From positions 64,001 to 128,000 of the forward strand of contig JAZUQR010000027.1 of NCBI GenBank assembly GCA_045605805.1: 64,000 nucleotides of DNA, in the 5' to 3' direction. This stretch comes from Alphaproteobacteria bacterium (GTDB taxonomy: Bacteria; Pseudomonadota; Alphaproteobacteria; CAAHEQ01; UBA3637). Shown here one piece after another: positions 1 to 64,000 of the stretch; the stretch's first letter is position 1, and each line of letters begins with the position of its first letter. A program made the position numbers and the translations under genes. The notes below the pieces were generated by a model. That model did no database searches. It saw only the letters and a list, made by a program, of their open reading frames with translations, and was not told where the DNA came from.

Positions 1-178
1 AGCTTAAAAAAAGGTAAAACCCAAAGCTCCATTCACCAAATGGCCGCCAAAATCAAACACAGTCCCACCTGTAATGGATGGACATTTTGGCATATAAAAA
101 AACAACAAAAACTGATACCTATTGACATCTTACGCAAATATGATAAACTAACGAAACAAAAAACAAAGGAGAAATAAA

Positions 179-817
179 ATGAAAAAAATAATTTTAACAA
201 CCGCATTGGCCACTTTTCTGTGTGCCTGTACAACCAATCCATACACAGGCGAATCACAAACAGCAAAAACTGTGTGGACAACCGGCATCGGTACCGCAGT
301 CGGAGCCGGCGCAGGGGCTTTAATCGGTGGGAAAAAGGGTGCTTTAATTGGGGCTGGCGCAGGGGCTGTTGTCGGCGCTGGTACGGGGGCATATATGGAT
401 ATCCAAGCCTCAAAATTGCGTCAGGAATTATTATCCACAGGTGTTCAAGTACAACAAGTGGATAATAAAATTATCTTGATTATGCCTGGGCATGTCACCT
501 TCGGCACAAATCAAGCCACAATTCAACCACAATTTGAACCGGTTTTGTCCTCTGTTGCAAAAGTCATCAAAGAATATGACAAAACAAAAGTACAAATCAT
601 CGGCTATACCGATAGCACAGGCACAGTGGCAACAAATAACACACTGTCTTTGCGCCGTGCCAACTCTGTATCCAATTTCCTGCGCCTAAACGGTGTGGAT
701 ATCAATCGGATTATTGTGGACGGTTTAGGCCCACAAAACCCAATTGCCACAAACGCAACCGCAGAAGGCCGCAAAAAAAATCGCCGTGTTGAAATTACTT
801 TAATCAATATGCAATAG
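179..817 (+). CDS. OmpA-family lipoprotein (YiaD-like; glycine zipper plus peptidoglycan-binding OmpA C-terminal domain)
   Basis: Lipobox LCAC, TNPYTGE, Gly-zipper GAGAGALIG, OmpA motifs GYTDSTG, NNTLSLRRA, NRRVEI. Confidence 0.92.
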   Translation: MKKIILTTALATFLCACTTNPYTGESQTAKTVWTTGIGTAVGAGAGALIGGKKGALIGAGAGAVVGAGTGAYMDIQASKLRQELLSTGVQVQQVDNKIILIMPGHVTFGTNQATIQPQFEPVLSSVAKVIKEYDKTKVQIIGYTDSTGTVATNNTLSLRRANSVSNFLRLNGVDINRIIVDGLGPQNPIATNATAEGRKKNRRVEITLINMQ

Positions 818-829
818 GCAACAAAATTC

Positions 830-862
830 AAAAAACTCCTCATAAAATGGGGAGTTTTTTTT
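830..862 (+). terminator. Rho-independent terminator after the OmpA-family gene
   Basis: AAAAAACTCCTCAT-AAA-ATGGGGAGTTTTTTTT hairpin plus T-tract. Confidence 0.75.
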
Positions 863-868
863 CAAACT

Positions 869-897
869 TTGACAATTAAACAATTTTCGGCTATAAT
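869..897 (+). promoter_or_regulatory. Consensus sigma70 promoter for rlmE; probably a leaderless transcript
   Basis: TTGACA(869-874)-N17-TATAAT(892-897), ATG 7 nt downstream at 905, no SD. Confidence 0.75.
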
Positions 898-904
898 AAT
901 CTCC

Positions 905-1591
905 ATGAACTTTGAAAACAGACCCTTAAAAAATAAACTACATAAAAACAAAAGGCGTTCCGAATCCAGCACAAGATGGTTGCAACGCCAATTAAATGAT
1001 CCCTATGTAGCCGAAGCTCATCGCATGGGATTCCGAGGGCGTGCCGCCTTCAAAATACAACAGTTAAACGATAAGTTTCACTTTTTCAAAGCGGGCAAAC
1101 GGGTGGTAGATTTAGGATGTGCCCCTGGTGGATGGACACAGGTGGCCGTAAAAGCCGTACATTCAACCGAACAAAACCCACTGGTTGTTGGAATGGATTT
1201 ATTACCCACAGCCCCTATTGTGGGGGCCAAAATGGTACAAATGGATTTTACAAGCGAACAAGCCCCTGCTGTTTTACAAGAACTTTTAAGCGGCCACAAA
1301 GCCGATATTGTGATGAGTGATATGGCCGCCAATACCACAGGTAATCACGCCACAGACCACCTGCGTATTATGAATCTGTTAAAAATGGCCTATGACTTTG
1401 CCACCAAAGTTCTCAACCCCAACGGAGTCTTTATCGCCAAGATTTTCCAAGGAGGTACAGAAAACACTTTTTTGGCCCAAATGAAACGAGAGTTCAAAAC
1501 CGTCAAACATGTCAAACCGGATGCAAGCCGCAAAGATTCCTCCGAGTTTTATGTTGTCGCAATGGGCTTTAAGGGGACACATGAAGATTGA
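905..1591 (+). CDS. rlmE: 23S rRNA Um2552 2'-O-methyltransferase RlmE/FtsJ
   Basis: SSTRWLQRQLNDPYV, RAAFKI, VDLGCAPGGW, SDMA, KPDASRKDSSE; start placed at ATG 905 because the ORF-track TTG is the -35 box. Confidence 0.95.
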   Translation: MNFENRPLKNKLHKNKRRSESSTRWLQRQLNDPYVAEAHRMGFRGRAAFKIQQLNDKFHFFKAGKRVVDLGCAPGGWTQVAVKAVHSTEQNPLVVGMDLLPTAPIVGAKMVQMDFTSEQAPAVLQELLSGHKADIVMSDMAANTTGNHATDHLRIMNLLKMAYDFATKVLNPNGVFIAKIFQGGTENTFLAQMKREFKTVKHVKPDASRKDSSEFYVVAMGFKGTHED

Positions 1592-2543
1592 GCAAATCCA
1601 AAAAGCAATTCAAGAATTATTACAACAAATTGATGCGACAACAAAGCCGGCAAACGAGGTTATCAATGCCTATACCCGCTCCAGAAGGTATATCGGCTCA
1701 AAAGACAGAAAAACCATCACACAAAGCGTTTGGAATACATTAAAACAACGCCCCACACCCGATTGGATAAAAAAACTTATCCCCCAAAAAGAACTGGACG
1801 CCATGCAAAGCGAAGCACAAACAATTTTACGAACCAACGGTAATCGGGAAGACATTCAACAAAAACTTAAAACAGAAGGCCTGAACACAACACCAACCCC
1901 ACTATCACCCATCGGATTGATTTTAGAAAAACGCACCAACCTTCAAACAAATCCCTCTTATCAAACAGGATTGATTGAAGTGCAAGATGAAGGCTCACAA
2001 TTGATTGCTTTGGCAACGAAGATTCAGCCCAACGACAGTGTGTTGGATTATTGTGCAGGGGCAGGTGGTAAATCCTTATGCTTTGCCCAAATGATGAACA
2101 ATCAAGGCAAAATAGTGGCACACGATATTTCAAAAATAAGCCTGAACGAACTTCACAAACGGGCCAAACGAGCAAACGCAACACTGATAACAACTACCTT
2201 AAAACCATCAGGATTATTTGACCATGTGGTGGTGGATGCCCCCTGTTCCGGCTCTGGCACATGGCGCAGAAATCCGGACGGTCGCTTAAAATTGACACAA
2301 GAACAATTGAAAAAGATCATTAAAACCCAACAAATGATTTTGGAACAAGCCTGTCAATTGGTGAAAATAGGCGGAAAATTGCATTATATGACTTGCTCGG
2401 TGATAGAACAAGAAAACCAAAAACAAGCCCAATGGTTTGTGAAAAAATATCCAACCTTTCAATTAAAACATCACCAACAATGGACACCGGCCACAACAAA
2501 CACCGATGGGTTCTTTTTGGCCACCTTTGAAAAAATAAAATAA
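1581..2543 (+). CDS. RsmB/NOP family RNA m5C methyltransferase
   Basis: VQDEGSQL, DYCAGAGGK, VDAPCSGSGTWRRNPD, YMTCS, TDGFF; ATG 1581 overlaps the end of rlmE. Confidence 0.9.
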   Translation: MKIEQIQKAIQELLQQIDATTKPANEVINAYTRSRRYIGSKDRKTITQSVWNTLKQRPTPDWIKKLIPQKELDAMQSEAQTILRTNGNREDIQQKLKTEGLNTTPTPLSPIGLILEKRTNLQTNPSYQTGLIEVQDEGSQLIALATKIQPNDSVLDYCAGAGGKSLCFAQMMNNQGKIVAHDISKISLNELHKRAKRANATLITTTLKPSGLFDHVVVDAPCSGSGTWRRNPDGRLKLTQEQLKKIIKTQQMILEQACQLVKIGGKLHYMTCSVIEQENQKQAQWFVKKYPTFQLKHHQQWTPATTNTDGFFLATFEKIK

Positions 2544-2566
2544 GCCGCCTTGATTAAGACGACTTA
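2541..2566 (-). terminator. Terminator between convergent genes (reads best on the - strand)
   Basis: On - strand: TAAGTCGTCTT-AATC-AAGGCGGCTTA hairpin with G-U pairs, followed by a T-rich tract. Confidence 0.55.
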
Positions 2567-2589
2567 TTTATAAGGTTTAGCTTAAATCG

Positions 2590-3597
2590 TTAAAACACAG
2601 CCTTCACAACCGCAGATGCCCCATACATGTGCATTGGTTCACTAAACGGTTTGCGTGCATTCAATTGAAGCCCAAGCACAAGGTTTTTGTACGGATAAAC
2701 ATCCAACCCCACATTCCATTGAGCATTAGACCCTTCAGATTTTTGGACGTTAAAGTCAATAGCATACCACTTGCTTGGTTGGATATACAGCCCTGGATTG
2801 TAATAATAACCATGCTCATCCACCCAATCTTTTTCTGTATGACTTGGATCAATAAAGGTTTTGGTATGATCATAAGTGTATGAAGCCGTTAAATAACCCG
2901 TGAACCACCCCCAAGTAGACCCAATAGTAGCCGTTGGTGCCCACGACCAACCAGTCACCCGTTCCACTCGTGAGCCATGTTTGGTTTTTTCACGATGCCA
3001 TGTTCCATCCACCCCAACAAACAAATCAAAATGGCAATAATCCGCCAAATGATAGTTAGTACTGACAGTCACATCATACCCGCTTAAATGCGGCACAGGG
3101 CGTCCCTCTGCAGCCACATATTGATCTGTCTTTGGTGTTGTATATTTCTTACCGCCAAAGGCCTGAATTGTCCAACGATCGGTAATACCATAGGCCATAC
3201 GCATATAGGCCTGCCAACCACGATATTCACCTATATCAATTGGGCCGATTGCATCTTGCCCGATCTTGCGTTTAGGTTCCTTAAACACCCCAGCCACTTC
3301 TTGTGCCGAAATCTGACCTTTTTTCAACACAAACAAGGGGTTGCGAATCCCCAATTCATGATTGCTTTTGCACGAACTTTTTGCCTCTTTCTTCACAGGA
3401 GCCACAGTCTGAGCGCACGCCTCACACAAAGGTTTTGGTTCTGGAACAGTTGTACTTGTATATGAAGTTGTCCGACAACTTGTACAAGCCGGCACTTGAT
3501 ATTGAACCGTTGTGGTTTTAACAGTACCAACTTCCTGAGCCTGTGCCATCACAGAAACACCCATCAAAGCCGAAGTAAATAAGAACATTGTTTTCAT
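2590..3597 (-). CDS. Putative outer-membrane beta-barrel protein with Cys-rich N-terminal region
   Basis: Signal peptide (MKTMFLF...AQA), CTSC/CEAC motifs, alternating aromatic beta-strands, C-terminal Phe (VVKAVF); start could be 3633. Confidence 0.6.
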   Translation of the reverse strand: MKTMFLFTSALMGVSVMAQAQEVGTVKTTTVQYQVPACTSCRTTSYTSTTVPEPKPLCEACAQTVAPVKKEAKSSCKSNHELGIRNPLFVLKKGQISAQEVAGVFKEPKRKIGQDAIGPIDIGEYRGWQAYMRMAYGITDRWTIQAFGGKKYTTPKTDQYVAAEGRPVPHLSGYDVTVSTNYHLADYCHFDLFVGVDGTWHREKTKHGSRVERVTGWSWAPTATIGSTWGWFTGYLTASYTYDHTKTFIDPSHTEKDWVDEHGYYYNPGLYIQPSKWYAIDFNVQKSEGSNAQWNVGLDVYPYKNLVLGLQLNARKPFSEPMHMYGASAVVKAVF

Positions 3598-3668
3598 AAA
3601 AAATCCTTTCCCCAAATTAAACATTATCTTCATTGTACACTTTTTTGAAAAATAGGCAAGCCCTTATA

Positions 3669-5435
3669 TCACTTTTTTTTATTTTTTTTGAACGAAGCAA
3701 ATAAAGTCTTTTTTTTAACGCCTGCCGGATCCACATCTACACCAACACCCGTCACAATACCATCTGTAATTTCATGAACAACCAATTGCACAGAATCCAA
3801 AGTCAAACGGTCACCTACATCCACATCATCAAACTCTTGTTCAAACAATTCAGCCACCGAATAATCACGAATCCCTTTATCCACAGTCAGCCCATACATC
3901 CATTCCAATTCGGAAAAAGTTGTTGTGGGAGCAATGGGAAAATCACCCAACGGTTTGTTTTGTCCAATACTTCCGCCACCAAAGAAATGGTCCAACAACG
4001 GCCGTTGCAATTCTGAAGAAACAAAAATATAAACTTTATCTCCCTTTTTGAATTGGCGCAAGCGAGCACCTGAGGGATAAGAAATCCCATTACGCACCAC
4101 CAATGTGGGTTTTGCCCATTTGGGCAAGCGTTCGCCACAAACCACAGGCGTTGTGTCTGTCAATTCATACAACACCAAAGAACTGTCTGTTAAATCCGGC
4201 AAATCAATTTCTGTTTTCACAGGGTCCTTTTCCAATTGAGGCAAGGTGACACCACACCAAGCCCCCACCATCGGCAAAGCAAACCCTTGCACAGCCAAAC
4301 TGATTAAAACCATCACAAAGATAATGTTAAAAATCTCATCGGCATAGGGCAAACCAAACACCATCGGAATCAAGGCCAACAAAATGCTTGTTGCCCCCCG
4401 CAACCCAACAAAAGCAATAAAAACCTTTTCTCCAAAACGATAGGCCTTAAATGGATATAACAAAATAAACACCATCAACGGCCGAGCTAAAAACATCAAA
4501 AAAACCGAAATAGCAAAAGCAGGTGCCCACACCTCAACCAATGCAGAAAAACTGACAAACAACCCTAAAATCACAAACATACTGATTTGGCTAAGCCATG
4601 TAAAAGTTTGTTGAAACTTGGAAATCTGGGCATAGGCTTGAATCCGACTGTTGCCCACCAACAAACCAGCAATGTATAAGGTTAAAAACCCACTGCCGCC
4701 CATCAAGTTGGAAACACCAAATCCAACCAAAGCCAATCCCAACACAAAAATCGGATACAAGGCTGCTTCCAAACGAAACCGATTGACCAAAAAATGAATC
4801 ACAGAACTCAATAAAAATCCAACGCCAGCCCCCACCAAAGCCTGAGTTGCAAACGAAGAAAAAATCATAGCCAACGAAACAGCCCCACCTTTCAAACTGT
4901 GTTGAAACAAAAGGGCAAAAGTCAAAGTCATAAAAATGGCCATAGGGTCATTTGTTCCTGATTCAATTTCCAAAGTAGATTTAACTCTGTCTTTCAAAGA
5001 AAGCCCTTTGGAACGCAATAAAAAGAACACAGCGGCGGAATCGGTTGAACTGATGATAGAGACAAGCAACAGAGCACTCAACCAAGAATAATCCATAAGC
5101 CAGATAACTAACGGCGCCAAAAACAAAGCAGTCAAGGCCACTCCAACAGTAGATAAAACAATAGACGGCCCCGCATCTTCCCGATAGTTTTTCATGGGAG
5201 TATGAAAACCACTGTCAAATAAAATCATCGCCAAAGCCACCGACCCAATAAAAAAGATAATTTTTGGATGTTGTAAAGATTGCAACACCTCAAAATTGCC
5301 TGCACCCACGCTTAAACCAATACACAAAAACAACAAAATCAATGGCACACCCATACGGGAAGACAATAAACTTGTTAAAATGCTTATTGTCAACAAAAGG
5401 CCCGCCAATAAAATCGGAAGATTTATAAAATCCAT
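3669..5435 (-). CDS. cvrA: K+/H+ antiporter NhaP2/CvrA (CPA1) with C-terminal RCK-C and CorC-like domains
   Basis: SSTDSAAVF, LEIESGTNDPMA, GGSGFL, GLRGA, many TM helices. Confidence 0.9.
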   Translation of the reverse strand: MDFINLPILLAGLLLTISILTSLLSSRMGVPLILLFLCIGLSVGAGNFEVLQSLQHPKIIFFIGSVALAMILFDSGFHTPMKNYREDAGPSIVLSTVGVALTALFLAPLVIWLMDYSWLSALLLVSIISSTDSAAVFFLLRSKGLSLKDRVKSTLEIESGTNDPMAIFMTLTFALLFQHSLKGGAVSLAMIFSSFATQALVGAGVGFLLSSVIHFLVNRFRLEAALYPIFVLGLALVGFGVSNLMGGSGFLTLYIAGLLVGNSRIQAYAQISKFQQTFTWLSQISMFVILGLFVSFSALVEVWAPAFAISVFLMFLARPLMVFILLYPFKAYRFGEKVFIAFVGLRGATSILLALIPMVFGLPYADEIFNIIFVMVLISLAVQGFALPMVGAWCGVTLPQLEKDPVKTEIDLPDLTDSSLVLYELTDTTPVVCGERLPKWAKPTLVVRNGISYPSGARLRQFKKGDKVYIFVSSELQRPLLDHFFGGGSIGQNKPLGDFPIAPTTTFSELEWMYGLTVDKGIRDYSVAELFEQEFDDVDVGDRLTLDSVQLVVHEITDGIVTGVGVDVDPAGVKKKTLFASFKKNKKK

Positions 5436-5440
5436 AAAAC

Positions 5441-6460
5441 CTATTTCCTTGTCTGTTTCATCCGAGCTTTCAGTTGTTCAAGTTTATGGCTTGCCAGTGC
5501 AGTATCACGGCTGGTTGTTGATAAACGGTCATACATCCGTTGGATTTCCTTGTTCAAATAAGCCGTTTCAATTTTCTGGGTCAAGGTGCGTTTTGCAACC
5601 ACATCTCTTCCCTTAAAAATACGATCTTTTTTGGCCAAAATAGCCCGCACAGTTTCAGACGCATGAGTCCGTCTTTGTTCAATCACATAAGGTAAATCAT
5701 GCACAATGCGTCCCACAACTTCTGCCGCATGTTTTTTGTCCCGAATACGATTACGATAAGCCGAAATCATCCCAAAAGCCACTTCCATTTCAAAGACATC
5801 ATCCACAACAATAAAGGGCATCTGGTCCGCAAAGCCTTTAATGTTGATATCCTTCAAGTATTCCAACAAGTGATGGAAAAAACCGCCCACATTAAACAAA
5901 ATAAACGGTTTTGGTTCCAACAACCCATCTTGCATGGCAATACAATCATAAACAAGTTCATCCAAAGTTCCCAACCCCCCTGGGGCAAACACAACAAAAT
6001 CCGCCCCCAAAAGATGTTGTTTTCTTTCTTCCAAAGTATGGGAAACAATCACATCTGTCAATTCGTTCAAAACAGAATCATCATCGGGATAAAGGCGCTG
6101 ATAATGTTCTGTTGTAATGCCTTGAATCGGTTTAGCAATTTTTTTGTCTTTTTTGTGCCACACTTCCAAAACGCCTTGGGCCACAGCCCCCATAATCCCT
6201 CGGGAAGACAAACCAAAAGTCAATTGGTAATTTCGCCGACCAATAGCCTTACCAAGTAAAAACGCCTGTTCCACATACTCAGGATTATTACCGGAACGGG
6301 AACCACCCGCCACAAAAACCCGAATGGTTGTTTCATTTTTATCCAACTTAAAGTTTTCCGAATATTCAACAACCAAGGCCTTTTTTTGAGGCTTAAAATG
6401 TTGTGCTTTTCTGTCATGTTTGCCACTTTTGGAAAGGGCGGACTTATAATGTTTTGTCAT
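5441..6460 (-). CDS. LOG/SLOG-family nucleotide phosphoribohydrolase with C-terminal helical extension
   Basis: GIMGAVAQG, EERK, PGGLGTLDE (PGGxGTxxE), KPFILFNVGGFF. Confidence 0.8.
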   Translation of the reverse strand: MTKHYKSALSKSGKHDRKAQHFKPQKKALVVEYSENFKLDKNETTIRVFVAGGSRSGNNPEYVEQAFLLGKAIGRRNYQLTFGLSSRGIMGAVAQGVLEVWHKKDKKIAKPIQGITTEHYQRLYPDDDSVLNELTDVIVSHTLEERKQHLLGADFVVFAPGGLGTLDELVYDCIAMQDGLLEPKPFILFNVGGFFHHLLEYLKDINIKGFADQMPFIVVDDVFEMEVAFGMISAYRNRIRDKKHAAEVVGRIVHDLPYVIEQRRTHASETVRAILAKKDRIFKGRDVVAKRTLTQKIETAYLNKEIQRMYDRLSTTSRDTALASHKLEQLKARMKQTRK

Positions 6461-6740
6461 AGCGTCTCCTTTTGTCTTAAAAAGAGCATACTACATCTAA
6501 AACAAGATAGCAACGACTTTTTATAAAAAAGCAGTGGATAATTTTATTCTATCAAACCATAAATCGCACAAGGCTTACCTGAATAAGCGGCCCATATACG
6601 GTCACCATAACAAGGCTGATACGAAAACTTGTCAAGTTGCTAATAAGTTTTTTCTTGCAGAAAAAGTGCTTGACTTTATCATTGTTTTATGTTCAACTGA
6701 AATTACCATAAACAGTTTAACAAAATAAAAGGATAGAAAG

Positions 6741-7955
6741 ATGGCTTTATTTTTTAATCGAACATCAAAAGAACCCAAAGTAATTCCATTAGGAAAAAGT
6801 AACAGTAAGTTAGTATCTTCTGGTACATCGGATGAATCTGCCCAAAAAATGTTTGATGCGTTGTTGGAAAAGGAGGATAAGGACTTTGAAAAGAATAGTC
6901 ATCCTTATTCCTATATTCAAGACCTTGAACAAACCCCTATCAGAGAGGTTAAATTGGATGGTCAAATGTATTACGTGTGTGCACGTTCCACAAATGCACA
7001 TATTGAGGCGGGGGATCCCAGAAATTCCCATGAAGTCAGCAATGACAAGAAATTGAGTTTATATGTAATGACACCTAATGGATCTATCATCAGATATGAT
7101 GAGAAGACAATAGATCCTGTTGATATCCACGATCATTCTGTATTAGATATCAACGAAATTAGAAAAAAGACAACTAATCAAGATTTAGCAGACGTTATAG
7201 ATAAATTCTTTTTGGTTACCCCAGAAGAACGCCAAGCATTTAACGCTGGTGAAAAACATCCCGATATGTATAGAAAAATTAACCCCAAAGATTTCGCCGA
7301 AGAAGTCAAGGGGTTTGCAGCATACCCTTATGATACACATTATACGCCACAATATTATGCAAAAAGCGCTCGAATTTCGGCACGTCCTGGTAAAGTGGGT
7401 GAAAAAATTACAACTGTGATGAAGGATGGACATAAGGAAACAACAAATACTGTTAAAAACGAAGGGGATATGGTGGCAACCAATCCAAATGGGGAACAAT
7501 ATATTATTGATGCCAAAACTTTTGCAAAGAAATATGAAATTGATCCCAAAAATCCCGACAAATATCGTCCAACGGGTGGGGCTCAAGAGTTTATGACCTT
7601 AGGGGAAAATGTCATGTTTAAAGCTCCTTGGGGTGAACAAATGATGATTAAAAAGGGTGGTGTTTTGAATGTTACCAACATGGATGACATTTATGGTATT
7701 CAACAAGCAGAATTCCAAGAAACATATGCTCCTTGCGACAAGGATGGAAATTTTTCACGTCAAAGTTTGCGTAAATTGCTTCGGGAAGCATATACTGCTG
7801 GTGAACGCAAGCATCTTGCTACTCAATTAAATCAAGGTGATGAAAAAAGAAATGCACGTGCAGAAGAGCTACACAAAATGCGTAAGACACGTGATGAATA
7901 TAATGTTGCCAAAGCAGCGCTAGCAGCTAGACGCGCTAAAACAGGCGGTGAATAA
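6741..7955 (+). CDS. Hypothetical cytoplasmic protein with a PGDYG-like domain
   Basis: 404-aa ORF with SD; EGDMVATNPNGEQYIIDAKTFAKKYE and FKAPWGEQM...YGIQQAEFQETY resemble PGDYG-family segments; basic C-terminus. Confidence 0.55.
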   Translation: MALFFNRTSKEPKVIPLGKSNSKLVSSGTSDESAQKMFDALLEKEDKDFEKNSHPYSYIQDLEQTPIREVKLDGQMYYVCARSTNAHIEAGDPRNSHEVSNDKKLSLYVMTPNGSIIRYDEKTIDPVDIHDHSVLDINEIRKKTTNQDLADVIDKFFLVTPEERQAFNAGEKHPDMYRKINPKDFAEEVKGFAAYPYDTHYTPQYYAKSARISARPGKVGEKITTVMKDGHKETTNTVKNEGDMVATNPNGEQYIIDAKTFAKKYEIDPKNPDKYRPTGGAQEFMTLGENVMFKAPWGEQMMIKKGGVLNVTNMDDIYGIQQAEFQETYAPCDKDGNFSRQSLRKLLREAYTAGERKHLATQLNQGDEKRNARAEELHKMRKTRDEYNVAKAALAARRAKTGGE

Positions 7956-7967
7956 TACAAGTGTTTC

Positions 7968-8001
7968 AAAAATAACCCCACTTTCGGCTGGGGTTATTTT
8001 T
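7968..8001. terminator. Bidirectional Rho-independent terminator
   Basis: AAAAATAACCCCA-CTTTCGGC-TGGGGTTATTTTT. Confidence 0.75.
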
Positions 8002-8029
8002 ATAAGGGGAGGCATGCAAAAGTTCGATA
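8001..8029. repeat. 29-bp direct repeat, copy 1 (copy 2 at 9512-9540)
   Basis: TATAAGGGGAGGCATGCAAAAGTTCGATA vs TATAAGGGGAGGTATGCGAAAGTTCGATA (27/29). Confidence 0.85.
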
Positions 8030-8074
8030 CTGCGAAAGCAAAAATAATCCAGTGAATTATTTTTGTGCGCGAAG

Positions 8075-8186
8075 CAATGAAACACAATGAATTTAAGCGG
8101 TAGCGCAAAATGAATTGATGTCATCATTGCAAAGGCCAACGGGTAAACATAAAAAAAACCCCGAACAAATCGGGGTGTTATGGTGG
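8075..8186. repeat. 112-bp tRNA-3'-associated repeat, copy 1 (copy 2 at 9707-9818)
   Basis: Ungapped manual alignment, 97/112 identical; contains the terminator hairpin CCCCGA..TCGGGG and ends in TGGTGG (reverse complement of a tRNA CCACCA end). Confidence 0.85.
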
Positions 8187-8294
8187 AGGGCAATGAACGA
8201 ATATCGAGCAACCCATTCGGTTGATTTAAAAGAATTGGCCTTCAAAATTCAAAACCTGTTTTAAGTTTATCACCCAGGGGAAAAAACTCTTCGA

Positions 8295-9209
8295 TTATCT
8301 CTGTAAAAAGTTCATTCCTTTTTGGATACACAACTCAGGTGTATTACTTTTTGCAGATAATTCTATTGTAATGGATGGAATATGTTGTTTTTCAAAATAA
8401 TCTCTTGCAGTTTGTCCCGATGGTATCAGGATTTTCTTTTGTCGTATCAAAGCTTTCAAGAATTTTTTAAGTGTTGATTGCTTTTTCAAAAGTAAAAATC
8501 CTTGTTTTTCACAACATTTAGAAAGCGGTGTATTTTTAAAATATCTGTTATAAATGACATAATCTTTTTGCGAAACTTCATCACCATGGATATCTATAAT
8601 TGCACAAATATTTGTGAACTGTGAGATTTGTTTTTTGATAGAAGTTAAAAGAGAGTTGTTTTGATTTGCCCAATCTCTATTTAAATCCACCCCACCTGGT
8701 GTTAATCTGTGATTTCTTTTTTGAATCCCCTCCTTATTCACATAGGGAAAAACAAGAAAAGAAAAATTATTTAAAAAAGTACTATCTGATGAGAGTGTTC
8801 TTAAAATACCTTCTAAAAAATAAAGCCCCATTGTTTCTGCTGGATGTTGTCCTGCCATCAACACAATAGTAGGTTTTTCTTCATTTCCTAAAAAGAAAGT
8901 ATTATTTCCTATTTTTTGAAACAAAGAACAAAACTTTTCCATTTTCGCTATATCATAGTTTGGAAACCAACATGCATACTTTGCGTTTTCAGATACAGAA
9001 AATAAAAATGACTTCCCATCATAATGTCCTGGTTGTAATCTTTTCCAAGTTTTTCCATCCATACTTTCAAAAGGTGCATAATCTATCCATCCCTTTTTAT
9101 AAGGAGAATCAGCAGCATTTATAATCTCTACTTTTTTTGTTCCTTCTTCTAATTTACAAAAAAAACTATGTTTTGTTGTTTTTTGTTCTTTTTCCAATAC
9201 AATTTTCAT
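8295..9209 (-). CDS. M14-family zinc carboxypeptidase (cytosolic type)
   Basis: AGQHPAE (HxxE), NKEG...NHR...GVDLNRDW, IDIHGDE, ITIEL; visibly more AT-rich than host genes. Confidence 0.85.
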   Translation of the reverse strand: MKIVLEKEQKTTKHSFFCKLEEGTKKVEIINAADSPYKKGWIDYAPFESMDGKTWKRLQPGHYDGKSFLFSVSENAKYACWFPNYDIAKMEKFCSLFQKIGNNTFFLGNEEKPTIVLMAGQHPAETMGLYFLEGILRTLSSDSTFLNNFSFLVFPYVNKEGIQKRNHRLTPGGVDLNRDWANQNNSLLTSIKKQISQFTNICAIIDIHGDEVSQKDYVIYNRYFKNTPLSKCCEKQGFLLLKKQSTLKKFLKALIRQKKILIPSGQTARDYFEKQHIPSITIELSAKSNTPELCIQKGMNFLQR

Positions 9210-9394
9210 TTATCTTCCTTTTGATATCGAGTCCAAAAAATGCTTTGCAATTTCTAAATCTTCTTTTCTTTCTCTTTTATGAAAGAAAAATCCTGGATTA
9301 CACATTTCAAATTCTAAAACAGAAGGATGTCCAAATTTTCCTAAATATTCCAAATGTTTTTTATTGTTTCTTCATTTTTCATTAGAAAAATCAT
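9210..9394 (-). pseudogene. Small ORF (~61 aa) interrupted by a frameshift in an A6 run, directly upstream of the M14 gene
   Basis: Strong SD AAGGAGG then ATG at 9394; frame stops after 17 codons, but one extra A in the run at 9357-9362 gives a 61-aa ORF whose TAA abuts the M14 ATG. Confidence 0.5.
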
Positions 9395-9511
9395 AATAAC
9401 CTCCTTTTAATATAATTTACTTCTAATTATTATGATAGCATGAAGCCTTTTTTTATGCAAGAAAAAATCTCAGAACTCACAGTGGACTTGAATTCGTGTA
9501 AGTGCTTGTTT

Positions 9512-9540
9512 TATAAGGGGAGGTATGCGAAAGTTCGATA
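9512..9540. repeat. 29-bp direct repeat, copy 2
   Basis: Matches 8001-8029 at 27/29; overlaps one arm of an 11-bp inverted repeat (9529-9539 / 9576-9586). Confidence 0.85.
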
Positions 9541-9608
9541 GTTCACGGATTTTGACGTTTTTTCGCCCCTCAACAATCGAACTTTCCACAATGCTTTCAA
9601 ACAAAAGA

Positions 9609-9636
9609 AAAAGCCACCGTTTGCACGATGGCTTTT
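9609..9636 (-). terminator. Terminator-like hairpin downstream of the duplicated tRNA 3' end
   Basis: AAAAGCCATCGT-GCAA-ACGGTGGCTTTT on the - strand, followed by a T-rich tract. Confidence 0.6.
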
Positions 9637-9641
9637 AATCT

Positions 9642-9656
9642 TGGTGGGCCCGGTAG
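9642..9656 (-). repeat. Exact 15-bp duplicate of the tRNA-Ile2 3' end (att-like)
   Basis: TGGTGGGCCCGGTAG identical to 9813-9827. Confidence 0.85.
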
Positions 9657-9706
9657 AGCAAGCGTCAGCAAAACATCCATTGAGTTTGGATGTTTTGTAG
9701 CGTAGC

Positions 9707-9818
9707 CAATGAGACACAATAAGTTCAAGTGGTAACGCTGAACGAATTGATGTCGTAATTGCAAAGGCCAACGGGCGGACATAAAAAAAACCCCGAGCAA
9801 ATCGGGGTGTTATGGTGG
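9707..9818. repeat. 112-bp tRNA-3'-associated repeat, copy 2; includes the tRNA terminator (9783-9811)
   Basis: 97/112 identical to 8075-8186. Confidence 0.85.
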
Positions 9819-9889
9819 GCCCGGTAGGACTTGAACCCACGACCTATCCGTTATGAGCGGACAGCTCTAACCAACTGAGCTACAGGCCC
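9813..9889 (-). tRNA. tRNA with CAT anticodon, most likely tRNA-Ile2 (lysidine-modified)
   Basis: GGGCCTGTAGCTCAGTTGGTTAGAGC...CTCATAA...GTTCAAGTCC...GGCCCACCA; 77 nt; G1-C72 paired and no 3 G-C anticodon stem, so not the initiator. Confidence 0.93.
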
Positions 9890-9903
9890 ACATACAACAT
9901 GGT

Positions 9904-9932
9904 ATTATAGCAAAATAAAAAACAAAAAGCAA
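9904..9932 (-). promoter_or_regulatory. sigma70 promoter of the tRNA
   Basis: TTGCTT-N17-TATAAT on the - strand. Confidence 0.65.
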
Positions 9933-10047
9933 GCCTTTTCTGTTCATAAAAAAATCTTTTTGTTTTGTGTCATTTTTTACTGGTTTTTCCCCAAAAAAAA
10001 TGCTATACTATAACTGTTGAGGGAAAACAGAAAGAAACGGAGAAAAA

Positions 10048-10557
10048 ATGTCAAAAGACTATACATTCAACCCCGGTGATTTTGTTGTTTATCCTGCGCA
10101 TGGTGTGGGCCAAGTGACAGAACGTCAAACAACCACGGTTGCCGGACAAAATCTAGATTTAATTGCCGTGCATTTTACAAAAGATAAAATGACCATGAAG
10201 ATTCCATCAACCCAAGCCTTGGAAAAAGGTTTAAGGCAAATCGCAACCCCTGTGATGATGGAAAGCGTGGAAAAAGTTTTAAGTAAAAAGACAAAAGCAA
10301 AACGTGTTCAATGGAGCAAACGATCGGCCGAATATATCACAAAAATCGGCACAGGCGATCCAATTGCTTTGGCCGAAGTGATTCGGGATTTATATAAAGA
10401 CCCTGCTGTGGCCTCCCAAACATACAGCGAACGGCAACTTTACGAAAAGGCCATGAATCGTTTGGCACCCGAATATGCCGTTATTCTTGGCATTGCAGAA
10501 ACAGAAGCACAAGCCAAAATTGAAAGCTGTCTGCGTGGATCTGATTCGGCGGAATAA
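10048..10557 (+). CDS. carD: CarD/CdnL family RNA polymerase-binding regulator
   Basis: FNPGDFVVYPAHGVG, WSKR, KIGTGDP, EVIRDLY, YSERQLYE. Confidence 0.92.
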   Translation: MSKDYTFNPGDFVVYPAHGVGQVTERQTTTVAGQNLDLIAVHFTKDKMTMKIPSTQALEKGLRQIATPVMMESVEKVLSKKTKAKRVQWSKRSAEYITKIGTGDPIALAEVIRDLYKDPAVASQTYSERQLYEKAMNRLAPEYAVILGIAETEAQAKIESCLRGSDSAE

Positions 10558-10603
10558 ATAATAAACAAGATAAAAAAACAAAAATGGGGAATATGATTGG
10601 AAA

Positions 10604-11080
10604 CTATTCAATCACTTCCCCATCATATAATCCCCACATAAAACGACGAGGAAACCATCCTTCTAATTGTTCGTTTTCATAATTAAACTGCAACAAGCAA
10701 TAATCTCCCGCCGGGCAAGAATGAACTTTTGCCACTACACCTGGCTGAACATAAGCAATCACACGAGAAGAAACAGACGGCCCTGCCAAAAGTTTATCTT
10801 CGGATTGAATCACCACATAGCGCACCTCTTGCAACGCCCGTTGATGCATCCAACCAATGGTTCCATCAGCCTCACGCACTTGAAGCCAATGTTCAAAGCT
10901 GTCAATCACCTCAAAGGGATAATATCTTTCTTGATACACCCATTTAATGGGAAAGCGTTCAGCTGGCCCCGCCCGTAAATTGACTTTGTCATACCGCAAA
11001 GAACGAAAGCCTTGCTCTTGAGCATAAGCACACACCACAAAAAACATCATCAATAAACACAAAAACCTAAAAATCTTCAT
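10604..11080 (-). CDS. Secreted tandem bacterial SH3 (SH3_4-type) domain protein
   Basis: Signal peptide; FRSLRYDKVNLRAGP..FPIKWVY, W..VREADGTIGWMH; second SH3 ending EGWFPRRFMWG. Confidence 0.8.
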   Translation of the reverse strand: MKIFRFLCLLMMFFVVCAYAQEQGFRSLRYDKVNLRAGPAERFPIKWVYQERYYPFEVIDSFEHWLQVREADGTIGWMHQRALQEVRYVVIQSEDKLLAGPSVSSRVIAYVQPGVVAKVHSCPAGDYCLLQFNYENEQLEGWFPRRFMWGLYDGEVIE

Positions 11081-11636
11081 GTTTTATTTCCCCTGAGAAA
11101 CGGTGGCGAATGCTTTTTTGCGGGCGTCGGAACGAAAACATTTTATCTTGGCTTTCTTCCTGTATTTTTTCATGCAAACCCGCATTTTCCAAAATCACTT
11201 TTTGCTCATCCGTCACAGCCCCACGCTCCTGTCCATCCGAAAAGTCTTTCCAAGCCACCTGAACAGCAGGCATGACCACCAATTGAGCAATTCTATCCCC
11301 CCGATGTAATACAACCAAATGAGAAGAAGTATTTTGCACCAATACCGCCAATGGCCCTCTATCAGCCGGATGAACAAGCTGAGGCGCATCCAAAACAACC
11401 AGTCCTTCTTTTTGAGCCATATCAAAAGTACTGACCACAAAACCGCAATAACCTTCCGGCACACCAACAGCAAAACCAACCGGCACCAACGCCCGATCCC
11501 CTGGTTCCAAACGCAAAGCCGAAGGAATAGCAGCTTGAAGATTCAATCCCATATGATAAGGCGAATGATAACTGGGCAACGGCAAATCGTTTCCATCGGC
11601 AGTACGCATAATAGATAAACTTAAAACCTTGGTCAT
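11067..11636 (-). CDS. dUTPase-like protein with degenerate catalytic motifs
   Basis: LPLPSY, LEPGDRALVPVG and GDRIAQL retained; motifs 1, 2, 3 and 5 altered (GLNL, STFDMA, PQLVHPADRG, no GFGSTG). Confidence 0.75.
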   Translation of the reverse strand: MTKVLSLSIMRTADGNDLPLPSYHSPYHMGLNLQAAIPSALRLEPGDRALVPVGFAVGVPEGYCGFVVSTFDMAQKEGLVVLDAPQLVHPADRGPLAVLVQNTSSHLVVLHRGDRIAQLVVMPAVQVAWKDFSDGQERGAVTDEQKVILENAGLHEKIQEESQDKMFSFRRPQKSIRHRFSGEIKHEDF

Positions 11637-11644
11637 ACCTCTCC

Positions 11645-12628
11645 CTATGTAATTGCTGTAATTGCCCGAATATTGCCATCCCGATTGATTTGCACCACAC
11701 GCAGTTTTTCTTTCATTTCTTTATGAGTCTTTTCCTGATCCAAAGCCGGATTGGAATGCATAATCCGAGAAATAAAAGCCTGATAAGCAGCCTCAGGATT
11801 TTCGGCGTGAATCGTGGCAAAACAATTTTCATGCCCCGAGTTCATCAACTCCCAAATAGCCCCGGCATTTGTGGTAGAAATCTCTCCTCCAATAATGGCA
11901 TCAGGCGTAAAACGCACAACCAAATCCACCACTTGTTTATAATCAAACTTGTTGTTTGCTTCTGTACGAGCCAACACCAAATGCACTCGGTTGGGTTGAT
12001 GCACAATCAATTCACGGGTATCCTCAATCGTAATAATACGCTTATGTTCATCCAAAATCTTAAGCATATTATTCAAAAAAGTCGTTTTACCGGTAGCCGT
12101 TCCCCCACTGATAAGAATATGATCCCCCCGTTTAATAGAAAGCAGTAAACGGTCATAAGGATCATCCGGATCTTCCACATTTTTTAACCGATTTACTTGA
12201 CGCAACCGCCCGCCTTGAACAAGGCCAAATTGATCCAATTTAATATCCACATCCGGTTTATAAACACGAATATCCAAGGCAACGCCACCTTCCAAATCAT
12301 CATCATCATATTTCACATTCTGGCCAATAATGCCTGCAAAACGATGGCCCCCTGGAAGTTCAGTATAAACAGCCGGCACGCCCACTTCTTCTCCAAAGGG
12401 TTTGTCTTGACTGTTGGAAATGATATACATCAAATTACGCAAATACTCCCGTGTCAATTTTGGGTCTTCGTAATAATGCCACGGATGAGCATGTCTGCCC
12501 CGTAAACGCAACCAAATCCCCCCTGGGTTATTCACAGCAACATCTTCCACATTATCCTGTGAATACCAATAAGCCAAAGGTTTCAATACCATTTCTAAAA
12601 TGCGTTGCGATTCCGGCCGTTTTCCCAT
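11645..12628 (-). CDS. virB11: Type IV secretion ATPase VirB11
   Basis: DVAVNNPG, Walker A GGTATGKTT, ITIEDTREL, RFTPDAIIGGEI, SGH..CFATIHA; follows virB10. Confidence 0.9.
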   Translation of the reverse strand: MGKRPESQRILEMVLKPLAYWYSQDNVEDVAVNNPGGIWLRLRGRHAHPWHYYEDPKLTREYLRNLMYIISNSQDKPFGEEVGVPAVYTELPGGHRFAGIIGQNVKYDDDDLEGGVALDIRVYKPDVDIKLDQFGLVQGGRLRQVNRLKNVEDPDDPYDRLLLSIKRGDHILISGGTATGKTTFLNNMLKILDEHKRIITIEDTRELIVHQPNRVHLVLARTEANNKFDYKQVVDLVVRFTPDAIIGGEISTTNAGAIWELMNSGHENCFATIHAENPEAAYQAFISRIMHSNPALDQEKTHKEMKEKLRVVQINRDGNIRAITAIT

Positions 12629-12638
12629 AATTTACTCC

Positions 12639-15600
12639 TTAAAAATAACGATCATCGTCTTGATAAATAGGAGGAGAAACAGGATCAACCTTTCTGTCTT
12701 CTGTATCCTCTGGTACATAGATTTTGTCTGATTCCTCTTGCTCTTCCTCTTGTTCCTCCGTTTCTTCTTCATCAGATTTTGTTCTTTTTTCCACCCAAGA
12801 ATCATTCACAGAAGGCAATTGCGCAGCACTTGGATCACCAAGTCCTTGATCTTCCAAATCTTCCACATCATCATCCACCGAACGCAACCATAAATCCGTA
12901 TTGGAAAAAGCGGTTAAACGAGTTCCTGATGGCACATACAAAATGTTTGGAACTTCACCAGACATTTCCATAAGTTGGCCCCAAATATCCTTAAAATTAT
13001 CAATAAACATTTTGCGTATTTGAGACCCAGGAGTTTCAGATGTCGTTGTGCCATTACTAGCCGTTGAAGAAGAAGCAATCACAGATTTTTCGTTCAGTTC
13101 AGTCAATTTCAAAACAATAGCTTCACCAATACTGCTGCCCACAGGCAACAAAAACTTCCGCATCAACTGCATATCCAAATAAGCGGCCACACCCCCTCGT
13201 CCTTGTGCATCGCCCGAAACGGCTTCAAACTTAAAGGCAGCCCCATCAGGACGAATCAACCGATTCCAAGAAATATCAATTTTGGCGGCTTGATCTGTGC
13301 CAAACTCCATGGCTGAACCAGACAATGAACCAATCAACCGACTGCCGGCAGGAATCAAAATATTGCGTCCTTCTTCGGCATAAATATGTCTTTCCACAAT
13401 GGCCGTCACAGGGGCAGTTGGATATCGGGTATCAATAGAACGCACTAATACCGCCGGAATAGCCTTATCAGCCAACAACACTCTGGACATATCCACAGAC
13501 CATGTAGAAACATTTTTATCCACATCCACACTTGACCAATCCTTGTCTTTTTTGCCTTTGGCTTTGGCTTGAATGGCTTTGCCAGGAAGAATCGTTGGAA
13601 CAGACCCCATTTTTTCCTTCATTTTAAGGCGTCTCTTTTTTTGTAAATCCAAAAATTGCTCTTTAACTTCATCCGGAATCACTATTTCTTTTGGGGGTGG
13701 TGGCGGCTCTCGGTATTCAGGACTTGTTTTATCAGTCTCCCAAATATACGGACGCAGAGTAGAAGGATCCCACGCCCCAACAACCTTACCCTCACCATTC
13801 ACAAGCATTCCTGTGTCTGGATCAATTTCATATGTCTTGCCCCCCCAAGTGATTTTGCGACCACCCGCTCTTTCACCAATAGACGCCAGCCCACAACGTC
13901 TTAAATCCATGCCAAGCCCCCGGAACCATCCATAATCCGTTCCATCCGGATTATAAACCTTTCCATCTGTTGTGGAAGTTAAAATAATATCACCGGCCTC
14001 ATCACGGATATTTCCGTTGGCTTCCAAAAGCCCCATCTTTTCTTCGCCTGGAATCTTAAACAATTCACAATTAAATAATCTGGCCACCGGCTTGTTGGTT
14101 AAATCATATAGCAACACATAGTCATTCTCATCTCCAAACCCTGGCAATGTGTTTCCATACTTATCAGTCATTGTGCCTGTTGTTTGGTTATAGTATCCCA
14201 TAGAAGTACCGTCTCCAGTTTTAACCTCACCGTCTATGGATATTGTATAATCTAAAGTACCACCCGGATTAAAAATCAATCTATCTTCGTTGGAAGCCAT
14301 CCAACCAATTTTGTTACCGTTAAAATCATAGGCGTCATCATTATCCAAACCACCAATCGTTCCTTGAGGTTTACCATCTGTCCCCACAACACGGCCCATA
14401 GCGTCCACACGCCCAAACATCACTTTGTCGTTGTTAAACACAGGACCACGAGCTCTTAACCGCCCAATTGGTTCACCATTGGCATCACGCAACAATTTAT
14501 CACGTCCCACACAACCAACCACAACGCCATCCGGATTCACCACAGTTGAATCGGGTAAAGTGCGCCCCAAATATACCCCTTTTTCGGAAGTAATCGGCCC
14601 ATAACGCACAATAAAGCCCAACTCTTTACCCATAGGATCGGTAGCCACACCTTTTGGCTGCATCCGGCCAATCACATTGCCTTGACCATCCACAACCGTT
14701 CCATCATAGGCAGTTTGTCCAATAACCTTGCAAGAATTATCCACAACCAAAGTTTCTGGAAGAACACCACCCACTTCTTGCAACTTATCTTTCAAAGTTT
14801 GTGCCTCTTCAAAAGTCAAAGGAAGAGCCGCACCATTGCTGGCAAGTGCAGCAACTTCTTCGCCCGCTTCATTCACAACTTTTCCCAAACCATTCACAAA
14901 TCCCAACACAGAATTAGACAAACTCAACACAGGCAAAAACGGAACAATCTGCCCTTCCAACGGCCGTTCCTTGCCCAAAATAGTGGCATCATCCAAAATC
15001 TGATATTTCACAGAACCAGAAGCATCAATCAAATGACCATCCACGGTTGTGCGCCCTAAAACAGAAGGATTATATCCAACCGGCACCCCTTGAACAACCA
15101 AATGCCCCACATAAGGCATGGTATTATAAACAGCCGGCTCCGACACACCCGCCACACTGCCATCCGGCAACACACGCCCTTTGAAGTTCTTATCAAACAT
15201 CACCGAACCATCAGCCGTCACAACCCCAACTTTTTGGGCATAGTCATCCACAACAAACCCTGTTTTCAAAGGTCCGCCTGCCCAAATTGTTTCAGGTGTT
15301 AAAACCGAAGAAAACGCCATACGAGAACCGATTTTCTGACCATTCACACCCCACACCTGCGCACCAAAACCGGATTCTCCAATTTTTTTGCCAGCTTTGT
15401 CAATAATCGTTTCAGCATTAAAAATACCACCAATCAAAGAGCCACCTTGTTCAACAAACCCATTACCAAAAGAAGTACCAATAACTTTGCCCCCCAACCA
15501 AACAGCACCTGTCCAATCCTCCATACCAAGACTCTTTAAGTTATGTGAATTGGCAAATCCAATCTGAGCCGAAGTCCCAACAACCATTTTATCAGAATCC

Positions 15601-18600
15601 ACAATAAAATCGTTCATCATCAATTCCCCCACGGAACGATTTGTTTGTGGTTTATAAACCAGACTGTCCCGACCAACAACACCCATCAAAGAGGAAGAAG
15701 TTAAACCTCTGGCAAATGGGTTTGTACTATGAATACGCCCCACAACAGACCCTTTGTTCATCACATAATCTGGGGCTGCCACAGTGCCGATTTGACTGCC
15801 GGAAGCCGACACAACAGAACCGGTTTCTGTCATAATACCACACATTTTTTCATCTTCATTCAAAGAATATGCTCCAAACGGCACATAGCCGCCCAAAATT
15901 GTGCCTGCAATGTCATTCACACGATTGTTAAAGGCAACCCGCCCAACAACAGCGTTCATATTCATAACAGAGCCATTAAAGCCGGTCCATCCCATAACTT
16001 CCCCGGTGGCATTCAGGGCCAAACCATTCAAAAGAGGCCGCCCAATTAAAGAAGAATCCGCATTGGTTAAATAAGGCATCTGATTGTATGTCATACCCAT
16101 AAAACCGTTTCCATTATAAATCCCGCCATCAGGGGCCACACGGCCAATAAATAAACCATTTTTATCAACAACCGTTGCATTTTTCACCACAGTACCAACA
16201 ATTTTACCGGCAGCATCAAACACAAAACCATCCACACCCAATTGCCCAACAGTTTTGCCTTCACCATTTTCAACATCACCGTTAAAGCGTACAAATCCCA
16301 TAAAATGGCCATCCAAATCAACAACCATACCCAAAGGAAGAGCCGTACCAACCAAGCGACCATCTACACCCAAAACAGTGCCAAAACCAGACACAGCCCC
16401 AACATATGAAGCATTTTTGTCAAATACAGAAGCCTGATATTGCATACTGTTTTCTGTGGAAGCATCCGGCACAACAAAACCAATCACACCGGCCGAAGAA
16501 ACAACCACAGAGGTTTTATTCCACAAGGCGCCAACCACACGATTATCCGGAGTCACCGCAATTTCATTCGGTAACAAAGAGGCCACCTTAGTCCCATCCA
16601 TCATCACATCCCCTTTGATGGAAACCATACCAACATAATCACCAGAAGAAGATAACACAACCCCTTCACCCAAAACACCACCCATCAATTCATTATTGGA
16701 ATTATACACAGCACCATCTGCCAACACTTTTCCAATCACTTGACCAGAAGCATTGACAACCTGCCCTCGGGCATCAAACCGTCCCAACACAGCTCCTTTG
16801 AAATCCGCAAAATAAGAATCCTTTGGAAAAGCTCGTCCCACAATGCGTGTGGCTGTCATATCTAACACAGTACCATCCGGCATTAAACGCCCCAAGGGTT
16901 TGTTATCCACAGAAAGAGCTTGCCCCATAAAGGCATTATAAGTTCCAATAAGCCGACCATTCATATCAAAAATAAAACTATCCGGATGAACCAAACCAAC
17001 AATTTGGCGGGCCTTATTCAATACCCAACCATTCAAGGTTTGAGTTCCAACTTCGTTCTGTTGCGTATCCATACATTTGGAAGCCTTACAAGTCCAACCG
17101 GTGAATAGACCAACATCATTCAACACAGCCCCATTATAAGTACGAGTATCACCTTGCGAACTTGTGCCGTTTGAATTGACACAACCAATAACCTTGCCAT
17201 TCTTATCAATAATCTGGCCATCATAGCGCACCCGACCGGAAAAATCACCTTTTGGTGAAAACAGCGCCCCTGTTGGTGTTAAAACCCCCAAAGATTGTCC
17301 ATTTGCAGCCAGCGGTTCTTTTTCAAGATTGATACAGCCAATGACATTTCCTTTTTGATCAATCACCTGCCCCGACAAAGACAAAAGCCCCATCAAACGA
17401 CATCCTTCTGCCAAAACCGTCCCACGGGGAACAACAACACCCATCACCACAGAAGAGTCATTTAGTGTATATCCGTCCGAACGCACCTTTCCAATGGGTT
17501 GCAACGCAATTGTCACAACCGAACCATCTGGATAAACACTGCCCAAAACATTACAAGAATTACCCACCACACGACCTTTTTGTAAAACACCACCCAACAC
17601 TTGTTTGTCTGTATAAACACTGCCATCTGGTGCAACATTCCCCATAAGACTTCCCTTGCCATCCACAGCTTTCCCTTCGGAATTGACAAAGCCCAACACA
17701 TTTCCATCCATATCCACAACCAAGCTGTTGCCAATGACAGCCCCAATTGTGTTCATATTCGCATCTACCACATCACCATTGGGCATCACACGCCCCACAA
17801 CTTGACCATAAACATCTTTAACCGATCCATTCAAAGAAACTTCACCAAACGAACGACCGCCCAAACCAACAGCGATACCTTGCTTAACCACAGAACCAAC
17901 CAAAACGCCATTAGTATTCACAATAAAACCATTTTGTTGCAAAAAACCTTGAACCTTTTGTTCCGAATCAATCACAGCACCGGTTGGTAAAACAATACCC
18001 AAAACATTGCCTGACAAATCCATGGCCATTCCCCAAGAACGCAACACCCCAATTTGAATGCCAGCATCATCAAAAACAGTTTGATCCACCCGAGGCGTAC
18101 CAATTTTTTTGCCGGCCCCATCCACAACTTTCAATTCATTAGTCGCCTTATCAACCGTCAACTTACCCACAACAGCCCCTTTTGAATTGATAACCGAAAC
18201 CAAAGGAATGGCCGCCCCAAGCACATTAAAATCCGAATCCACAACGGTATTATCCAATAATAAACGCCCTACAAGCTTACCCTCTTTGTCTTCCACCGTC
18301 CTTGAATCGGTCACAAAACCCAAAAACTCATTTTTCAAATTTAACGCCACAAGTCTTGGTTCTGTCACACCCAGAACTTCCCCCTCGGGATTTTTAACAA
18401 TCCCTTCCTCAGGCGGTTCAGCCCCCTCTGGCAACTCTACTTCTGTACCATCAGGCAACACATAAATCGGTCTTGGCTTTTTTTCGGGTTTATTTTCAAC
18501 ACCACAATTTTCACAACAAACACATTCTTTGGAATCAATAGCTGTTCCCTTTAAGGTAATCTGACTCCGTTCATCCTTCAAAACACGGGAATTGTCTTCA

Positions 18601-19100
18601 TGCCACACAATCGTCAAAGTATTTTGAATACTTTGCACTTTAACAGGTGTCCAAGAAACTTTCAATACACATTCTTCATCCACATCCAATTCGGTACGCT
18701 CCATACAATCGCCCGATAAAACAAAGCCATGTTCAGAAATATCCGCCAAATAGCTTTCCACAAAAACCAACGGGCCGTTTTCTGCCCTTAAAAGAACCGT
18801 AGCTTCAGCCGTAGCCCCCAACACAACATCATCAAATGCAACTTCCTGAGGAGAAACAACCAGCTGCGTTCCATCCACAGAAAAATCGGGCAATTTATCA
18901 TCATCAGAAACATCATCCCCGAAGGTATTTATCACATTAGCAGAAACAGGCTCAGTTTGAATCAAATCAACAGGTTGTTCTTTCGGAGCGGAACACAGTA
19001 CCACAAAAAACAAAATCACAACCAACAGTCCAAACAAAGATAAAATCCATGTGGTTCTGCGTTTTGATTGTGCGGATAAACTTTCGTGACTTGTTGCCAT
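12639..19100 (-). CDS. virB10: Giant VirB10/TrbI protein (2153 aa): TM anchor, Ig-like domain, ~1500 aa of Gly/Val beta-hairpin repeats, VirB10 domain, acidic tail
   Basis: C-terminal IPAVLVRSIDT...LIPAGSRLIG...WNRLIRPDG...DAQGRGG...PNILYVPSGT; single N-terminal TM; lies between virB9 and virB11. Confidence 0.88.
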   Translation of the reverse strand: MATSHESLSAQSKRRTTWILSLFGLLVVILFFVVLCSAPKEQPVDLIQTEPVSANVINTFGDDVSDDDKLPDFSVDGTQLVVSPQEVAFDDVVLGATAEATVLLRAENGPLVFVESYLADISEHGFVLSGDCMERTELDVDEECVLKVSWTPVKVQSIQNTLTIVWHEDNSRVLKDERSQITLKGTAIDSKECVCCENCGVENKPEKKPRPIYVLPDGTEVELPEGAEPPEEGIVKNPEGEVLGVTEPRLVALNLKNEFLGFVTDSRTVEDKEGKLVGRLLLDNTVVDSDFNVLGAAIPLVSVINSKGAVVGKLTVDKATNELKVVDGAGKKIGTPRVDQTVFDDAGIQIGVLRSWGMAMDLSGNVLGIVLPTGAVIDSEQKVQGFLQQNGFIVNTNGVLVGSVVKQGIAVGLGGRSFGEVSLNGSVKDVYGQVVGRVMPNGDVVDANMNTIGAVIGNSLVVDMDGNVLGFVNSEGKAVDGKGSLMGNVAPDGSVYTDKQVLGGVLQKGRVVGNSCNVLGSVYPDGSVVTIALQPIGKVRSDGYTLNDSSVVMGVVVPRGTVLAEGCRLMGLLSLSGQVIDQKGNVIGCINLEKEPLAANGQSLGVLTPTGALFSPKGDFSGRVRYDGQIIDKNGKVIGCVNSNGTSSQGDTRTYNGAVLNDVGLFTGWTCKASKCMDTQQNEVGTQTLNGWVLNKARQIVGLVHPDSFIFDMNGRLIGTYNAFMGQALSVDNKPLGRLMPDGTVLDMTATRIVGRAFPKDSYFADFKGAVLGRFDARGQVVNASGQVIGKVLADGAVYNSNNELMGGVLGEGVVLSSSGDYVGMVSIKGDVMMDGTKVASLLPNEIAVTPDNRVVGALWNKTSVVVSSAGVIGFVVPDASTENSMQYQASVFDKNASYVGAVSGFGTVLGVDGRLVGTALPLGMVVDLDGHFMGFVRFNGDVENGEGKTVGQLGVDGFVFDAAGKIVGTVVKNATVVDKNGLFIGRVAPDGGIYNGNGFMGMTYNQMPYLTNADSSLIGRPLLNGLALNATGEVMGWTGFNGSVMNMNAVVGRVAFNNRVNDIAGTILGGYVPFGAYSLNEDEKMCGIMTETGSVVSASGSQIGTVAAPDYVMNKGSVVGRIHSTNPFARGLTSSSLMGVVGRDSLVYKPQTNRSVGELMMNDFIVDSDKMVVGTSAQIGFANSHNLKSLGMEDWTGAVWLGGKVIGTSFGNGFVEQGGSLIGGIFNAETIIDKAGKKIGESGFGAQVWGVNGQKIGSRMAFSSVLTPETIWAGGPLKTGFVVDDYAQKVGVVTADGSVMFDKNFKGRVLPDGSVAGVSEPAVYNTMPYVGHLVVQGVPVGYNPSVLGRTTVDGHLIDASGSVKYQILDDATILGKERPLEGQIVPFLPVLSLSNSVLGFVNGLGKVVNEAGEEVAALASNGAALPLTFEEAQTLKDKLQEVGGVLPETLVVDNSCKVIGQTAYDGTVVDGQGNVIGRMQPKGVATDPMGKELGFIVRYGPITSEKGVYLGRTLPDSTVVNPDGVVVGCVGRDKLLRDANGEPIGRLRARGPVFNNDKVMFGRVDAMGRVVGTDGKPQGTIGGLDNDDAYDFNGNKIGWMASNEDRLIFNPGGTLDYTISIDGEVKTGDGTSMGYYNQTTGTMTDKYGNTLPGFGDENDYVLLYDLTNKPVARLFNCELFKIPGEEKMGLLEANGNIRDEAGDIILTSTTDGKVYNPDGTDYGWFRGLGMDLRRCGLASIGERAGGRKITWGGKTYEIDPDTGMLVNGEGKVVGAWDPSTLRPYIWETDKTSPEYREPPPPPKEIVIPDEVKEQFLDLQKKRRLKMKEKMGSVPTILPGKAIQAKAKGKKDKDWSSVDVDKNVSTWSVDMSRVLLADKAIPAVLVRSIDTRYPTAPVTAIVERHIYAEEGRNILIPAGSRLIGSLSGSAMEFGTDQAAKIDISWNRLIRPDGAAFKFEAVSGDAQGRGGVAAYLDMQLMRKFLLPVGSSIGEAIVLKLTELNEKSVIASSSTASNGTTTSETPGSQIRKMFIDNFKDIWGQLMEMSGEVPNILYVPSGTRLTAFSNTDLWLRSVDDDVEDLEDQGLGDPSAAQLPSVNDSWVEKRTKSDEEETEEQEEEQEESDKIYVPEDTEDRKVDPVSPPIYQDDDRYF

Positions 19101-19110
19101 TGATAAATCC

Positions 19111-20769
19111 TTATTTCACCCTAATCACCGAACAAGAATAACCTCTTTTTCCTAATTTACGACACAGAGCATCGGCCATTTCTGCATTATCCAACGAACC
19201 AACACGCAACCGGAAAGTATCGGCCACGCCACCATTTGCCGCTGTATCCACAGAATAATATGGAACATATCCGCCAAGCAAATCAGCATTACTGGCATAA
19301 ATTTGTTCCCATAATTTTTCCAATTCACTAATTTCCGGTGAAGTTCCAAACTCAACCGAAATGGTTTCCTCCGGCACCACAGACAAATCAGAAACATCAT
19401 ATCCCACAGCAGGCACAGAAACAGGCGCACTGCCCCCAAAAACAGGCTCAGTGTTCACCACACCACAAGCTGTCGTTGAACCATTACAATAAGGATTGAT
19501 AGCACCTGCATAAGGATTCAATCCCCCTGTTTCGGTGGCATATCCTAAAGTCATCGCACCCGCATTCTGAGCCGGCACATAAGGATTTTGACCATGCAAT
19601 ACCGAACCACCCTTCACCGTCACTTCTGAATTCGGTACATCAGATGCCTGTACAGGCAATTGATTATGATACGCATAAGGCTGTTCGGCATAACCCGAAT
19701 AGTCGGTATATTCCAAACCGGCAGCCGGATCTCGTCTTAATTTAATACAAATCACCTTTTGTCCATTGCGCAATACCAAATCACCAATAGCTTCCACAAC
19801 AATCAATCGGCTGTTTGCGCCCCGAGTTCTAAACCCAACAGGAACTTCTGTTCCTTGAACAAGCAGGCTGACCACAGGCCGTTGTGTCATAGTTAAAGCC
19901 TTTGGCCCCAAATCAATATAAGTAAAGATATTATCCCGCCACACATTGTCCGGAGCAATATCCACATCATCCGGATTCGGCAAGAACATATCCAAATCAA
20001 ACTTTAATTGTTCAGGATCCATCGGAACCGTATTCCCCCATTCGCTTGCCTTATTTTGCGCAACCGAGTTGGCCTTTGTACTGACCGCAGTAGCCACACC
20101 AGAATGATTGATAGGCATAGAAGCCATTGTGGAAACCAACGATTCATTTTGCAACTGCCCCCCATTTGCAACGGGCGTCCATCTTGATCCCACTAACACA
20201 TCCACAACCGTTTGTGTAATTTTATCCGTATTAAAAGTTTCACTTCTTAAATAAAAAGCATAGCGATTACCGGAATGCCCAAACACAATCATATTACCAT
20301 CCACACCCAAAGAAGAAGGATCGGCATAAATCATCACAGAATTGGCCGACACAACCTCTCCATTAAAAGCATCAGGTGAACCAATATGCACTTTTTCAAT
20401 CAATTCCCACGAAGGCAAATTGATTAAAGTCATCATACCCTCCCGCACACGAATCGGCAAAACCGTATCTGGCGTCCAATTATACTTTGAATACCCTGGT
20501 TTAGATTGACCTGCCCCCATATGTGCCAAAGGATTATTCCACGCCTTTTGTTGCATCCCCAAAGCATGAATATAATCCAAATTCACATCATTATATTCAC
20601 CACTGGAAGCAGCAATAGCATCAGCAATTTGTTCTGATTGAGTATCTGTCGGCAAATGTACCTCAGCTTTAACAGAATTTGAAATCAGGCCCAAAATCCC
20701 TGTCAAAACTGGCAAAACTCCCCTAAAAAATACATTTTTATTCACCGGTTCCTCCTTATATCTAGACAT
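19111..20769 (-). CDS. virB9: VirB9/TrbG outer-membrane core protein fused to a C-terminal SPOR domain
   Basis: Signal peptide; IRVREGMMTLINLP, GNMIVF..GNRYAFYLRS, APDNVWRDNIFTYID, LVLRNGQKVICI; C-terminal FRLRVGSL..A.ALCRKL..RGYSC. Confidence 0.85.
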   Translation of the reverse strand: MSRYKEEPVNKNVFFRGVLPVLTGILGLISNSVKAEVHLPTDTQSEQIADAIAASSGEYNDVNLDYIHALGMQQKAWNNPLAHMGAGQSKPGYSKYNWTPDTVLPIRVREGMMTLINLPSWELIEKVHIGSPDAFNGEVVSANSVMIYADPSSLGVDGNMIVFGHSGNRYAFYLRSETFNTDKITQTVVDVLVGSRWTPVANGGQLQNESLVSTMASMPINHSGVATAVSTKANSVAQNKASEWGNTVPMDPEQLKFDLDMFLPNPDDVDIAPDNVWRDNIFTYIDLGPKALTMTQRPVVSLLVQGTEVPVGFRTRGANSRLIVVEAIGDLVLRNGQKVICIKLRRDPAAGLEYTDYSGYAEQPYAYHNQLPVQASDVPNSEVTVKGGSVLHGQNPYVPAQNAGAMTLGYATETGGLNPYAGAINPYCNGSTTACGVVNTEPVFGGSAPVSVPAVGYDVSDLSVVPEETISVEFGTSPEISELEKLWEQIYASNADLLGGYVPYYSVDTAANGGVADTFRLRVGSLDNAEMADALCRKLGKRGYSCSVIRVK

Positions 20770-20821
20770 GCCTTTTTTTCAGCTTATCTAAAAATGAAAT
20801 GAAAGTCCAGCAAAAAAACAA

Positions 20822-21526
20822 TTATTTATCTTTTTTTTCCAGAGAAAATCTATCCACTACAAAACCAAGCGGATTTTTTAAGCGATCAGCCCATGTCAAA
20901 TTTTTACGAGTTGGACGAAAAGAAGTTTCCAAGGTAGCAACCACTTCAAGCTCTTTGGGTTCAGCAGATGTCCGATCTGTATCAGTGAACTTTAATACAG
21001 CCGTCCATCGATCCGAACCATTTCTTCCCCCAGTGTGGGTTCTGCCCAAACTTGAAATCCGAACATTTCGGATAAAGTTGTCTTCAAAGGCCAAAGTCTG
21101 CCCCGGTTTAGATTCCTTTTCCACAAAATCATCATATACAGATTGAGAACTCATCCAAAAAACAACACCGGTAGACCCCCACCGTTCCTCCAACTCTTTC
21201 AAATCAGAACCAATACCGTAACGAGCCAACAGATATTGCCGCACCAACGATTCACTCAAATCCTTGGAATCCAATGTTTCTGCATCAGGGCGTTTAATGG
21301 CAATAATTTGCTGATCTTTATTCTGAACTTCCAAATAAAAAGGTTGCACACGCAACACAGGCGTCACATTAGCCAAAGCAATCAACAGAATAAGGTCACA
21401 CACAAGGGCCAAAACCATCATCACAACAAACGCCCGAGCCATCCACAAATAACGTTCTTCCTGCAACATGGCATGTGGTTCACGAACAGCTCTTTCTTCT
21501 GATTGAATAGGTGTATTTTCGGACAT
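20822..21526 (-). CDS. virB8: VirB8-family protein (second copy, B8b-like)
   Basis: Single N-terminal TM, VQPFYL, LVRQYLLARY, C-terminal KNPLGFVV. Confidence 0.85.
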   Translation of the reverse strand: MSENTPIQSEERAVREPHAMLQEERYLWMARAFVVMMVLALVCDLILLIALANVTPVLRVQPFYLEVQNKDQQIIAIKRPDAETLDSKDLSESLVRQYLLARYGIGSDLKELEERWGSTGVVFWMSSQSVYDDFVEKESKPGQTLAFEDNFIRNVRISSLGRTHTGGRNGSDRWTAVLKFTDTDRTSAEPKELEVVATLETSFRPTRKNLTWADRLKNPLGFVVDRFSLEKKDK

Positions 21527-21540
21527 AAAAACCCCTTATT

Positions 21541-21717
21541 TTACGAAAAATATCCCACTCCTTCAGGGGCTTTTTTCAATTCCAAACAAGCACAAGGTGA
21601 TTTTTTCAATTCAGAATACTCCATTCCAATGCCCACAGGGGCCTTTTCATAAACCGAACCACAAGCAGCCAAAACAACACCCACCAAGGCAATAACCACA
21701 TAAAAAATCTTACTCAT
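21541..21717 (-). CDS. virB7: VirB7-like small lipoprotein (58 aa)
   Basis: SD AGGAGG, lipobox LAAC, KKSPCAC motif, located between two virB8 genes. Confidence 0.7.
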   Translation of the reverse strand: MSKIFYVVIALVGVVLAACGSVYEKAPVGIGMEYSELKKSPCACLELKKAPEGVGYFS

Positions 21718-21784
21718 AAAACTTCCTCCTTTTGCCAAACATATAACTAATTTAACACAAACAAAAAAAATATCAACAAAAAAA

Positions 21785-22402
21785 TCACTTGCGTTCAGAT
21801 TCATCTACCCGAATAACCACAAAACCGTTTGGATTTGCAAAACGCTTTGCCAGCACAGCCCGAGACGGCCAATAATTAAACTCAACAACAAGTCGTTTTT
21901 GTTTTTTTTGCCACTGTAAAAAATTATCAAAGGTATATAAATCATAATCAACAGAATAATATCCAGATTCTCTTGTAACCGATAAAATATCTATGGTTTG
22001 GGGCGGCATATTGGCTATTTTTTCAAAAGAAGGATATTCTTTCAAAAAGGCCTGATAGCTGGCAGGCGAAGAAAGATAAGATAAAAGTCCATAAGCCCCC
22101 CACCTTCGTTCCATTTCTGCCACATCTGGGATACGAGTATAACGCAAGTCTAAATAATAACGCAATAACATTTCATCCGTTTGTGTGCGATTCACACCTT
22201 CCAGCGGATATATTTGCGCTAAATCCTCGTTAAAAACATTAAAAACACGATCCTTATCTTGAAAGACCTGCGCCACAACCTGTATTTGCAAAACGGCCTG
22301 AAAAACGGTCACAGTAAGGAAAAAAGTAAAAATCCACAAAACCCAACATACAAGCATAAACAAACGAGTTCTGTACCACGGACTTTGTTCCTTAAAGGAC
22401 AT
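21785..22402 (-). CDS. virB8: VirB8-family protein (first copy, B8a-like, more divergent)
   Basis: N-terminal TM, LLRYYLDLRY, ERRWG shared with the other copy, C-terminal ANPNGFVV. Confidence 0.75.
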   Translation of the reverse strand: MSFKEQSPWYRTRLFMLVCWVLWIFTFFLTVTVFQAVLQIQVVAQVFQDKDRVFNVFNEDLAQIYPLEGVNRTQTDEMLLRYYLDLRYTRIPDVAEMERRWGAYGLLSYLSSPASYQAFLKEYPSFEKIANMPPQTIDILSVTRESGYYSVDYDLYTFDNFLQWQKKQKRLVVEFNYWPSRAVLAKRFANPNGFVVIRVDESERK

Positions 22403-22413
22403 AGCAATTCTCC

Positions 22414-23580
22414 CTACAAAGGCTTGCAAAAATCAAAATTACCTTGAAGGCTTTGTGCCTGTTGTACACTTTGATTGACCATTTTTTCCGACTCTGTTTG
22501 CAGGGCAGAAATCATCTTGCGATGCGAAGTATTTTCAGCCATTTTCTGTTCTACCTCAAAAGCATTGGTTTCGGTCAAGAAAACAATACCGTTTTCATCT
22601 TTTTCCATCGCATCAATCAACACTTGTTGTCGTGCCTGTGGCGAATACTGGTCAAAACGCTGCATTTCGGCAAAAGCCTCAGGGAATTGAGATTCAACTG
22701 CTGACAACACCTGTTGTTTGGTTTTGGAACGGGTATTGCGACGAGCCGCAGCCTTTGGATACTTTTGATCTTGCAAATTTAATTTTTCAACATACGCCTT
22801 TGCCTCTTCCAAATAGACAGATTTTAGGCTCTGTAAAGATTTGCGCACTTGACGCACCTCTGACACCTTTTTGGGATCAAACGCAGGCATCTGAATACCC
22901 ACCTTGGATAATTTAGCCACAAAATCAGAAATCATTTTTTTATAAGTTTTTTCAAAATCTGATTGCGCTATCCCCATATTGTGTTTTGAATCATCTGCCA
23001 GAACAAGTTCTTCCAAACCAAAACCAACGAGATTTTCTTTAAGATCTTCCGGTACCTTCCGCTTTTTCTTATCAACAGGTTCCGCCCCCCATTTTTTGTT
23101 ATTTTCAAGGGTGTCTGTAATCAAAGCAACCTCAATATTCTTTTTGCGTTCCAACAAAGATTGGCGATCCAATGCAGAAGCGGGAAAAATGCTGTCAGGC
23201 GCATAAACCCTGTTGGATTGCATATTTTTGGTCTGTTCTTTATAAGCCGCACTAACCTTTTTCAAAACCTCTGATGCATTCTTAAACCGACCAAAGCGTT
23301 TTTCATTACATTCAAAAATCTCATCAAAATAGCTTTGAGCCTCTTTAACATTTTTCAACAGCTGATCATGTTGTTCGGCAAGCGTTTGCAAATCCGGCAA
23401 TTGAGTCATCAAATTATGCACATCCAAAGCCTTGTATAACGAGTCATTATGCTCAGGCAGAACCTTGGTTAAAGTCCGTGTTTCAATTTTAATCACAGGA
23501 GGAGCCCCAAAGCGAAGTGCCTCAGCACTGGTGCTAATCAAAACAAAAGAACAAACACAAATCAATAAAGTCTTTTTCAT
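22414..23580 (-). CDS. Secreted/periplasmic coiled-coil hypothetical protein in the T4SS cluster
   Basis: Signal peptide (SAEA), K/E/Q-rich helical sequence, tight spacing to neighbours. Confidence 0.7.
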   Translation of the reverse strand: MKKTLLICVCSFVLISTSAEALRFGAPPVIKIETRTLTKVLPEHNDSLYKALDVHNLMTQLPDLQTLAEQHDQLLKNVKEAQSYFDEIFECNEKRFGRFKNASEVLKKVSAAYKEQTKNMQSNRVYAPDSIFPASALDRQSLLERKKNIEVALITDTLENNKKWGAEPVDKKKRKVPEDLKENLVGFGLEELVLADDSKHNMGIAQSDFEKTYKKMISDFVAKLSKVGIQMPAFDPKKVSEVRQVRKSLQSLKSVYLEEAKAYVEKLNLQDQKYPKAAARRNTRSKTKQQVLSAVESQFPEAFAEMQRFDQYSPQARQQVLIDAMEKDENGIVFLTETNAFEVEQKMAENTSHRKMISALQTESEKMVNQSVQQAQSLQGNFDFCKPL

Positions 23581-23583
23581 TTT

Positions 23584-24642
23584 TTATTGCCCTCCTCCTG
23601 CAGAAAATTCAGGTCTGTTATCATTTCCAACAATTTCAAGTTCTTTTTTCAATGGCTTGAAATCAAGTTCCAAAGTTTCGGCCCGCACTTTTGTTCTGAC
23701 GGCTAAAACATTCATTTTCAAAAGCATTAAAGAATCATATAAAGCCCGTCTGGTTGCCAAAGTGTTCAACGCTTGGTTTTTGGAATTATATTGTGCCTGT
23801 ATCTTGGCATCCATCTCTGCCAAAGAAGATAACTGACGTTTCAATTCCATTGCCGAAGCCATAGCCTTAATACTGCGCTGTTGCGCCCGATAACGAATTG
23901 CCCGTTGTTCTTTGGCCACATTTTGTAAAGAACGTTGATCTTCCAAAAGTTCATTTCTGCGATATTCCATCAATTCACGAGGCGAAGCAGACGAAGCATC
24001 CTGCAAGTTTTGATACATATCTTTATCAAAAGACACTGCCTGCAAACGAGTTGGATCAATACCCAATTTATCCATAATCGCCACAATCAAATTTCTATCA
24101 GCCGGCCCAATCCATTTATCAGTCACATGGCCTTGAACCCCCGCAAAATCGGCCGTGATTTTGGTTGAATCACGCATAAACTGGTTCACCGCCGCATGTC
24201 CCAATTGAGAAACGCCAGATAACCCATCCAAAGTAATGCCCAACCCAACCCACGCAGATTCAGCATGAATAGGTGCTTGCGCTGTAGTTGTAAGGGTCTG
24301 ACTCATTTTCCAAGAAGGAAGATACTGTTTCAGCTGTTGAATCGGCCAGCCCACTGCCATACCAGTTAATGGTGTAGACAGTGCCATATCCACCATAGCC
24401 GCTGAATCACCAGCATCGCTAGAATAATCTGCACCACCAGCCGTATGTTCCACTGGAGTGGCTTCAGGATTTGATTCAGGTAAATCCTTTGAAGTATCAA
24501 AGGCCTGCGCTCGTGAAGTATCCGCTAGTGATTCTCTAGTTTCTCTACCCACTAGGAATTCTGTAATTCCAGCAGTCACCGGCATCACCAAAACACCGTT
24601 TAGCAAAGAAATCGCACAAACACCTAATAATAATTTTTTCAT
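23584..24642 (-). CDS. Secreted hypothetical protein, T4SS-associated paralog array member 5
   Basis: Signal peptide MKKLLLGVC..VTA; helical C-terminus; 4-nt overlap with the upstream gene. Confidence 0.7.
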   Translation of the reverse strand: MKKLLLGVCAISLLNGVLVMPVTAGITEFLVGRETRESLADTSRAQAFDTSKDLPESNPEATPVEHTAGGADYSSDAGDSAAMVDMALSTPLTGMAVGWPIQQLKQYLPSWKMSQTLTTTAQAPIHAESAWVGLGITLDGLSGVSQLGHAAVNQFMRDSTKITADFAGVQGHVTDKWIGPADRNLIVAIMDKLGIDPTRLQAVSFDKDMYQNLQDASSASPRELMEYRRNELLEDQRSLQNVAKEQRAIRYRAQQRSIKAMASAMELKRQLSSLAEMDAKIQAQYNSKNQALNTLATRRALYDSLMLLKMNVLAVRTKVRAETLELDFKPLKKELEIVGNDNRPEFSAGGGQ

Positions 24643-25487
24643 GCACCTTCTCCTTCTTCATCATCGGCCACATCACCTGCACCTGCCTCACCTGCACCGG
24701 CATTATCGGCCTCATCTGTTGCCGCCACATCTTCTTCTGTCATCAACAAAATGGGTTGAACACTTAAAAACTTGGCCGCATCCAGTTCCATCAATTGTAT
24801 CTGCATCACAATATCCGCCATCAAGGCCCGATTGATTGCCTTCCATGTCTGGTCCGTTCCGGAAGTCGCCCCAATAGAGCCATCCCCGTTGATATCAGAA
24901 GAAACCACATTCATATCCTCAATCAACTTTTCTTGAACGGTATAAGCCGTTTTAACATATTCCTTGGCAATTTTGGTTAAATATTTTTCTCGTTCTTTAC
25001 GAATAGCCTCCTGTTTTTCTTCTGTGGCATCGGCATTATTTTCCAAAAAGAACATCTCCTTCACAACTTGCTCCATATCGGCCGAATCAGTCAGTTTTTT
25101 ATTCAAAGGCGAATAAGGCGTTTTAATTTTATCGGTTAAATAGGTATTATGTAAATAGGTATAAGTATCCAAGGGCATAGTGCCGGAATCTGGTTTGCCT
25201 GTCCCTGGTTCAGACACATACGAAGTGGTACCATCCACCAAAGCCCCAACATCGGCCTGTGTCACATTTAACCTCGCCCCCATTTCGGGCTCTTCCCCCA
25301 AGGCCAGCAAATTTAGAAGAGCCGATCCCGTGTTACGCACAGAGTCAGTAATTGATACAGGATCTGATACTTTGTCAGGCACCACCTTCATCGTCTTAGG
25401 AGGAAGGTCCGCCCCCCACACATCCGAAACATATACGGAAGATAAACATCCCAAAGCAATCAAAAAACGAAACATAAAACTTTTCAT
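24639..25487 (-). CDS. Secreted hypothetical protein, array member 4, with acidic tail
   Basis: Signal peptide; ATEEKQEAIRKEREKYL...MELDAAKFL; 4-nt overlaps at both ends. Confidence 0.7.
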   Translation of the reverse strand: MKSFMFRFLIALGCLSSVYVSDVWGADLPPKTMKVVPDKVSDPVSITDSVRNTGSALLNLLALGEEPEMGARLNVTQADVGALVDGTTSYVSEPGTGKPDSGTMPLDTYTYLHNTYLTDKIKTPYSPLNKKLTDSADMEQVVKEMFFLENNADATEEKQEAIRKEREKYLTKIAKEYVKTAYTVQEKLIEDMNVVSSDINGDGSIGATSGTDQTWKAINRALMADIVMQIQLMELDAAKFLSVQPILLMTEEDVAATDEADNAGAGEAGAGDVADDEEGEGA

Positions 25488-26344
25488 TCTGTATCCTCCT
25501 TCAATTCAGAAACATCCACACGATCAATACCGCTGAAAATGATATTTCGATACGATTGCGCCCGTAAATCATCGGCATATAAAAATAACATATCCACCGC
25601 AGCCGAAGAAGCATAAACCGATAAATCGCCCAAACCGGCTCCAACGAATTCCGCCAAAGTCTCTTTGGCAGCCACACTGTTCACCAATTTTTCCAAATTA
25701 TCATAATTGGCATCCACATCCTGTAAATAAGAATCCGCCATACTGGATGCGGCCGTGGATGAAGCCACCAAAACCTCGTTTTGCCGTGCCTGAGCACATT
25801 CAGAAGGTTCACACTCTTCACCGGTTCCCACCGAACAGACGCAATCTTGGTTCACAGCCAAATCATCCGATACAAACATATACGAAGCCACATTCTCACG
25901 CACCCGATCAAAAGTATCGCCTTTTTTACCCATTTTATCCTTGGCATCTTCCCCCAAAACCAAAGTACCATCTTCTTCACTTTGTGTAATAATGGCAATT
26001 GTGCTGTCTGGGATAGACATAGCCAATTCTTCTGCCTTCATAATTTCTTCTTGTGCAGATTCGGGCGTTTTGGTATCACATCCTGAATTGCCGGTTGCCG
26101 ACACGCCACAATGGCCTTGCTCACGATACATCCCAATGTTTGTTTGCAACTTTTCTAACCCATTTGTCACATCATAATGAATTGTTTCCTGCTTACGATT
26201 CCATTCCCGTGCCATATAACCAAACGTCGTTTCCATAGCAGTCTGATAAAGACAACCAATAGATGGACACCAACTGGCTGCATAACAAGGGGCAGCACCA
26301 AGCAACCCTATACATCCCACCGAAACAAATAAAAGTTTTCTCAT
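25484..26344 (-). CDS. Secreted Cys-containing hypothetical protein, array member 3
   Basis: SD plus ATG 26344, signal peptide ending CYA, several Cys pairs, helical C-terminus. Confidence 0.7.
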   Translation of the reverse strand: MRKLLFVSVGCIGLLGAAPCYAASWCPSIGCLYQTAMETTFGYMAREWNRKQETIHYDVTNGLEKLQTNIGMYREQGHCGVSATGNSGCDTKTPESAQEEIMKAEELAMSIPDSTIAIITQSEEDGTLVLGEDAKDKMGKKGDTFDRVRENVASYMFVSDDLAVNQDCVCSVGTGEECEPSECAQARQNEVLVASSTAASSMADSYLQDVDANYDNLEKLVNSVAAKETLAEFVGAGLGDLSVYASSAAVDMLFLYADDLRAQSYRNIIFSGIDRVDVSELKEDTE

Positions 26345-26360
26345 AATCGTTCCCCCTTTG

Positions 26361-27467
26361 TTATTCAACCATCTGCAACGCACTGGCCGCTTCATTGGCC
26401 ACCTGTTGACCTTGCACCATATTCAACAAGTTCAATCGTTGAGCCAAAGTTAAATCCAAGCTCACCAAAACTTTTGTGTTGGCCACAACACTGCCCCCGC
26501 CCGATCCGATATAAGTAGAAAGGCGGTCAAATTGTGCTTTTTCCGAAGCCGCAAGACTGGAAGCCAAATCAGCCCGAGCCACACCAGCCGTCCCCACCAT
26601 TTGAATGTGTGCTTTTCGTCTGAAATCAGCCTTGCGCTTTTCCTCCTCAGTCATTTGATCAGAAGGGTCACTGCTGTTGAAGGAACCACCAAAAACCGAG
26701 TAATCTGAAAAAGCGGATTGCATAGAAGACCCAAAGTCTGTGATATAACCACTCCAAACAACAGAAGAATTAGATGTTTTATTGGTATCCGTGGTTATCT
26801 CTTGTAATTCGGCAGTTTTTGTGCCAAAACCCGCCTGAATCACCGGATTAGCCCCAATCAACTCTTCGGCTTGTGTTAAAGGGCTTTCGGCCACATCTTC
26901 CAAAGCCTCTAAGCCCACATTTTTCAAAGTGGAAACATGCACTTCGGTTTCATCCAAAGTTGCACTGACCATATTACAGAAAAAACCGCCTGTACCACCC
27001 GATTCTTTAATTTTTTCACATTCGGATTCAATACTGCCCAAACTACCAATATGACGAATCTGAGACTGTAATTCCGGAATATCTTTACTCCATTGGGCCT
27101 CTTTCGTGCGGGCATCATTTAATTGCACAATATCCAAAGATGCCCCCGCCACATCCCAATTCAATCCAAAAGTATCTGAACCAGTAAATACATAAGGAGT
27201 AGGCTCTCCTTCAGGAGTCACAACAACTCCAGGCTTCGATATAGAAAAGTGTGCCTGCACGAAAGAAGTCACACCAGTAATGAAACCCCAGGCCGCCAAT
27301 CCTTGACTTAATGCCTTTTGTGCTTTGGCCGTACCAGAAGAAACTTGGTTGGTTGCCAAACCACCTTGTTGCCACACCTCACCTTCTTCGGCCACGGCCA
27401 CCATCACACCGCCCGACACGCCACACAACAGCAATGCTGACATCAAAAGTTTTTTACTGAATTTCAT
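26361..27467 (-). CDS. Secreted hypothetical protein, array member 2
   Basis: SD GGAGG plus ATG 27467, signal peptide ending AVA; MTEEEKRKADFRRKAHI...ANEAASAL. Confidence 0.7.
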   Translation of the reverse strand: MKFSKKLLMSALLLCGVSGGVMVAVAEEGEVWQQGGLATNQVSSGTAKAQKALSQGLAAWGFITGVTSFVQAHFSISKPGVVVTPEGEPTPYVFTGSDTFGLNWDVAGASLDIVQLNDARTKEAQWSKDIPELQSQIRHIGSLGSIESECEKIKESGGTGGFFCNMVSATLDETEVHVSTLKNVGLEALEDVAESPLTQAEELIGANPVIQAGFGTKTAELQEITTDTNKTSNSSVVWSGYITDFGSSMQSAFSDYSVFGGSFNSSDPSDQMTEEEKRKADFRRKAHIQMVGTAGVARADLASSLAASEKAQFDRLSTYIGSGGGSVVANTKVLVSLDLTLAQRLNLLNMVQGQQVANEAASALQMVE

Positions 27468-30400
27468 TATCAACCTCCCGTTCATTCAACAACCGAGCCG
27501 CTTGCACACCCATTTGGGCCGAAGACAAAGCCACAGCACGCAAACTTTCAAGCAAGACATAGCGCCCCACATCCTGAGTCAAGCCAAACGCCCCCGCTTC
27601 ATTTTGCACACCTTCCGAGAAAGAAATCAACACATTGGCCCGATCAGCAAACTTGTTGGACACAGCGTTCATTCCTTCGGAAATCTGCACCGCCGCATTT
27701 ACATATTGTTTCAAAAGCATTTGGCGTTTTGCCTGAATCAAAGCCACCTGTTCATCGGTCAGATATTTCTTTTCATCCTCTGGTTTTTCCTCTTTTTCTT
27801 CTTCTGGCACTTCCAAAGAGGCAGAAGTCCCCGCTTGTGAGCCAGCACCAGCCAGTGTACCGGTTTGAACCACCGTTTTTGCTTCTTCTTCTTCAAAAGT
27901 TTCATCCAAAAGTTTCAAATCCACATTGGCGTTCTTTAACAATTCGGCCACAACCATTGCCGACCCCGACACAGTGCTGGGCATAGAAGCATCCACATCC
28001 ACATCCGACAAAGCCGTGTCATCCACAGTCCCCACAGCGGCACCAATCTCACCGGCCAAAACGTTCACATCCTTCCGCAAAGCAAGCTCTGTTTCCGTCA
28101 CGAACGGTGTCATAGCCACCGTACCAATCCGCACCAGATCCTGTAAATCAACCTCCCGTGGGGTTTCTGCGCCTTGTTGAACTTGATTCACCTCTGCCTC
28201 TTTGGCATCAGCTTCCGCTTTCGTCCCCTCAACAGTGGCAATTTTGTTATTAAGTTCCTCGAACTCATCGGAAGAAATCGTTTTATTATTCAAAGCATCA
28301 TACGCCAACGATCTGGCAGTCTCAAAGTCACTGCTGTTTATCGCATCAGCAAACTGATTGCTCCGAACTGTGTCATTCCTAAAGAAGTTTTCAGCAGTCG
28401 ATAAAGCAGCGCTCTTTGCTATTGTATAGTTCTTCTTCGCAGCAGTCACTATGGAATCCAGTTCAGTTATAGTAGCATTATACTTATCTATATCACCCTT
28501 TCCATCTTCTTTGGCTTTTCCTAACGCTTTCTGCGCTTCACCAAGTTCCTCTCGCGCTTTTTGAATTTCTTTCTGTGTTCCTTTCGTCACAATTAGTTTT
28601 TTCACCTTAGCCTGCGCCTCATCCACTTTTACCTGTGCCGCATCAATAGCATATTGTCTATACCTATACTGATTCGTATTTTGCGCATGGTCTTGCAACA
28701 AGCTTTGATAGCCTTTTCCGCCATTAACACTAGATAGCTGATTTATATAGTTCATAATATCAGCCCCAAAATCGTCTTCTTTTCCAGAAAAACGAATTTG
28801 CTGATTCGCTGAATCAAAAGTAATGCCATACAGATTCTTCAATGTTGCTGCTTGTTCACTTGTCATGGTATAACCATTATCCGACCAACCAAGATCCTCC
28901 CCACCCAATAAATTGCCTATCGCACTTGCGTTGTCGTGGTTCAAATCGGAATACAAAACCGCATCACCGGCCCCCATATCTGCTGCGTCCGTCAATATTT
29001 GGTTGGAGCGATTCACAATAGCATCAGAGTTTTTCTTAACTTCCTCATATGATATTTCTTCAACATTACCTTCGGCGTCAAGTTTTACGCCAGAGTCATT
29101 TTTCTCGTCGCCATCTTGGGCTTCTGCCCCTGCCTTTGCGCCACCTTCTTTGTCTTGATTTATGCTAGCCGTTACCTTTTTTTCCTCCTTTGGGTCCTCC
29201 GCTTTGGCTATATTTTTAGTTTTGGTCCCGGCCGAATCTGCATTAGCAAATTGTGTTGCTTCGGCCTTTTTGTCCGTCGTCTCATCAATCACTTCCCCTT
29301 CAGATTGAGCCGTCACTGCCTCTGGTGTGGCAACCGCGTTAATTTTTAAGCTTGATGAATCCCCGTCTTTAGTAGGGGGGACACCGCCTTGTTGAGCAGG
29401 GGGCTCATCCCCTTTCCCATCCACCTTTAGCGTTGCTACACCATTTTTGGCTTCTACTTTTGCGTTAACTCCTACAGAGCCATCCTCAGACGTTGTCTTA
29501 GCCTTCACCTGATTCTCGTTCAGCGAAGCACCAGTCCCTGTTTCAGTCCTCTTGGCTCCCACACGACTTTCTCCTGTTTCGTACCGACCAGTAGTTTGTC
29601 CATCCTTAGTCTGGGCCACATAACTACCATTGGTAAATTCTACAACAGACGAACCATCGGAAAAAACACTAACGCTTTTAACATCGTTCAAATGACTTCC
29701 ATCACCCATGATTGCCGACACGTCTGCCTGTTGTACCAAATCTTTATGCCAGAAACTTCCCGAATCCCATTTGTTCTTGCTCTCATCCCAGGTGTATGAA
29801 CGCCCATCAACGGTGATAGTCTTACTGTCGCCAGCCGTAAAGACCTCATAAACACCCCCATTTACCACAACATACTTACCCTTTGGTACTGGAGGAAGGG
29901 TTGCTGCAGATGTTTGCGAGGATGAAATAGTTGGTATTGTTCCGTCTTGTATAATCGTCTCATTCCGGGCATTGGTTTCCAACGTCACGGTCTTGTTTTG
30001 ATTGCTCAGACCTTGCTTAGCACCATCAGCAGTCACTGTCTGCCCTGTTTTAGATGTCTTTCCATTATTCGTATTGGTAGAAGTCTGTGTAACCTCATTA
30101 GCAGTAATATCCTGATTCTGTTCGCTGGAACTACCATTGCGATTATTCAGGTTCTGACTAGTCTTCACATTGTCCAGTGTCTGATTAAAAGAGCCACCTC
30201 CCTTTCCTGCTGCTGATTCCACCCTCCACGTACCTGACACTTCTTTCTCCCCTGGCCTCAAGGTCACAGAAGCATTCGCCTTCCCATCATTGGCCTTTGC
30301 AGTCAGACTATTGTCTCCCATATAGGCCGAAGCCGTTGCATTAGAATCAGCACTTATACGATTCTCCATACCAACTTTTATTTCATTTCCGCTTTTATCC

Positions 30401-31065
30401 GTATAAGATCGGGCTACAACAGTCCCTTTACCAGTGTCACCCACTGCAACCTGCGAAGGGGGAACATAATTATTTTTCCCCTCTGTTCCTTGCGCAGGAT
30501 AATATATCTTTGCCGCACCATTTACTGACTCCACATAGACATAACCAGATTGATTCTTCTTAGTGGGATCAGTTGTGACAGTCCAAGAACGGCCAAGAAC
30601 ACCACCAGCCTCCGTCACATTCACAGCGTTTGTAATATTTTGTCTGCCAGCTTCATATTGAGTCCCTTGATAGTTTATATACCGAGCTTGAGAAATCCCA
30701 CCAGAAGCGTCCCTATGATAAGTGTTGCCATTCACTGTTGTAGATGTTTCATCGTCATAAAAATTCACAACAGTCATATTACCCTTACCATTGTTCGGAT
30801 TCACCACATATGTTTGTAGTTTCACCGGACCACTGGATGAAACACGCCCATATCGTCTAGCTGTTTCATTGGCAGTATAATAACTGCCCTGTTTTAATTC
30901 TGCCGCCTTATGTGTGCTATAATAATGACCATTGGCACCTTTATACAATGTTTTACCGTTTGCAAATTGCACTTTTTCAACCTTTGCCCACACATCATTC
31001 GGCAACAACACACAGGCACTGGCCAAAACCGTGCCAACAAGCAAGACTTTAACGAAATTTCGCAT
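27454..31065 (-). CDS. Large secreted adhesin-like protein (1203 aa), array member 1
   Basis: SD GGGGAGG, signal peptide ending VWA, T/S/N/G-rich low-complexity body, coiled coil, C-terminal LTDEQVALIQAKRQMLL...VQAARLL. Confidence 0.75.
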   Translation of the reverse strand: MRNFVKVLLVGTVLASACVLLPNDVWAKVEKVQFANGKTLYKGANGHYYSTHKAAELKQGSYYTANETARRYGRVSSSGPVKLQTYVVNPNNGKGNMTVVNFYDDETSTTVNGNTYHRDASGGISQARYINYQGTQYEAGRQNITNAVNVTEAGGVLGRSWTVTTDPTKKNQSGYVYVESVNGAAKIYYPAQGTEGKNNYVPPSQVAVGDTGKGTVVARSYTDKSGNEIKVGMENRISADSNATASAYMGDNSLTAKANDGKANASVTLRPGEKEVSGTWRVESAAGKGGGSFNQTLDNVKTSQNLNNRNGSSSEQNQDITANEVTQTSTNTNNGKTSKTGQTVTADGAKQGLSNQNKTVTLETNARNETIIQDGTIPTISSSQTSAATLPPVPKGKYVVVNGGVYEVFTAGDSKTITVDGRSYTWDESKNKWDSGSFWHKDLVQQADVSAIMGDGSHLNDVKSVSVFSDGSSVVEFTNGSYVAQTKDGQTTGRYETGESRVGAKRTETGTGASLNENQVKAKTTSEDGSVGVNAKVEAKNGVATLKVDGKGDEPPAQQGGVPPTKDGDSSSLKINAVATPEAVTAQSEGEVIDETTDKKAEATQFANADSAGTKTKNIAKAEDPKEEKKVTASINQDKEGGAKAGAEAQDGDEKNDSGVKLDAEGNVEEISYEEVKKNSDAIVNRSNQILTDAADMGAGDAVLYSDLNHDNASAIGNLLGGEDLGWSDNGYTMTSEQAATLKNLYGITFDSANQQIRFSGKEDDFGADIMNYINQLSSVNGGKGYQSLLQDHAQNTNQYRYRQYAIDAAQVKVDEAQAKVKKLIVTKGTQKEIQKAREELGEAQKALGKAKEDGKGDIDKYNATITELDSIVTAAKKNYTIAKSAALSTAENFFRNDTVRSNQFADAINSSDFETARSLAYDALNNKTISSDEFEELNNKIATVEGTKAEADAKEAEVNQVQQGAETPREVDLQDLVRIGTVAMTPFVTETELALRKDVNVLAGEIGAAVGTVDDTALSDVDVDASMPSTVSGSAMVVAELLKNANVDLKLLDETFEEEEAKTVVQTGTLAGAGSQAGTSASLEVPEEEKEEKPEDEKKYLTDEQVALIQAKRQMLLKQYVNAAVQISEGMNAVSNKFADRANVLISFSEGVQNEAGAFGLTQDVGRYVLLESLRAVALSSAQMGVQAARLLNEREVDNEIQ

Positions 31066-31099
31066 AAAAACCTCCCCTTAAAAAAAGTACTTTTAATTC

Positions 31100-31128
31100 A
31101 CTGTACATACTTTTTTGATGCATTGCAA
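31100..31128 (-). promoter_or_regulatory. sigma70-type promoter heading the T4SS cluster
   Basis: TTGCAA-N17-TACAGT on the - strand, ~35 nt upstream of the ATG. Confidence 0.55.
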
Positions 31129-31147
31129 CACTTTTTTTCAAAAAAAC

Positions 31148-31180
31148 AAAAAAAAACGCCCGCAAAGTGACGTTTTTTTC
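31148..31180 (-). terminator. Probable infC terminator separating it from the T4SS cluster
   Basis: On - strand: AAAAAAACGTCACTTTGCGGGCGTTTTTTTTT imperfect hairpin plus T-tract. Confidence 0.5.
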
Positions 31181-31200
31181 TTTCCCCCTTCCATAAAGGC

Positions 31201-31752
31201 TTATTTGGGCGATACCAACATCCCCATATTGCGCCCTTCCAACTTAGGCGCTTGTTCAATTTTCGCCACTTCGGCCACATCTTCGGCCACCCGCTTCAAA
31301 ACAGCCTCGCCCAAATCTTGATAGGACAATTCACGCCCACGAAACCGCAAAGTGAACTTCACCTTGTTGCCTTCGGCCAAAAACTTTTTCGCATTGCGCA
31401 TTTTCACCAAATAATCATTGTCCCCAATGTTGGGGGTGAACTTGATTTCTTTGGTTTCCTGTGTTTTTTGCTTTTTCTTGGCTTCGTTTTTGCGTTTTTG
31501 CAATTCATATTTATATTTGCCGGCATCCATAATTTTACACACAGACCCACTTGGGTTGGCCGATATTTCCACCAAATCCAAACCGGCCTCATCCGCCCGC
31601 CGCAACGCCTCACGCAAGGACACAAGCCCCACATTGATGCCGTTTTCGTCAATCAACCGAATTTGTAATGCATTGATTTTGCCATTGATGCGTGGTTCAT
31701 CTTTATTTGTGTTAGGCGCACGCATATCGCCTCTGTCAAAGTTTTGAATAAT
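31201..31752 (-). CDS. infC: Translation initiation factor IF-3 (ATT start)
   Basis: INGKI, GLDLVEIS, GKYKYE, KEIKF, RFRGRE; GGAGG followed 8 nt later by ATT at 31752. Confidence 0.95.
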   Translation of the reverse strand: MIQNFDRGDMRAPNTNKDEPRINGKINALQIRLIDENGINVGLVSLREALRRADEAGLDLVEISANPSGSVCKIMDAGKYKYELQKRKNEAKKKQKTQETKEIKFTPNIGDNDYLVKMRNAKKFLAEGNKVKFTLRFRGRELSYQDLGEAVLKRVAEDVAEVAKIEQAPKLEGRNMGMLVSPK

Positions 31753-31841
31753 GGTATAATCCTCCAAAAAAGTTTATAAACAAACTCATTATATTCATTT
31801 TTTTCAAGACATTCAAGTTTTTTTTTGCTATCCTCTTTATT

Positions 31842-33104
31842 ATGAAAAGTTTTTTATGTTTTTTGGCCTTGGTCTTTTTGAGCCTCAACTCAGTCTGGGC
31901 AAAACAACCCGATAAAGTGTTGCCCATGCCGTTTCAAGAACTGCACCTTTTGTCTTGCACCACAACTTTGCGCCAATCAGACCCGCTGTATTTGGGCGTG
32001 ACGGCTGTGCCCAGAAAGGGGTGGACTTTGGGCAAAGCCACTTTAACCGCCACCAACTCGGCCAACATCCCCATTCAAGTGCTTTCCCCCTTTCAACAGC
32101 CCTATACCACCCAAACAACCTTGCCAATAAGCCCTTTTTTAGCCGGCAAGTCTGTATCAAGCCTAACCGTTTTTATCACAGGACAATGGAATGCCTGTTC
32201 CGATTCGGGCTGTATCAATGTGCCAATCAACCTTCAAAAAACGCTGGAAAAAGGCATGGATTTCATCACGCCCCAATGCAACAATATCACTGTGGCCTTG
32301 GGCCTTACCCCCATCCCGATGCATGCCACGAAAATCAAAGGATGGGCCATACAACAAGGCGATTCGGCTCTTATTACTTTGGATTTAGAAAAAACACCCA
32401 AATCCGCCCTGATTTATGACCAAAATAAACAGCCCCTTTCTGTGGACATCTCACTCAACAAAAAACGCCTTCAATTTCAACTGCCCGCAACAAATAAGGT
32501 GCAATTCTATCTTCAAACCTATCATCATATCTATGAAATAGACCTGCCCCTGTTGCCAGCCGGCACATCTGTGCCACCTGCCCCCCTTTCGTGGTGGGAC
32601 TATCTGAACGCTCTGGTCGGCCTGTGTATTTTATCTGCCTGCCCCATCTTTTGGGCCAGAAGCAAAGAACAAACCCAAAAACAATTTCAAAAAGAAGCCC
32701 TGAAAACAGCCGTTTTAACGCTGGGGATGGGAGTGATAACAATATGCGGGCTGTGGCTGATACCACATCTGAATATCTGTCAAATACCATTTTCAAAAAA
32801 CATCACCCTGATTTTAATGGCACTGGGTCTTTTAATCATTCCGGCACACCCTGTGTTGGTCATCTTTTTCTCGCTGATAGCCCCAAAGCCTTATCTCAGT
32901 TTTCTCAGCACAGAACATCTGTTGAGCACATCCCTTTTGATTTTGATGGCCACGGTTATCACAGCCGGCACATTCTTGGTACAATACCGCTATGCCAAAC
33001 CGATTTATAAGACACTGCATCATAAAAAAACAGAAAGCACAATTTGGTGGTGCGCAAGAATCCCGTGGATACTCTTGATGCTCTATCTTGCCGTTTATTT
33101 ATAA
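31842..33104 (+). CDS. Membrane protein resembling a truncated DsbD (periplasmic alpha-like domain plus TM domain, no thioredoxin domain)
   Basis: Signal peptide, GW..., WNACSDSGC, then several TMs with LSACP; no CxxC thioredoxin tail. Confidence 0.5.
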
Positions 33105-33532
33105 GCATCCCGCTGGGCAACTGCCAAAGCATCCACCCGTTCATTATACACATTACCCGCATGGCCCTTTACCCAATGCCATGTAATTTCGTGGGCATCC
33201 AACAAATCGGCCAAAATCTGCCATAAATCCACATTCAAAACGGGCTTTTTATCGGCCTTTCGCCACCCTTTTTCCTGCCATCCGGCAAGCCACTTGGTTG
33301 CCCCTTCCAACACATATTTGCTGTCTGTATATAAGTGAACAACACATTTTTGCTTCAAGGCTTTAAGGCCTTCAATCACGGCCGTCAGCTCCATGCGATT
33401 ATTGGTTGTCACAGCCTCACCACCGGATAATTCTTTTTCTTTATCTCCATAAACCAAAACGCATGCCCATCCCCCAGCCCCTGGGTTTCCGGAACATGCG
33501 CCATCGGTATATAAAGTCACTTCCTTAATCAT
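33095..33532 (-). CDS. rnhA: Ribonuclease HI
   Basis: [36 protein letters not shown]. Confidence 0.97.
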
Positions 33533-33980
33533 CTAAATCGTATTGAATGATTAAATCATAAAGTTCTTTTTCATCGGAAGCCTTACGCAAAGCCGACACA
33601 GCCTCCTCGTTTCGTAAAAGTCGGGATAATCTGGCCAAAGCCTTTAAGTGATCAGCACCAGCTTCTTCTGGCACAAGCAACACAAAAGCCAAATCAACAG
33701 GTTTATTATCCACCGAATCAAATTCAACCGGTTCAGTTGTTGCAAACCCGCAAAAGATTTTTTTCAGCTTTGGCAAGCGAGTATGGGGCAAAGCCACCCC
33801 AAACCCAATGCCGGTTGTCCCCAAACGTTCCCGTTCAATCAAAGCATCCAAAACAACTGTTTCATCCAAACCAACCTTTTCACAAGCCAACGCAGCCAAT
33901 TGTGTCAACAACTGTTTTTTTGTCTTGGCCTTCAAATGAAACAACACGGATTCAGGTGCCAAAATATCAGAGATTTTCAT
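33525..33980 (-). CDS. ptsN: PTS EIIA-Ntr
   Basis: [34 protein letters not shown]. Confidence 0.93.
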
Positions 33981-33989
33981 AAAAACTCC

Positions 33990-34538
33990 TTATTTATTTT
34001 TTGGATCAACCCAACCAATGTTTCCATCGGCACGGCGGTAAATCATATTCAAGCCACCATGAGCTGTATTACGGAACAACAAAGCGTTTTGGCCAGATAA
34101 ATCCATACGCATCACAGCGGTTGCCACAGTACATAAAGGCAATTCTGTTTGCATTTCGGCAACAATCACCGGAGCATCGGCCACTTCTTCTTTGTCTTCT
34201 TCGGAATCAATCACAGACATATCCACCATTTCAACAGTGCTGTATTTATGATTGACAAGTTTGTTTTTATACTTATTCAATTGACGATGCATCTTACCCA
34301 ATGCTTGATCAATACAAGCATAAGCATCACCGGCTTCACCTTCTGCAAAAATCATAGCCCCACGCACAGGATGTACCACAACTTCGGCTTTTAACATATC
34401 ACCAGAACGAGACACTTTCACCGTTGCATCCAAAGCATTTGGAAAATACTTTTGAGCAATATCTGTCAATTTTTCTGTTGTATAAGTTGTCCAGCTTTCG
34501 CCCAAATCAATTTGATGTCCACTTATATTTACTTGCAT
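33990..34538 (-). CDS. hpf: Ribosome hibernation promoting factor (long HPF)
   Basis: MQVNISGHQIDLG, RQLNKYK, C-terminal AVMRMDL...FRN...NMIYRRADGNIGW. Confidence 0.92.
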   Translation of the reverse strand: MQVNISGHQIDLGESWTTYTTEKLTDIAQKYFPNALDATVKVSRSGDMLKAEVVVHPVRGAMIFAEGEAGDAYACIDQALGKMHRQLNKYKNKLVNHKYSTVEMVDMSVIDSEEDKEEVADAPVIVAEMQTELPLCTVATAVMRMDLSGQNALLFRNTAHGGLNMIYRRADGNIGWVDPKNK

Positions 34539-34590
34539 TTTATTCCCTTTCAGTTAAAATATCTATCTATACGAATACCATACTGATTTT

Positions 34591-35691
34591 TTGAAGGATT
34601 GTCAAGTGGTCACAAAAAAAACAACACAAAATATCCAAACAGGGCTGTATATACATTGGCCATATTGTATCAACAAATGTCCCTACTGTGATTTTGCCAG
34701 CACGGTGTGTTGCCATCCCAACGAAGAAATGCTTTGGAAGGGGTACGAAAAAGATATTGATTTTTTCAAAACAACGGCAACAATCACAAGTCTTTTTTTT
34801 GGGGGCGGCACCCCCAGTTTAATGAGCCCGCAATTTTTGGAAAAGTTGTTGAACAAACTGATTCAAACTTATTCTTTGGCCAAAGAGGCGGAAATCTCTA
34901 TGGAGGTCAATCCAGACACTGTGGATAAAAATAAATTACAAGCTTTCAAATCATTGGGGATAAATCGCCTGTCAATCGGGGTACAATCCTTAAACGAGAC
35001 AGCCTTAAAAATGTTAGGCCGAACGCACAGCGTTCAAACCGCTTTGAATTGCATCCAAACCGCCCAAACATTGTTTGATAATATCAACATTGATTTAATC
35101 TATGCTCGCCCCCATCAATCATTAAAAAGTTGGGAAAAAGAATTAAAGTCTGCCCTTGCCTTAAACTTACCCCATTATTCGCTGTATCAATTGACCATAG
35201 AAGAAAAAACAATCTTTGAAAAAAAAGGCATCAAAGCGGCCTCACAATTACAAGCCCGCAAACTGTACCAATTGACCGACAACCTGATGAGCGAAGCCCA
35301 AAAACCAGCGTATGAAGTCTCAAACTATGCCAAAAAAGGATTTGAATGTCGCCATAATCTAACCTATTGGCTGGGCAAAGATTACATTGGTATCGGTCCG
35401 GCCGCCCATGGACGATTGGGTTTAACAGCCACAAGCAATCCTCGCTCTGTTTCCTTGTGGATAAAAGAAAATCCGCAAACAGAAACCCTAACACAACAAG
35501 AACGAGATTTAGAAAAACTCTTGATGGGGCTCAGATTAAGAACAATCCCATATCCGACTCAAAACCTGAATGAAACACAAATCAAAAAAGCCCTTCAAAA
35601 AAATTGGATTAAAATAACCGATAAAGGCATCTTACCCACCCAAGAAGGCACTTTAATGTTAAACAGCCTTATTCTGTTATTGGCTGAATAA
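34591..35691 (+). CDS. hemW: Radical SAM heme chaperone HemW
   Basis: YIHWPYCINKCPYCDF, FGGGTPS, RLSIGVQS, YEVSNYA, HNLTYW; exact start uncertain (GTG 34606 possible). Confidence 0.92.
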   Translation: MKDCQVVTKKTTQNIQTGLYIHWPYCINKCPYCDFASTVCCHPNEEMLWKGYEKDIDFFKTTATITSLFFGGGTPSLMSPQFLEKLLNKLIQTYSLAKEAEISMEVNPDTVDKNKLQAFKSLGINRLSIGVQSLNETALKMLGRTHSVQTALNCIQTAQTLFDNINIDLIYARPHQSLKSWEKELKSALALNLPHYSLYQLTIEEKTIFEKKGIKAASQLQARKLYQLTDNLMSEAQKPAYEVSNYAKKGFECRHNLTYWLGKDYIGIGPAAHGRLGLTATSNPRSVSLWIKENPQTETLTQQERDLEKLLMGLRLRTIPYPTQNLNETQIKKALQKNWIKITDKGILPTQEGTLMLNSLILLLAE

Positions 35692-36898
35692 AATCACCCC
35701 ACGGATTATGGGCTTCTGATAAAGGCATAAACTCGGGCATAACAACAGGCGTTGCCCCCCGCATTTTTTTCTGCATCAATTGCAACGGGCGTTGATTGGT
35801 TCCGTCTGGATTCAAACGCACCTCACCATCCACACCATCAAAAGCACCAACCAAACGCAAATTATCCAACGATACCGGCACACCTTGCTCGGCCACATCA
35901 AACACAAGCCCCATCGCATCATACATTTGCGAAGCAATCCGTATGGGTTGTTCCCCAAAAGCAGACTTATAATTTTGAGCAAAAGAATTAAAACCACTGG
36001 CATCCAAATCGGCAAAATAAACCCCATTAGCATTGGCATCATTGATAGATTTGACCACCGTCAAAGCATATAAAGGAATATCTTTTGGACCGGCATCATA
36101 AAAGGGCATCAAACTTAAAATCTGACGCAGTTTAACCCCTTCTTCAAAAATAAAAATAGCATCCAATCCAGCCCTCTCTGTCATTGGTTTGGCCAATTCC
36201 AACTGTTCTTCTTCGGTTAAATCGGGCTTATCGGCATCAATTTCCTCAGGCAACAAGCGTTTCACAGCATTGGTAAAATTCATTGTTTCAGCATCATATA
36301 AAGAAACCTTTTCAGGGCGCATAGCCGGACAATCTGCCAAAGCGTCATTCAAAGCCTCTTTGGCAATCGCCCCAATCCGACTGTCCGAAGCCAATACCCC
36401 CAGTCTAAATTGCCCAACAGCACAGGCATAGCGCACCATCTGACGCACCTGATCAGCCACTGTCACCGCCATTGTGCCCACCTTATCATTCACTAATTGT
36501 GTATCCGAAGTAAAGGTCAACAACGGCACCGAAACACCACCGTCTTGAATAGCCGCCACTTCTTGTGAAAAAATAGGCCCTAAAACAACATCCGGTTTTT
36601 GGGCCACCGCCCAATCATAGGCCTGTTCCGCCCCTTTTTGTGTACTCATTGTATCAAAAAACAAAGTTTTCATTTTAACATCTTTATGGTCAAAAACGGC
36701 CTGTAAAGCAGCATTTTGTAAATGCTTGCCCGCTTCGGCATATTCACCGGTCAACGGCAACACAATGGCCACAGTTGGCACAACCTGCTGTGACACAGAA
36801 TCAGAAAAAACACTTTCTTGCCAAAAAATGGGCTGACGCTGAACAGAACACGCCCCAAAAGCCACAAAACTTGTCAATAATAAAACTTTTTTTAACAT
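35669..36898 (-). CDS. LpoA/LppC-like penicillin-binding-protein activator lipoprotein
   Basis: Lipobox FGAC, VAIVLPLTG, VLGP, YDA, FDGVDG...DGTNQR; divergent from rsmI as usual. Confidence 0.8.
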   Translation of the reverse strand: MLKKVLLLTSFVAFGACSVQRQPIFWQESVFSDSVSQQVVPTVAIVLPLTGEYAEAGKHLQNAALQAVFDHKDVKMKTLFFDTMSTQKGAEQAYDWAVAQKPDVVLGPIFSQEVAAIQDGGVSVPLLTFTSDTQLVNDKVGTMAVTVADQVRQMVRYACAVGQFRLGVLASDSRIGAIAKEALNDALADCPAMRPEKVSLYDAETMNFTNAVKRLLPEEIDADKPDLTEEEQLELAKPMTERAGLDAIFIFEEGVKLRQILSLMPFYDAGPKDIPLYALTVVKSINDANANGVYFADLDASGFNSFAQNYKSAFGEQPIRIASQMYDAMGLVFDVAEQGVPVSLDNLRLVGAFDGVDGEVRLNPDGTNQRPLQLMQKKMRGATPVVMPEFMPLSEAHNPWGDFIQPITE

Positions 36899-36963
36899 AA
36901 GATTTCCTTTTCTATGACTTTTATGATATACTGAAATAAAGATTATTTCAAGGAGATTTTTTT

Positions 36964-37797
36964 ATGCTTTATCTTGTTTCCACCCCCATCGGCAACCTAG
37001 GTGATATAAGCCCCCGAGCCAAAGAAGTTTTACAACAGGCCGACTTGGTTGCCTGTGAAGATACACGCACAAGCCGACAATTGTTCAATCTGCTTGGTAT
37101 AAAAGTCAAAGCAACAACAGCCTATCATGACCACAACGCAGACGAAGCACGCCCCAAACTGATTGAAAAAATGAAAAAAGGGGCATGTGTTGCCTTGGTC
37201 TCTGATGCCGGCACCCCTTTGGTTTCCGACCCCGGCTATAAATTGGTCCGAGACTGTCACAAAGAACATATCAAAGTGTCAACAGTACCAGGGGCAAATG
37301 CTGTGTTATCGGCTTTACAGCTGTCTGGGCTATCCTCTGCCTCCTTTTATTTTGGTGGCTTTCTACCCACAAAATCTGGTGCCAGAAAAGAACATTTGGC
37401 ACAAGTAAAAGACTTAAAAAGCACCTTGATTTTTTATGAATCCCCCAACCGACTTCTGAAAGCGTTGTCCGACATTTTAACAATCTATGGCAATCGGGAA
37501 ATGGCGGTAGTTCGGGAAATTACCAAAAAGTTTGAAGAAACAAAAAAAGAAACGGTGGAACATTTAATCGCTGAGTACACCATAAACGGCACCCCAAAAG
37601 GAGAGCTTGTTTTGGTGATTGAAGGAGCCACACAAGAACAAACCCACCCCGTTCACAATTGGGAAAAATTGATTCAAAGTGTTCGGCCAACCTACCCTGT
37701 AAAACAGGCCGCCCAAATCTTGTCCGAACAAACCGGACATAACAAAAAAGAAATCTATCAAATGATAGTCGCCTATGAAAAAGAAAACAAACTATAA
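36964..37797 (+). CDS. rsmI: 16S rRNA C1402 2'-O-methyltransferase
   Basis: LYLVSTPIGNLGDIS, ACEDTR, LVSDAGTP..SDPG, FYESP, REITKKFE. Confidence 0.96.
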   Translation: MLYLVSTPIGNLGDISPRAKEVLQQADLVACEDTRTSRQLFNLLGIKVKATTAYHDHNADEARPKLIEKMKKGACVALVSDAGTPLVSDPGYKLVRDCHKEHIKVSTVPGANAVLSALQLSGLSSASFYFGGFLPTKSGARKEHLAQVKDLKSTLIFYESPNRLLKALSDILTIYGNREMAVVREITKKFEETKKETVEHLIAEYTINGTPKGELVLVIEGATQEQTHPVHNWEKLIQSVRPTYPVKQAAQILSEQTGHNKKEIYQMIVAYEKENKL

Positions 37798-38140
37798 AAC
37801 CGGCCATTTTGCCGAAAAAGTTGCCTTAGTGTATCTGATGGTCAAAGGATATAAACATATTGCCCATAACCATATCACAGGCAAAGGCACAGGGGCAGGT
37901 GAAATTGATTTAATCATGTATAAGAAAAAAACCTTAGTTTTTGTGGAAGTAAAAAAACGCAAGAACAAATATGTGGCAGGCGAAGCGGTCACCCTTAAAA
38001 ATCAACAACGCACCAGCAAAGCAGCCGACGTCTTTTTGAAAAACCATCCCGCTTATCAAAACGCAGCCATACGATTTGATGTTATCCTGTTTGGCAAAAG
38101 TTTATGGCCACATCACATCAAACAAGCGTGGTATTTATAA
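37775..38140 (+). CDS. yraN: YraN family putative endonuclease
   Basis: GEIDLI, LVFVEVK, RFDVI; downstream of rsmI. Confidence 0.9.
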   Translation: MKKKTNYKTGHFAEKVALVYLMVKGYKHIAHNHITGKGTGAGEIDLIMYKKKTLVFVEVKKRKNKYVAGEAVTLKNQQRTSKAADVFLKNHPAYQNAAIRFDVILFGKSLWPHHIKQAWYL

Positions 38141-39391
38141 GGGCGGCGGAATCACTTCAATTTTGGCTAACTGGTTGTGGATTTTTTCATGAATCACAAA
38201 AGTCCATCCGTTCACCACAAAAGTTTGCCCTTTGTTGGGAATGCGTTCTAAATAATACATCACATACCCTGCCAAAGTGGCCGCATGTTCATCAGAAAGA
38301 TCCCAACCAAAGTGACGATTGATATCCCGAATCGTGGTTGTTCCATCCAATAAATACCCTGCCGAAGCAGTTCTTTCATAATGGAAAGTAGAGTCGGCCA
38401 CATTGTCAGTCTCATCCGAAATATCACCCACAATTTCTTCCAAAAGGTCTTCCAAAGTCAAAATACCTTGCCAACCACCATATTCATCAACAATCACAGC
38501 AAAATGTTCACGGCGTTTTTTGAAGGCAATCAATTGATCTAACAACGAAGTGGTGTTCAAAACAAACCACGGTTTAGAACAAAAGTCCATCAACTTTAAT
38601 GGATGAGTTTTGCCATAAAAAAGAGGCATCATCCGCATCACAGATTTTGTATGTATCACACCAACGATATTATCCCGCCGACCTTGATACACAGGAATAC
38701 GGCTGTAAGGTGTTTTTGTCACAAATTGAATCACATCTGCAATAGGGGTGTTTGAATTCAAAGAAACAACCTTGGATCTGTGCATCATAATATCACTGAC
38801 CGTCACTTCATCCAAATCAAGCACACTGTTGAGCATCCCTTTTTCCTGAGGCAAAACATCTTCCTCTTGCATAGCCAAAGTTCCCCGAATTTCGGCTTTC
38901 AGCTGTTCGTCTGGCGTATGGTTCAAATCACTTTTTGGCAATAACCTCATCGCACAATGAGTCAGCCAATTCAGAGCATACACAACAGGTTTGAACAACC
39001 AAACAATTCCCATTAAAATAGGCGAAACATGCAAAGCCATAGACAAAGCATTAGAGATCGCATAAGTTTTAGGCAAAATCTCACCAAAAATCAACACCAA
39101 AACGCTCACAACAAAAGTGGAAATTAAAACACCATAATGTGGCCCAAACACTTCCACCATCAAACCGGTAGAAATAGCCGTAAAAGCAATGTTGACAATG
39201 TTATTCCCAAACAAAATCGTTCCCAAAAAAGTGCCGGAATCTTTTTTAAGTTCTAATAATTTATCGGCCCATTTATTGCCCCGCTTGGCCTGTTCATGCA
39301 ACAAAGATTTTGAAACAGCCGTCACAGCCGTTTCCGTTCCCGAAAAGAAAAACGAACAACATAACAAAAAAAACAAAACAACCCAAGACAT
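38135..39391 (-). CDS. CNNM/HlyC/CorC family Mg/Co transporter (DUF21-CBS-CorC)
   Basis: FFSGTETA, GNNIVNI, FGEILPK, YSRIPVY, VDEYG, LEDLLEEIVGDISDE. Confidence 0.92.
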   Translation of the reverse strand: MSWVVLFFLLCCSFFFSGTETAVTAVSKSLLHEQAKRGNKWADKLLELKKDSGTFLGTILFGNNIVNIAFTAISTGLMVEVFGPHYGVLISTFVVSVLVLIFGEILPKTYAISNALSMALHVSPILMGIVWLFKPVVYALNWLTHCAMRLLPKSDLNHTPDEQLKAEIRGTLAMQEEDVLPQEKGMLNSVLDLDEVTVSDIMMHRSKVVSLNSNTPIADVIQFVTKTPYSRIPVYQGRRDNIVGVIHTKSVMRMMPLFYGKTHPLKLMDFCSKPWFVLNTTSLLDQLIAFKKRREHFAVIVDEYGGWQGILTLEDLLEEIVGDISDETDNVADSTFHYERTASAGYLLDGTTTIRDINRHFGWDLSDEHAATLAGYVMYYLERIPNKGQTFVVNGWTFVIHEKIHNQLAKIEVIPPPL

Positions 39392-39392
39392 T

Positions 39393-39962
39393 TTACTTCT
39401 TCCTTTCATAACAAGACTTGTATGGTGAAATCACCTGTGATTCTTCCAATTTTTTCAAAAGTCTAACCACCGTTTTAGAAGGATGCTCATCAAATGAGTC
39501 AATGGTTAAATCGGCTTGGGCATACAACGGATAACATTCCGTCACCAAGCGTTCAATCACTTTTTGATTATCCATAGAAGGCACCAAAGGACGATGTTTT
39601 CTGCCCTCTGTGCGACCGGAAATCACATCCGCACCGGCTTTAATCCATATAGAAACACTTTTGTCTTTTGCCAATTCACGAGTCTTGGCCGACAAAAAAG
39701 CCCCTCCACCGGAAGATAAAACACAAGGCGGCCCATTCAACAGGCGTTCCATCACTTTTTCTTCACCTAAGCGAAACTCAGTTTCCCCATATCGGGCAAA
39801 TAAATCAGAAATAGAAAAACCCGTCATCCGTTCAATTTCTTTATCAGAATCCACAAAAGGCAACTGCAACCTGCGGGCCAATAAACGCCCCAAACTGGTC
39901 TTCCCAACACCCATCATCCCTACCAGCAACAAGATTTTGGGTTGTAATAATTTTTGACTCAT
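39393..39962 (-). CDS. aroK: Shikimate kinase
   Basis: GMMGVGKT, DSDKEIE, GETEFR, SGGG, RPL. Confidence 0.92.
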   Translation of the reverse strand: MSQKLLQPKILLLVGMMGVGKTSLGRLLARRLQLPFVDSDKEIERMTGFSISDLFARYGETEFRLGEEKVMERLLNGPPCVLSSGGGAFLSAKTRELAKDKSVSIWIKAGADVISGRTEGRKHRPLVPSMDNQKVIERLVTECYPLYAQADLTIDSFDEHPSKTVVRLLKKLEESQVISPYKSCYERKK

Positions 39963-40016
39963 GCTACATTATATATCATATTTTTTACAATTTGTCCACA
40001 AATAAAGGAGAAAAAC

Positions 40017-40166
40017 ATGAAATACTATCAAAAAAGACGCCACCTTATCAGCAAAATGATTGCGGGAATCATCCTATTCTTCATCCTCTTTTTTGCCTTG
40101 TGTGATTGTACCCCGAAAGCAACCACGACACAAACCACCATCACCTTTGAAAGAAATGGGTCATGA
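40017..40166 (+). CDS. Small single-TM protein upstream of xerD
   Basis: SD AAGGAG, ATG 40017, one hydrophobic helix, ATGA overlap with xerD. Confidence 0.6.
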   Translation: MKYYQKRRHLISKMIAGIILFFILFFALCDCTPKATTTQTTITFERNGS

Positions 40167-41068
40167 TACCCAAAGAAATTGATGTTTTTTTACAAATGCA
40201 AACAGCCGAATGTGGGGCATCACCCAACACAATTTCAGCATACAAACATGATTTGGAATCGCTTCATGCATTTTTACAAACACACCATAATTCCTTAACA
40301 AGCGCCACAAGTCAAGATCTTAAAGAATATATTGATGATTTAAGTCAACACCACTATTCGCCCAAAACACAAGCCCGTCGCCTGTCCAGTATGCGAGAGT
40401 TTTATAAGTTTCTGTTTTCCGAAAAAACCATCAAATCCAATCCCACCGACTATCTGCACAGCCCCAAAACACAAAAACCATTACCCAAATACCTCAGCGA
40501 AGAAGATATTTTTACACTAATTGCCAATGGGGATAAAATCAACCACCGTCTGTCCACATTATTGGAAGTTTTATACGCATCCGGTATGCGAGTCAGTGAA
40601 TTGGTCGGTCTGCCCATGTCGGCCGTTTCACAAGAAAATAAGCGTCTGTATATTACGGGGAAAGGACAAAAAGAACGCATTGTTCCCTTAAACGAAAAAG
40701 CCTGTGAAGCATTGGAAAAATGGATCTTAAAACGAGAACTTCTGTTTCCCCGAGCACAAAAAAATAAATGGCTGTTTCCAGCGGCATCAAAATCGGGCCA
40801 TTTAACACGAGGTGTTTTCTTCAAAGAATTAAAAAAATTGGCTGTATTGTGTGATATTGATCCAACAAAAGTATCACCCCATGTATTTCGTCACTCATTT
40901 GCCTCCCATTTAATTGCCCATGATGCCGATTTAAGGTCTGTGCAAAAACTTTTGGGCCACGCTGACATCGCCACCACAGAAATTTATACGCATATTTTAC
41001 CAAATAGATTAAAAAAGGTCATTGAAAAATCTCATCCTTTGTCGTATAATAACCAAAAGGATGAATAA
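40163..41068 (+). CDS. xerD: Tyrosine recombinase XerD
   Basis: LYASGMRVSEL, GKGQKERIVP, SPHVFRHSFASH, DLRSVQKLLGHADIATTEIYTH; divergent from aroK. Confidence 0.92.
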   Translation: MIPKEIDVFLQMQTAECGASPNTISAYKHDLESLHAFLQTHHNSLTSATSQDLKEYIDDLSQHHYSPKTQARRLSSMREFYKFLFSEKTIKSNPTDYLHSPKTQKPLPKYLSEEDIFTLIANGDKINHRLSTLLEVLYASGMRVSELVGLPMSAVSQENKRLYITGKGQKERIVPLNEKACEALEKWILKRELLFPRAQKNKWLFPAASKSGHLTRGVFFKELKKLAVLCDIDPTKVSPHVFRHSFASHLIAHDADLRSVQKLLGHADIATTEIYTHILPNRLKKVIEKSHPLSYNNQKDE

Positions 41069-44000
41069 ATGAAGATTATAGACAAATACATTTTTCGGCA
41101 AACATTGGTTGGCTATCTGACAATTTTAATCAGTTTAACCGTCTTGATATGGTTGACACAATCCCTGCGCATGGTGGATATGATTGTCACCAAAGGGGTT
41201 TCTGTGGGTATTTTTTTGGAAATGACCCTTTTGGTGCTGCCAAACTTTTTACAAATTTTATCCCCCTTAGCCTTGTTTGGGGTAGCCTTGTTTGTGTTTA
41301 TCCGCATGCAATCGGACAAAGAACTGATTGTCTTAAAGGCTGTTGGCATGAACGCCAAACAATTGATAAAACCCTTGTTTATGTTAGGTGGTTTTTTGGT
41401 TTTCTTTGGCTATTTGCTCACCTTATGGGTGATTCCCGCCTCATATGCCCAACTGCGCCAAATGAAATGGAAAATACAAAACAATCTGTCTCACCTTTTG
41501 TTGCAAGAAGGGCAATTCAGCTCGTTCAAAAACGGCATGACATTATACATTCGGGAGCGAGAAGATGCCGGCAAAGTCAAAGGCATTCTGGCACATGAAA
41601 TCAAAAAAGATAAAAAGTCTGTGCTTATTGCCGAAGAAGGCTCAATGATTCAAACCCCCGAAGGTATCAGTTTAACATTCAATAACGGCACCCGCCAAGA
41701 GTTTAATACAAAAACGAAAGAGTTTTCTATCTTAAAATTTGATAAGCATACCATGCTGTTTGAACATTCGGCAAACAAATCCAGCCGAAAAATAGACCCC
41801 CGTGAAATGCCCTTAAAACAACTTATCCAAGCCCAACCAAATCAAGTAAAAGATGGCCCAACCTATCGCAAATATAAGGTAGAAGCCTTCAAACGCCTAA
41901 CACAACCGCTGTACAATTTATTGTTTTTATGGTTGGCTGCCTTTGGTGTTTTAAGTGGTCATTATAACAGACGGGGTCAATCCCGCCAAATCAATGCTGT
42001 TGTCATTGCAGCTGTTTTAATTCAATCTTTATCATTGGCCTTTGAAAACATTGCCACACGCAACCTGTGGGGCATAAGTTTAATGGGATTCAACTTACTT
42101 ATGCCATTGGTAATTTTGTATTTTGTCTTATTCAAAGAACGCAAAATCGGTTGGATACATTTAATGTTGCTGCTCTCTTTAACAGGAATTGGGACAAACG
42201 CCTATGCCGGTCCGAAATTGGACTTACAAAATCATGATGCCAAGGCCCCTATTGATTTTGAAGCAGACAATATGGACTACAACATCAAAACAAACATTTT
42301 AACCGCATCAGGGAATGTGGTTTTAACACAAAATCAAATGAATGTGCAAACACCAAAAATTATATACAACCAAGATACAGACGAGGTAAAAATCCCGCAA
42401 AAAACAAAAATTACCTTGCCAGACGGCACAAAATCAACCGTTCAAAATATGATGCTATACCCCAAAAAATCGGAAGCAACAGCCAACACCATCACCAGCA
42501 TTTTAACAGACGATTCCCGCATCACAGCCGAACAAATGATAAGCACCCAGAAGGGCGATATTATTTTGTTGAAAAACGCCACATACACGCCTTGCGATAC
42601 ATGTGAAGCCAAAGCCCCCCTGTGGCAAATTGAAGCCAAAGAAGTGAAACAAGATTTCACAGACCATACCCTATCTTATAAACATATGTTTTTGGATATA
42701 AAAGATATCCCTGTGTTATACTTTCCTTACTTTCAAATGCCGGATGCAACCATCAAACGCAAATCAGGTTTTTTGAACCCCAGTATCCGCCATACAAGCG
42801 AAATGGGCCTGTCATTAGAAACACCTTTATTTGTGGATATAGCCGAAAATCAAAATCTGCTCATCACACCGGTGATTTCTGCCAAACACTTACCATTGGG
42901 GATTGTAAATTATAACGGCTTATTCACCAAAGGTATTCTGAATGTACAATTCAGCGGCACGCAAGATAAAGATAACGAAAACGAAGGTCACCTGAAAGCC
43001 AACTTTGAATATGATATGACACAAAACCTCCGTTTAACAGGGCAATACTTCCGCACGCTCAGCGACACCTATTTCCGCCGATATGATATTGAAGGCATCA
43101 ATGATTCAGATTCTTTTTTGCGTTCTTATTTAACCGCTGAATACTTTGGCACGAGATTTTATACAAAAGCAAAAACATGGCATTTTCAAAGTCTGTTAAA
43201 TGAAGTGAACAGCCGTTCGTTGCCTGTCATCATTCCAACTGTGGATATGCAGTACCACACCAAACCACTGTTTAATACCAATCTGTATGCCTTTACCAAC
43301 ATCAATACCGCCTTATATAACACCCGCAACCATTTCAAATCTAACCGTCTGTCTTTAACGCAAGGATTTACCCTTCCCTATACCACTTCGTTTGGGTTGG
43401 TCACCGAAACAAAAGCAAGCCTGCGTTTTGATGGCTATGTGATAGACAGTGGCAAAGACAATCTGGTTTCCAAACATCCGGAAGACACCTATAACAAAGG
43501 ACGCTTTACCCCTATATTCAGCACAAAAATCAGTTATCCCTTGTTCACTACAACAAAGCAAACAACTCAAGTTTTGGAACCCATTATTATGATGGTGATG
43601 TCCCCCAATACAAAGAACAGCCAAAACATTCCTAATTTAGACAGTACCGTCTTTAACTTTGACGATACCAACCTGTTTTCCGAAAACCGTTTTGCCGGCT
43701 ATGACCGCATAGAAACAGGCACACGCATCAACTATGGTTTGCAATGGACAGCCTATCAAAATGATGCCAAAGACAGATCTTTATCCATCTTATTTGGCCA
43801 ATCCTATCGCTTGAACGAATCGGAAGAATTAAAAGATGTGATGGGATACAGCCACCACCTGTCCGACTATGTGGGAAACATTCAATTAAACTATCAACAC
43901 CTGAATCTATACTATCGTTTCCGCTTAAATCGTGAAAACCTGTCCAAACGCAAAAATGACATTGGTTTTTCTGTGGGTGGCAACCCCTTGCGAGTTGGAC

Positions 44001-44302
44001 TAAATTATCTGTATCAAGGGGCATATACATTAGACAACAAACACTATGACGAAGAAAATGAAATTCGTTTTTGGGCGCAATCACAATTTCATAAAAACTG
44101 GCAAACAAGCGGTTATTACAGATACAACTTAAAAAAAGACGGAGGCCCTATTGAATATGGTGTTCAAATACGCTATGATAATGAATGTAGTGCCATCATA
44201 TTTAATTTGGAAAAATCCTATACCAAAGACAGAAACTATAAAGGAAGCACCTCGTTTATGATAAAAGTACTTTTGAAAACCTTAGGAGGAATCGGTCAGT
44301 GA
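41069..44302 (+). CDS. Fused LptF(/G) permease - LptD LPS-assembly protein (1077 aa)
   Basis: N-terminal ~355 aa: KYIFRQ, WLTQSLR, SDKELIVLKAVG, NGTRQ (LptF); C-terminal ~700 aa: FEAD, ASGNV, YTPCDTC..PLWQI, RKSGFL, NLFSENRFAGYDRIE, YDNEC, LKTLG (LptD); no stop between them. Confidence 0.9.
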   Translation: MKIIDKYIFRQTLVGYLTILISLTVLIWLTQSLRMVDMIVTKGVSVGIFLEMTLLVLPNFLQILSPLALFGVALFVFIRMQSDKELIVLKAVGMNAKQLIKPLFMLGGFLVFFGYLLTLWVIPASYAQLRQMKWKIQNNLSHLLLQEGQFSSFKNGMTLYIREREDAGKVKGILAHEIKKDKKSVLIAEEGSMIQTPEGISLTFNNGTRQEFNTKTKEFSILKFDKHTMLFEHSANKSSRKIDPREMPLKQLIQAQPNQVKDGPTYRKYKVEAFKRLTQPLYNLLFLWLAAFGVLSGHYNRRGQSRQINAVVIAAVLIQSLSLAFENIATRNLWGISLMGFNLLMPLVILYFVLFKERKIGWIHLMLLLSLTGIGTNAYAGPKLDLQNHDAKAPIDFEADNMDYNIKTNILTASGNVVLTQNQMNVQTPKIIYNQDTDEVKIPQKTKITLPDGTKSTVQNMMLYPKKSEATANTITSILTDDSRITAEQMISTQKGDIILLKNATYTPCDTCEAKAPLWQIEAKEVKQDFTDHTLSYKHMFLDIKDIPVLYFPYFQMPDATIKRKSGFLNPSIRHTSEMGLSLETPLFVDIAENQNLLITPVISAKHLPLGIVNYNGLFTKGILNVQFSGTQDKDNENEGHLKANFEYDMTQNLRLTGQYFRTLSDTYFRRYDIEGINDSDSFLRSYLTAEYFGTRFYTKAKTWHFQSLLNEVNSRSLPVIIPTVDMQYHTKPLFNTNLYAFTNINTALYNTRNHFKSNRLSLTQGFTLPYTTSFGLVTETKASLRFDGYVIDSGKDNLVSKHPEDTYNKGRFTPIFSTKISYPLFTTTKQTTQVLEPIIMMVMSPNTKNSQNIPNLDSTVFNFDDTNLFSENRFAGYDRIETGTRINYGLQWTAYQNDAKDRSLSILFGQSYRLNESEELKDVMGYSHHLSDYVGNIQLNYQHLNLYYRFRLNRENLSKRKNDIGFSVGGNPLRVGLNYLYQGAYTLDNKHYDEENEIRFWAQSQFHKNWQTSGYYRYNLKKDGGPIEYGVQIRYDNECSAIIFNLEKSYTKDRNYKGSTSFMIKVLLKTLGGIGQ

Positions 44303-45189
44303 AATACCTGCTTTTAATTTTAACCTTATTATGTACCTATACCACCCAAGCGATGGAGCTGAAAGCCACCGTCAACGATGAACCGATTTCTGATTTAGAC
44401 ATCACAGAATGGGCAAACCTGTTAAAGTTCCAACAACCACAAAAATATGAATCCTACACCAACGAAGACCTTCAAACAGAAGCCCTCAACAATCTGATAG
44501 AAACAATTGTCAAAAAGCAAACGGCCCAAAATGAAGGGATAAAAGTAAGCAATAAAGAAATTCAAAATGCCAAAAATCATTTGGAACAACAAAATGGCCT
44601 GCCAATCGGAGAATTGAATAATTTATTACAAACCCAAGGCATCAATGCCGCCACACTTCAAAAGCAAATAGAAGCCGATTTATTGTGGTTGCAATACCTG
44701 CGTCATAAAACCGATGATTTATCCATTTCTGATTTGGCAGTGGATAAACGCTATCAAGCCATGAAGCAGGATTTGCAAGACCAAGGCATAACCGGCAACA
44801 GCATTACACTGTGGGAAATTGCCCAAGGAATGTTTGATGAAAATGTGGATGTCACAACAACTTTGGAATCAAAAGATTGTGAAGCCTTTTTGGAACATAT
44901 TAAAATTGGCACACATCCAGAATCTGCCCAATCCGGTTGGACAGACCCAAATCAAATTGCACCAGAACTATACAACCTGTTAAAAGATGTGGCCGTAGGC
45001 GAAACAATCGGCCCGTTGCGGGCTCCAAATGGCGTGTTGGTTTTAATGAAATGCAATGTACAAAACCAAAAAATTATGCCGGAAAAAGAACAATTAAAAA
45101 TGCAAATGGAAATGGAACAAATGGATGTGGTTTCTCGCCGTTTAATGGCCGAAGCTGTACGCCGTTCTGTCATAGAAAAAAAGGACTAA
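44299..45189 (+). CDS. surA: SurA-like periplasmic chaperone
   Basis: Signal peptide, ATVNDEPIS..D, LIETIVK, IEADLLW, degenerate PPIase; follows lptD. Confidence 0.75.
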   Translation: MKYLLLILTLLCTYTTQAMELKATVNDEPISDLDITEWANLLKFQQPQKYESYTNEDLQTEALNNLIETIVKKQTAQNEGIKVSNKEIQNAKNHLEQQNGLPIGELNNLLQTQGINAATLQKQIEADLLWLQYLRHKTDDLSISDLAVDKRYQAMKQDLQDQGITGNSITLWEIAQGMFDENVDVTTTLESKDCEAFLEHIKIGTHPESAQSGWTDPNQIAPELYNLLKDVAVGETIGPLRAPNGVLVLMKCNVQNQKIMPEKEQLKMQMEMEQMDVVSRRLMAEAVRRSVIEKKD

Positions 45190-45190
45190 C

Positions 45191-46030
45191 ATGGAAACAA
45201 AAATACTCAATGGTCGCATTTTGGCCGACCAAATTCAATTATCCTTAAAAAACGAAATCACCACCTTATCCCATATTCCTCACTTAGCAGTTGTGTTTGT
45301 GGGCAATAATCCAGCCAGCAGCGTCTATGTCAATATGAAAACAAAGGTAGCCGAAAAAGTGGGGATAAAAAGCACCATTCATCATCTGGATGAAAACATA
45401 TCAACAAAAGAGTTGCAAGACAAAATCCACCAACTCAACAACGATAAAGATGTGGATGGGATTTTGGTACAATTGCCCTTGCCGCCCCACATTGACACCA
45501 ACACCATCATAGAAACCATCTCTCCCCAAAAAGATGCCGATGGATTGACAAGTAAAAATCAAGGCGGCCTGATGACAGGCTATCCAACCTTACTCCCTTG
45601 TACACCCTTGGGATGTCTGCATCTGATAAAACAAGTACAGCCGAATCTGACAGGCCTGAATGCGGTTGTTGTGGGGCGTTCCCGCTTGGTCGGCCGCCCA
45701 ATGGCACAACTTCTGTTAAATGAAAACTGTTCGGTCACCCAAGTGCATACCTACACACAAAATCTGGCCGATATCTGTGCCACAGCCGATATTTTGGTTT
45801 CCGCCACAGGCGTTCAAGGGCTGATTAAAAGTAATTTTGTCAAAGCCGGCGCAATCGTTATTGATGTGGGCATCTCTAAAACAAAAGAGGGGCTGATTGC
45901 CGGTGATATAGACAGCCAAAACGTGATGGGCAAGGCCGGTTGGCTGACCCCTGTCCCTGGGGGAGTTGGCCCCATGACTGTGGCCATGCTGATGTCAAAT
46001 ATGGTCACCATTGTCAAAAACCAATCATAA
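45191..46030 (+). CDS. folD: Methylenetetrahydrofolate dehydrogenase/cyclohydrolase
   Basis: ASSVYV..K, GILVQLPLP, KDADG, PCTPLG, GRSRLVGRP, PVPGGVGPMT. Confidence 0.96.
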   Translation: METKILNGRILADQIQLSLKNEITTLSHIPHLAVVFVGNNPASSVYVNMKTKVAEKVGIKSTIHHLDENISTKELQDKIHQLNNDKDVDGILVQLPLPPHIDTNTIIETISPQKDADGLTSKNQGGLMTGYPTLLPCTPLGCLHLIKQVQPNLTGLNAVVVGRSRLVGRPMAQLLLNENCSVTQVHTYTQNLADICATADILVSATGVQGLIKSNFVKAGAIVIDVGISKTKEGLIAGDIDSQNVMGKAGWLTPVPGGVGPMTVAMLMSNMVTIVKNQS

Positions 46031-46042
46031 AGGGCCAAGGCC

Positions 46043-47161
46043 ATGCTGAATCACCTGTTTCAAACACCTTTTCAAAAAATAATTTTAAGCAATAAAAAAA
46101 ATAAATCGTACGCTTATAACAAAGGGGTGATTAAACCGATTCGCCTTAAAAACAAACAAGCGTGGCAACTGACTTTATATACAGACAAACAAGCCTTTCA
46201 AGAAAACTTTTTGGAATTAGAACAAGTCATTTGTAAAACCCATGAACTGTTTCAAAATGATTACAAACAACTCAACTTTTTCGGTGAACACGAAGATATT
46301 GAATTAAAGCAATCCAAAAAAGGCAAACTCCTTCAAAGCATTCATAAACATCCCTCAAAATGCATCACACAAAGCCCCCACAATAAAGAAAAAAACTATC
46401 TTTTGAATCCCGAACAAAAAATACCGGCATTGGAAGATATGGGCGTTGTGGATAAAAATGGACAACTCCGCCCAAGTCAAATGGATAAGTTTCGGCAAAT
46501 CAATCAATTCTTAAAAATCATTGACGATACATTAAAAAATTGGGACAAAAAAGAAATCACGGTTTTGGATTTTGGATGTGGCAAATCATATTTAACCTTT
46601 TTAACCTATTATTACCTGACAGAAATCAAAGGATTAAAAGCTCATGTCATTGGCCTTGACTTAAAAGAAGAAGTCATTGAAAAATGCAATATCGTGGCCG
46701 AAAAATATGGCTATAAAAACCTGCACTTTGAAATTGGCAATATCGCAGGATACAGCCCAAAAAAAGCTGTGGATATGGTTATCTCACTGCACGCTTGCGA
46801 TACAGCCACAGATTATGCTTTATATAATGCAGTCCAATGGAATGTACCGATTATTTTGTCTGTTCCTTGTTGCCAACATGAAATCAATTCACAAATGAAA
46901 AATGCGTGGCCACTCATCACAAAATATGGGTTATTAAAAGAACGCTTCTGCGCCCTTCTGACCGATGCCATTCGGGCCGATTTATTACAGGCACAAGGCT
47001 ATTCGGTTCAGATTTTGGAATTTATTGATTTTTCGCATACTCCTAAAAATCTTCTGATTCGTGCGATTAAGACGGGGAAAATGACATCAGACGAACAAAC
47101 CCAAAAGGCTTGCGCTCAATTCAAAATTGAACCAACATTGAAAAAATTGTTAAAGAAATAA
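46043..47161 (+). CDS. SAM-dependent methyltransferase (Methyltransf_32-like)
   Basis: DKFRQINQF, LDFGCGKSYLTF, SLHACDTATD, VPCCQHE, HTPKN. Confidence 0.85.
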   Translation: MLNHLFQTPFQKIILSNKKNKSYAYNKGVIKPIRLKNKQAWQLTLYTDKQAFQENFLELEQVICKTHELFQNDYKQLNFFGEHEDIELKQSKKGKLLQSIHKHPSKCITQSPHNKEKNYLLNPEQKIPALEDMGVVDKNGQLRPSQMDKFRQINQFLKIIDDTLKNWDKKEITVLDFGCGKSYLTFLTYYYLTEIKGLKAHVIGLDLKEEVIEKCNIVAEKYGYKNLHFEIGNIAGYSPKKAVDMVISLHACDTATDYALYNAVQWNVPIILSVPCCQHEINSQMKNAWPLITKYGLLKERFCALLTDAIRADLLQAQGYSVQILEFIDFSHTPKNLLIRAIKTGKMTSDEQTQKACAQFKIEPTLKKLLKK

Positions 47162-47638
47162 TTATTCTTTGGTAATAAATTCAGGTGGCACAATACCATC
47201 TTTCAGCACAATCATATAATGTGGAATTTTGGTAAAAAAATAACCATTTCCAACTTTTTCCCATGGCAACCTTTCGTCCCACAAAATTTGTTGAGGGGTG
47301 ATTTTTTCTAACTTTTTTCGCCCTGCACAACGGTAAATAGCCTTCACTAAACCCGCTTTTTGCAACGCTTCAAAATCAACGCTATACAAGCACCGATCTT
47401 TTTTAAAATCGCCATAAAAACAACACGCTTTTGTCATTGGACTTGTCAGAACAGAAATGGCCCGACTGCGTCCAGGAAATCTCGTTTCTAAATATGCCAA
47501 CACACCCTTTTTCGTTTTACTTTTTGCCCGACCAAAATAATGTGCCAGAGCTTCTCTAGGCGCCTTAATTGGTGCCCAAAGGCCCGTATTTAAAACATCT
47601 GCTTCCTTTGGCGCATAGTTATAAAGTTTACCCATCAC
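47162..47638 (-). CDS. Hypothetical protein
   Basis: 158-aa basic ORF overlapping the lepA stop; no recognisable motif. Confidence 0.6.
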
Positions 47639-49422
47639 TCTTCCCCGATTTTTAGGGCTTCAATAAAGGCATTTTGAGGGATTTCCACTTCACCGAATTG
47701 GCGCATACGCTTTTTACCCTCTTTTTGTTTTTCAAGCAGTTTGCGCTTACGAGTAATATCGCCACCATAACATTTGGCTGTCACATCTTTGCGATAGGCC
47801 GAAATATCCTCACGAGCAATAATCTTTCCGCCAATACTGGCCTGAATCGGAATCTTAAATTGATGGCGAGGAATCAAATCTTTCAATCTGGCACAAATTT
47901 GGCGTCCCCGTCTTTCGGCCTGCGAACGATGCACAAGGAAAGCCAAGGCATCTACTTGTTCTCCATGAACAAGGATATTCACCCGCACCAAATCACTGGC
48001 ATGATATTCATCAATATCATAATCAAAGCTGGCATACCCACGAGAGATAGATTTTAAGCGATCATAAAAATCAAAAACAATTTCATTCAAAGGCAAACGA
48101 TAAACCGCCATTGCCCGATTCCCTACATAGGTTAAATCTAACTGTTCCCCTCGTCTTTCCGTACACAATTGCAAAATACTGCCCAAATACTCATCGGGGG
48201 TTAAAATAGTGGCTTTCACCCAAGGCTCTTCAATTTTACGAATCGTTGTCACATCGGGCATATCAGCAGGATTGTGCATCACAAGCTCATCCCCATTTGT
48301 TTTATACACCTTATAGGCCACAGACGGAGCCGTTGTAATCAGATTCAAATCAAACTCACGGAATAAACGCTCTTGAATAATTTCCATATGCAAAAGCCCT
48401 AAAAAGCCACAACGAAATCCTTGTCCCAAAGCCATAGACTTATCCGGAGTAAATTGGAAACTGGCATCATTCAACTGTAATTTTTCAATAGCTTCTTTCA
48501 AAGCCTCATAATCACTCATATCCACAGGAAACAACGAACAAAACACAACACTTTGGCTGGGCTTAAAGCCAGGCAAAACCTCGGCACAAGGTTTTTTCTC
48601 ATGCGTAATGGTATCCCCCACTTTTGTTTCACCAATAGACTTGATACCACAAATCACAAACCCAAGTTCCCCCGCAGATAAAGAATCACTATCTTGCATT
48701 TTTGGGGTAAAATAACCCAATCGTTCCACTGTGTAATTGGCCCCCGTGGACATAAATTGAATCATCTCATTTTTCTTCAAAACACCGTCCACAATACGCA
48801 CCATCACAACAATACCCAAATAAGGATCATACCAAGAATCCACTAACATGGCTTTCAAAGGATGATTGATATCCCCTTGCGGGGCCGGCAAGCGATTGAC
48901 AATCACATCCAAAACATCTTCAATGCCAATACCAGTTTTGGCCGAAATAAGCGGTGCATCGTGTGTATCCAAGCCAATCACATCTTCAATTTGCTGTTTC
49001 ACCCGATCCGCATCAGCCGCAGGCAAATCAATTTTGTTGATAACAGGCACAATTTCATGATTCGCATCCAAGGCTTTATACACATTGGCCAAGGTTTGGG
49101 CTTCCACCCCTTGGGTAGCATCCACCACAAGCAACGACCCTTCACAAGCACTTAAACTTCGGCTGACTTCATAACCAAAGTCCACATGCCCTGGGGTATC
49201 AATCAAGTTCAAAATGTAATCCCCATACTTTAAACGAACCGTTTGGGCTTTAATGGTAATGCCCCTCTCTCGTTCAATATCCATATTGTCCAAAATCTGT
49301 GCCTTCATTTCACGATCAGACACAGCCCCACATTTTTGAATCAACCTGTCCGCCAAAGTTGATTTACCATGATCAATGTGAGCCACAATAGAAAAATTAC
49401 GAATATGAGATAAATCAGTCAT
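47635..49422 (-). CDS. lepA: Elongation factor 4 (LepA)
   Basis: [56 protein letters not shown]; start at ATG 49422, 7 nt after a TTGATT-N17-TATAAT promoter. Confidence 0.97.
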
Positions 49423-49470
49423 AGGACAAATTATACATAATTTTTGAAAAAAAATCAAGCACTCAAAGAG

Positions 49471-50064
49471 CTAAACATCCCGTCTGGACTTAAAAGCCAT
49501 CTGAATAGTCCCATCATCAAGATAATCCAACTCACCGCCCAAAGGCACACCACGGGACAAAGTGGTCATTTTCACAGGATAGTTGGCCATTCTATCCACC
49601 AAATAATGCACGGTTGTCTGTCCATCCACAGTGGCTGGCAAAGCCAAAATCACTTCATTCACACAACCAGATTGAATCCGTGCCATCAAACTGTCAATCT
49701 TCAATTCATCTGGTCCTACACCATCCAAAGCCGACAACACGCCCCCTAATACATGGTAATGACCTTTGAACAGGCCAACCCGTTCAATGGCCCATAAATC
49801 GGCCACATCTTCAACAACACAAATCTGGGAAGCATCTCGCTTAGCATCGGAACAAATACCACACGGCACTTGCGTATCCATATTGCCACACACAGGACAA
49901 ACACGCACTTTATCGGCCACTTCTTGCATCGCCTGAATCAAAGGCAAAAGCTGGCCTTCACGCTTGTTGAGTAAAGATAAAACCCCCCTTCTCGCCGACC
50001 GAGGCCCCAGCCCAGGCAAGCGAGAAAACAATTGAATAAGATGTTCAATTTCGGGGGCAGACAT
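49471..50064 (-). CDS. recR: Recombination mediator RecR
   Basis: LPGLGPRSARR, C4 zinc finger, YHVLGG, GGELDYLDDGT. Confidence 0.96.
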   Translation of the reverse strand: MSAPEIEHLIQLFSRLPGLGPRSARRGVLSLLNKREGQLLPLIQAMQEVADKVRVCPVCGNMDTQVPCGICSDAKRDASQICVVEDVADLWAIERVGLFKGHYHVLGGVLSALDGVGPDELKIDSLMARIQSGCVNEVILALPATVDGQTTVHYLVDRMANYPVKMTTLSRGVPLGGELDYLDDGTIQMAFKSRRDV

Positions 50065-50066
50065 AA

Positions 50067-50396
50067 TTAAAACGGCAACTTAAATCCGGGTGGCAATCCC
50101 AAAGAGGCTTGCATTTTTTCCATTTCTTCGGCCATATAGGCATCAATGTTGTCATGGGCATTTCCCAAGGCCACAACCAACAAATCTTCCAATGTTTCCA
50201 CATCAGCAGGATCCACAACAGCCTTGTCTAACTTCACAGACACAGGACGTCCTTTGCCAGTCATCACCACAGTCACAGCACCATTTCCGGCTTCACCTGT
50301 GAATTCTTGTTGTTCCATTTTGGATTGTAAGATGGTCATTTGAGATTGCACTTTTTGTGCTTTTGCCATCAATTCACCGATATTTTTCATAAGCAT
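50067..50396 (-). CDS. ybaB: YbaB/EbfC nucleoid-associated protein
   Basis: AGNGAVTV, LEDLLVVA, LPPGFKLPF; upstream of recR. Confidence 0.93.
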   Translation of the reverse strand: MLMKNIGELMAKAQKVQSQMTILQSKMEQQEFTGEAGNGAVTVVMTGKGRPVSVKLDKAVVDPADVETLEDLLVVALGNAHDNIDAYMAEEMEKMQASLGLPPGFKLPF

Positions 50397-50526
50397 ATCC
50401 TTTCATTTACAGCTTTATTGTAAGGATTTTTCAAAAATAGGCAAGAAAATTGTTAAAAAAAAGTTTTTCACTAGACGAACCAAATAAAATCTGTTATGAT
50501 TATCAATAAATAAAGGAGAATTGTTT

Positions 50527-50718
50527 ATGGAACAAATTAAACAAGCCATTAAAAATCTGGAACAATCTGTTTTGCGCTTAGAAACAGCGATTCATACGGC
50601 CAAAAAAAACAATACCCGCACAACAGAAGAAATCACAACATTAAAAAAAGTCATTCGCCAAACACACGACCGAATCGATAAGGCGATAAACCGTTTTCAA
50701 GCAAATAAGGAGGAATAA
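50527..50718 (+). CDS. Small coiled-coil protein upstream of zapA (ZauP/ZapB-like)
   Basis: Heptad-rich 63-aa ORF with SD AAGGAG, directly before zapA. Confidence 0.65.
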   Translation: MEQIKQAIKNLEQSVLRLETAIHTAKKNNTRTTEEITTLKKVIRQTHDRIDKAINRFQANKEE

Positions 50719-50721
50719 CAA

Positions 50722-51030
50722 ATGCCAGTTGTCTCATTAAAAATCGGCGGTCGCTTTTATAAGTTTTCCTGCAATGACGGACAAGATGGTCATATGCGTG
50801 AATTGGCCGAACAACTAGATAAGCGGGCCGAATCTTTAACAAAATCCATCGGCTTTATGCCCGAAGGGCAACTATTGGCCATGATTTGTCTGTTGCTTGC
50901 CGAAGAAAAACATCATCTGGAACGCACCACCAACGCACAGGTTTTGGAACAAACAACCGATCAAATTGCCCAAAGCATACAAAATCTGGCCTTAAAAGTT
51001 GGTGTCTTGGCTGAAAGTTTGGAACAATGA
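50722..51030 (+). CDS. zapA: Cell division protein ZapA
   Basis: VSLKIGGRFYKFSC.DGQ, LLAMICLLLAEE, coiled-coil tail. Confidence 0.88.
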   Translation: MPVVSLKIGGRFYKFSCNDGQDGHMRELAEQLDKRAESLTKSIGFMPEGQLLAMICLLLAEEKHHLERTTNAQVLEQTTDQIAQSIQNLALKVGVLAESLEQ

Positions 51031-51839
51031 AGATTCTGTTTTGCGGAGATGTTGCTGGCGAAGCAGGACGCAAAGCCATTAAAACCTACATTCCGAAATT
51101 AAAAAAAGAATGGGACATAGATGGCATTATCATCAATGCCGAAAATGCCGCCCATGGCTTGGGTCTCACCCCAAAAACTTATGCAGAACTCAAACGAGCT
51201 GGGGCCGATGTGATGACCATGGGCAATCATACTTTTGATAAGTTAGATATCACCAAAATCTGGCAAGAAGAAAATAGGCTTATCCGCCCGCTGAACTATC
51301 CAAACGATACAGCTGGCAAGGGGTATCATGTCATTCAAATCAATGGCAAACGCTTGTGCGTCACCCAATTATTGGGCCGAGCTTTTATGAACAGCAAACT
51401 GGAAATTGCCGATCCCTTCAAAACGATTCAAACCTTTATAACTGAACACCAAGCCGAATATGACTTTTTGGTCGTGGATTACCATGCTGAAACAACCGCA
51501 GAAAAAGTGGCAATGGGCTATTTTTTGGATGGCAAAGCTGTTTTGGTTGTTGGCACACATACACATATCCCAACGGCAGATGCGCACATTTTAGCCAACG
51601 GAACCGCCTACATCACCGATGTCGGTATGTGTGGCGATTATACATCGGTTTTAGGCATGACAAAAGAAACAGCCTTTTCGCATTTTGGGCTTGGCACCGA
51701 ACGCATGCGCTTTGAACCGGCCGCCAACGCTGTCACATTATCGGCTGTCTTGGTTGAAATTGACGATAAAACCTTAAAAGCCACAGCCATTCGCCAAATA
51801 ATTTTGGGCGATACCCTTGAAAATATATCAAGAATATGA
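51027..51839 (+). CDS. ymdB: YmdB/TIGR00282 metallophosphoesterase
   Basis: ILFCGDVAG, NAEN, MGNH, DYHAETTAEK, GTHTH, TDVGMCG. Confidence 0.93.
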   Translation: MKILFCGDVAGEAGRKAIKTYIPKLKKEWDIDGIIINAENAAHGLGLTPKTYAELKRAGADVMTMGNHTFDKLDITKIWQEENRLIRPLNYPNDTAGKGYHVIQINGKRLCVTQLLGRAFMNSKLEIADPFKTIQTFITEHQAEYDFLVVDYHAETTAEKVAMGYFLDGKAVLVVGTHTHIPTADAHILANGTAYITDVGMCGDYTSVLGMTKETAFSHFGLGTERMRFEPAANAVTLSAVLVEIDDKTLKATAIRQIILGDTLENISRI

Positions 51840-51874
51840 TAAACTAAATCCCATAAAAAAACGAAAGGAAACTT

Positions 51875-52615
51875 ATGTCAGGACATTCACAATTCAAAAA
51901 CATTATGAACCGCAAGGGTGCGCAAGATAAAGCGCGTGCCCGTATTTTTTCAAAATTGGCTCGTGAAATTACGGTGGCCGTTAAAACAGGCGGGGCCGAT
52001 CCAAACGGCAACCCACGCTTGCGCTTGGCCATTCAAAATGCCCGCAGCGAAAATATGCCCAAGGATAACATTGAACGGGCCATCGCAAAAGGAAGCCAAT
52101 CGGCCGATACAAGCAACTATGAAGAAGTCCGCTATGAAGGCTACGGCCCTGGTCATGTGGCTGTAATTGTGGAAGCCCTCACAGATAATCGTGCCAGAAC
52201 AGCCCCCAATTTGCGTTCTCTTTTTACTAAAAGGGGTGGCTCATTCGGGGATAGTGTTTTGTTTAACTTTGAAAAAATCGGCTATCTTGAATTTTCGTTG
52301 GATGTGGCCACACCGGATGCCATGTTTGAAGAAGCCTTAAACGCAGGCGCAGACGATGTTCAAACCACAGAAACAGCCCACGAAATTATCTGTAAGCCGG
52401 AAGATTTGGGTGCTGTTCGGGAGGCATTGGAACAAAAACTGGGTACACCAAATGTGGCCCGAATTGATTGGAAACCAACCGTTGAAACCCCCATCGCTGA
52501 TTTAGAAACCGCACAAAAATTGATGAACTTCATTGAAGATTTGAACGAAGACGATGATGTGCAACGGGTGATTACGAATGCCGATATCGCCGAGGATATT
52601 TTGGCTCAGTTGTAA
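51875..52615 (+). CDS. yebC: YebC/PmpR family protein
   Basis: MSGHSQFKNI, NPRLR, YEGYGP, TDN..RT, DDDVQ. Confidence 0.95.
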   Translation: MSGHSQFKNIMNRKGAQDKARARIFSKLAREITVAVKTGGADPNGNPRLRLAIQNARSENMPKDNIERAIAKGSQSADTSNYEEVRYEGYGPGHVAVIVEALTDNRARTAPNLRSLFTKRGGSFGDSVLFNFEKIGYLEFSLDVATPDAMFEEALNAGADDVQTTETAHEIICKPEDLGAVREALEQKLGTPNVARIDWKPTVETPIADLETAQKLMNFIEDLNEDDDVQRVITNADIAEDILAQL

Positions 52616-52627
52616 AGGATAAACGCT

Positions 52628-53122
52628 ATGCGTATTTTGGGTCTGGATCCGGGATTACGACACACAGGCTGGGGTCTTGTTGAAAAACAAGGCTCCCGTT
52701 TTATTTTTATCGCTGCCGGCGTCATCAATCCCAGCGATAAATTAGCCTTATCCAAACGACTCGGGATTTTACACGATTCGCTGAAACAAATTATAGAAGA
52801 ATACACCCCCGATACAGCAGCCGTAGAAGAAACATTCGTCAATAAAAACCCCTCTTCCACCTTAAAATTAGGGCAAGCCCGAGGCGTTGTCTTGATGACA
52901 CCCGCCCTTTATAACATAGAAGTGGGCGAATATACCCCCAATCAAATCAAAAAAACAATCACAGGGGTAGGCCATGCCGAAAAGAATCAGGTGGATATGA
53001 TGGTTCGCACACTGTTAAAGACCGTTCCGCAAGGGATTCCCCCCGATGCATCGGATGCTTTGGCCATAGCCTTAACACACGGATTTTTGTACACAACAAA
53101 CCACAATATGTTGAATCGGTAA
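52628..53122 (+). CDS. ruvC: Holliday junction resolvase RuvC
   Basis: ILGLDPG..TGWG, EETFVNKN, KLGQARG, DASDALAIA. Confidence 0.96.
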   Translation: MRILGLDPGLRHTGWGLVEKQGSRFIFIAAGVINPSDKLALSKRLGILHDSLKQIIEEYTPDTAAVEETFVNKNPSSTLKLGQARGVVLMTPALYNIEVGEYTPNQIKKTITGVGHAEKNQVDMMVRTLLKTVPQGIPPDASDALAIALTHGFLYTTNHNMLNR

Positions 53123-53240
53123 AAACAACATCTAGTGTCAAGGAAAATATTTAACAAATTATTAAATTTTCTTGTTGTTTTTTTTTCAAATAACCGTATG
53201 CTGAACTTAGGAAAATCACCATTTAATAAGAGGGCAAAAA

Positions 53241-54686
53241 ATGGAAAACATCAATACAATTCAGGTTCAATGGGCCGAAATATGCGCACAATTGTCCCAA
53301 ACGCTCAGCGACCGATTCGTGATGCGTTGGCTCAGCAAGGTTGTACCGGATAAAATTGAAAACAATCAGGTACACCTCATGGTATCCAGCCCCTGCATTC
53401 GTGAATTAATTGAACAAAACTATCTGTCCCATATTGCCTCGTTATGGAAAACAAAAAATACAAATATCCACACGGTCAGCCTGAAATTGAATCCAGACTT
53501 AAAGGAAAAAGCCCAAATGTCTGTTCAAATCAAAAAAGAAACACCGCAAACCGTGTCCCCCATTCAACAACCAACCGAATCAATAGCGGTTATCAAACCT
53601 CAAAATTTCACACCTAGCTATACGGCCATAACCCCCTCAGCTGTGACAGAGGAGATTCCTTGTTATTTGGATAAATCACACACCTTTGGAAACTTTGTTG
53701 TCGGCAAATCAAACCAATTTGCCTATGCAGCCGCCAAAAAGATTGCCGAAGAAGACCATCCGGCCTTTAATCCGCTGTACTTCCACGCAGGTGTTGGCTT
53801 GGGTAAAACCCACTTATTGCACGCCATTGCTTGGCGCATTAAAGAACGTCATCCGCAAAAGAGTGTATTATATTTATCATCTGAACAATTCTTTCAACGT
53901 TTTTTGCACGATTTGAACACGAAAAATATGGATGGCTTTCGGGCGTTGGTTCGGTCCGTAGATGTTTTACTGATTGACGATATCCAATTTATTTTGGGCA
54001 AACAACGCACACAAGAAGAGTTTTTTCACACATTCAATGCTTTAATTGCTGAACAAAAAACAATCATTTTGTCGGCCGACTCTATGCCCAGTGCCTTACA
54101 AGGGATTGATGAAAAATTACGCACGCGTATTTCACAAGGATTGGTGGTGGATATTGCCCCGGCAGATGAAAACCTGCGACTCGGCATTTTGCAAGGCAAA
54201 AGCAAAGAAATGGGATCGGATATTCCGGATGATGTACTGGCATTTTTGGCCAAAAGCATCACCACAAATGTTCGTGAATTGGAGGGGGCATTAAAACGAG
54301 TCATTGCCCATGCCGAATTGATTGGCAACCCCATCAACATGGATACAACTCAAGAAGTGTTAAAAGATATCTTACACACCTATGAACGGCCGGTCAAAGC
54401 CCCCGAAATTCAAAACTTTGTGGCACAATACTATCAAATCTCACTGGAAGATTTACAATCCACAAGAAGGGACCGTTCTTTTGCCCGTCCACGCCAAATT
54501 GCGATGTACCTGACAAAAGTTTTAACGCCCCTATCTTTACCGGATATTGCCTTGTGTTTCAAACGAGATCATACCACAATTATCCATGCCGTTCGCACCA
54601 TTGAAGGATTGATTCAACAAGACAAGAAGTTGGCCCAACAAGTCAATGAAATCACCACAAAACTGAAAGCGGGAACAAATGTCTAA
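53241..54686 (+). CDS. dnaA: Chromosomal replication initiator DnaA
   Basis: FVVGKSN, NPLY, GVGLGKTHL, LLIDDIQF, QEEFFHTFN, NVRELEGAL, RQIAMYL, RDHTT. Confidence 0.95.
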   Translation: MENINTIQVQWAEICAQLSQTLSDRFVMRWLSKVVPDKIENNQVHLMVSSPCIRELIEQNYLSHIASLWKTKNTNIHTVSLKLNPDLKEKAQMSVQIKKETPQTVSPIQQPTESIAVIKPQNFTPSYTAITPSAVTEEIPCYLDKSHTFGNFVVGKSNQFAYAAAKKIAEEDHPAFNPLYFHAGVGLGKTHLLHAIAWRIKERHPQKSVLYLSSEQFFQRFLHDLNTKNMDGFRALVRSVDVLLIDDIQFILGKQRTQEEFFHTFNALIAEQKTIILSADSMPSALQGIDEKLRTRISQGLVVDIAPADENLRLGILQGKSKEMGSDIPDDVLAFLAKSITTNVRELEGALKRVIAHAELIGNPINMDTTQEVLKDILHTYERPVKAPEIQNFVAQYYQISLEDLQSTRRDRSFARPRQIAMYLTKVLTPLSLPDIALCFKRDHTTIIHAVRTIEGLIQQDKKLAQQVNEITTKLKAGTNV

Positions 54687-55128
54687 TCTAACACCATTTA
54701 GCAATCCGTTTTTGGTTGGCTTTAACGAATTGGAACAAATGTTGCTCCGAGTCGCCAAAGGGGCCGATTCGTTTCCGCCGTATAATGTGGAACAAATCAA
54801 CAACACCACATTTGAAATTACAATGGCCGTGGCAGGTTATTCTGAATCAGATTTAGAATTGGTTCAAGAAGAGAACCAATTGATTATTCGGGGTCATCAA
54901 GAACACAACCCGAATCGGCACTATTTACATCAAGGCATTGCTGCGCGCAGCTTTATAAAATCTTTTGTGCTGGCTGATGGAATGACCATTCAAGGGGCAG
55001 TACTAGAAAACGGACTGTTGATGATAACCTTGCAAAAACCGCAAAAAACACCTAATATAAAGAAAATAGAAATTAAAAAAACATCAAAAACTGTTCAACT
55101 GAATAAGAAAGGAGAAGCCGATGAATGA
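54679..55128 (+). CDS. Small heat-shock protein (Hsp20/IbpA family)
   Basis: FPPYNVE, AVAGY, YLHQGIAARSF, LENGLL. Confidence 0.92.
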   Translation: MSNLTPFSNPFLVGFNELEQMLLRVAKGADSFPPYNVEQINNTTFEITMAVAGYSESDLELVQEENQLIIRGHQEHNPNRHYLHQGIAARSFIKSFVLADGMTIQGAVLENGLLMITLQKPQKTPNIKKIEIKKTSKTVQLNKKGEADE

Positions 55129-55336
55129 AAAAATCACCATTACATTAGACAACTCCTTCTGTACCGAACAAGTCGGCCTAGATGAACAAGTATATATCAA
55201 AAAAGAAAAACAAAATAACGAATTGGTATGGGCAATATACAGCCCGGAAGGCGAAAGAATGGCTCAAACATTTTCAAAAGAAATGGCTTTGGCTATCGTC
55301 CGCCAAAACGATTTAACAGCTTCTTATGTTCATTAA
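55121..55336 (+). CDS. DUF1150-like small protein
   Basis: VYIK, WAIYSPEGERMA, C-terminal YVH; usual partner downstream of alphaproteobacterial hsp20. Confidence 0.75.
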   Translation: MNEKITITLDNSFCTEQVGLDEQVYIKKEKQNNELVWAIYSPEGERMAQTFSKEMALAIVRQNDLTASYVH

Positions 55337-55458
55337 AAGAGCCCTATTCATCAATATATAATTTCAACAGTCACTTTAAGCAGAGGATGCCAAAAATCCG
55401 ATAAGGCAAAGAAAATACCTTGCTTCACACACAAAAAAAAATCAGAAAAAAGCCAAAA

Positions 55459-55549
55459 TGGCGGATGGGAGAGGATTCGAACCTCCGTTAGGCTTTAGAC
55501 CTAAACGCACTTTCCAGGCGCGCGCCTTCAACCACTCGGCCACCCATCC
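55459..55549 (-). tRNA. tRNA-Ser(GGA)
   Basis: GGATGGGTGGCCGAGTGGTTGAAGGC...CTGGAAA...long variable arm...GTTCGAATCC...CCGCCA. Confidence 0.95.
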
Positions 55550-55636
55550 ACTTCAATGGAAAGTAAAGCAATTTTACCAAAAACAAAACAAAATGTCAAG
55601 AAAATATATCAATTCTCATTAAAACTTATTTGCTTA

Positions 55637-56980
55637 TCATACTTTTCTTGCCAAGAAATACCTATCTGTATCGGTGTTTTTAATATCTCGCCCACAATAC
55701 CGTGCGCCTTCTTGGCATTTGCCACAAATAAAACAAGGAGGAGCCAACACCTTTAACAAAGTATCTGATTTTGGCAAACAGGCTAATACCTCTCTTAAAG
55801 CCACCGCCACATGATAGATTTCTTCTTGGGCACACCAACAAGAACGCTTGCCTTGCTCATGAATCAAAGCATTCAAATCAGCCATTTTTTGATAGCGCAC
55901 CATCCCCCCATAAGGCGCAACAGCCTGAATCAAACCGGCCGGCACTTGGCCTTGAAAATCCAACCATTCCTGCATATACGCAAGCGCAATATCCGCCATA
56001 CCGGCCTCTTGCAATAAAGGCGGCAAATAAAATGAATTGACAAACCAAGGGGTTGACCGTTTCACCGAACGATGCCGTTGATCTTGCCCATAGGTGGCAC
56101 AAGAAACTTGAACCTCTGTTTTGACAAAATGAACCGAGTTATTCATTGCCTGAGGATTAAAATACAAAGTATCCACACTGTCTTTACCGGCATCAGGATA
56201 AACTGATTCATCCAAATCGGCCTCTAACAAATACACATCCGGCTTCTCCTCCACAACAGCCGTTCCTTCTTTAATCGGCAAATACCAATTTTGTTCCTGA
56301 CGCATCAAAGGATTAAAAAAATCGGCCAATTCGGGATATTCTGCCACAACAGCATCCCGCATCATATCCACAATCAAGCGCATTTCACTGGTCCATGCGC
56401 TGCGCCACAAAGCCGTTAAAGCCGACAAATTCAAGGTCATATCCAATGCCGTTGGCACAAGTTGAGAAATAAACATCCGTAGTTGTTCTTGAGCCAACTT
56501 GGGGGCATTTATTTCTATATATTTATCATTCGCAAAAGGCCGTTCTGTCCGAATAGCCTTTTCGGCAAGCGGTATAATTTTTGGCAACCAGTCTTGATAA
56601 ATCTGAAAACCTTTTTGAATCCAAGGCATTACCTTGTCAATATCCTCGTCACTGTAAAAAGGGGTTAAAAAGGAAGTCATTTTTTCAAAATCAGGTTCTT
56701 CATACATTTTTGAAAAACGGCCCGACCGTTGATCAGAATTATAATAAGGGGCAGTCAAATGAAGCCCAAAGACCACGGCCGACACAGGAATGTCTTTCAA
56801 AGAAAAAGTAAAATGCGTATGTTGTAAAGTGGTATGATGGCCCGAATCAAACAAACGCCCCTTCACATCAATCGGCTTGTCAATCAAAACTGGGTCCAAA
56901 GTATAACACACCCGTGCAGCATGAGACGCCAAATCCAATGGTTTTTTGTCGGACTTTGCCAAAAGTTTAATCTGCATCAT
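55637..56980 (-). CDS. thyX: Flavin-dependent thymidylate synthase ThyX-like, two-domain form
   Basis: AARVCY, GHHTTLQH, QRSGR in the N-half; QDQRHRS and AQEEI in the C-half; 447 aa. Confidence 0.75.
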   Translation of the reverse strand: MMQIKLLAKSDKKPLDLASHAARVCYTLDPVLIDKPIDVKGRLFDSGHHTTLQHTHFTFSLKDIPVSAVVFGLHLTAPYYNSDQRSGRFSKMYEEPDFEKMTSFLTPFYSDEDIDKVMPWIQKGFQIYQDWLPKIIPLAEKAIRTERPFANDKYIEINAPKLAQEQLRMFISQLVPTALDMTLNLSALTALWRSAWTSEMRLIVDMMRDAVVAEYPELADFFNPLMRQEQNWYLPIKEGTAVVEEKPDVYLLEADLDESVYPDAGKDSVDTLYFNPQAMNNSVHFVKTEVQVSCATYGQDQRHRSVKRSTPWFVNSFYLPPLLQEAGMADIALAYMQEWLDFQGQVPAGLIQAVAPYGGMVRYQKMADLNALIHEQGKRSCWCAQEEIYHVAVALREVLACLPKSDTLLKVLAPPCFICGKCQEGARYCGRDIKNTDTDRYFLARKV

Positions 56981-57033
56981 TTTCTCCTTTTGTTTTCTTT
57001 AAGCATACAAAAACACAAAGAAGATAGCAACAC

Positions 57034-58857
57034 TTATTTTAACAAAAGGGCCATCAATTTTTCCGTCCACAAAGCCGGATCTTTAATCGGTTCCCCCTCA
57101 ATCACAAGGGTTTGATTAAACAACACAAGGATATAATCTGTTGGATCCTCCATCTGGGCCATCTTGGCAATCACAGGATGATGTGGATTCAATTGTAAAA
57201 TCCGATCCGAAGCAAACACAGTCTGTTGGCCATGCGCCCGCATCAAGCGTTCCATATTCAAAGTCATCTGTCCCGCCCCCGTCACCAAAGCCATCGGGCT
57301 TTTTGTTAAGCGGTCGGTCACTTGAATATCCTTCACTTGATCCCCTAAAACAGCCTTCATTTTTTCAATTAAAGCATCCATCTGGGGTTGTGGCACAGCC
57401 TCTGTGGATAAATCCACCTTTTGAATCTTGTCCAATTCATCCCCTGCCTGTTGAACCGACACAAACTTCTTTCCCTGATACTCAGGATAGGTATTTGTCC
57501 AAAACTCGTCAATCGGATCTGTCAATAATAACACCTCAATACCCCGAGCCATAAAGCCTTCTAATTGAGGATTTTGACGCAAAGTCGCCAAATCAGAACC
57601 AGTTAAATAATAAATAGAGTCTTGTCCGTTTTTCATCCGACCCACATAATCGGCAAGCGAAACAACCCCCTCTCCTTGGGTGGAATAAAACCGACACAGT
57701 TCGGCCACTTCATCTCGTTGAGCAGAAGGTTCATATAACCCCTCTTTCAACACAATACCAAAAGCATCCCAAAACACTTGATATTCTTGTGGATTTTCTG
57801 CCCGTTTTTTCAAAGCATTCAAAATCTTTGTAGAAAGGCCTTGCTTGATTTTGGCCATCACAGGGGTTTGTTGCAACATCTCCCGACTAACATTCAAGGG
57901 CAAATCTTTGGTATCAATCACCCCCGTCACAAAGCGCAACCAATAGGGCAACAATTCCGGCACATCTGATGAAATAAACACTTTATTCACATACAAACTT
58001 AAACCCGATGGCCGATCTGGTTGAAACAAATTGACCGGAGGTTTTGTCGGTACAAAAACCAAAGCGGTATAATCAATCACACCCTCGGCATGGAAATGAA
58101 GCGTTTCCCAAGGCGTATCCAGCGCATGAGCCACGGTCTGATAAAAATCCTTATACTGCGTTTCTGTAATTTCAGATTTAGAACGCATCCACAAAGCCGA
58201 ACCGGCATTCACCACATCTTCTTTGCCTTCGTTGCACAACGCAATGGGTACATTCACAAAATCGCTGTATTGTTTAATCAATTGACGCACCCGAAATGGG
58301 TCAAGGTATTCTTCTGCATCTTCCCTTAAAAATAAAGTCACTCGTGTGCCTTGGGATACATCCGCTGCCTCACTTACCTCAAACGAACCGGCCCCATCAC
58401 TTTCCCAAAGCCATCCTTGCGTTTCACCGGCTTTTCTGGAATAAACCTGAACCTTACTGGCCACCATAAAGCTGGCATAAAAGCCAACACCAAATTGGCC
58501 AATCAAAGCCATATCTTTTTGTTTATCCCCCGAAAGAGCTTGAACAAACTCGCTGGAACCGGAACGGGCAATTGTTCCCAGATGATTGATTAAATCTTCC
58601 CGATTCATCCCAATGCCATTATCTGCCACTGTCAAAGTTTTCAATGTTTTGTTCAACTCCACCCGAATCTTAAACGGTTCAGGCTTTGCCAAGTCTGGAT
58701 GCAACATCTGCTCATAGCGCAACTTGTCACACGCATCAGAGGCGTTGGAAATCAATTCCCGCAAAAAAATCTCTTTGTTGGAATATAGACTGTGAATAAC
58801 AATATCCAACACCTTTGCCACTTCGGCCTTAAATTCAATTTTCTGTGTATCTGTCAT
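57034..58857 (-). CDS. htpG: Chaperone HtpG (Hsp90)
   Basis: HSLYSNKEIFLRELISNASDA, DNGIGM, IGQFGVGFY, LPLNVSRE; SD AAGGAG before ATG 58857. Confidence 0.97.
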   Translation of the reverse strand: MTDTQKIEFKAEVAKVLDIVIHSLYSNKEIFLRELISNASDACDKLRYEQMLHPDLAKPEPFKIRVELNKTLKTLTVADNGIGMNREDLINHLGTIARSGSSEFVQALSGDKQKDMALIGQFGVGFYASFMVASKVQVYSRKAGETQGWLWESDGAGSFEVSEAADVSQGTRVTLFLREDAEEYLDPFRVRQLIKQYSDFVNVPIALCNEGKEDVVNAGSALWMRSKSEITETQYKDFYQTVAHALDTPWETLHFHAEGVIDYTALVFVPTKPPVNLFQPDRPSGLSLYVNKVFISSDVPELLPYWLRFVTGVIDTKDLPLNVSREMLQQTPVMAKIKQGLSTKILNALKKRAENPQEYQVFWDAFGIVLKEGLYEPSAQRDEVAELCRFYSTQGEGVVSLADYVGRMKNGQDSIYYLTGSDLATLRQNPQLEGFMARGIEVLLLTDPIDEFWTNTYPEYQGKKFVSVQQAGDELDKIQKVDLSTEAVPQPQMDALIEKMKAVLGDQVKDIQVTDRLTKSPMALVTGAGQMTLNMERLMRAHGQQTVFASDRILQLNPHHPVIAKMAQMEDPTDYILVLFNQTLVIEGEPIKDPALWTEKLMALLLK

Positions 58858-59023
58858 GTTGTTCTCCTTCTTTTGCATAAGAATATAGTCACTCTTTTGA
58901 TAAAACGCAAGACACCCCCATTTTTTTAAGGACTCCTCTCTTGTAATTATTTGACAAAACAGCCATGCGCACAATTTGCGAATAATAAAAAGCCAAAAAC
59001 ATTTTGAAAAAACAACTTTTTCC

Positions 59024-59052
59024 TTGCAAAAAACACAAAAAAAAGCTATAAT
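59024..59052 (+). promoter_or_regulatory. sigma70 promoter for the orphan-mipZ-pgm transcript
   Basis: TTGCAA-N17-TATAAT. Confidence 0.6.
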
Positions 59053-59082
59053 ATATCCCACTGTTTTGCGAAAGGAATTAAA

Positions 59083-59595
59083 ATGGCTCAAAATTCAACA
59101 AAAACATCCGATAAAATATTACAAGAAATTTTTCAACCTGCCTCTTATGTCAATGGTTGTTTTGTACAACAACCTGCTTTTGAAAAAGCAACACAAACAC
59201 CTGATTCAACCATTAATACAATCAAATTTATGAAACAACACATTTCGGGCAAAGAGTTTGAAATTCACCGCAACAACTATCTTCGTGGTTCTTTATACGC
59301 AATTCAAAAACATCAATTTGATGCAAAACACACTGATTTTTTGGCTGACACAGTAAATTGGTTTATCCAAAAAAAACCAAGTCCTCACTCACAAACATAC
59401 CATACATTGTTAAAACTTTTAATAGAACAAATCAACCAAAAAGTTAAGATACCCCAAGAAAAACAACAACAATGGACAAACGCTTTAACACGCAAATCCC
59501 CGATTTGCATTCCAAATGATATTGGTTTAATTCCCGAAAATGCCGTTGAACCATCATTTACATTTGTAAAACATTTTTCAAAAAGATCAAGATAA
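59083..59595 (+). CDS. Hypothetical protein
   Basis: 170-aa ORF with SD AAGGA; no recognisable motif; basic C-terminus. Confidence 0.6.
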   Translation: MAQNSTKTSDKILQEIFQPASYVNGCFVQQPAFEKATQTPDSTINTIKFMKQHISGKEFEIHRNNYLRGSLYAIQKHQFDAKHTDFLADTVNWFIQKKPSPHSQTYHTLLKLLIEQINQKVKIPQEKQQQWTNALTRKSPICIPNDIGLIPENAVEPSFTFVKHFSKRSR

Positions 59596-59605
59596 AGGAT
59601 ATCCT

Positions 59606-60409
59606 ATGACAGCAAAAATCATCGTTTTTGCCAACGAAAAAGGCGGAACAGGAAAATCTACTCTGGCCATGCACACCATTGTGGCGTTGTTGCGTGCCGG
59701 TAAAAAAGTGGCTTCTTTTGATTTAGACCCAAACCAACAAAGTTTAACCAGATACATTGAAAACCGAAAAACTTTTGTTATGGAAAAAGGTGTCTCATTG
59801 GCCTTACCGGAACACATTTGTTGGACACCGGATGTGGCCCAGATTTACACATTAAGAAGCAAATTGGATAAGTTATCCAATGAAGTGGATGCCATAGTCA
59901 TTGACACCCCAGGGGCACACACAGAACTTGGCACACAAGCCATGGCTTTGGCAGATGTTTTAATCACCCCCATGAACGACAGTTTGGTTGATTTAGATAT
60001 TTTGGCGTTGGTAGATGGAGAAACATTAAAAATCACCGGCCCAAGCCATTTTGCCCAAACAGTATGGGAAACACGTCAACAACGCATGTTGGAACATAAA
60101 CCATCCCTAAAATGGTTGGTTGTACGCAACCGAATGTTGTTTAACAAATCCAAAAACTCACAAACCATGTCCATTTTGTTAAATGCTTTGGCAAGACGCA
60201 TCCATTTTGAATTGGTGGGGGTTATTTCGGAACGGGTTGTCTTTCGTGAATTATTCCTAAAAGGGCTAACCATGTTGGACTTTAAGGAAAACAACATTCG
60301 CATACCAACAACCGTTTCTTCAAAATCGGCCCGTCAAGAACTTTGCACACTTGTGGATAAAATTTGGGGTGACCCCTTGTTTTGTGACTCTGTTTCTGCT
60401 ATAGAATAA
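59606..60409 (+). CDS. mipZ: Division plane positioning ATPase MipZ
   Basis: NEKGGTGKST, DLDPNQQSLTRYIENR, IDTPG, TPMNDS.VD, WLVVRNR, ERVVFRELFLKGLT. Confidence 0.9.
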   Translation: MTAKIIVFANEKGGTGKSTLAMHTIVALLRAGKKVASFDLDPNQQSLTRYIENRKTFVMEKGVSLALPEHICWTPDVAQIYTLRSKLDKLSNEVDAIVIDTPGAHTELGTQAMALADVLITPMNDSLVDLDILALVDGETLKITGPSHFAQTVWETRQQRMLEHKPSLKWLVVRNRMLFNKSKNSQTMSILLNALARRIHFELVGVISERVVFRELFLKGLTMLDFKENNIRIPTTVSSKSARQELCTLVDKIWGDPLFCDSVSAIE

Positions 60410-60437
60410 GGAGTGAAACACAAACAAAAGGAACCAC

Positions 60438-62060
60438 ATGGATATTACTGCCGTCAAAACACAAGCCTATCAAGATCAAACTTTTGGCACTGCTGGACTC
60501 AGACGACGGGTAAGTGTTTTTATGCAAAAAAACTATATTCACAATGTGGTTCAATCCATTTTTGACAGTTTAGAAGGTTTTGAAGGCAAAACCCTTGTTT
60601 TGGGTGGGGATGGTAGATATTTCAATGACAAAGCCATCCAAATTGTTATAAAAATCGCCACAGCAAACGGCTTTGGTCGCATTCTTGTTGGCAAGAACGG
60701 ATGGTTTTCCACACCGGCTCTGTCTCATTTAATTACACTTAAAGAAGCCTTTATGGGCATCATTTTAACCGCCAGTCATAACCCAGGGGGAAAAGAGGGT
60801 GACTTTGGCATCAAGTTTAATTTGAAAAATGGCGCACCAGCCCCCATTCACATCACAAAAAAAGTGACAGAACGAACCAAAACAATCAACCGCTATTGGT
60901 GGATAAACACACCGGATATTGAATTAAATAACACCGGCACACATCAAATCGGCAACACAGTAGTTGAAGTGATTGACCCCCTTGAAGATTACACAAACTA
61001 TATGAAAACCATTTTTGACTTTCAGGCAATCCGTCATCTGTTCAAAAGCGGTTTTTCGTTTGAATTTAACGCCATGAACGGCATCACAGGGCCATATGCA
61101 AAACACATTTTTGAAACAGAATTAGGGGCAAAAGAAGGAACTGTTGTAAATGGGACACCTTTGCCCGATTTTGGGGGATTACATCCCGAACCGAATCTGA
61201 CTCACGCAAAAGAATTGGTAAATAAAATGAACCAAGACGATGCTCCCGATTTTGGGGCAGCCTCTGATGGGGACGGTGACCGCAATATGATATTCGGTAA
61301 AAAGTTTTTTGTGGATCCGGCCGACAGCTTAGCCTTTTTGGCCGAACATTTGAATAAAATACCTTTTTATCAAAACAACTTTTATGGTGTGGCCCGTTCT
61401 GCCCCCACCTCCAAAGCAGTGGACTTGGTCGCAAAACGCAAAAACCTGCCCCTATATATCACACCAACCGGATGGAAGTTTTTTGCCAACTTGCTGGAAA
61501 ACAAACGCATCAGCCTGTGTGGCGAAGAAAGTTTTGGTACCGGTTCATCTCATGTGATGGAAAAAGATGGCTTGTGGGCCATTTTGGCATGGCTAAACAT
61601 TATGGCAATCACAAAAAAAAGCCCCGAACAACTGATGACCGAGTTATGGCAAAAAGATGGACGTGTCTATTGTATGCGACACAGCTATGAAAACATCAAC
61701 AAAGAAGAGGCAGTCCATCTGATGGATTCATTGGCTGCCCGCATTCCTGTTTTGAAAGGACAAACTTTTGGTTGCTTTACCATAGAATCAGCCCAAATTT
61801 TTAACTATACCGACCCTGTCACCCAAGAACGAGAAAGCAATCAAGGCATCATCATCCACCTGTCACAACAGGCCTCTATCATGGTGCGTTTATCTGGCAC
61901 AGGAACAGTGGGGGCAACGCTTCGGATTTATTTTGAACGGCACGAAACAAAAATAACAGAAAAACCCGAAGAAGTTTTGGCACCTGTTATTTTAGCTGCC
62001 ACAACTATTTTACAGATTCAAAAATATATCAAAATGGATACCCCTACAACCATTACATAA
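60438..62060 (+). CDS. pgm: Phosphoglucomutase
   Basis: GTAGLR, TASHNPGG, DGDGDRN, CGEESFG, EKDGLWA, RLSGTG. Confidence 0.95.
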   Translation: MDITAVKTQAYQDQTFGTAGLRRRVSVFMQKNYIHNVVQSIFDSLEGFEGKTLVLGGDGRYFNDKAIQIVIKIATANGFGRILVGKNGWFSTPALSHLITLKEAFMGIILTASHNPGGKEGDFGIKFNLKNGAPAPIHITKKVTERTKTINRYWWINTPDIELNNTGTHQIGNTVVEVIDPLEDYTNYMKTIFDFQAIRHLFKSGFSFEFNAMNGITGPYAKHIFETELGAKEGTVVNGTPLPDFGGLHPEPNLTHAKELVNKMNQDDAPDFGAASDGDGDRNMIFGKKFFVDPADSLAFLAEHLNKIPFYQNNFYGVARSAPTSKAVDLVAKRKNLPLYITPTGWKFFANLLENKRISLCGEESFGTGSSHVMEKDGLWAILAWLNIMAITKKSPEQLMTELWQKDGRVYCMRHSYENINKEEAVHLMDSLAARIPVLKGQTFGCFTIESAQIFNYTDPVTQERESNQGIIIHLSQQASIMVRLSGTGTVGATLRIYFERHETKITEKPEEVLAPVILAATTILQIQKYIKMDTPTTIT

Positions 62061-62124
62061 AAGTTTTGTTTGCAATTTACAATTTTTATCGTTAAAATAA
62101 CTCTATCATAAGGAGTGATAAAAA

Positions 62125-62913
62125 GTGACCGAAAAATTTTTGTCTTTTATCAATGCATTGGGCCGCATGGTAATCCATTTTTTCAAAGCCAGTGGTGATT
62201 TAGTTTTGTTCACAACAAACATCGTTCTGAACACATTCAAACAACCGTTTTACCTTTCCGAAACAATCCGAATGTGCCGTGAAATTGGATTTTATTCTTT
62301 GCCCGTTGTGGCTTTGACAACAATTTTTTCAGGCATGGTCATTGCCATCCAAACCTATGAGGCTGTGTCAAAGTTTTCGGCCGAAGGGGCGGTATCTATG
62401 GTTGTTTTGGTGGCCGTGACACGAGAATTAGCACCGGTTTTGGCTGCCTTAATGGTTGCCGGCCGTATTGGAGCCGCCATTGCTGCCGAAATTGGCACCA
62501 TGCGTGTCACAGAACAAATAGATGCTCTTTCCACTTTACGCACAAATCCAGTTCAATATTTGATTGTCCCACGGGTTGTAGCGGCCACATTGATGATGCC
62601 TTTGTTGGTTTTAATCGGGGATATTATCGGGGTGTGTGGTGGCTATCTGGTTGGGGTATCCAAAATGGGCTTTAACGCCACCACTTATTTGGTGAACACA
62701 TGGAACACCCTTCAAGCAATGGACATCATTTCCGGCATGACGAAAGCCGCTGTATTTGGCTTTATCATAAGTATTTTAGGCTGTTATCACGGTTTCAAAT
62801 CACAAGGGGGCGCACAAGGCGTTGGACAAGCCACCACAAATGCCGTTGTCTCATCCAGCATTTTAATTTTAATTTTCAACTATCTTTTAACCGAGCTGTT
62901 TTTCAAACTGTAA
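62125..62913 (+). CDS. mlaE: MlaE lipid ABC transporter permease
   Basis: RELAPVL, AGRIG, AEIGTMRVTEQIDAL, GAQGVG.ATT.AVV. Confidence 0.93.
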   Translation: MTEKFLSFINALGRMVIHFFKASGDLVLFTTNIVLNTFKQPFYLSETIRMCREIGFYSLPVVALTTIFSGMVIAIQTYEAVSKFSAEGAVSMVVLVAVTRELAPVLAALMVAGRIGAAIAAEIGTMRVTEQIDALSTLRTNPVQYLIVPRVVAATLMMPLLVLIGDIIGVCGGYLVGVSKMGFNATTYLVNTWNTLQAMDIISGMTKAAVFGFIISILGCYHGFKSQGGAQGVGQATTNAVVSSSILILIFNYLLTELFFKL

Positions 62914-62922
62914 GGGGGAGTA

Positions 62923-63660
62923 ATGAAAAATAAAAAAGTACAAATCAGCTTATCCCATGTTGCCAAAAGTTTTGGCAAAAAACAGGTTTTGAAAAATGTC
63001 ACTTTGGATATTTATGAAGGCGAATCCGTTGTCATTATTGGTGGCTCTGGCACAGGCAAATCCGTCACCTTAAAATGTTTATTGGGTCTGATAACACCCG
63101 ACAAAGGCAAATGCAAAATGGCCTCACAAAAGGTGGGTATGCTGTTTCAAGGGGCCGCTTTATTTGACAGTTTAAGCGTTTGGGAAAATGTTGCATTCGT
63201 TATGTTGCAACAAAAAAATGCTGATAAAAAAGCCGCCAAAAAATTGGCCATCCAAAAGCTGGCACAGGTTGGGCTTACCCCCGAAGTGGCCGACTTTTAT
63301 CCCGCCGACGTGTCTGGTGGTATGAAAAAACGAGTGGGCTTAGCCCGAGCCATCGCAACAAATCCCGATATTATTTTCTTTGACGAACCCACCACAGGGC
63401 TGGATCCGATTATGTCCGATGTTATCAACGATTTAATTGTGGATTGCGTTAAAAAATTAGGGGCAACAGCCCTAACCATCACACACGATATGAACTCTGC
63501 CCGCAAAATTGCCGACAGAATCGCCATGCTTTATAACGGAAAAATTATTTGGGTTGGCACCGTTCAAGAGCTGGACAAAACAACCAATCCGTATGTGCGT
63601 CAATTTGTGGCCGGCTCGGCCAAAGGGCCCATTAAAATGGAAATTAAAGAGGGCTTATAA
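62923..63660 (+). CDS. mlaF: MlaF ABC transporter ATPase
   Basis: GGSGTGKS, LFQGAALFDS, SGGMKKRV, DEPTTGLDP, ITHD. Confidence 0.93.
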   Translation: MKNKKVQISLSHVAKSFGKKQVLKNVTLDIYEGESVVIIGGSGTGKSVTLKCLLGLITPDKGKCKMASQKVGMLFQGAALFDSLSVWENVAFVMLQQKNADKKAAKKLAIQKLAQVGLTPEVADFYPADVSGGMKKRVGLARAIATNPDIIFFDEPTTGLDPIMSDVINDLIVDCVKKLGATALTITHDMNSARKIADRIAMLYNGKIIWVGTVQELDKTTNPYVRQFVAGSAKGPIKMEIKEGL

Positions 63661-64000
63661 TGGCAAAAAAAACATCCCGTTTTGTCTGTCAAAATTGTGG
63701 CACAATCCACACCCGTTGGGCGGGAAAATGTGATGCATGCGGCGAATGGAATACCATTCAGGAAGAAGCCCTTCCCCAATCCGACAGCCCAACCGCCACA
63801 GGCGGACAAAATGGCCGACAAATTCAGTTTTCTGATTTACGAGGTGCCCCCGAAATTGTATTCAGATTAAAAACAGGCATTGCCGAGTTGGATCGTGTCT
63901 GTGGAGGCGGCCTTGTCCCCGGCTCGGTGATTCTTGTGGGCGGTGACCCCGGCATCGGTAAATCCACCCTATTATTACAAGCAGTGGCCTCTCTTACAAA
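63660..64000 (+). CDS. radA: DNA repair protein RadA/Sms (5' part; runs off the window)
   Basis: ATG at 63660: MAKKTSRFVCQNCG...WAGKCDACGEWNT...ELDRVCGGG..GGDPGIGKSTLLLQ; absent from the ORF track because it is incomplete. Confidence 0.93.
   Translation, partial: MAKKTSRFVCQNCGTIHTRWAGKCDACGEWNTIQEEALPQSDSPTATGGQNGRQIQFSDLRGAPEIVFRLKTGIAELDRVCGGGLVPGSVILVGGDPGIGKSTLLLQAVASLT

Follow-up and report, generated by a model that had tools for sequence, protein, structure and literature searches.

Fusion of lptF and lptD in one reading frame across a predicted internal signal peptide in an order of small-genome gut Alphaproteobacteria

The genes lptF and lptD are joined in one open reading frame that lies between a xerD-type tyrosine recombinase gene and a SurA-like chaperone gene, within a 64,000-nucleotide stretch of DNA that was analysed as a whole (here denoted the window; Table 1). 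The LPS bridge ends in LptF on one side and in LptD on the other, in different membranes, and in the known model organisms the two are encoded by separate genes. The ATG of the fused gene (denoted lptFD) comes straight after the xerD stop codon and its own stop codon is overlapped by the GTG of the SurA-like gene. The upstream neighbour xerD is common to relatives carrying the fusion and to unfused outgroups in which lptF and lptD are adjacent. The best sigma-70-like match, within the 3' end of xerD, is at most a candidate promoter, judged by its sequence, and promoter-like sites across the region showed no enrichment (13 versus 10.3 +/- 3.2 expected).

Table 1. Features of the lptFD locus. 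Coordinates are positions in the 64,000-nt window; aa numbering follows the 1077-aa fused protein.
Feature	Coordinates	Strand	Basis or remarks
xerD-type tyrosine recombinase, upstream neighbour	40163..41068	+	Pfam/NCBIfam
sigma-70-like match (11/12), within xerD 3' end just upstream of lptF start	41022..41050	+	
fused lptF-lptD ORF	41069..44302	+	1077 aa plus stop; ATG start; no internal stop
LptF module, aa 1-355	41069..42133	+	PF03739, TIGR04407, AlphaFold2, PDB chain matches
signal-peptide-like segment, aa 356-380	42134..42208	+	sequence features; predicted signal peptidase I site 380/381
predicted mature LptD, aa 381-1077	42209..44299	+	Pfam, PDB chain matches, AlphaFold2
LptD N-terminal beta-jellyroll, aa 398-529	42260-42655	+	Pfam LptD_N (PF03968)
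LptD C-terminal beta-barrel, aa 648-1011	43010-44101	+	Pfam LptD (PF04453)
SurA-like chaperone gene, 296 aa, GTG start	44299..45189	+	SurA N-terminal domain only detected

A preliminary description of this DNA had read the frame as LptF, a signal-peptide-like segment and LptD in succession, and the ORF listing together with Pfam and NCBIfam confirmed this order. The LptF_LptG family (PF03739) covers aa 6-351 (1.3e-65, 222.2 bits, cut-off 27.9; profile positions 1-349 of 353). With the NCBIfam models, the fused protein scored 233.2 bits for LptF (TIGR04407, cut-off 230) and merely 87.4 bits for LptG. PDB chains of LptF, for example 6mhu_F and 6s8g_F, match aa 3-237. The LptD module is matched by LptD_N (9.6e-8, 32.7 bits, cut-off 20.4), by the LptD family of Pfam (4e-46, 158.5 bits, cut-off 22.4) and by the PDB LptD chains 8h1r_A, 5iv9_A and 4n4r_A, and its residues C509 and C1040 are invariant in an alignment of 21 sequences (denoted A1). 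The NCBIfam equivalog model of LptD, NF002997, gave 155.7 bits, below its cut-off of 683, a shortfall that we read as probable divergence and not as non-membership.

AlphaFold2 predicted a structure of the fused protein with a mean pLDDT of 72.3. The LptF module in this model has helices at aa 2-42, 46-82, 96-140, 263-296, 304-331 and 335-355, and the strands at aa 150-231 correspond to the beta-jellyroll between TM3 and TM4. The model puts the end of TM6 at about aa 355, on the cytoplasmic side. Beta-strands run throughout aa 396-1068 of the LptD module. The residues in between, aa 357-389, have a pLDDT below 50, contain as their sole helix 11 residues at aa 362-372, and pack in neither module.

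The junction seen in the window holds in sequence data. Logan contigs cross it in four runs from four studies (X1 record 2, X5 record 9, X6 record 10 and X10 record 8), one of which may be the window's own source. These contigs cover positions 42134-42208 without gaps, and neither an indel nor a joint is listed for them. Among 22 runs listed, none is recorded as RNA. The same fusion is found in relatives: of the 80 genomes analysed from the order, 75 have one frame running across the junction, at identities down to about 35-43%. This sample of small-genome gut Alphaproteobacteria spans one family and 16 genera and consists entirely of MAGs; the genomes counted are related and hence are not independent samples. 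The other five comprise one genome with split genes (G010), two in which the locus is broken at contig ends and two without a match. Among 25 genomes of the family that were compared, 22 have the frame at full length (1077-1101 aa, 43-71% identity). A frame of 1071-1100 aa is present in 41 of the 75 loci belonging to named public MAG records, in a survey that used alignment A1 as query, a single-protein query having found no loci. The length of the junction varies among members and the frame is kept regardless. Thus, the possibility raised earlier of separate genes in relatives does not hold for the order, and is true only of outgroups and of the member G010. We conclude that lptF-lptD is a genuine, selected gene fusion.

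In the split form of G010, the lptF stop codon overlaps the lptD ATG, which is followed by the same signal peptide. This is a single MAG of 78% completeness, in which one base in an A-rich run separates the split from the fused frame, and the split could be an assembly error. Taken as it stands, it suggests that LptF and LptD can do without a covalent linkage, which would be expected of a fusion that is cleaved in any case. Two more fusions, P0040 and P0058, branch separately, suggesting that LptF-LptD fusion arose more than once. Two high-GC outgroup loci considered as further fusions, L088 (1129 aa) and L105 (1166 aa), were set aside as spurious, since at both loci LptF and LptD have their own separate frames and the long frame lies in a third one.

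The segment that joins the two modules has a basic n-region, a short hydrophobic core and an Ala-Tyr-Ala ending at Ala380, with small residues at -3 and -1. Its -1 Ala is the sole invariant column between P346 and P394 in alignment A1, and the junction is poorly conserved except for signal-peptide features. We aligned residues 271-520 with MAFFT and applied a (-3,-1) rule of our own, which is crude and favours Ala, to 81 unique fusions. All 81 carry a (-3,-1) site, with Ala at -1 in 79, and the n-region has a net charge of at least +2 in 79. As a control, 123 N-terminal signal peptides of unfused LptDs were examined; 119 passed the rule and 114 of these have Ala at -1. The bare rule is also passed by the LptF TM helices in 24-81 of 81; Ala at -1, in contrast, occurs in merely 6-44 of 81 for TM1-6. 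The uncharged stretch that ends at -1 has a median length of 16 residues at the junction versus 14 in real LptD signal peptides. A lipoprotein-type signal was rejected, a conserved Cys after the site being absent from the junction alignments. The genome also has a gene for signal peptidase I (TIGR02227, 159.3 bits, cut-off 47; G000:C24). Together, the invariant -1 Ala, the n/h/c architecture in 81 of 81 fusions and the order-wide frame support the earlier proposal, in which the seventh hydrophobic segment acts as an internal signal peptide and is presumably cut after Ala380. What makes this signal peptide unusual is its internal position, at aa 356-380 of 1077 and after six TM helices instead of at the N-terminus.

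Hence, in our preferred reading, lptFD probably encodes a polyprotein that is cut by signal peptidase I to release LptD. The LptF part would insert in the inner membrane with six TM helices, the periplasmic jellyroll between TM3 and TM4 and a cytoplasmic end, and the basic stretch that follows would remain in the cytoplasm. The hydrophobic core (aa about 360-376) would then re-engage Sec as an N-in/C-out internal signal peptide, to be cleaved after Ala380 by signal peptidase I, and a putative SurA-like chaperone is encoded directly downstream of lptFD. The signal peptide would stay on LptF as a short seventh membrane segment at its C-terminus. Separate genes would yield the same end products; here the two would obligatorily be made 1:1.

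An alternative, that the fused frame is incidental and that functional LptD comes mainly from a start within the junction, with its own N-terminal signal peptide, is in our judgement unlikely. One or more in-frame ATG, GTG or TTG codons lie near the n-region in 18 of 22 fused genes, purine-rich Lys and Glu codons yield Shine-Dalgarno (SD)-like strings in some of them (-7.9 kcal/mol in G004, for example), and G010 uses such an ATG with an AGGAG-type string upstream. However, no internal start is conserved: in four of the 22 fused genes (G009, G012, G016 and G017) the n-region contains neither ATG nor GTG nor TTG, and in the others neither the position nor the type of the start codon is kept. 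Anti-SD pairing of -5 kcal/mol or better was found for 7 of 43 candidate starts versus 10.6% of 2045 other in-frame start-like codons, and is not clearly above background; the region is not enriched in promoter-like sites either. Moreover, ribosomes translating lptF meet no stop codon and must enter lptD, so that the fused precursor is made regardless. The ATG at 42164, from which LptD might be translated according to the preliminary description, has weak SD pairing (-3.6 kcal/mol); it lies within the hydrophobic core, past the basic residues, and a start there would give a signal peptide without a basic n-region. A minor, independently translated LptD is possible in the 18 genes.

A further alternative is that the junction is a permanent seventh TM helix, so that an uncleaved chain spans the envelope with parts in both membranes and LptD covalently tethered to LptF. 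The frame conserved in 75 of 80 genomes is compatible with such a chain, and a permanent LptC-LptA fusion in the same lineage (see below) would fit a tendency to hard-wire the bridge. We nevertheless give it a low probability. The invariant -1 Ala is a cleavage-type feature needless for a plain anchor, the uncharged run is as short as that of real LptD signal peptides, and the genes are split in G010. In published structures of the Lpt bridge, the jellyrolls of LptF, LptC and LptA are stacked head to tail before that of LptD. The linker from the hydrophobic core to the first jellyroll strand (aa 396) has just about 15-20 residues and would probably be too short to place the LptD jellyroll beyond those of LptF, LptC and LptA, and a conserved LptC-LptA gene is present. 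A related idea, which we consider doubtful, is that the junction is cut slowly or never and that nascent LptD stays physically attached to the LptB2FG(C-A) machine by which it is to be supplied. If this were true, the order would, with its LptC-LptA fusion, build the LPS bridge from covalently pre-wired halves and the fusion would mark the envelope site that seeds a new bridge, implying a spatial coupling of inner- and outer-membrane assembly beyond a 1:1 dosage device.

It is very improbable that a misassembly, a sequencing indel or pseudogene decay joined two genes. Every genome is a MAG and frameshifts occur away from the junction in a few members (near aa 879 in G008, within aa 430-459 in G090), yet contigs from independent studies agree across the junction, the frame persists at deep divergence and both modules score as complete families.

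The preliminary description had noted lptG as missing. The gene is indeed absent between lptF and lptD, but it is present in the genome, relocated beside leuS on another contig (G000:C21); it encodes 381 aa, for which TIGR04408 is the best family with 227 bits, just under the cut-off of 240, versus 72.9 for LptF. Second matches to the LptF/G family also occur in relatives. A homodimeric LptF permease, suggested earlier in view of the missing lptG between lptF and lptD, was consequently rejected, as this LptG gene leaves it a negligible probability. The search of the genome for the remaining components, which the earlier description had called for, recovered LptB (364.8 bits, cut-off 240) and a fused LptC-LptA as well as LptG, and did not recover LptE: PF04390, the only model used, had no match at E <= 0.1 in this genome of 98.85% completeness and matched just 3 of 14 control genomes. 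The detected Lpt genes of the order are thus four, namely lptB, lptG, lptC-A and lptF-D.

A fused lptC-lptA gene is likewise found in the order. In the genome of the window, its product has an LptC match at aa 29-202 and an LptA match at aa 218-338; no hydrophobic segment was seen between these matches, and both halves are periplasmic. Comparing this fusion with lptF-lptD, we infer that a cleavage-type signal is retained only where a membrane must be crossed. As to the origin of lptFD, relocation of lptG would have left lptF and lptD abutting, a state seen unfused in several outgroups, and loss of the lptF stop codon after the two became adjacent would have been the last step.

Both modules are complete and match the canonical, separate LptF (6mhu, 6s8g) and LptD (4n4r, 5iv9, 8h1r), with the same predicted architecture of a 6-TM permease carrying a jellyroll and of a jellyroll followed by a barrel, and LptB, LptG, LptC and LptA are encoded here as in the canonical system. 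The locus differs in that one ORF encodes both proteins, with the LptD signal peptide internal after TM6 of LptF, and the genome in the relocation of lptG, in the fused lptC-lptA gene and in that PF04390 detected no LptE. A close parallel is the FbcH cytochrome b-c1 precursor of Bradyrhizobium japonicum, reportedly described by Thony-Meyer and Hennecke in about 1989-1991, in which an alphaproteobacterial membrane protein ending in the cytoplasm is said to be joined through an internal signal sequence to a periplasm-facing partner. That precursor is reportedly processed into two proteins of one complex, both in the inner membrane. LptF-LptD has the same arrangement, in which an internal signal sequence connects a cytoplasm-ending membrane module to one exposed to the periplasm, with the topology taken from the model and Pfam. 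It differs from FbcH in that the second product would go to the outer membrane, so that components of two membranes are joined. Viral polyproteins (flavi-, pesti- and bunyaviruses), in the accounts available in part, follow the same logic, one translation product being divided beyond the membrane by means of internal signal peptides and alternating membrane segments; they differ in relying on the eukaryotic ER and the host signal peptidase complex and in not forming a cellular housekeeping machine.

The name 'LptCA' in the literature we take to be that of the E. coli operon. We found no published description of an LptF-LptD fusion; Figure S14 of 10.1101/2021.02.17.431615 may list other LptD fusions. 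The available part of that report (bioRxiv 10.1101/2021.02.17.431615) concerns PagP-LptD two-barrel fusions in Rhodocyclaceae, which its authors explain by pathway efficiency. Like LptF-LptD, these are natural, lineage-restricted fusions of LptD with another LPS-pathway protein; as presented there, both partners form barrels in the outer membrane and follow a single N-terminal signal peptide, which poses no topology problem and makes an internal signal unneeded. An artificial LptC-LptA fusion, according to the accessible part of its report, forms a stable complex with LptB2FG and transfers LPS to LptD in vitro (bioRxiv 10.1101/2022.12.25.521893). This man-made fusion of E. coli proteins matches the natural, conserved lptC-lptA fusion of the order; it bears on that finding and not on the LptF-LptD junction.

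Public records label the fused proteins either 'LptF' only or 'LptD' only, and with such single names pathway reconstructions of gut MAGs may count one of the two as missing. If cleaved as we propose, LptF-LptD would be a rare case of a bacterial cellular polyprotein divided by signal peptidase, present order-wide and kept in frame over deep divergence. We know of no other signal-peptidase-divided bacterial polyprotein with products for two different membranes. The fusion raises the questions of whether stoichiometric or co-localised synthesis of the two bridge ends matters, of whether LptF tolerates an extra C-terminal membrane segment, and of how far the seven-protein Lpt machine can be compacted.

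The window carries lptFD, a single ORF without an internal stop that joins an LptF module, a signal-peptide-like linker and an LptD module (see table). NCBIfam assigned the first module to LptF and not to LptG (233.2 bits for LptF, cut-off 230, vs 87.4 bits for LptG). The ORF listing, Pfam and NCBIfam thus bear out the preliminary description of this gene. Both modules are ordinary members of their families; the novelty is the gene architecture. Upstream, lptFD directly adjoins xerD; downstream it is followed by an overlapping gene with a SurA N-terminal domain and then by folD. Where this short SurA-like gene lies, less closely related genomes of the order carry frames of ~390-430 aa, measured stop to stop; the window's subclade may have lost the PPIase part.

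Features of lptFD and of the other lpt loci (nucleotide positions of the window unless a contig or fetched locus is named; aa, residues of the respective product)
Feature	Position	Strand	Description
lptFD	41069-44302	+	1077 aa
LptF_LptG domain	aa 6-351		Pfam
Signal-peptide-like segment	aa 356-380, nt 42134-42208		basic residues, short hydrophobic core, Ala-Tyr-Ala ending at Ala380
LptD_N domain	aa 398-529		Pfam
LptD domain	aa 648-1011		Pfam
SurA-like gene	44299-45189	+	only 296 aa; SurA N-terminal domain alone detected
lptG	G000:C21 (L002:1477-2622)	-	381 aa
lptC-lptA	contig C13 (L017:1081-2109)	-	342 aa; LptC match aa 29-202, LptA match aa 218-338

The linker sequence and its length differ among the 22 family members aligned, but the frame is kept in every one, as are a basic stretch, a hydrophobic core and small -3 and -1 residues. 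An alignment of 21 database proteins (A1, 41-73% identity) showed that Ala380, the predicted -1 residue of a signal peptidase I site, is the sole invariant column between P346 and P394. A simple signal-peptide rule found a site in all 81 unique fusions, with Ala at -1 in 79 and an n-region net charge of at least +2 in 79. Since the rule is permissive and favors Ala, we used unfused LptDs and the TM helices of LptF as controls. N-terminal regions of unfused LptDs pass in 119 of 123 cases, 114 of these with Ala at -1, and TM1-6 of LptF satisfy the rule alone in 24-81 of 81 cases but carry Ala at -1 in no more than 6-44 of 81. For the uncharged run up to -1, the median is 16 at the junction; it is 14 in genuine signal peptides of LptD. 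An AlphaFold2 model based on A1 (mean pLDDT 72.3, pTM 0.43) has the six LptF helices and the jellyroll, with LptD strands from aa 396; residues 357-389 have pLDDT < 50 and form only an 11-residue helix. The LptF jellyroll is periplasmic between TM3 and TM4, placing the end of TM6 in the cytoplasm, so that a basic stretch followed by an N-in/C-out core would suit the topology that LptD export needs.

The order-wide frame, the invariant Ala380 and the linker features support the earlier proposal of a polyprotein with an internal signal peptide, and, judging from these comparisons, the lptFD product is probably cut by signal peptidase I, which the genome encodes, after Ala380. The LptF part would insert into the membrane, the internal signal peptide would restart translocation and signal peptidase I would cut after Ala380; LptD would depart for the outer membrane and LptF would retain a short seventh segment. 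Such cleavage would yield LptF and LptD 1:1.

Internal initiation is unlikely to be the main route to LptD. In 22 fused genes we scanned the stretch between the TM6 end and a point 12 residues ahead of the site for in-frame ATG, GTG and TTG codons. Four genes (G009, G012, G016 and G017) have no start codon in this region, and in the other 18 the positions are not conserved. Anti-SD pairing at -5 kcal/mol or better was found for 7 of 43 candidates vs 10.6% of 2045 other in-frame start-like codons. The ATG at 42164, previously raised as a possible start of LptD, is a poor candidate: its pairing is -3.6 kcal/mol, and it is placed after the basic residues, so that a product begun there would have no n-region. 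A scan of the region for promoter-like sites gave background level, with no excess. Since no stop follows lptF, ribosomes must read into lptD regardless.

We consider it quite improbable that LptD stays permanently joined to LptF as a tether. The linker is under cleavage-type constraints, and the ~15-20 residues from its core to the first jellyroll strand would not be long enough to span a bridge in which LptC-LptA takes part as well; the bridge geometry behind this argument comes from published structures.

The window's genome is 1.21 Mb and 98.85% complete. Among 41 relatives, a full-length fused frame (1077-1101 aa, 43-71% identity) was present in 22 of 25 family genomes, and in the class's other families, 14 of 16 genomes gave matches, lptF and lptD matching separately. 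A query spanning the junction (aa 250-520) was searched against all 80 genomes available for the order, which represent one family and 16 genera; 78 gave a match, 75 of them a single one across the junction. The order may correspond to the gut order RF32 of GTDB. The gene is split in G010 and broken at contig ends in G006 and G060, both ends in G006 being open frames compatible with fusion; neither module was matched in G049 (98% complete) or G062 (75% complete). In G008, G090, G074, G066, G065 and G068 the junction is intact and the gene is cut or frameshifted further downstream. Frameshifts within the LptD part, near aa 879 in G008 (L009/L042) and between aa 430 and 459 in G090:C79, could be sequencing errors or decay. 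Of 75 loci from named public records, 41 have a frame of 1071-1100 aa. The records with the fused frame are MAGs titled Alphaproteobacteria bacterium, by title mostly from rumen or other ruminant gut or other animal or human gut, and public annotation labels the fused proteins 'LptF' alone or 'LptD' alone. Logan contigs from four runs in four studies, one run possibly the window's own source, read through the junction with 0 gaps, and no indel is listed there. With 75 of 80 genomes fused, an assembly artefact is thus highly unlikely; separate genes, anticipated as a possibility for relatives, are found in outgroups and in G010 and are not the rule within the order.

The lptG gene is indeed absent from its usual place in the window, as previously noted, but is present on contig C21 beside leuS, which is on the opposite strand, away from lptF and lptD (227 bits for LptG vs 72.9 for LptF). 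A homodimeric LptF permease without LptG, suggested earlier, can therefore practically be discarded. In many proteobacteria lptE follows leuS; no lptE-like ORF lies beside leuS on C21, and a PF04390 profile search of the genome gave no match for LptE. The genome also encodes lptB and, outside the window, a single ORF fusing lptC and lptA, with an N-terminal anchor and no hydrophobic segment seen between the two parts. It is flanked by lptB (364.8 bits) and a 323-aa ORF, which we take to be kdsD. This fusion was found in all 25 family genomes searched, in 23 as one match over nearly the whole length and in G015 and G021 as several matches inside one open frame; in outgroups the LptC and LptA halves match separate frames.

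The alphaproteobacterial outgroups fetched mostly have the order lptF-lptG-lptD(-surA). Unfused lptF directly followed by lptD occurs in G026/L033, L080, L084, L087 and L089 (Haematospirillum), and L110. Two of these, L033 and L080, have the window's xerD-lptF-lptD-surA order as well, and in L033 a few bases separate the lptF stop from the lptD start. G010 (L030, G010:C6), alone in the order in having the gene split, lies within a fused genus. Its lptF stop and lptD ATG overlap by 4 bases; an SD-like string precedes the ATG, and the signal peptide that follows is the same. It is one base apart from the fused frame, in an A-rich run, and may represent reversion or a MAG error. L088 (1129 aa) and L105 (1166 aa), from high-GC outgroup MAGs, are fusion-like by length and were rejected, the frames being a third reading frame over adjacent lptF and lptD. 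In L035 (G030), a 1652-aa open frame was first reported for both lptG and lptD matches; the ORF listing places a stop between them (frames 2265-3701 and 3705-5846, same reading frame, one stop codon apart).

We built a midpoint-rooted FastTree of 53 LptD domains (last 690 aa), a hand-picked subset: 22 fusions out of 81, 13 database proteins, 13 loci with separate genes and 5 with adjacent, unfused ones. The 20 order-type fusions form a single clade (support 1.0), and none of its members is unfused. A library of 1.84 billion proteins yielded further LptF+LptD fusions, P0040 (1103 aa, 33% identity) and P0058 (1175 aa, 29%), each with its own signal-peptide-like linker; the nearest branch to P0040 is an unfused LptD (support 0.999), and that to P0058 is the adjacent-unfused L110 (0.998). 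The tree suggests up to three origins of the fusion, a tentative count because it comes from one gene without a species tree.

Of the mechanistic precedents for lptFD known to us, FbcH, reported as a cytochrome b-c1 precursor in Bradyrhizobium, comes closest. A natural PagP-LptD fusion has been published (bioRxiv 10.1101/2021.02.17.431615); both its parts are outer-membrane barrels, unlike LptF-LptD. An engineered LptC-LptA fusion is reported to work in vitro (bioRxiv 10.1101/2022.12.25.521893). We found no published description of an LptF-LptD fusion in the literature searched, most subscription journals and supplements lying outside it. That a gene uniting Lpt components of the inner and outer membranes runs through a whole order would surprise a specialist, the more so given a second natural fusion, LptC-LptA.
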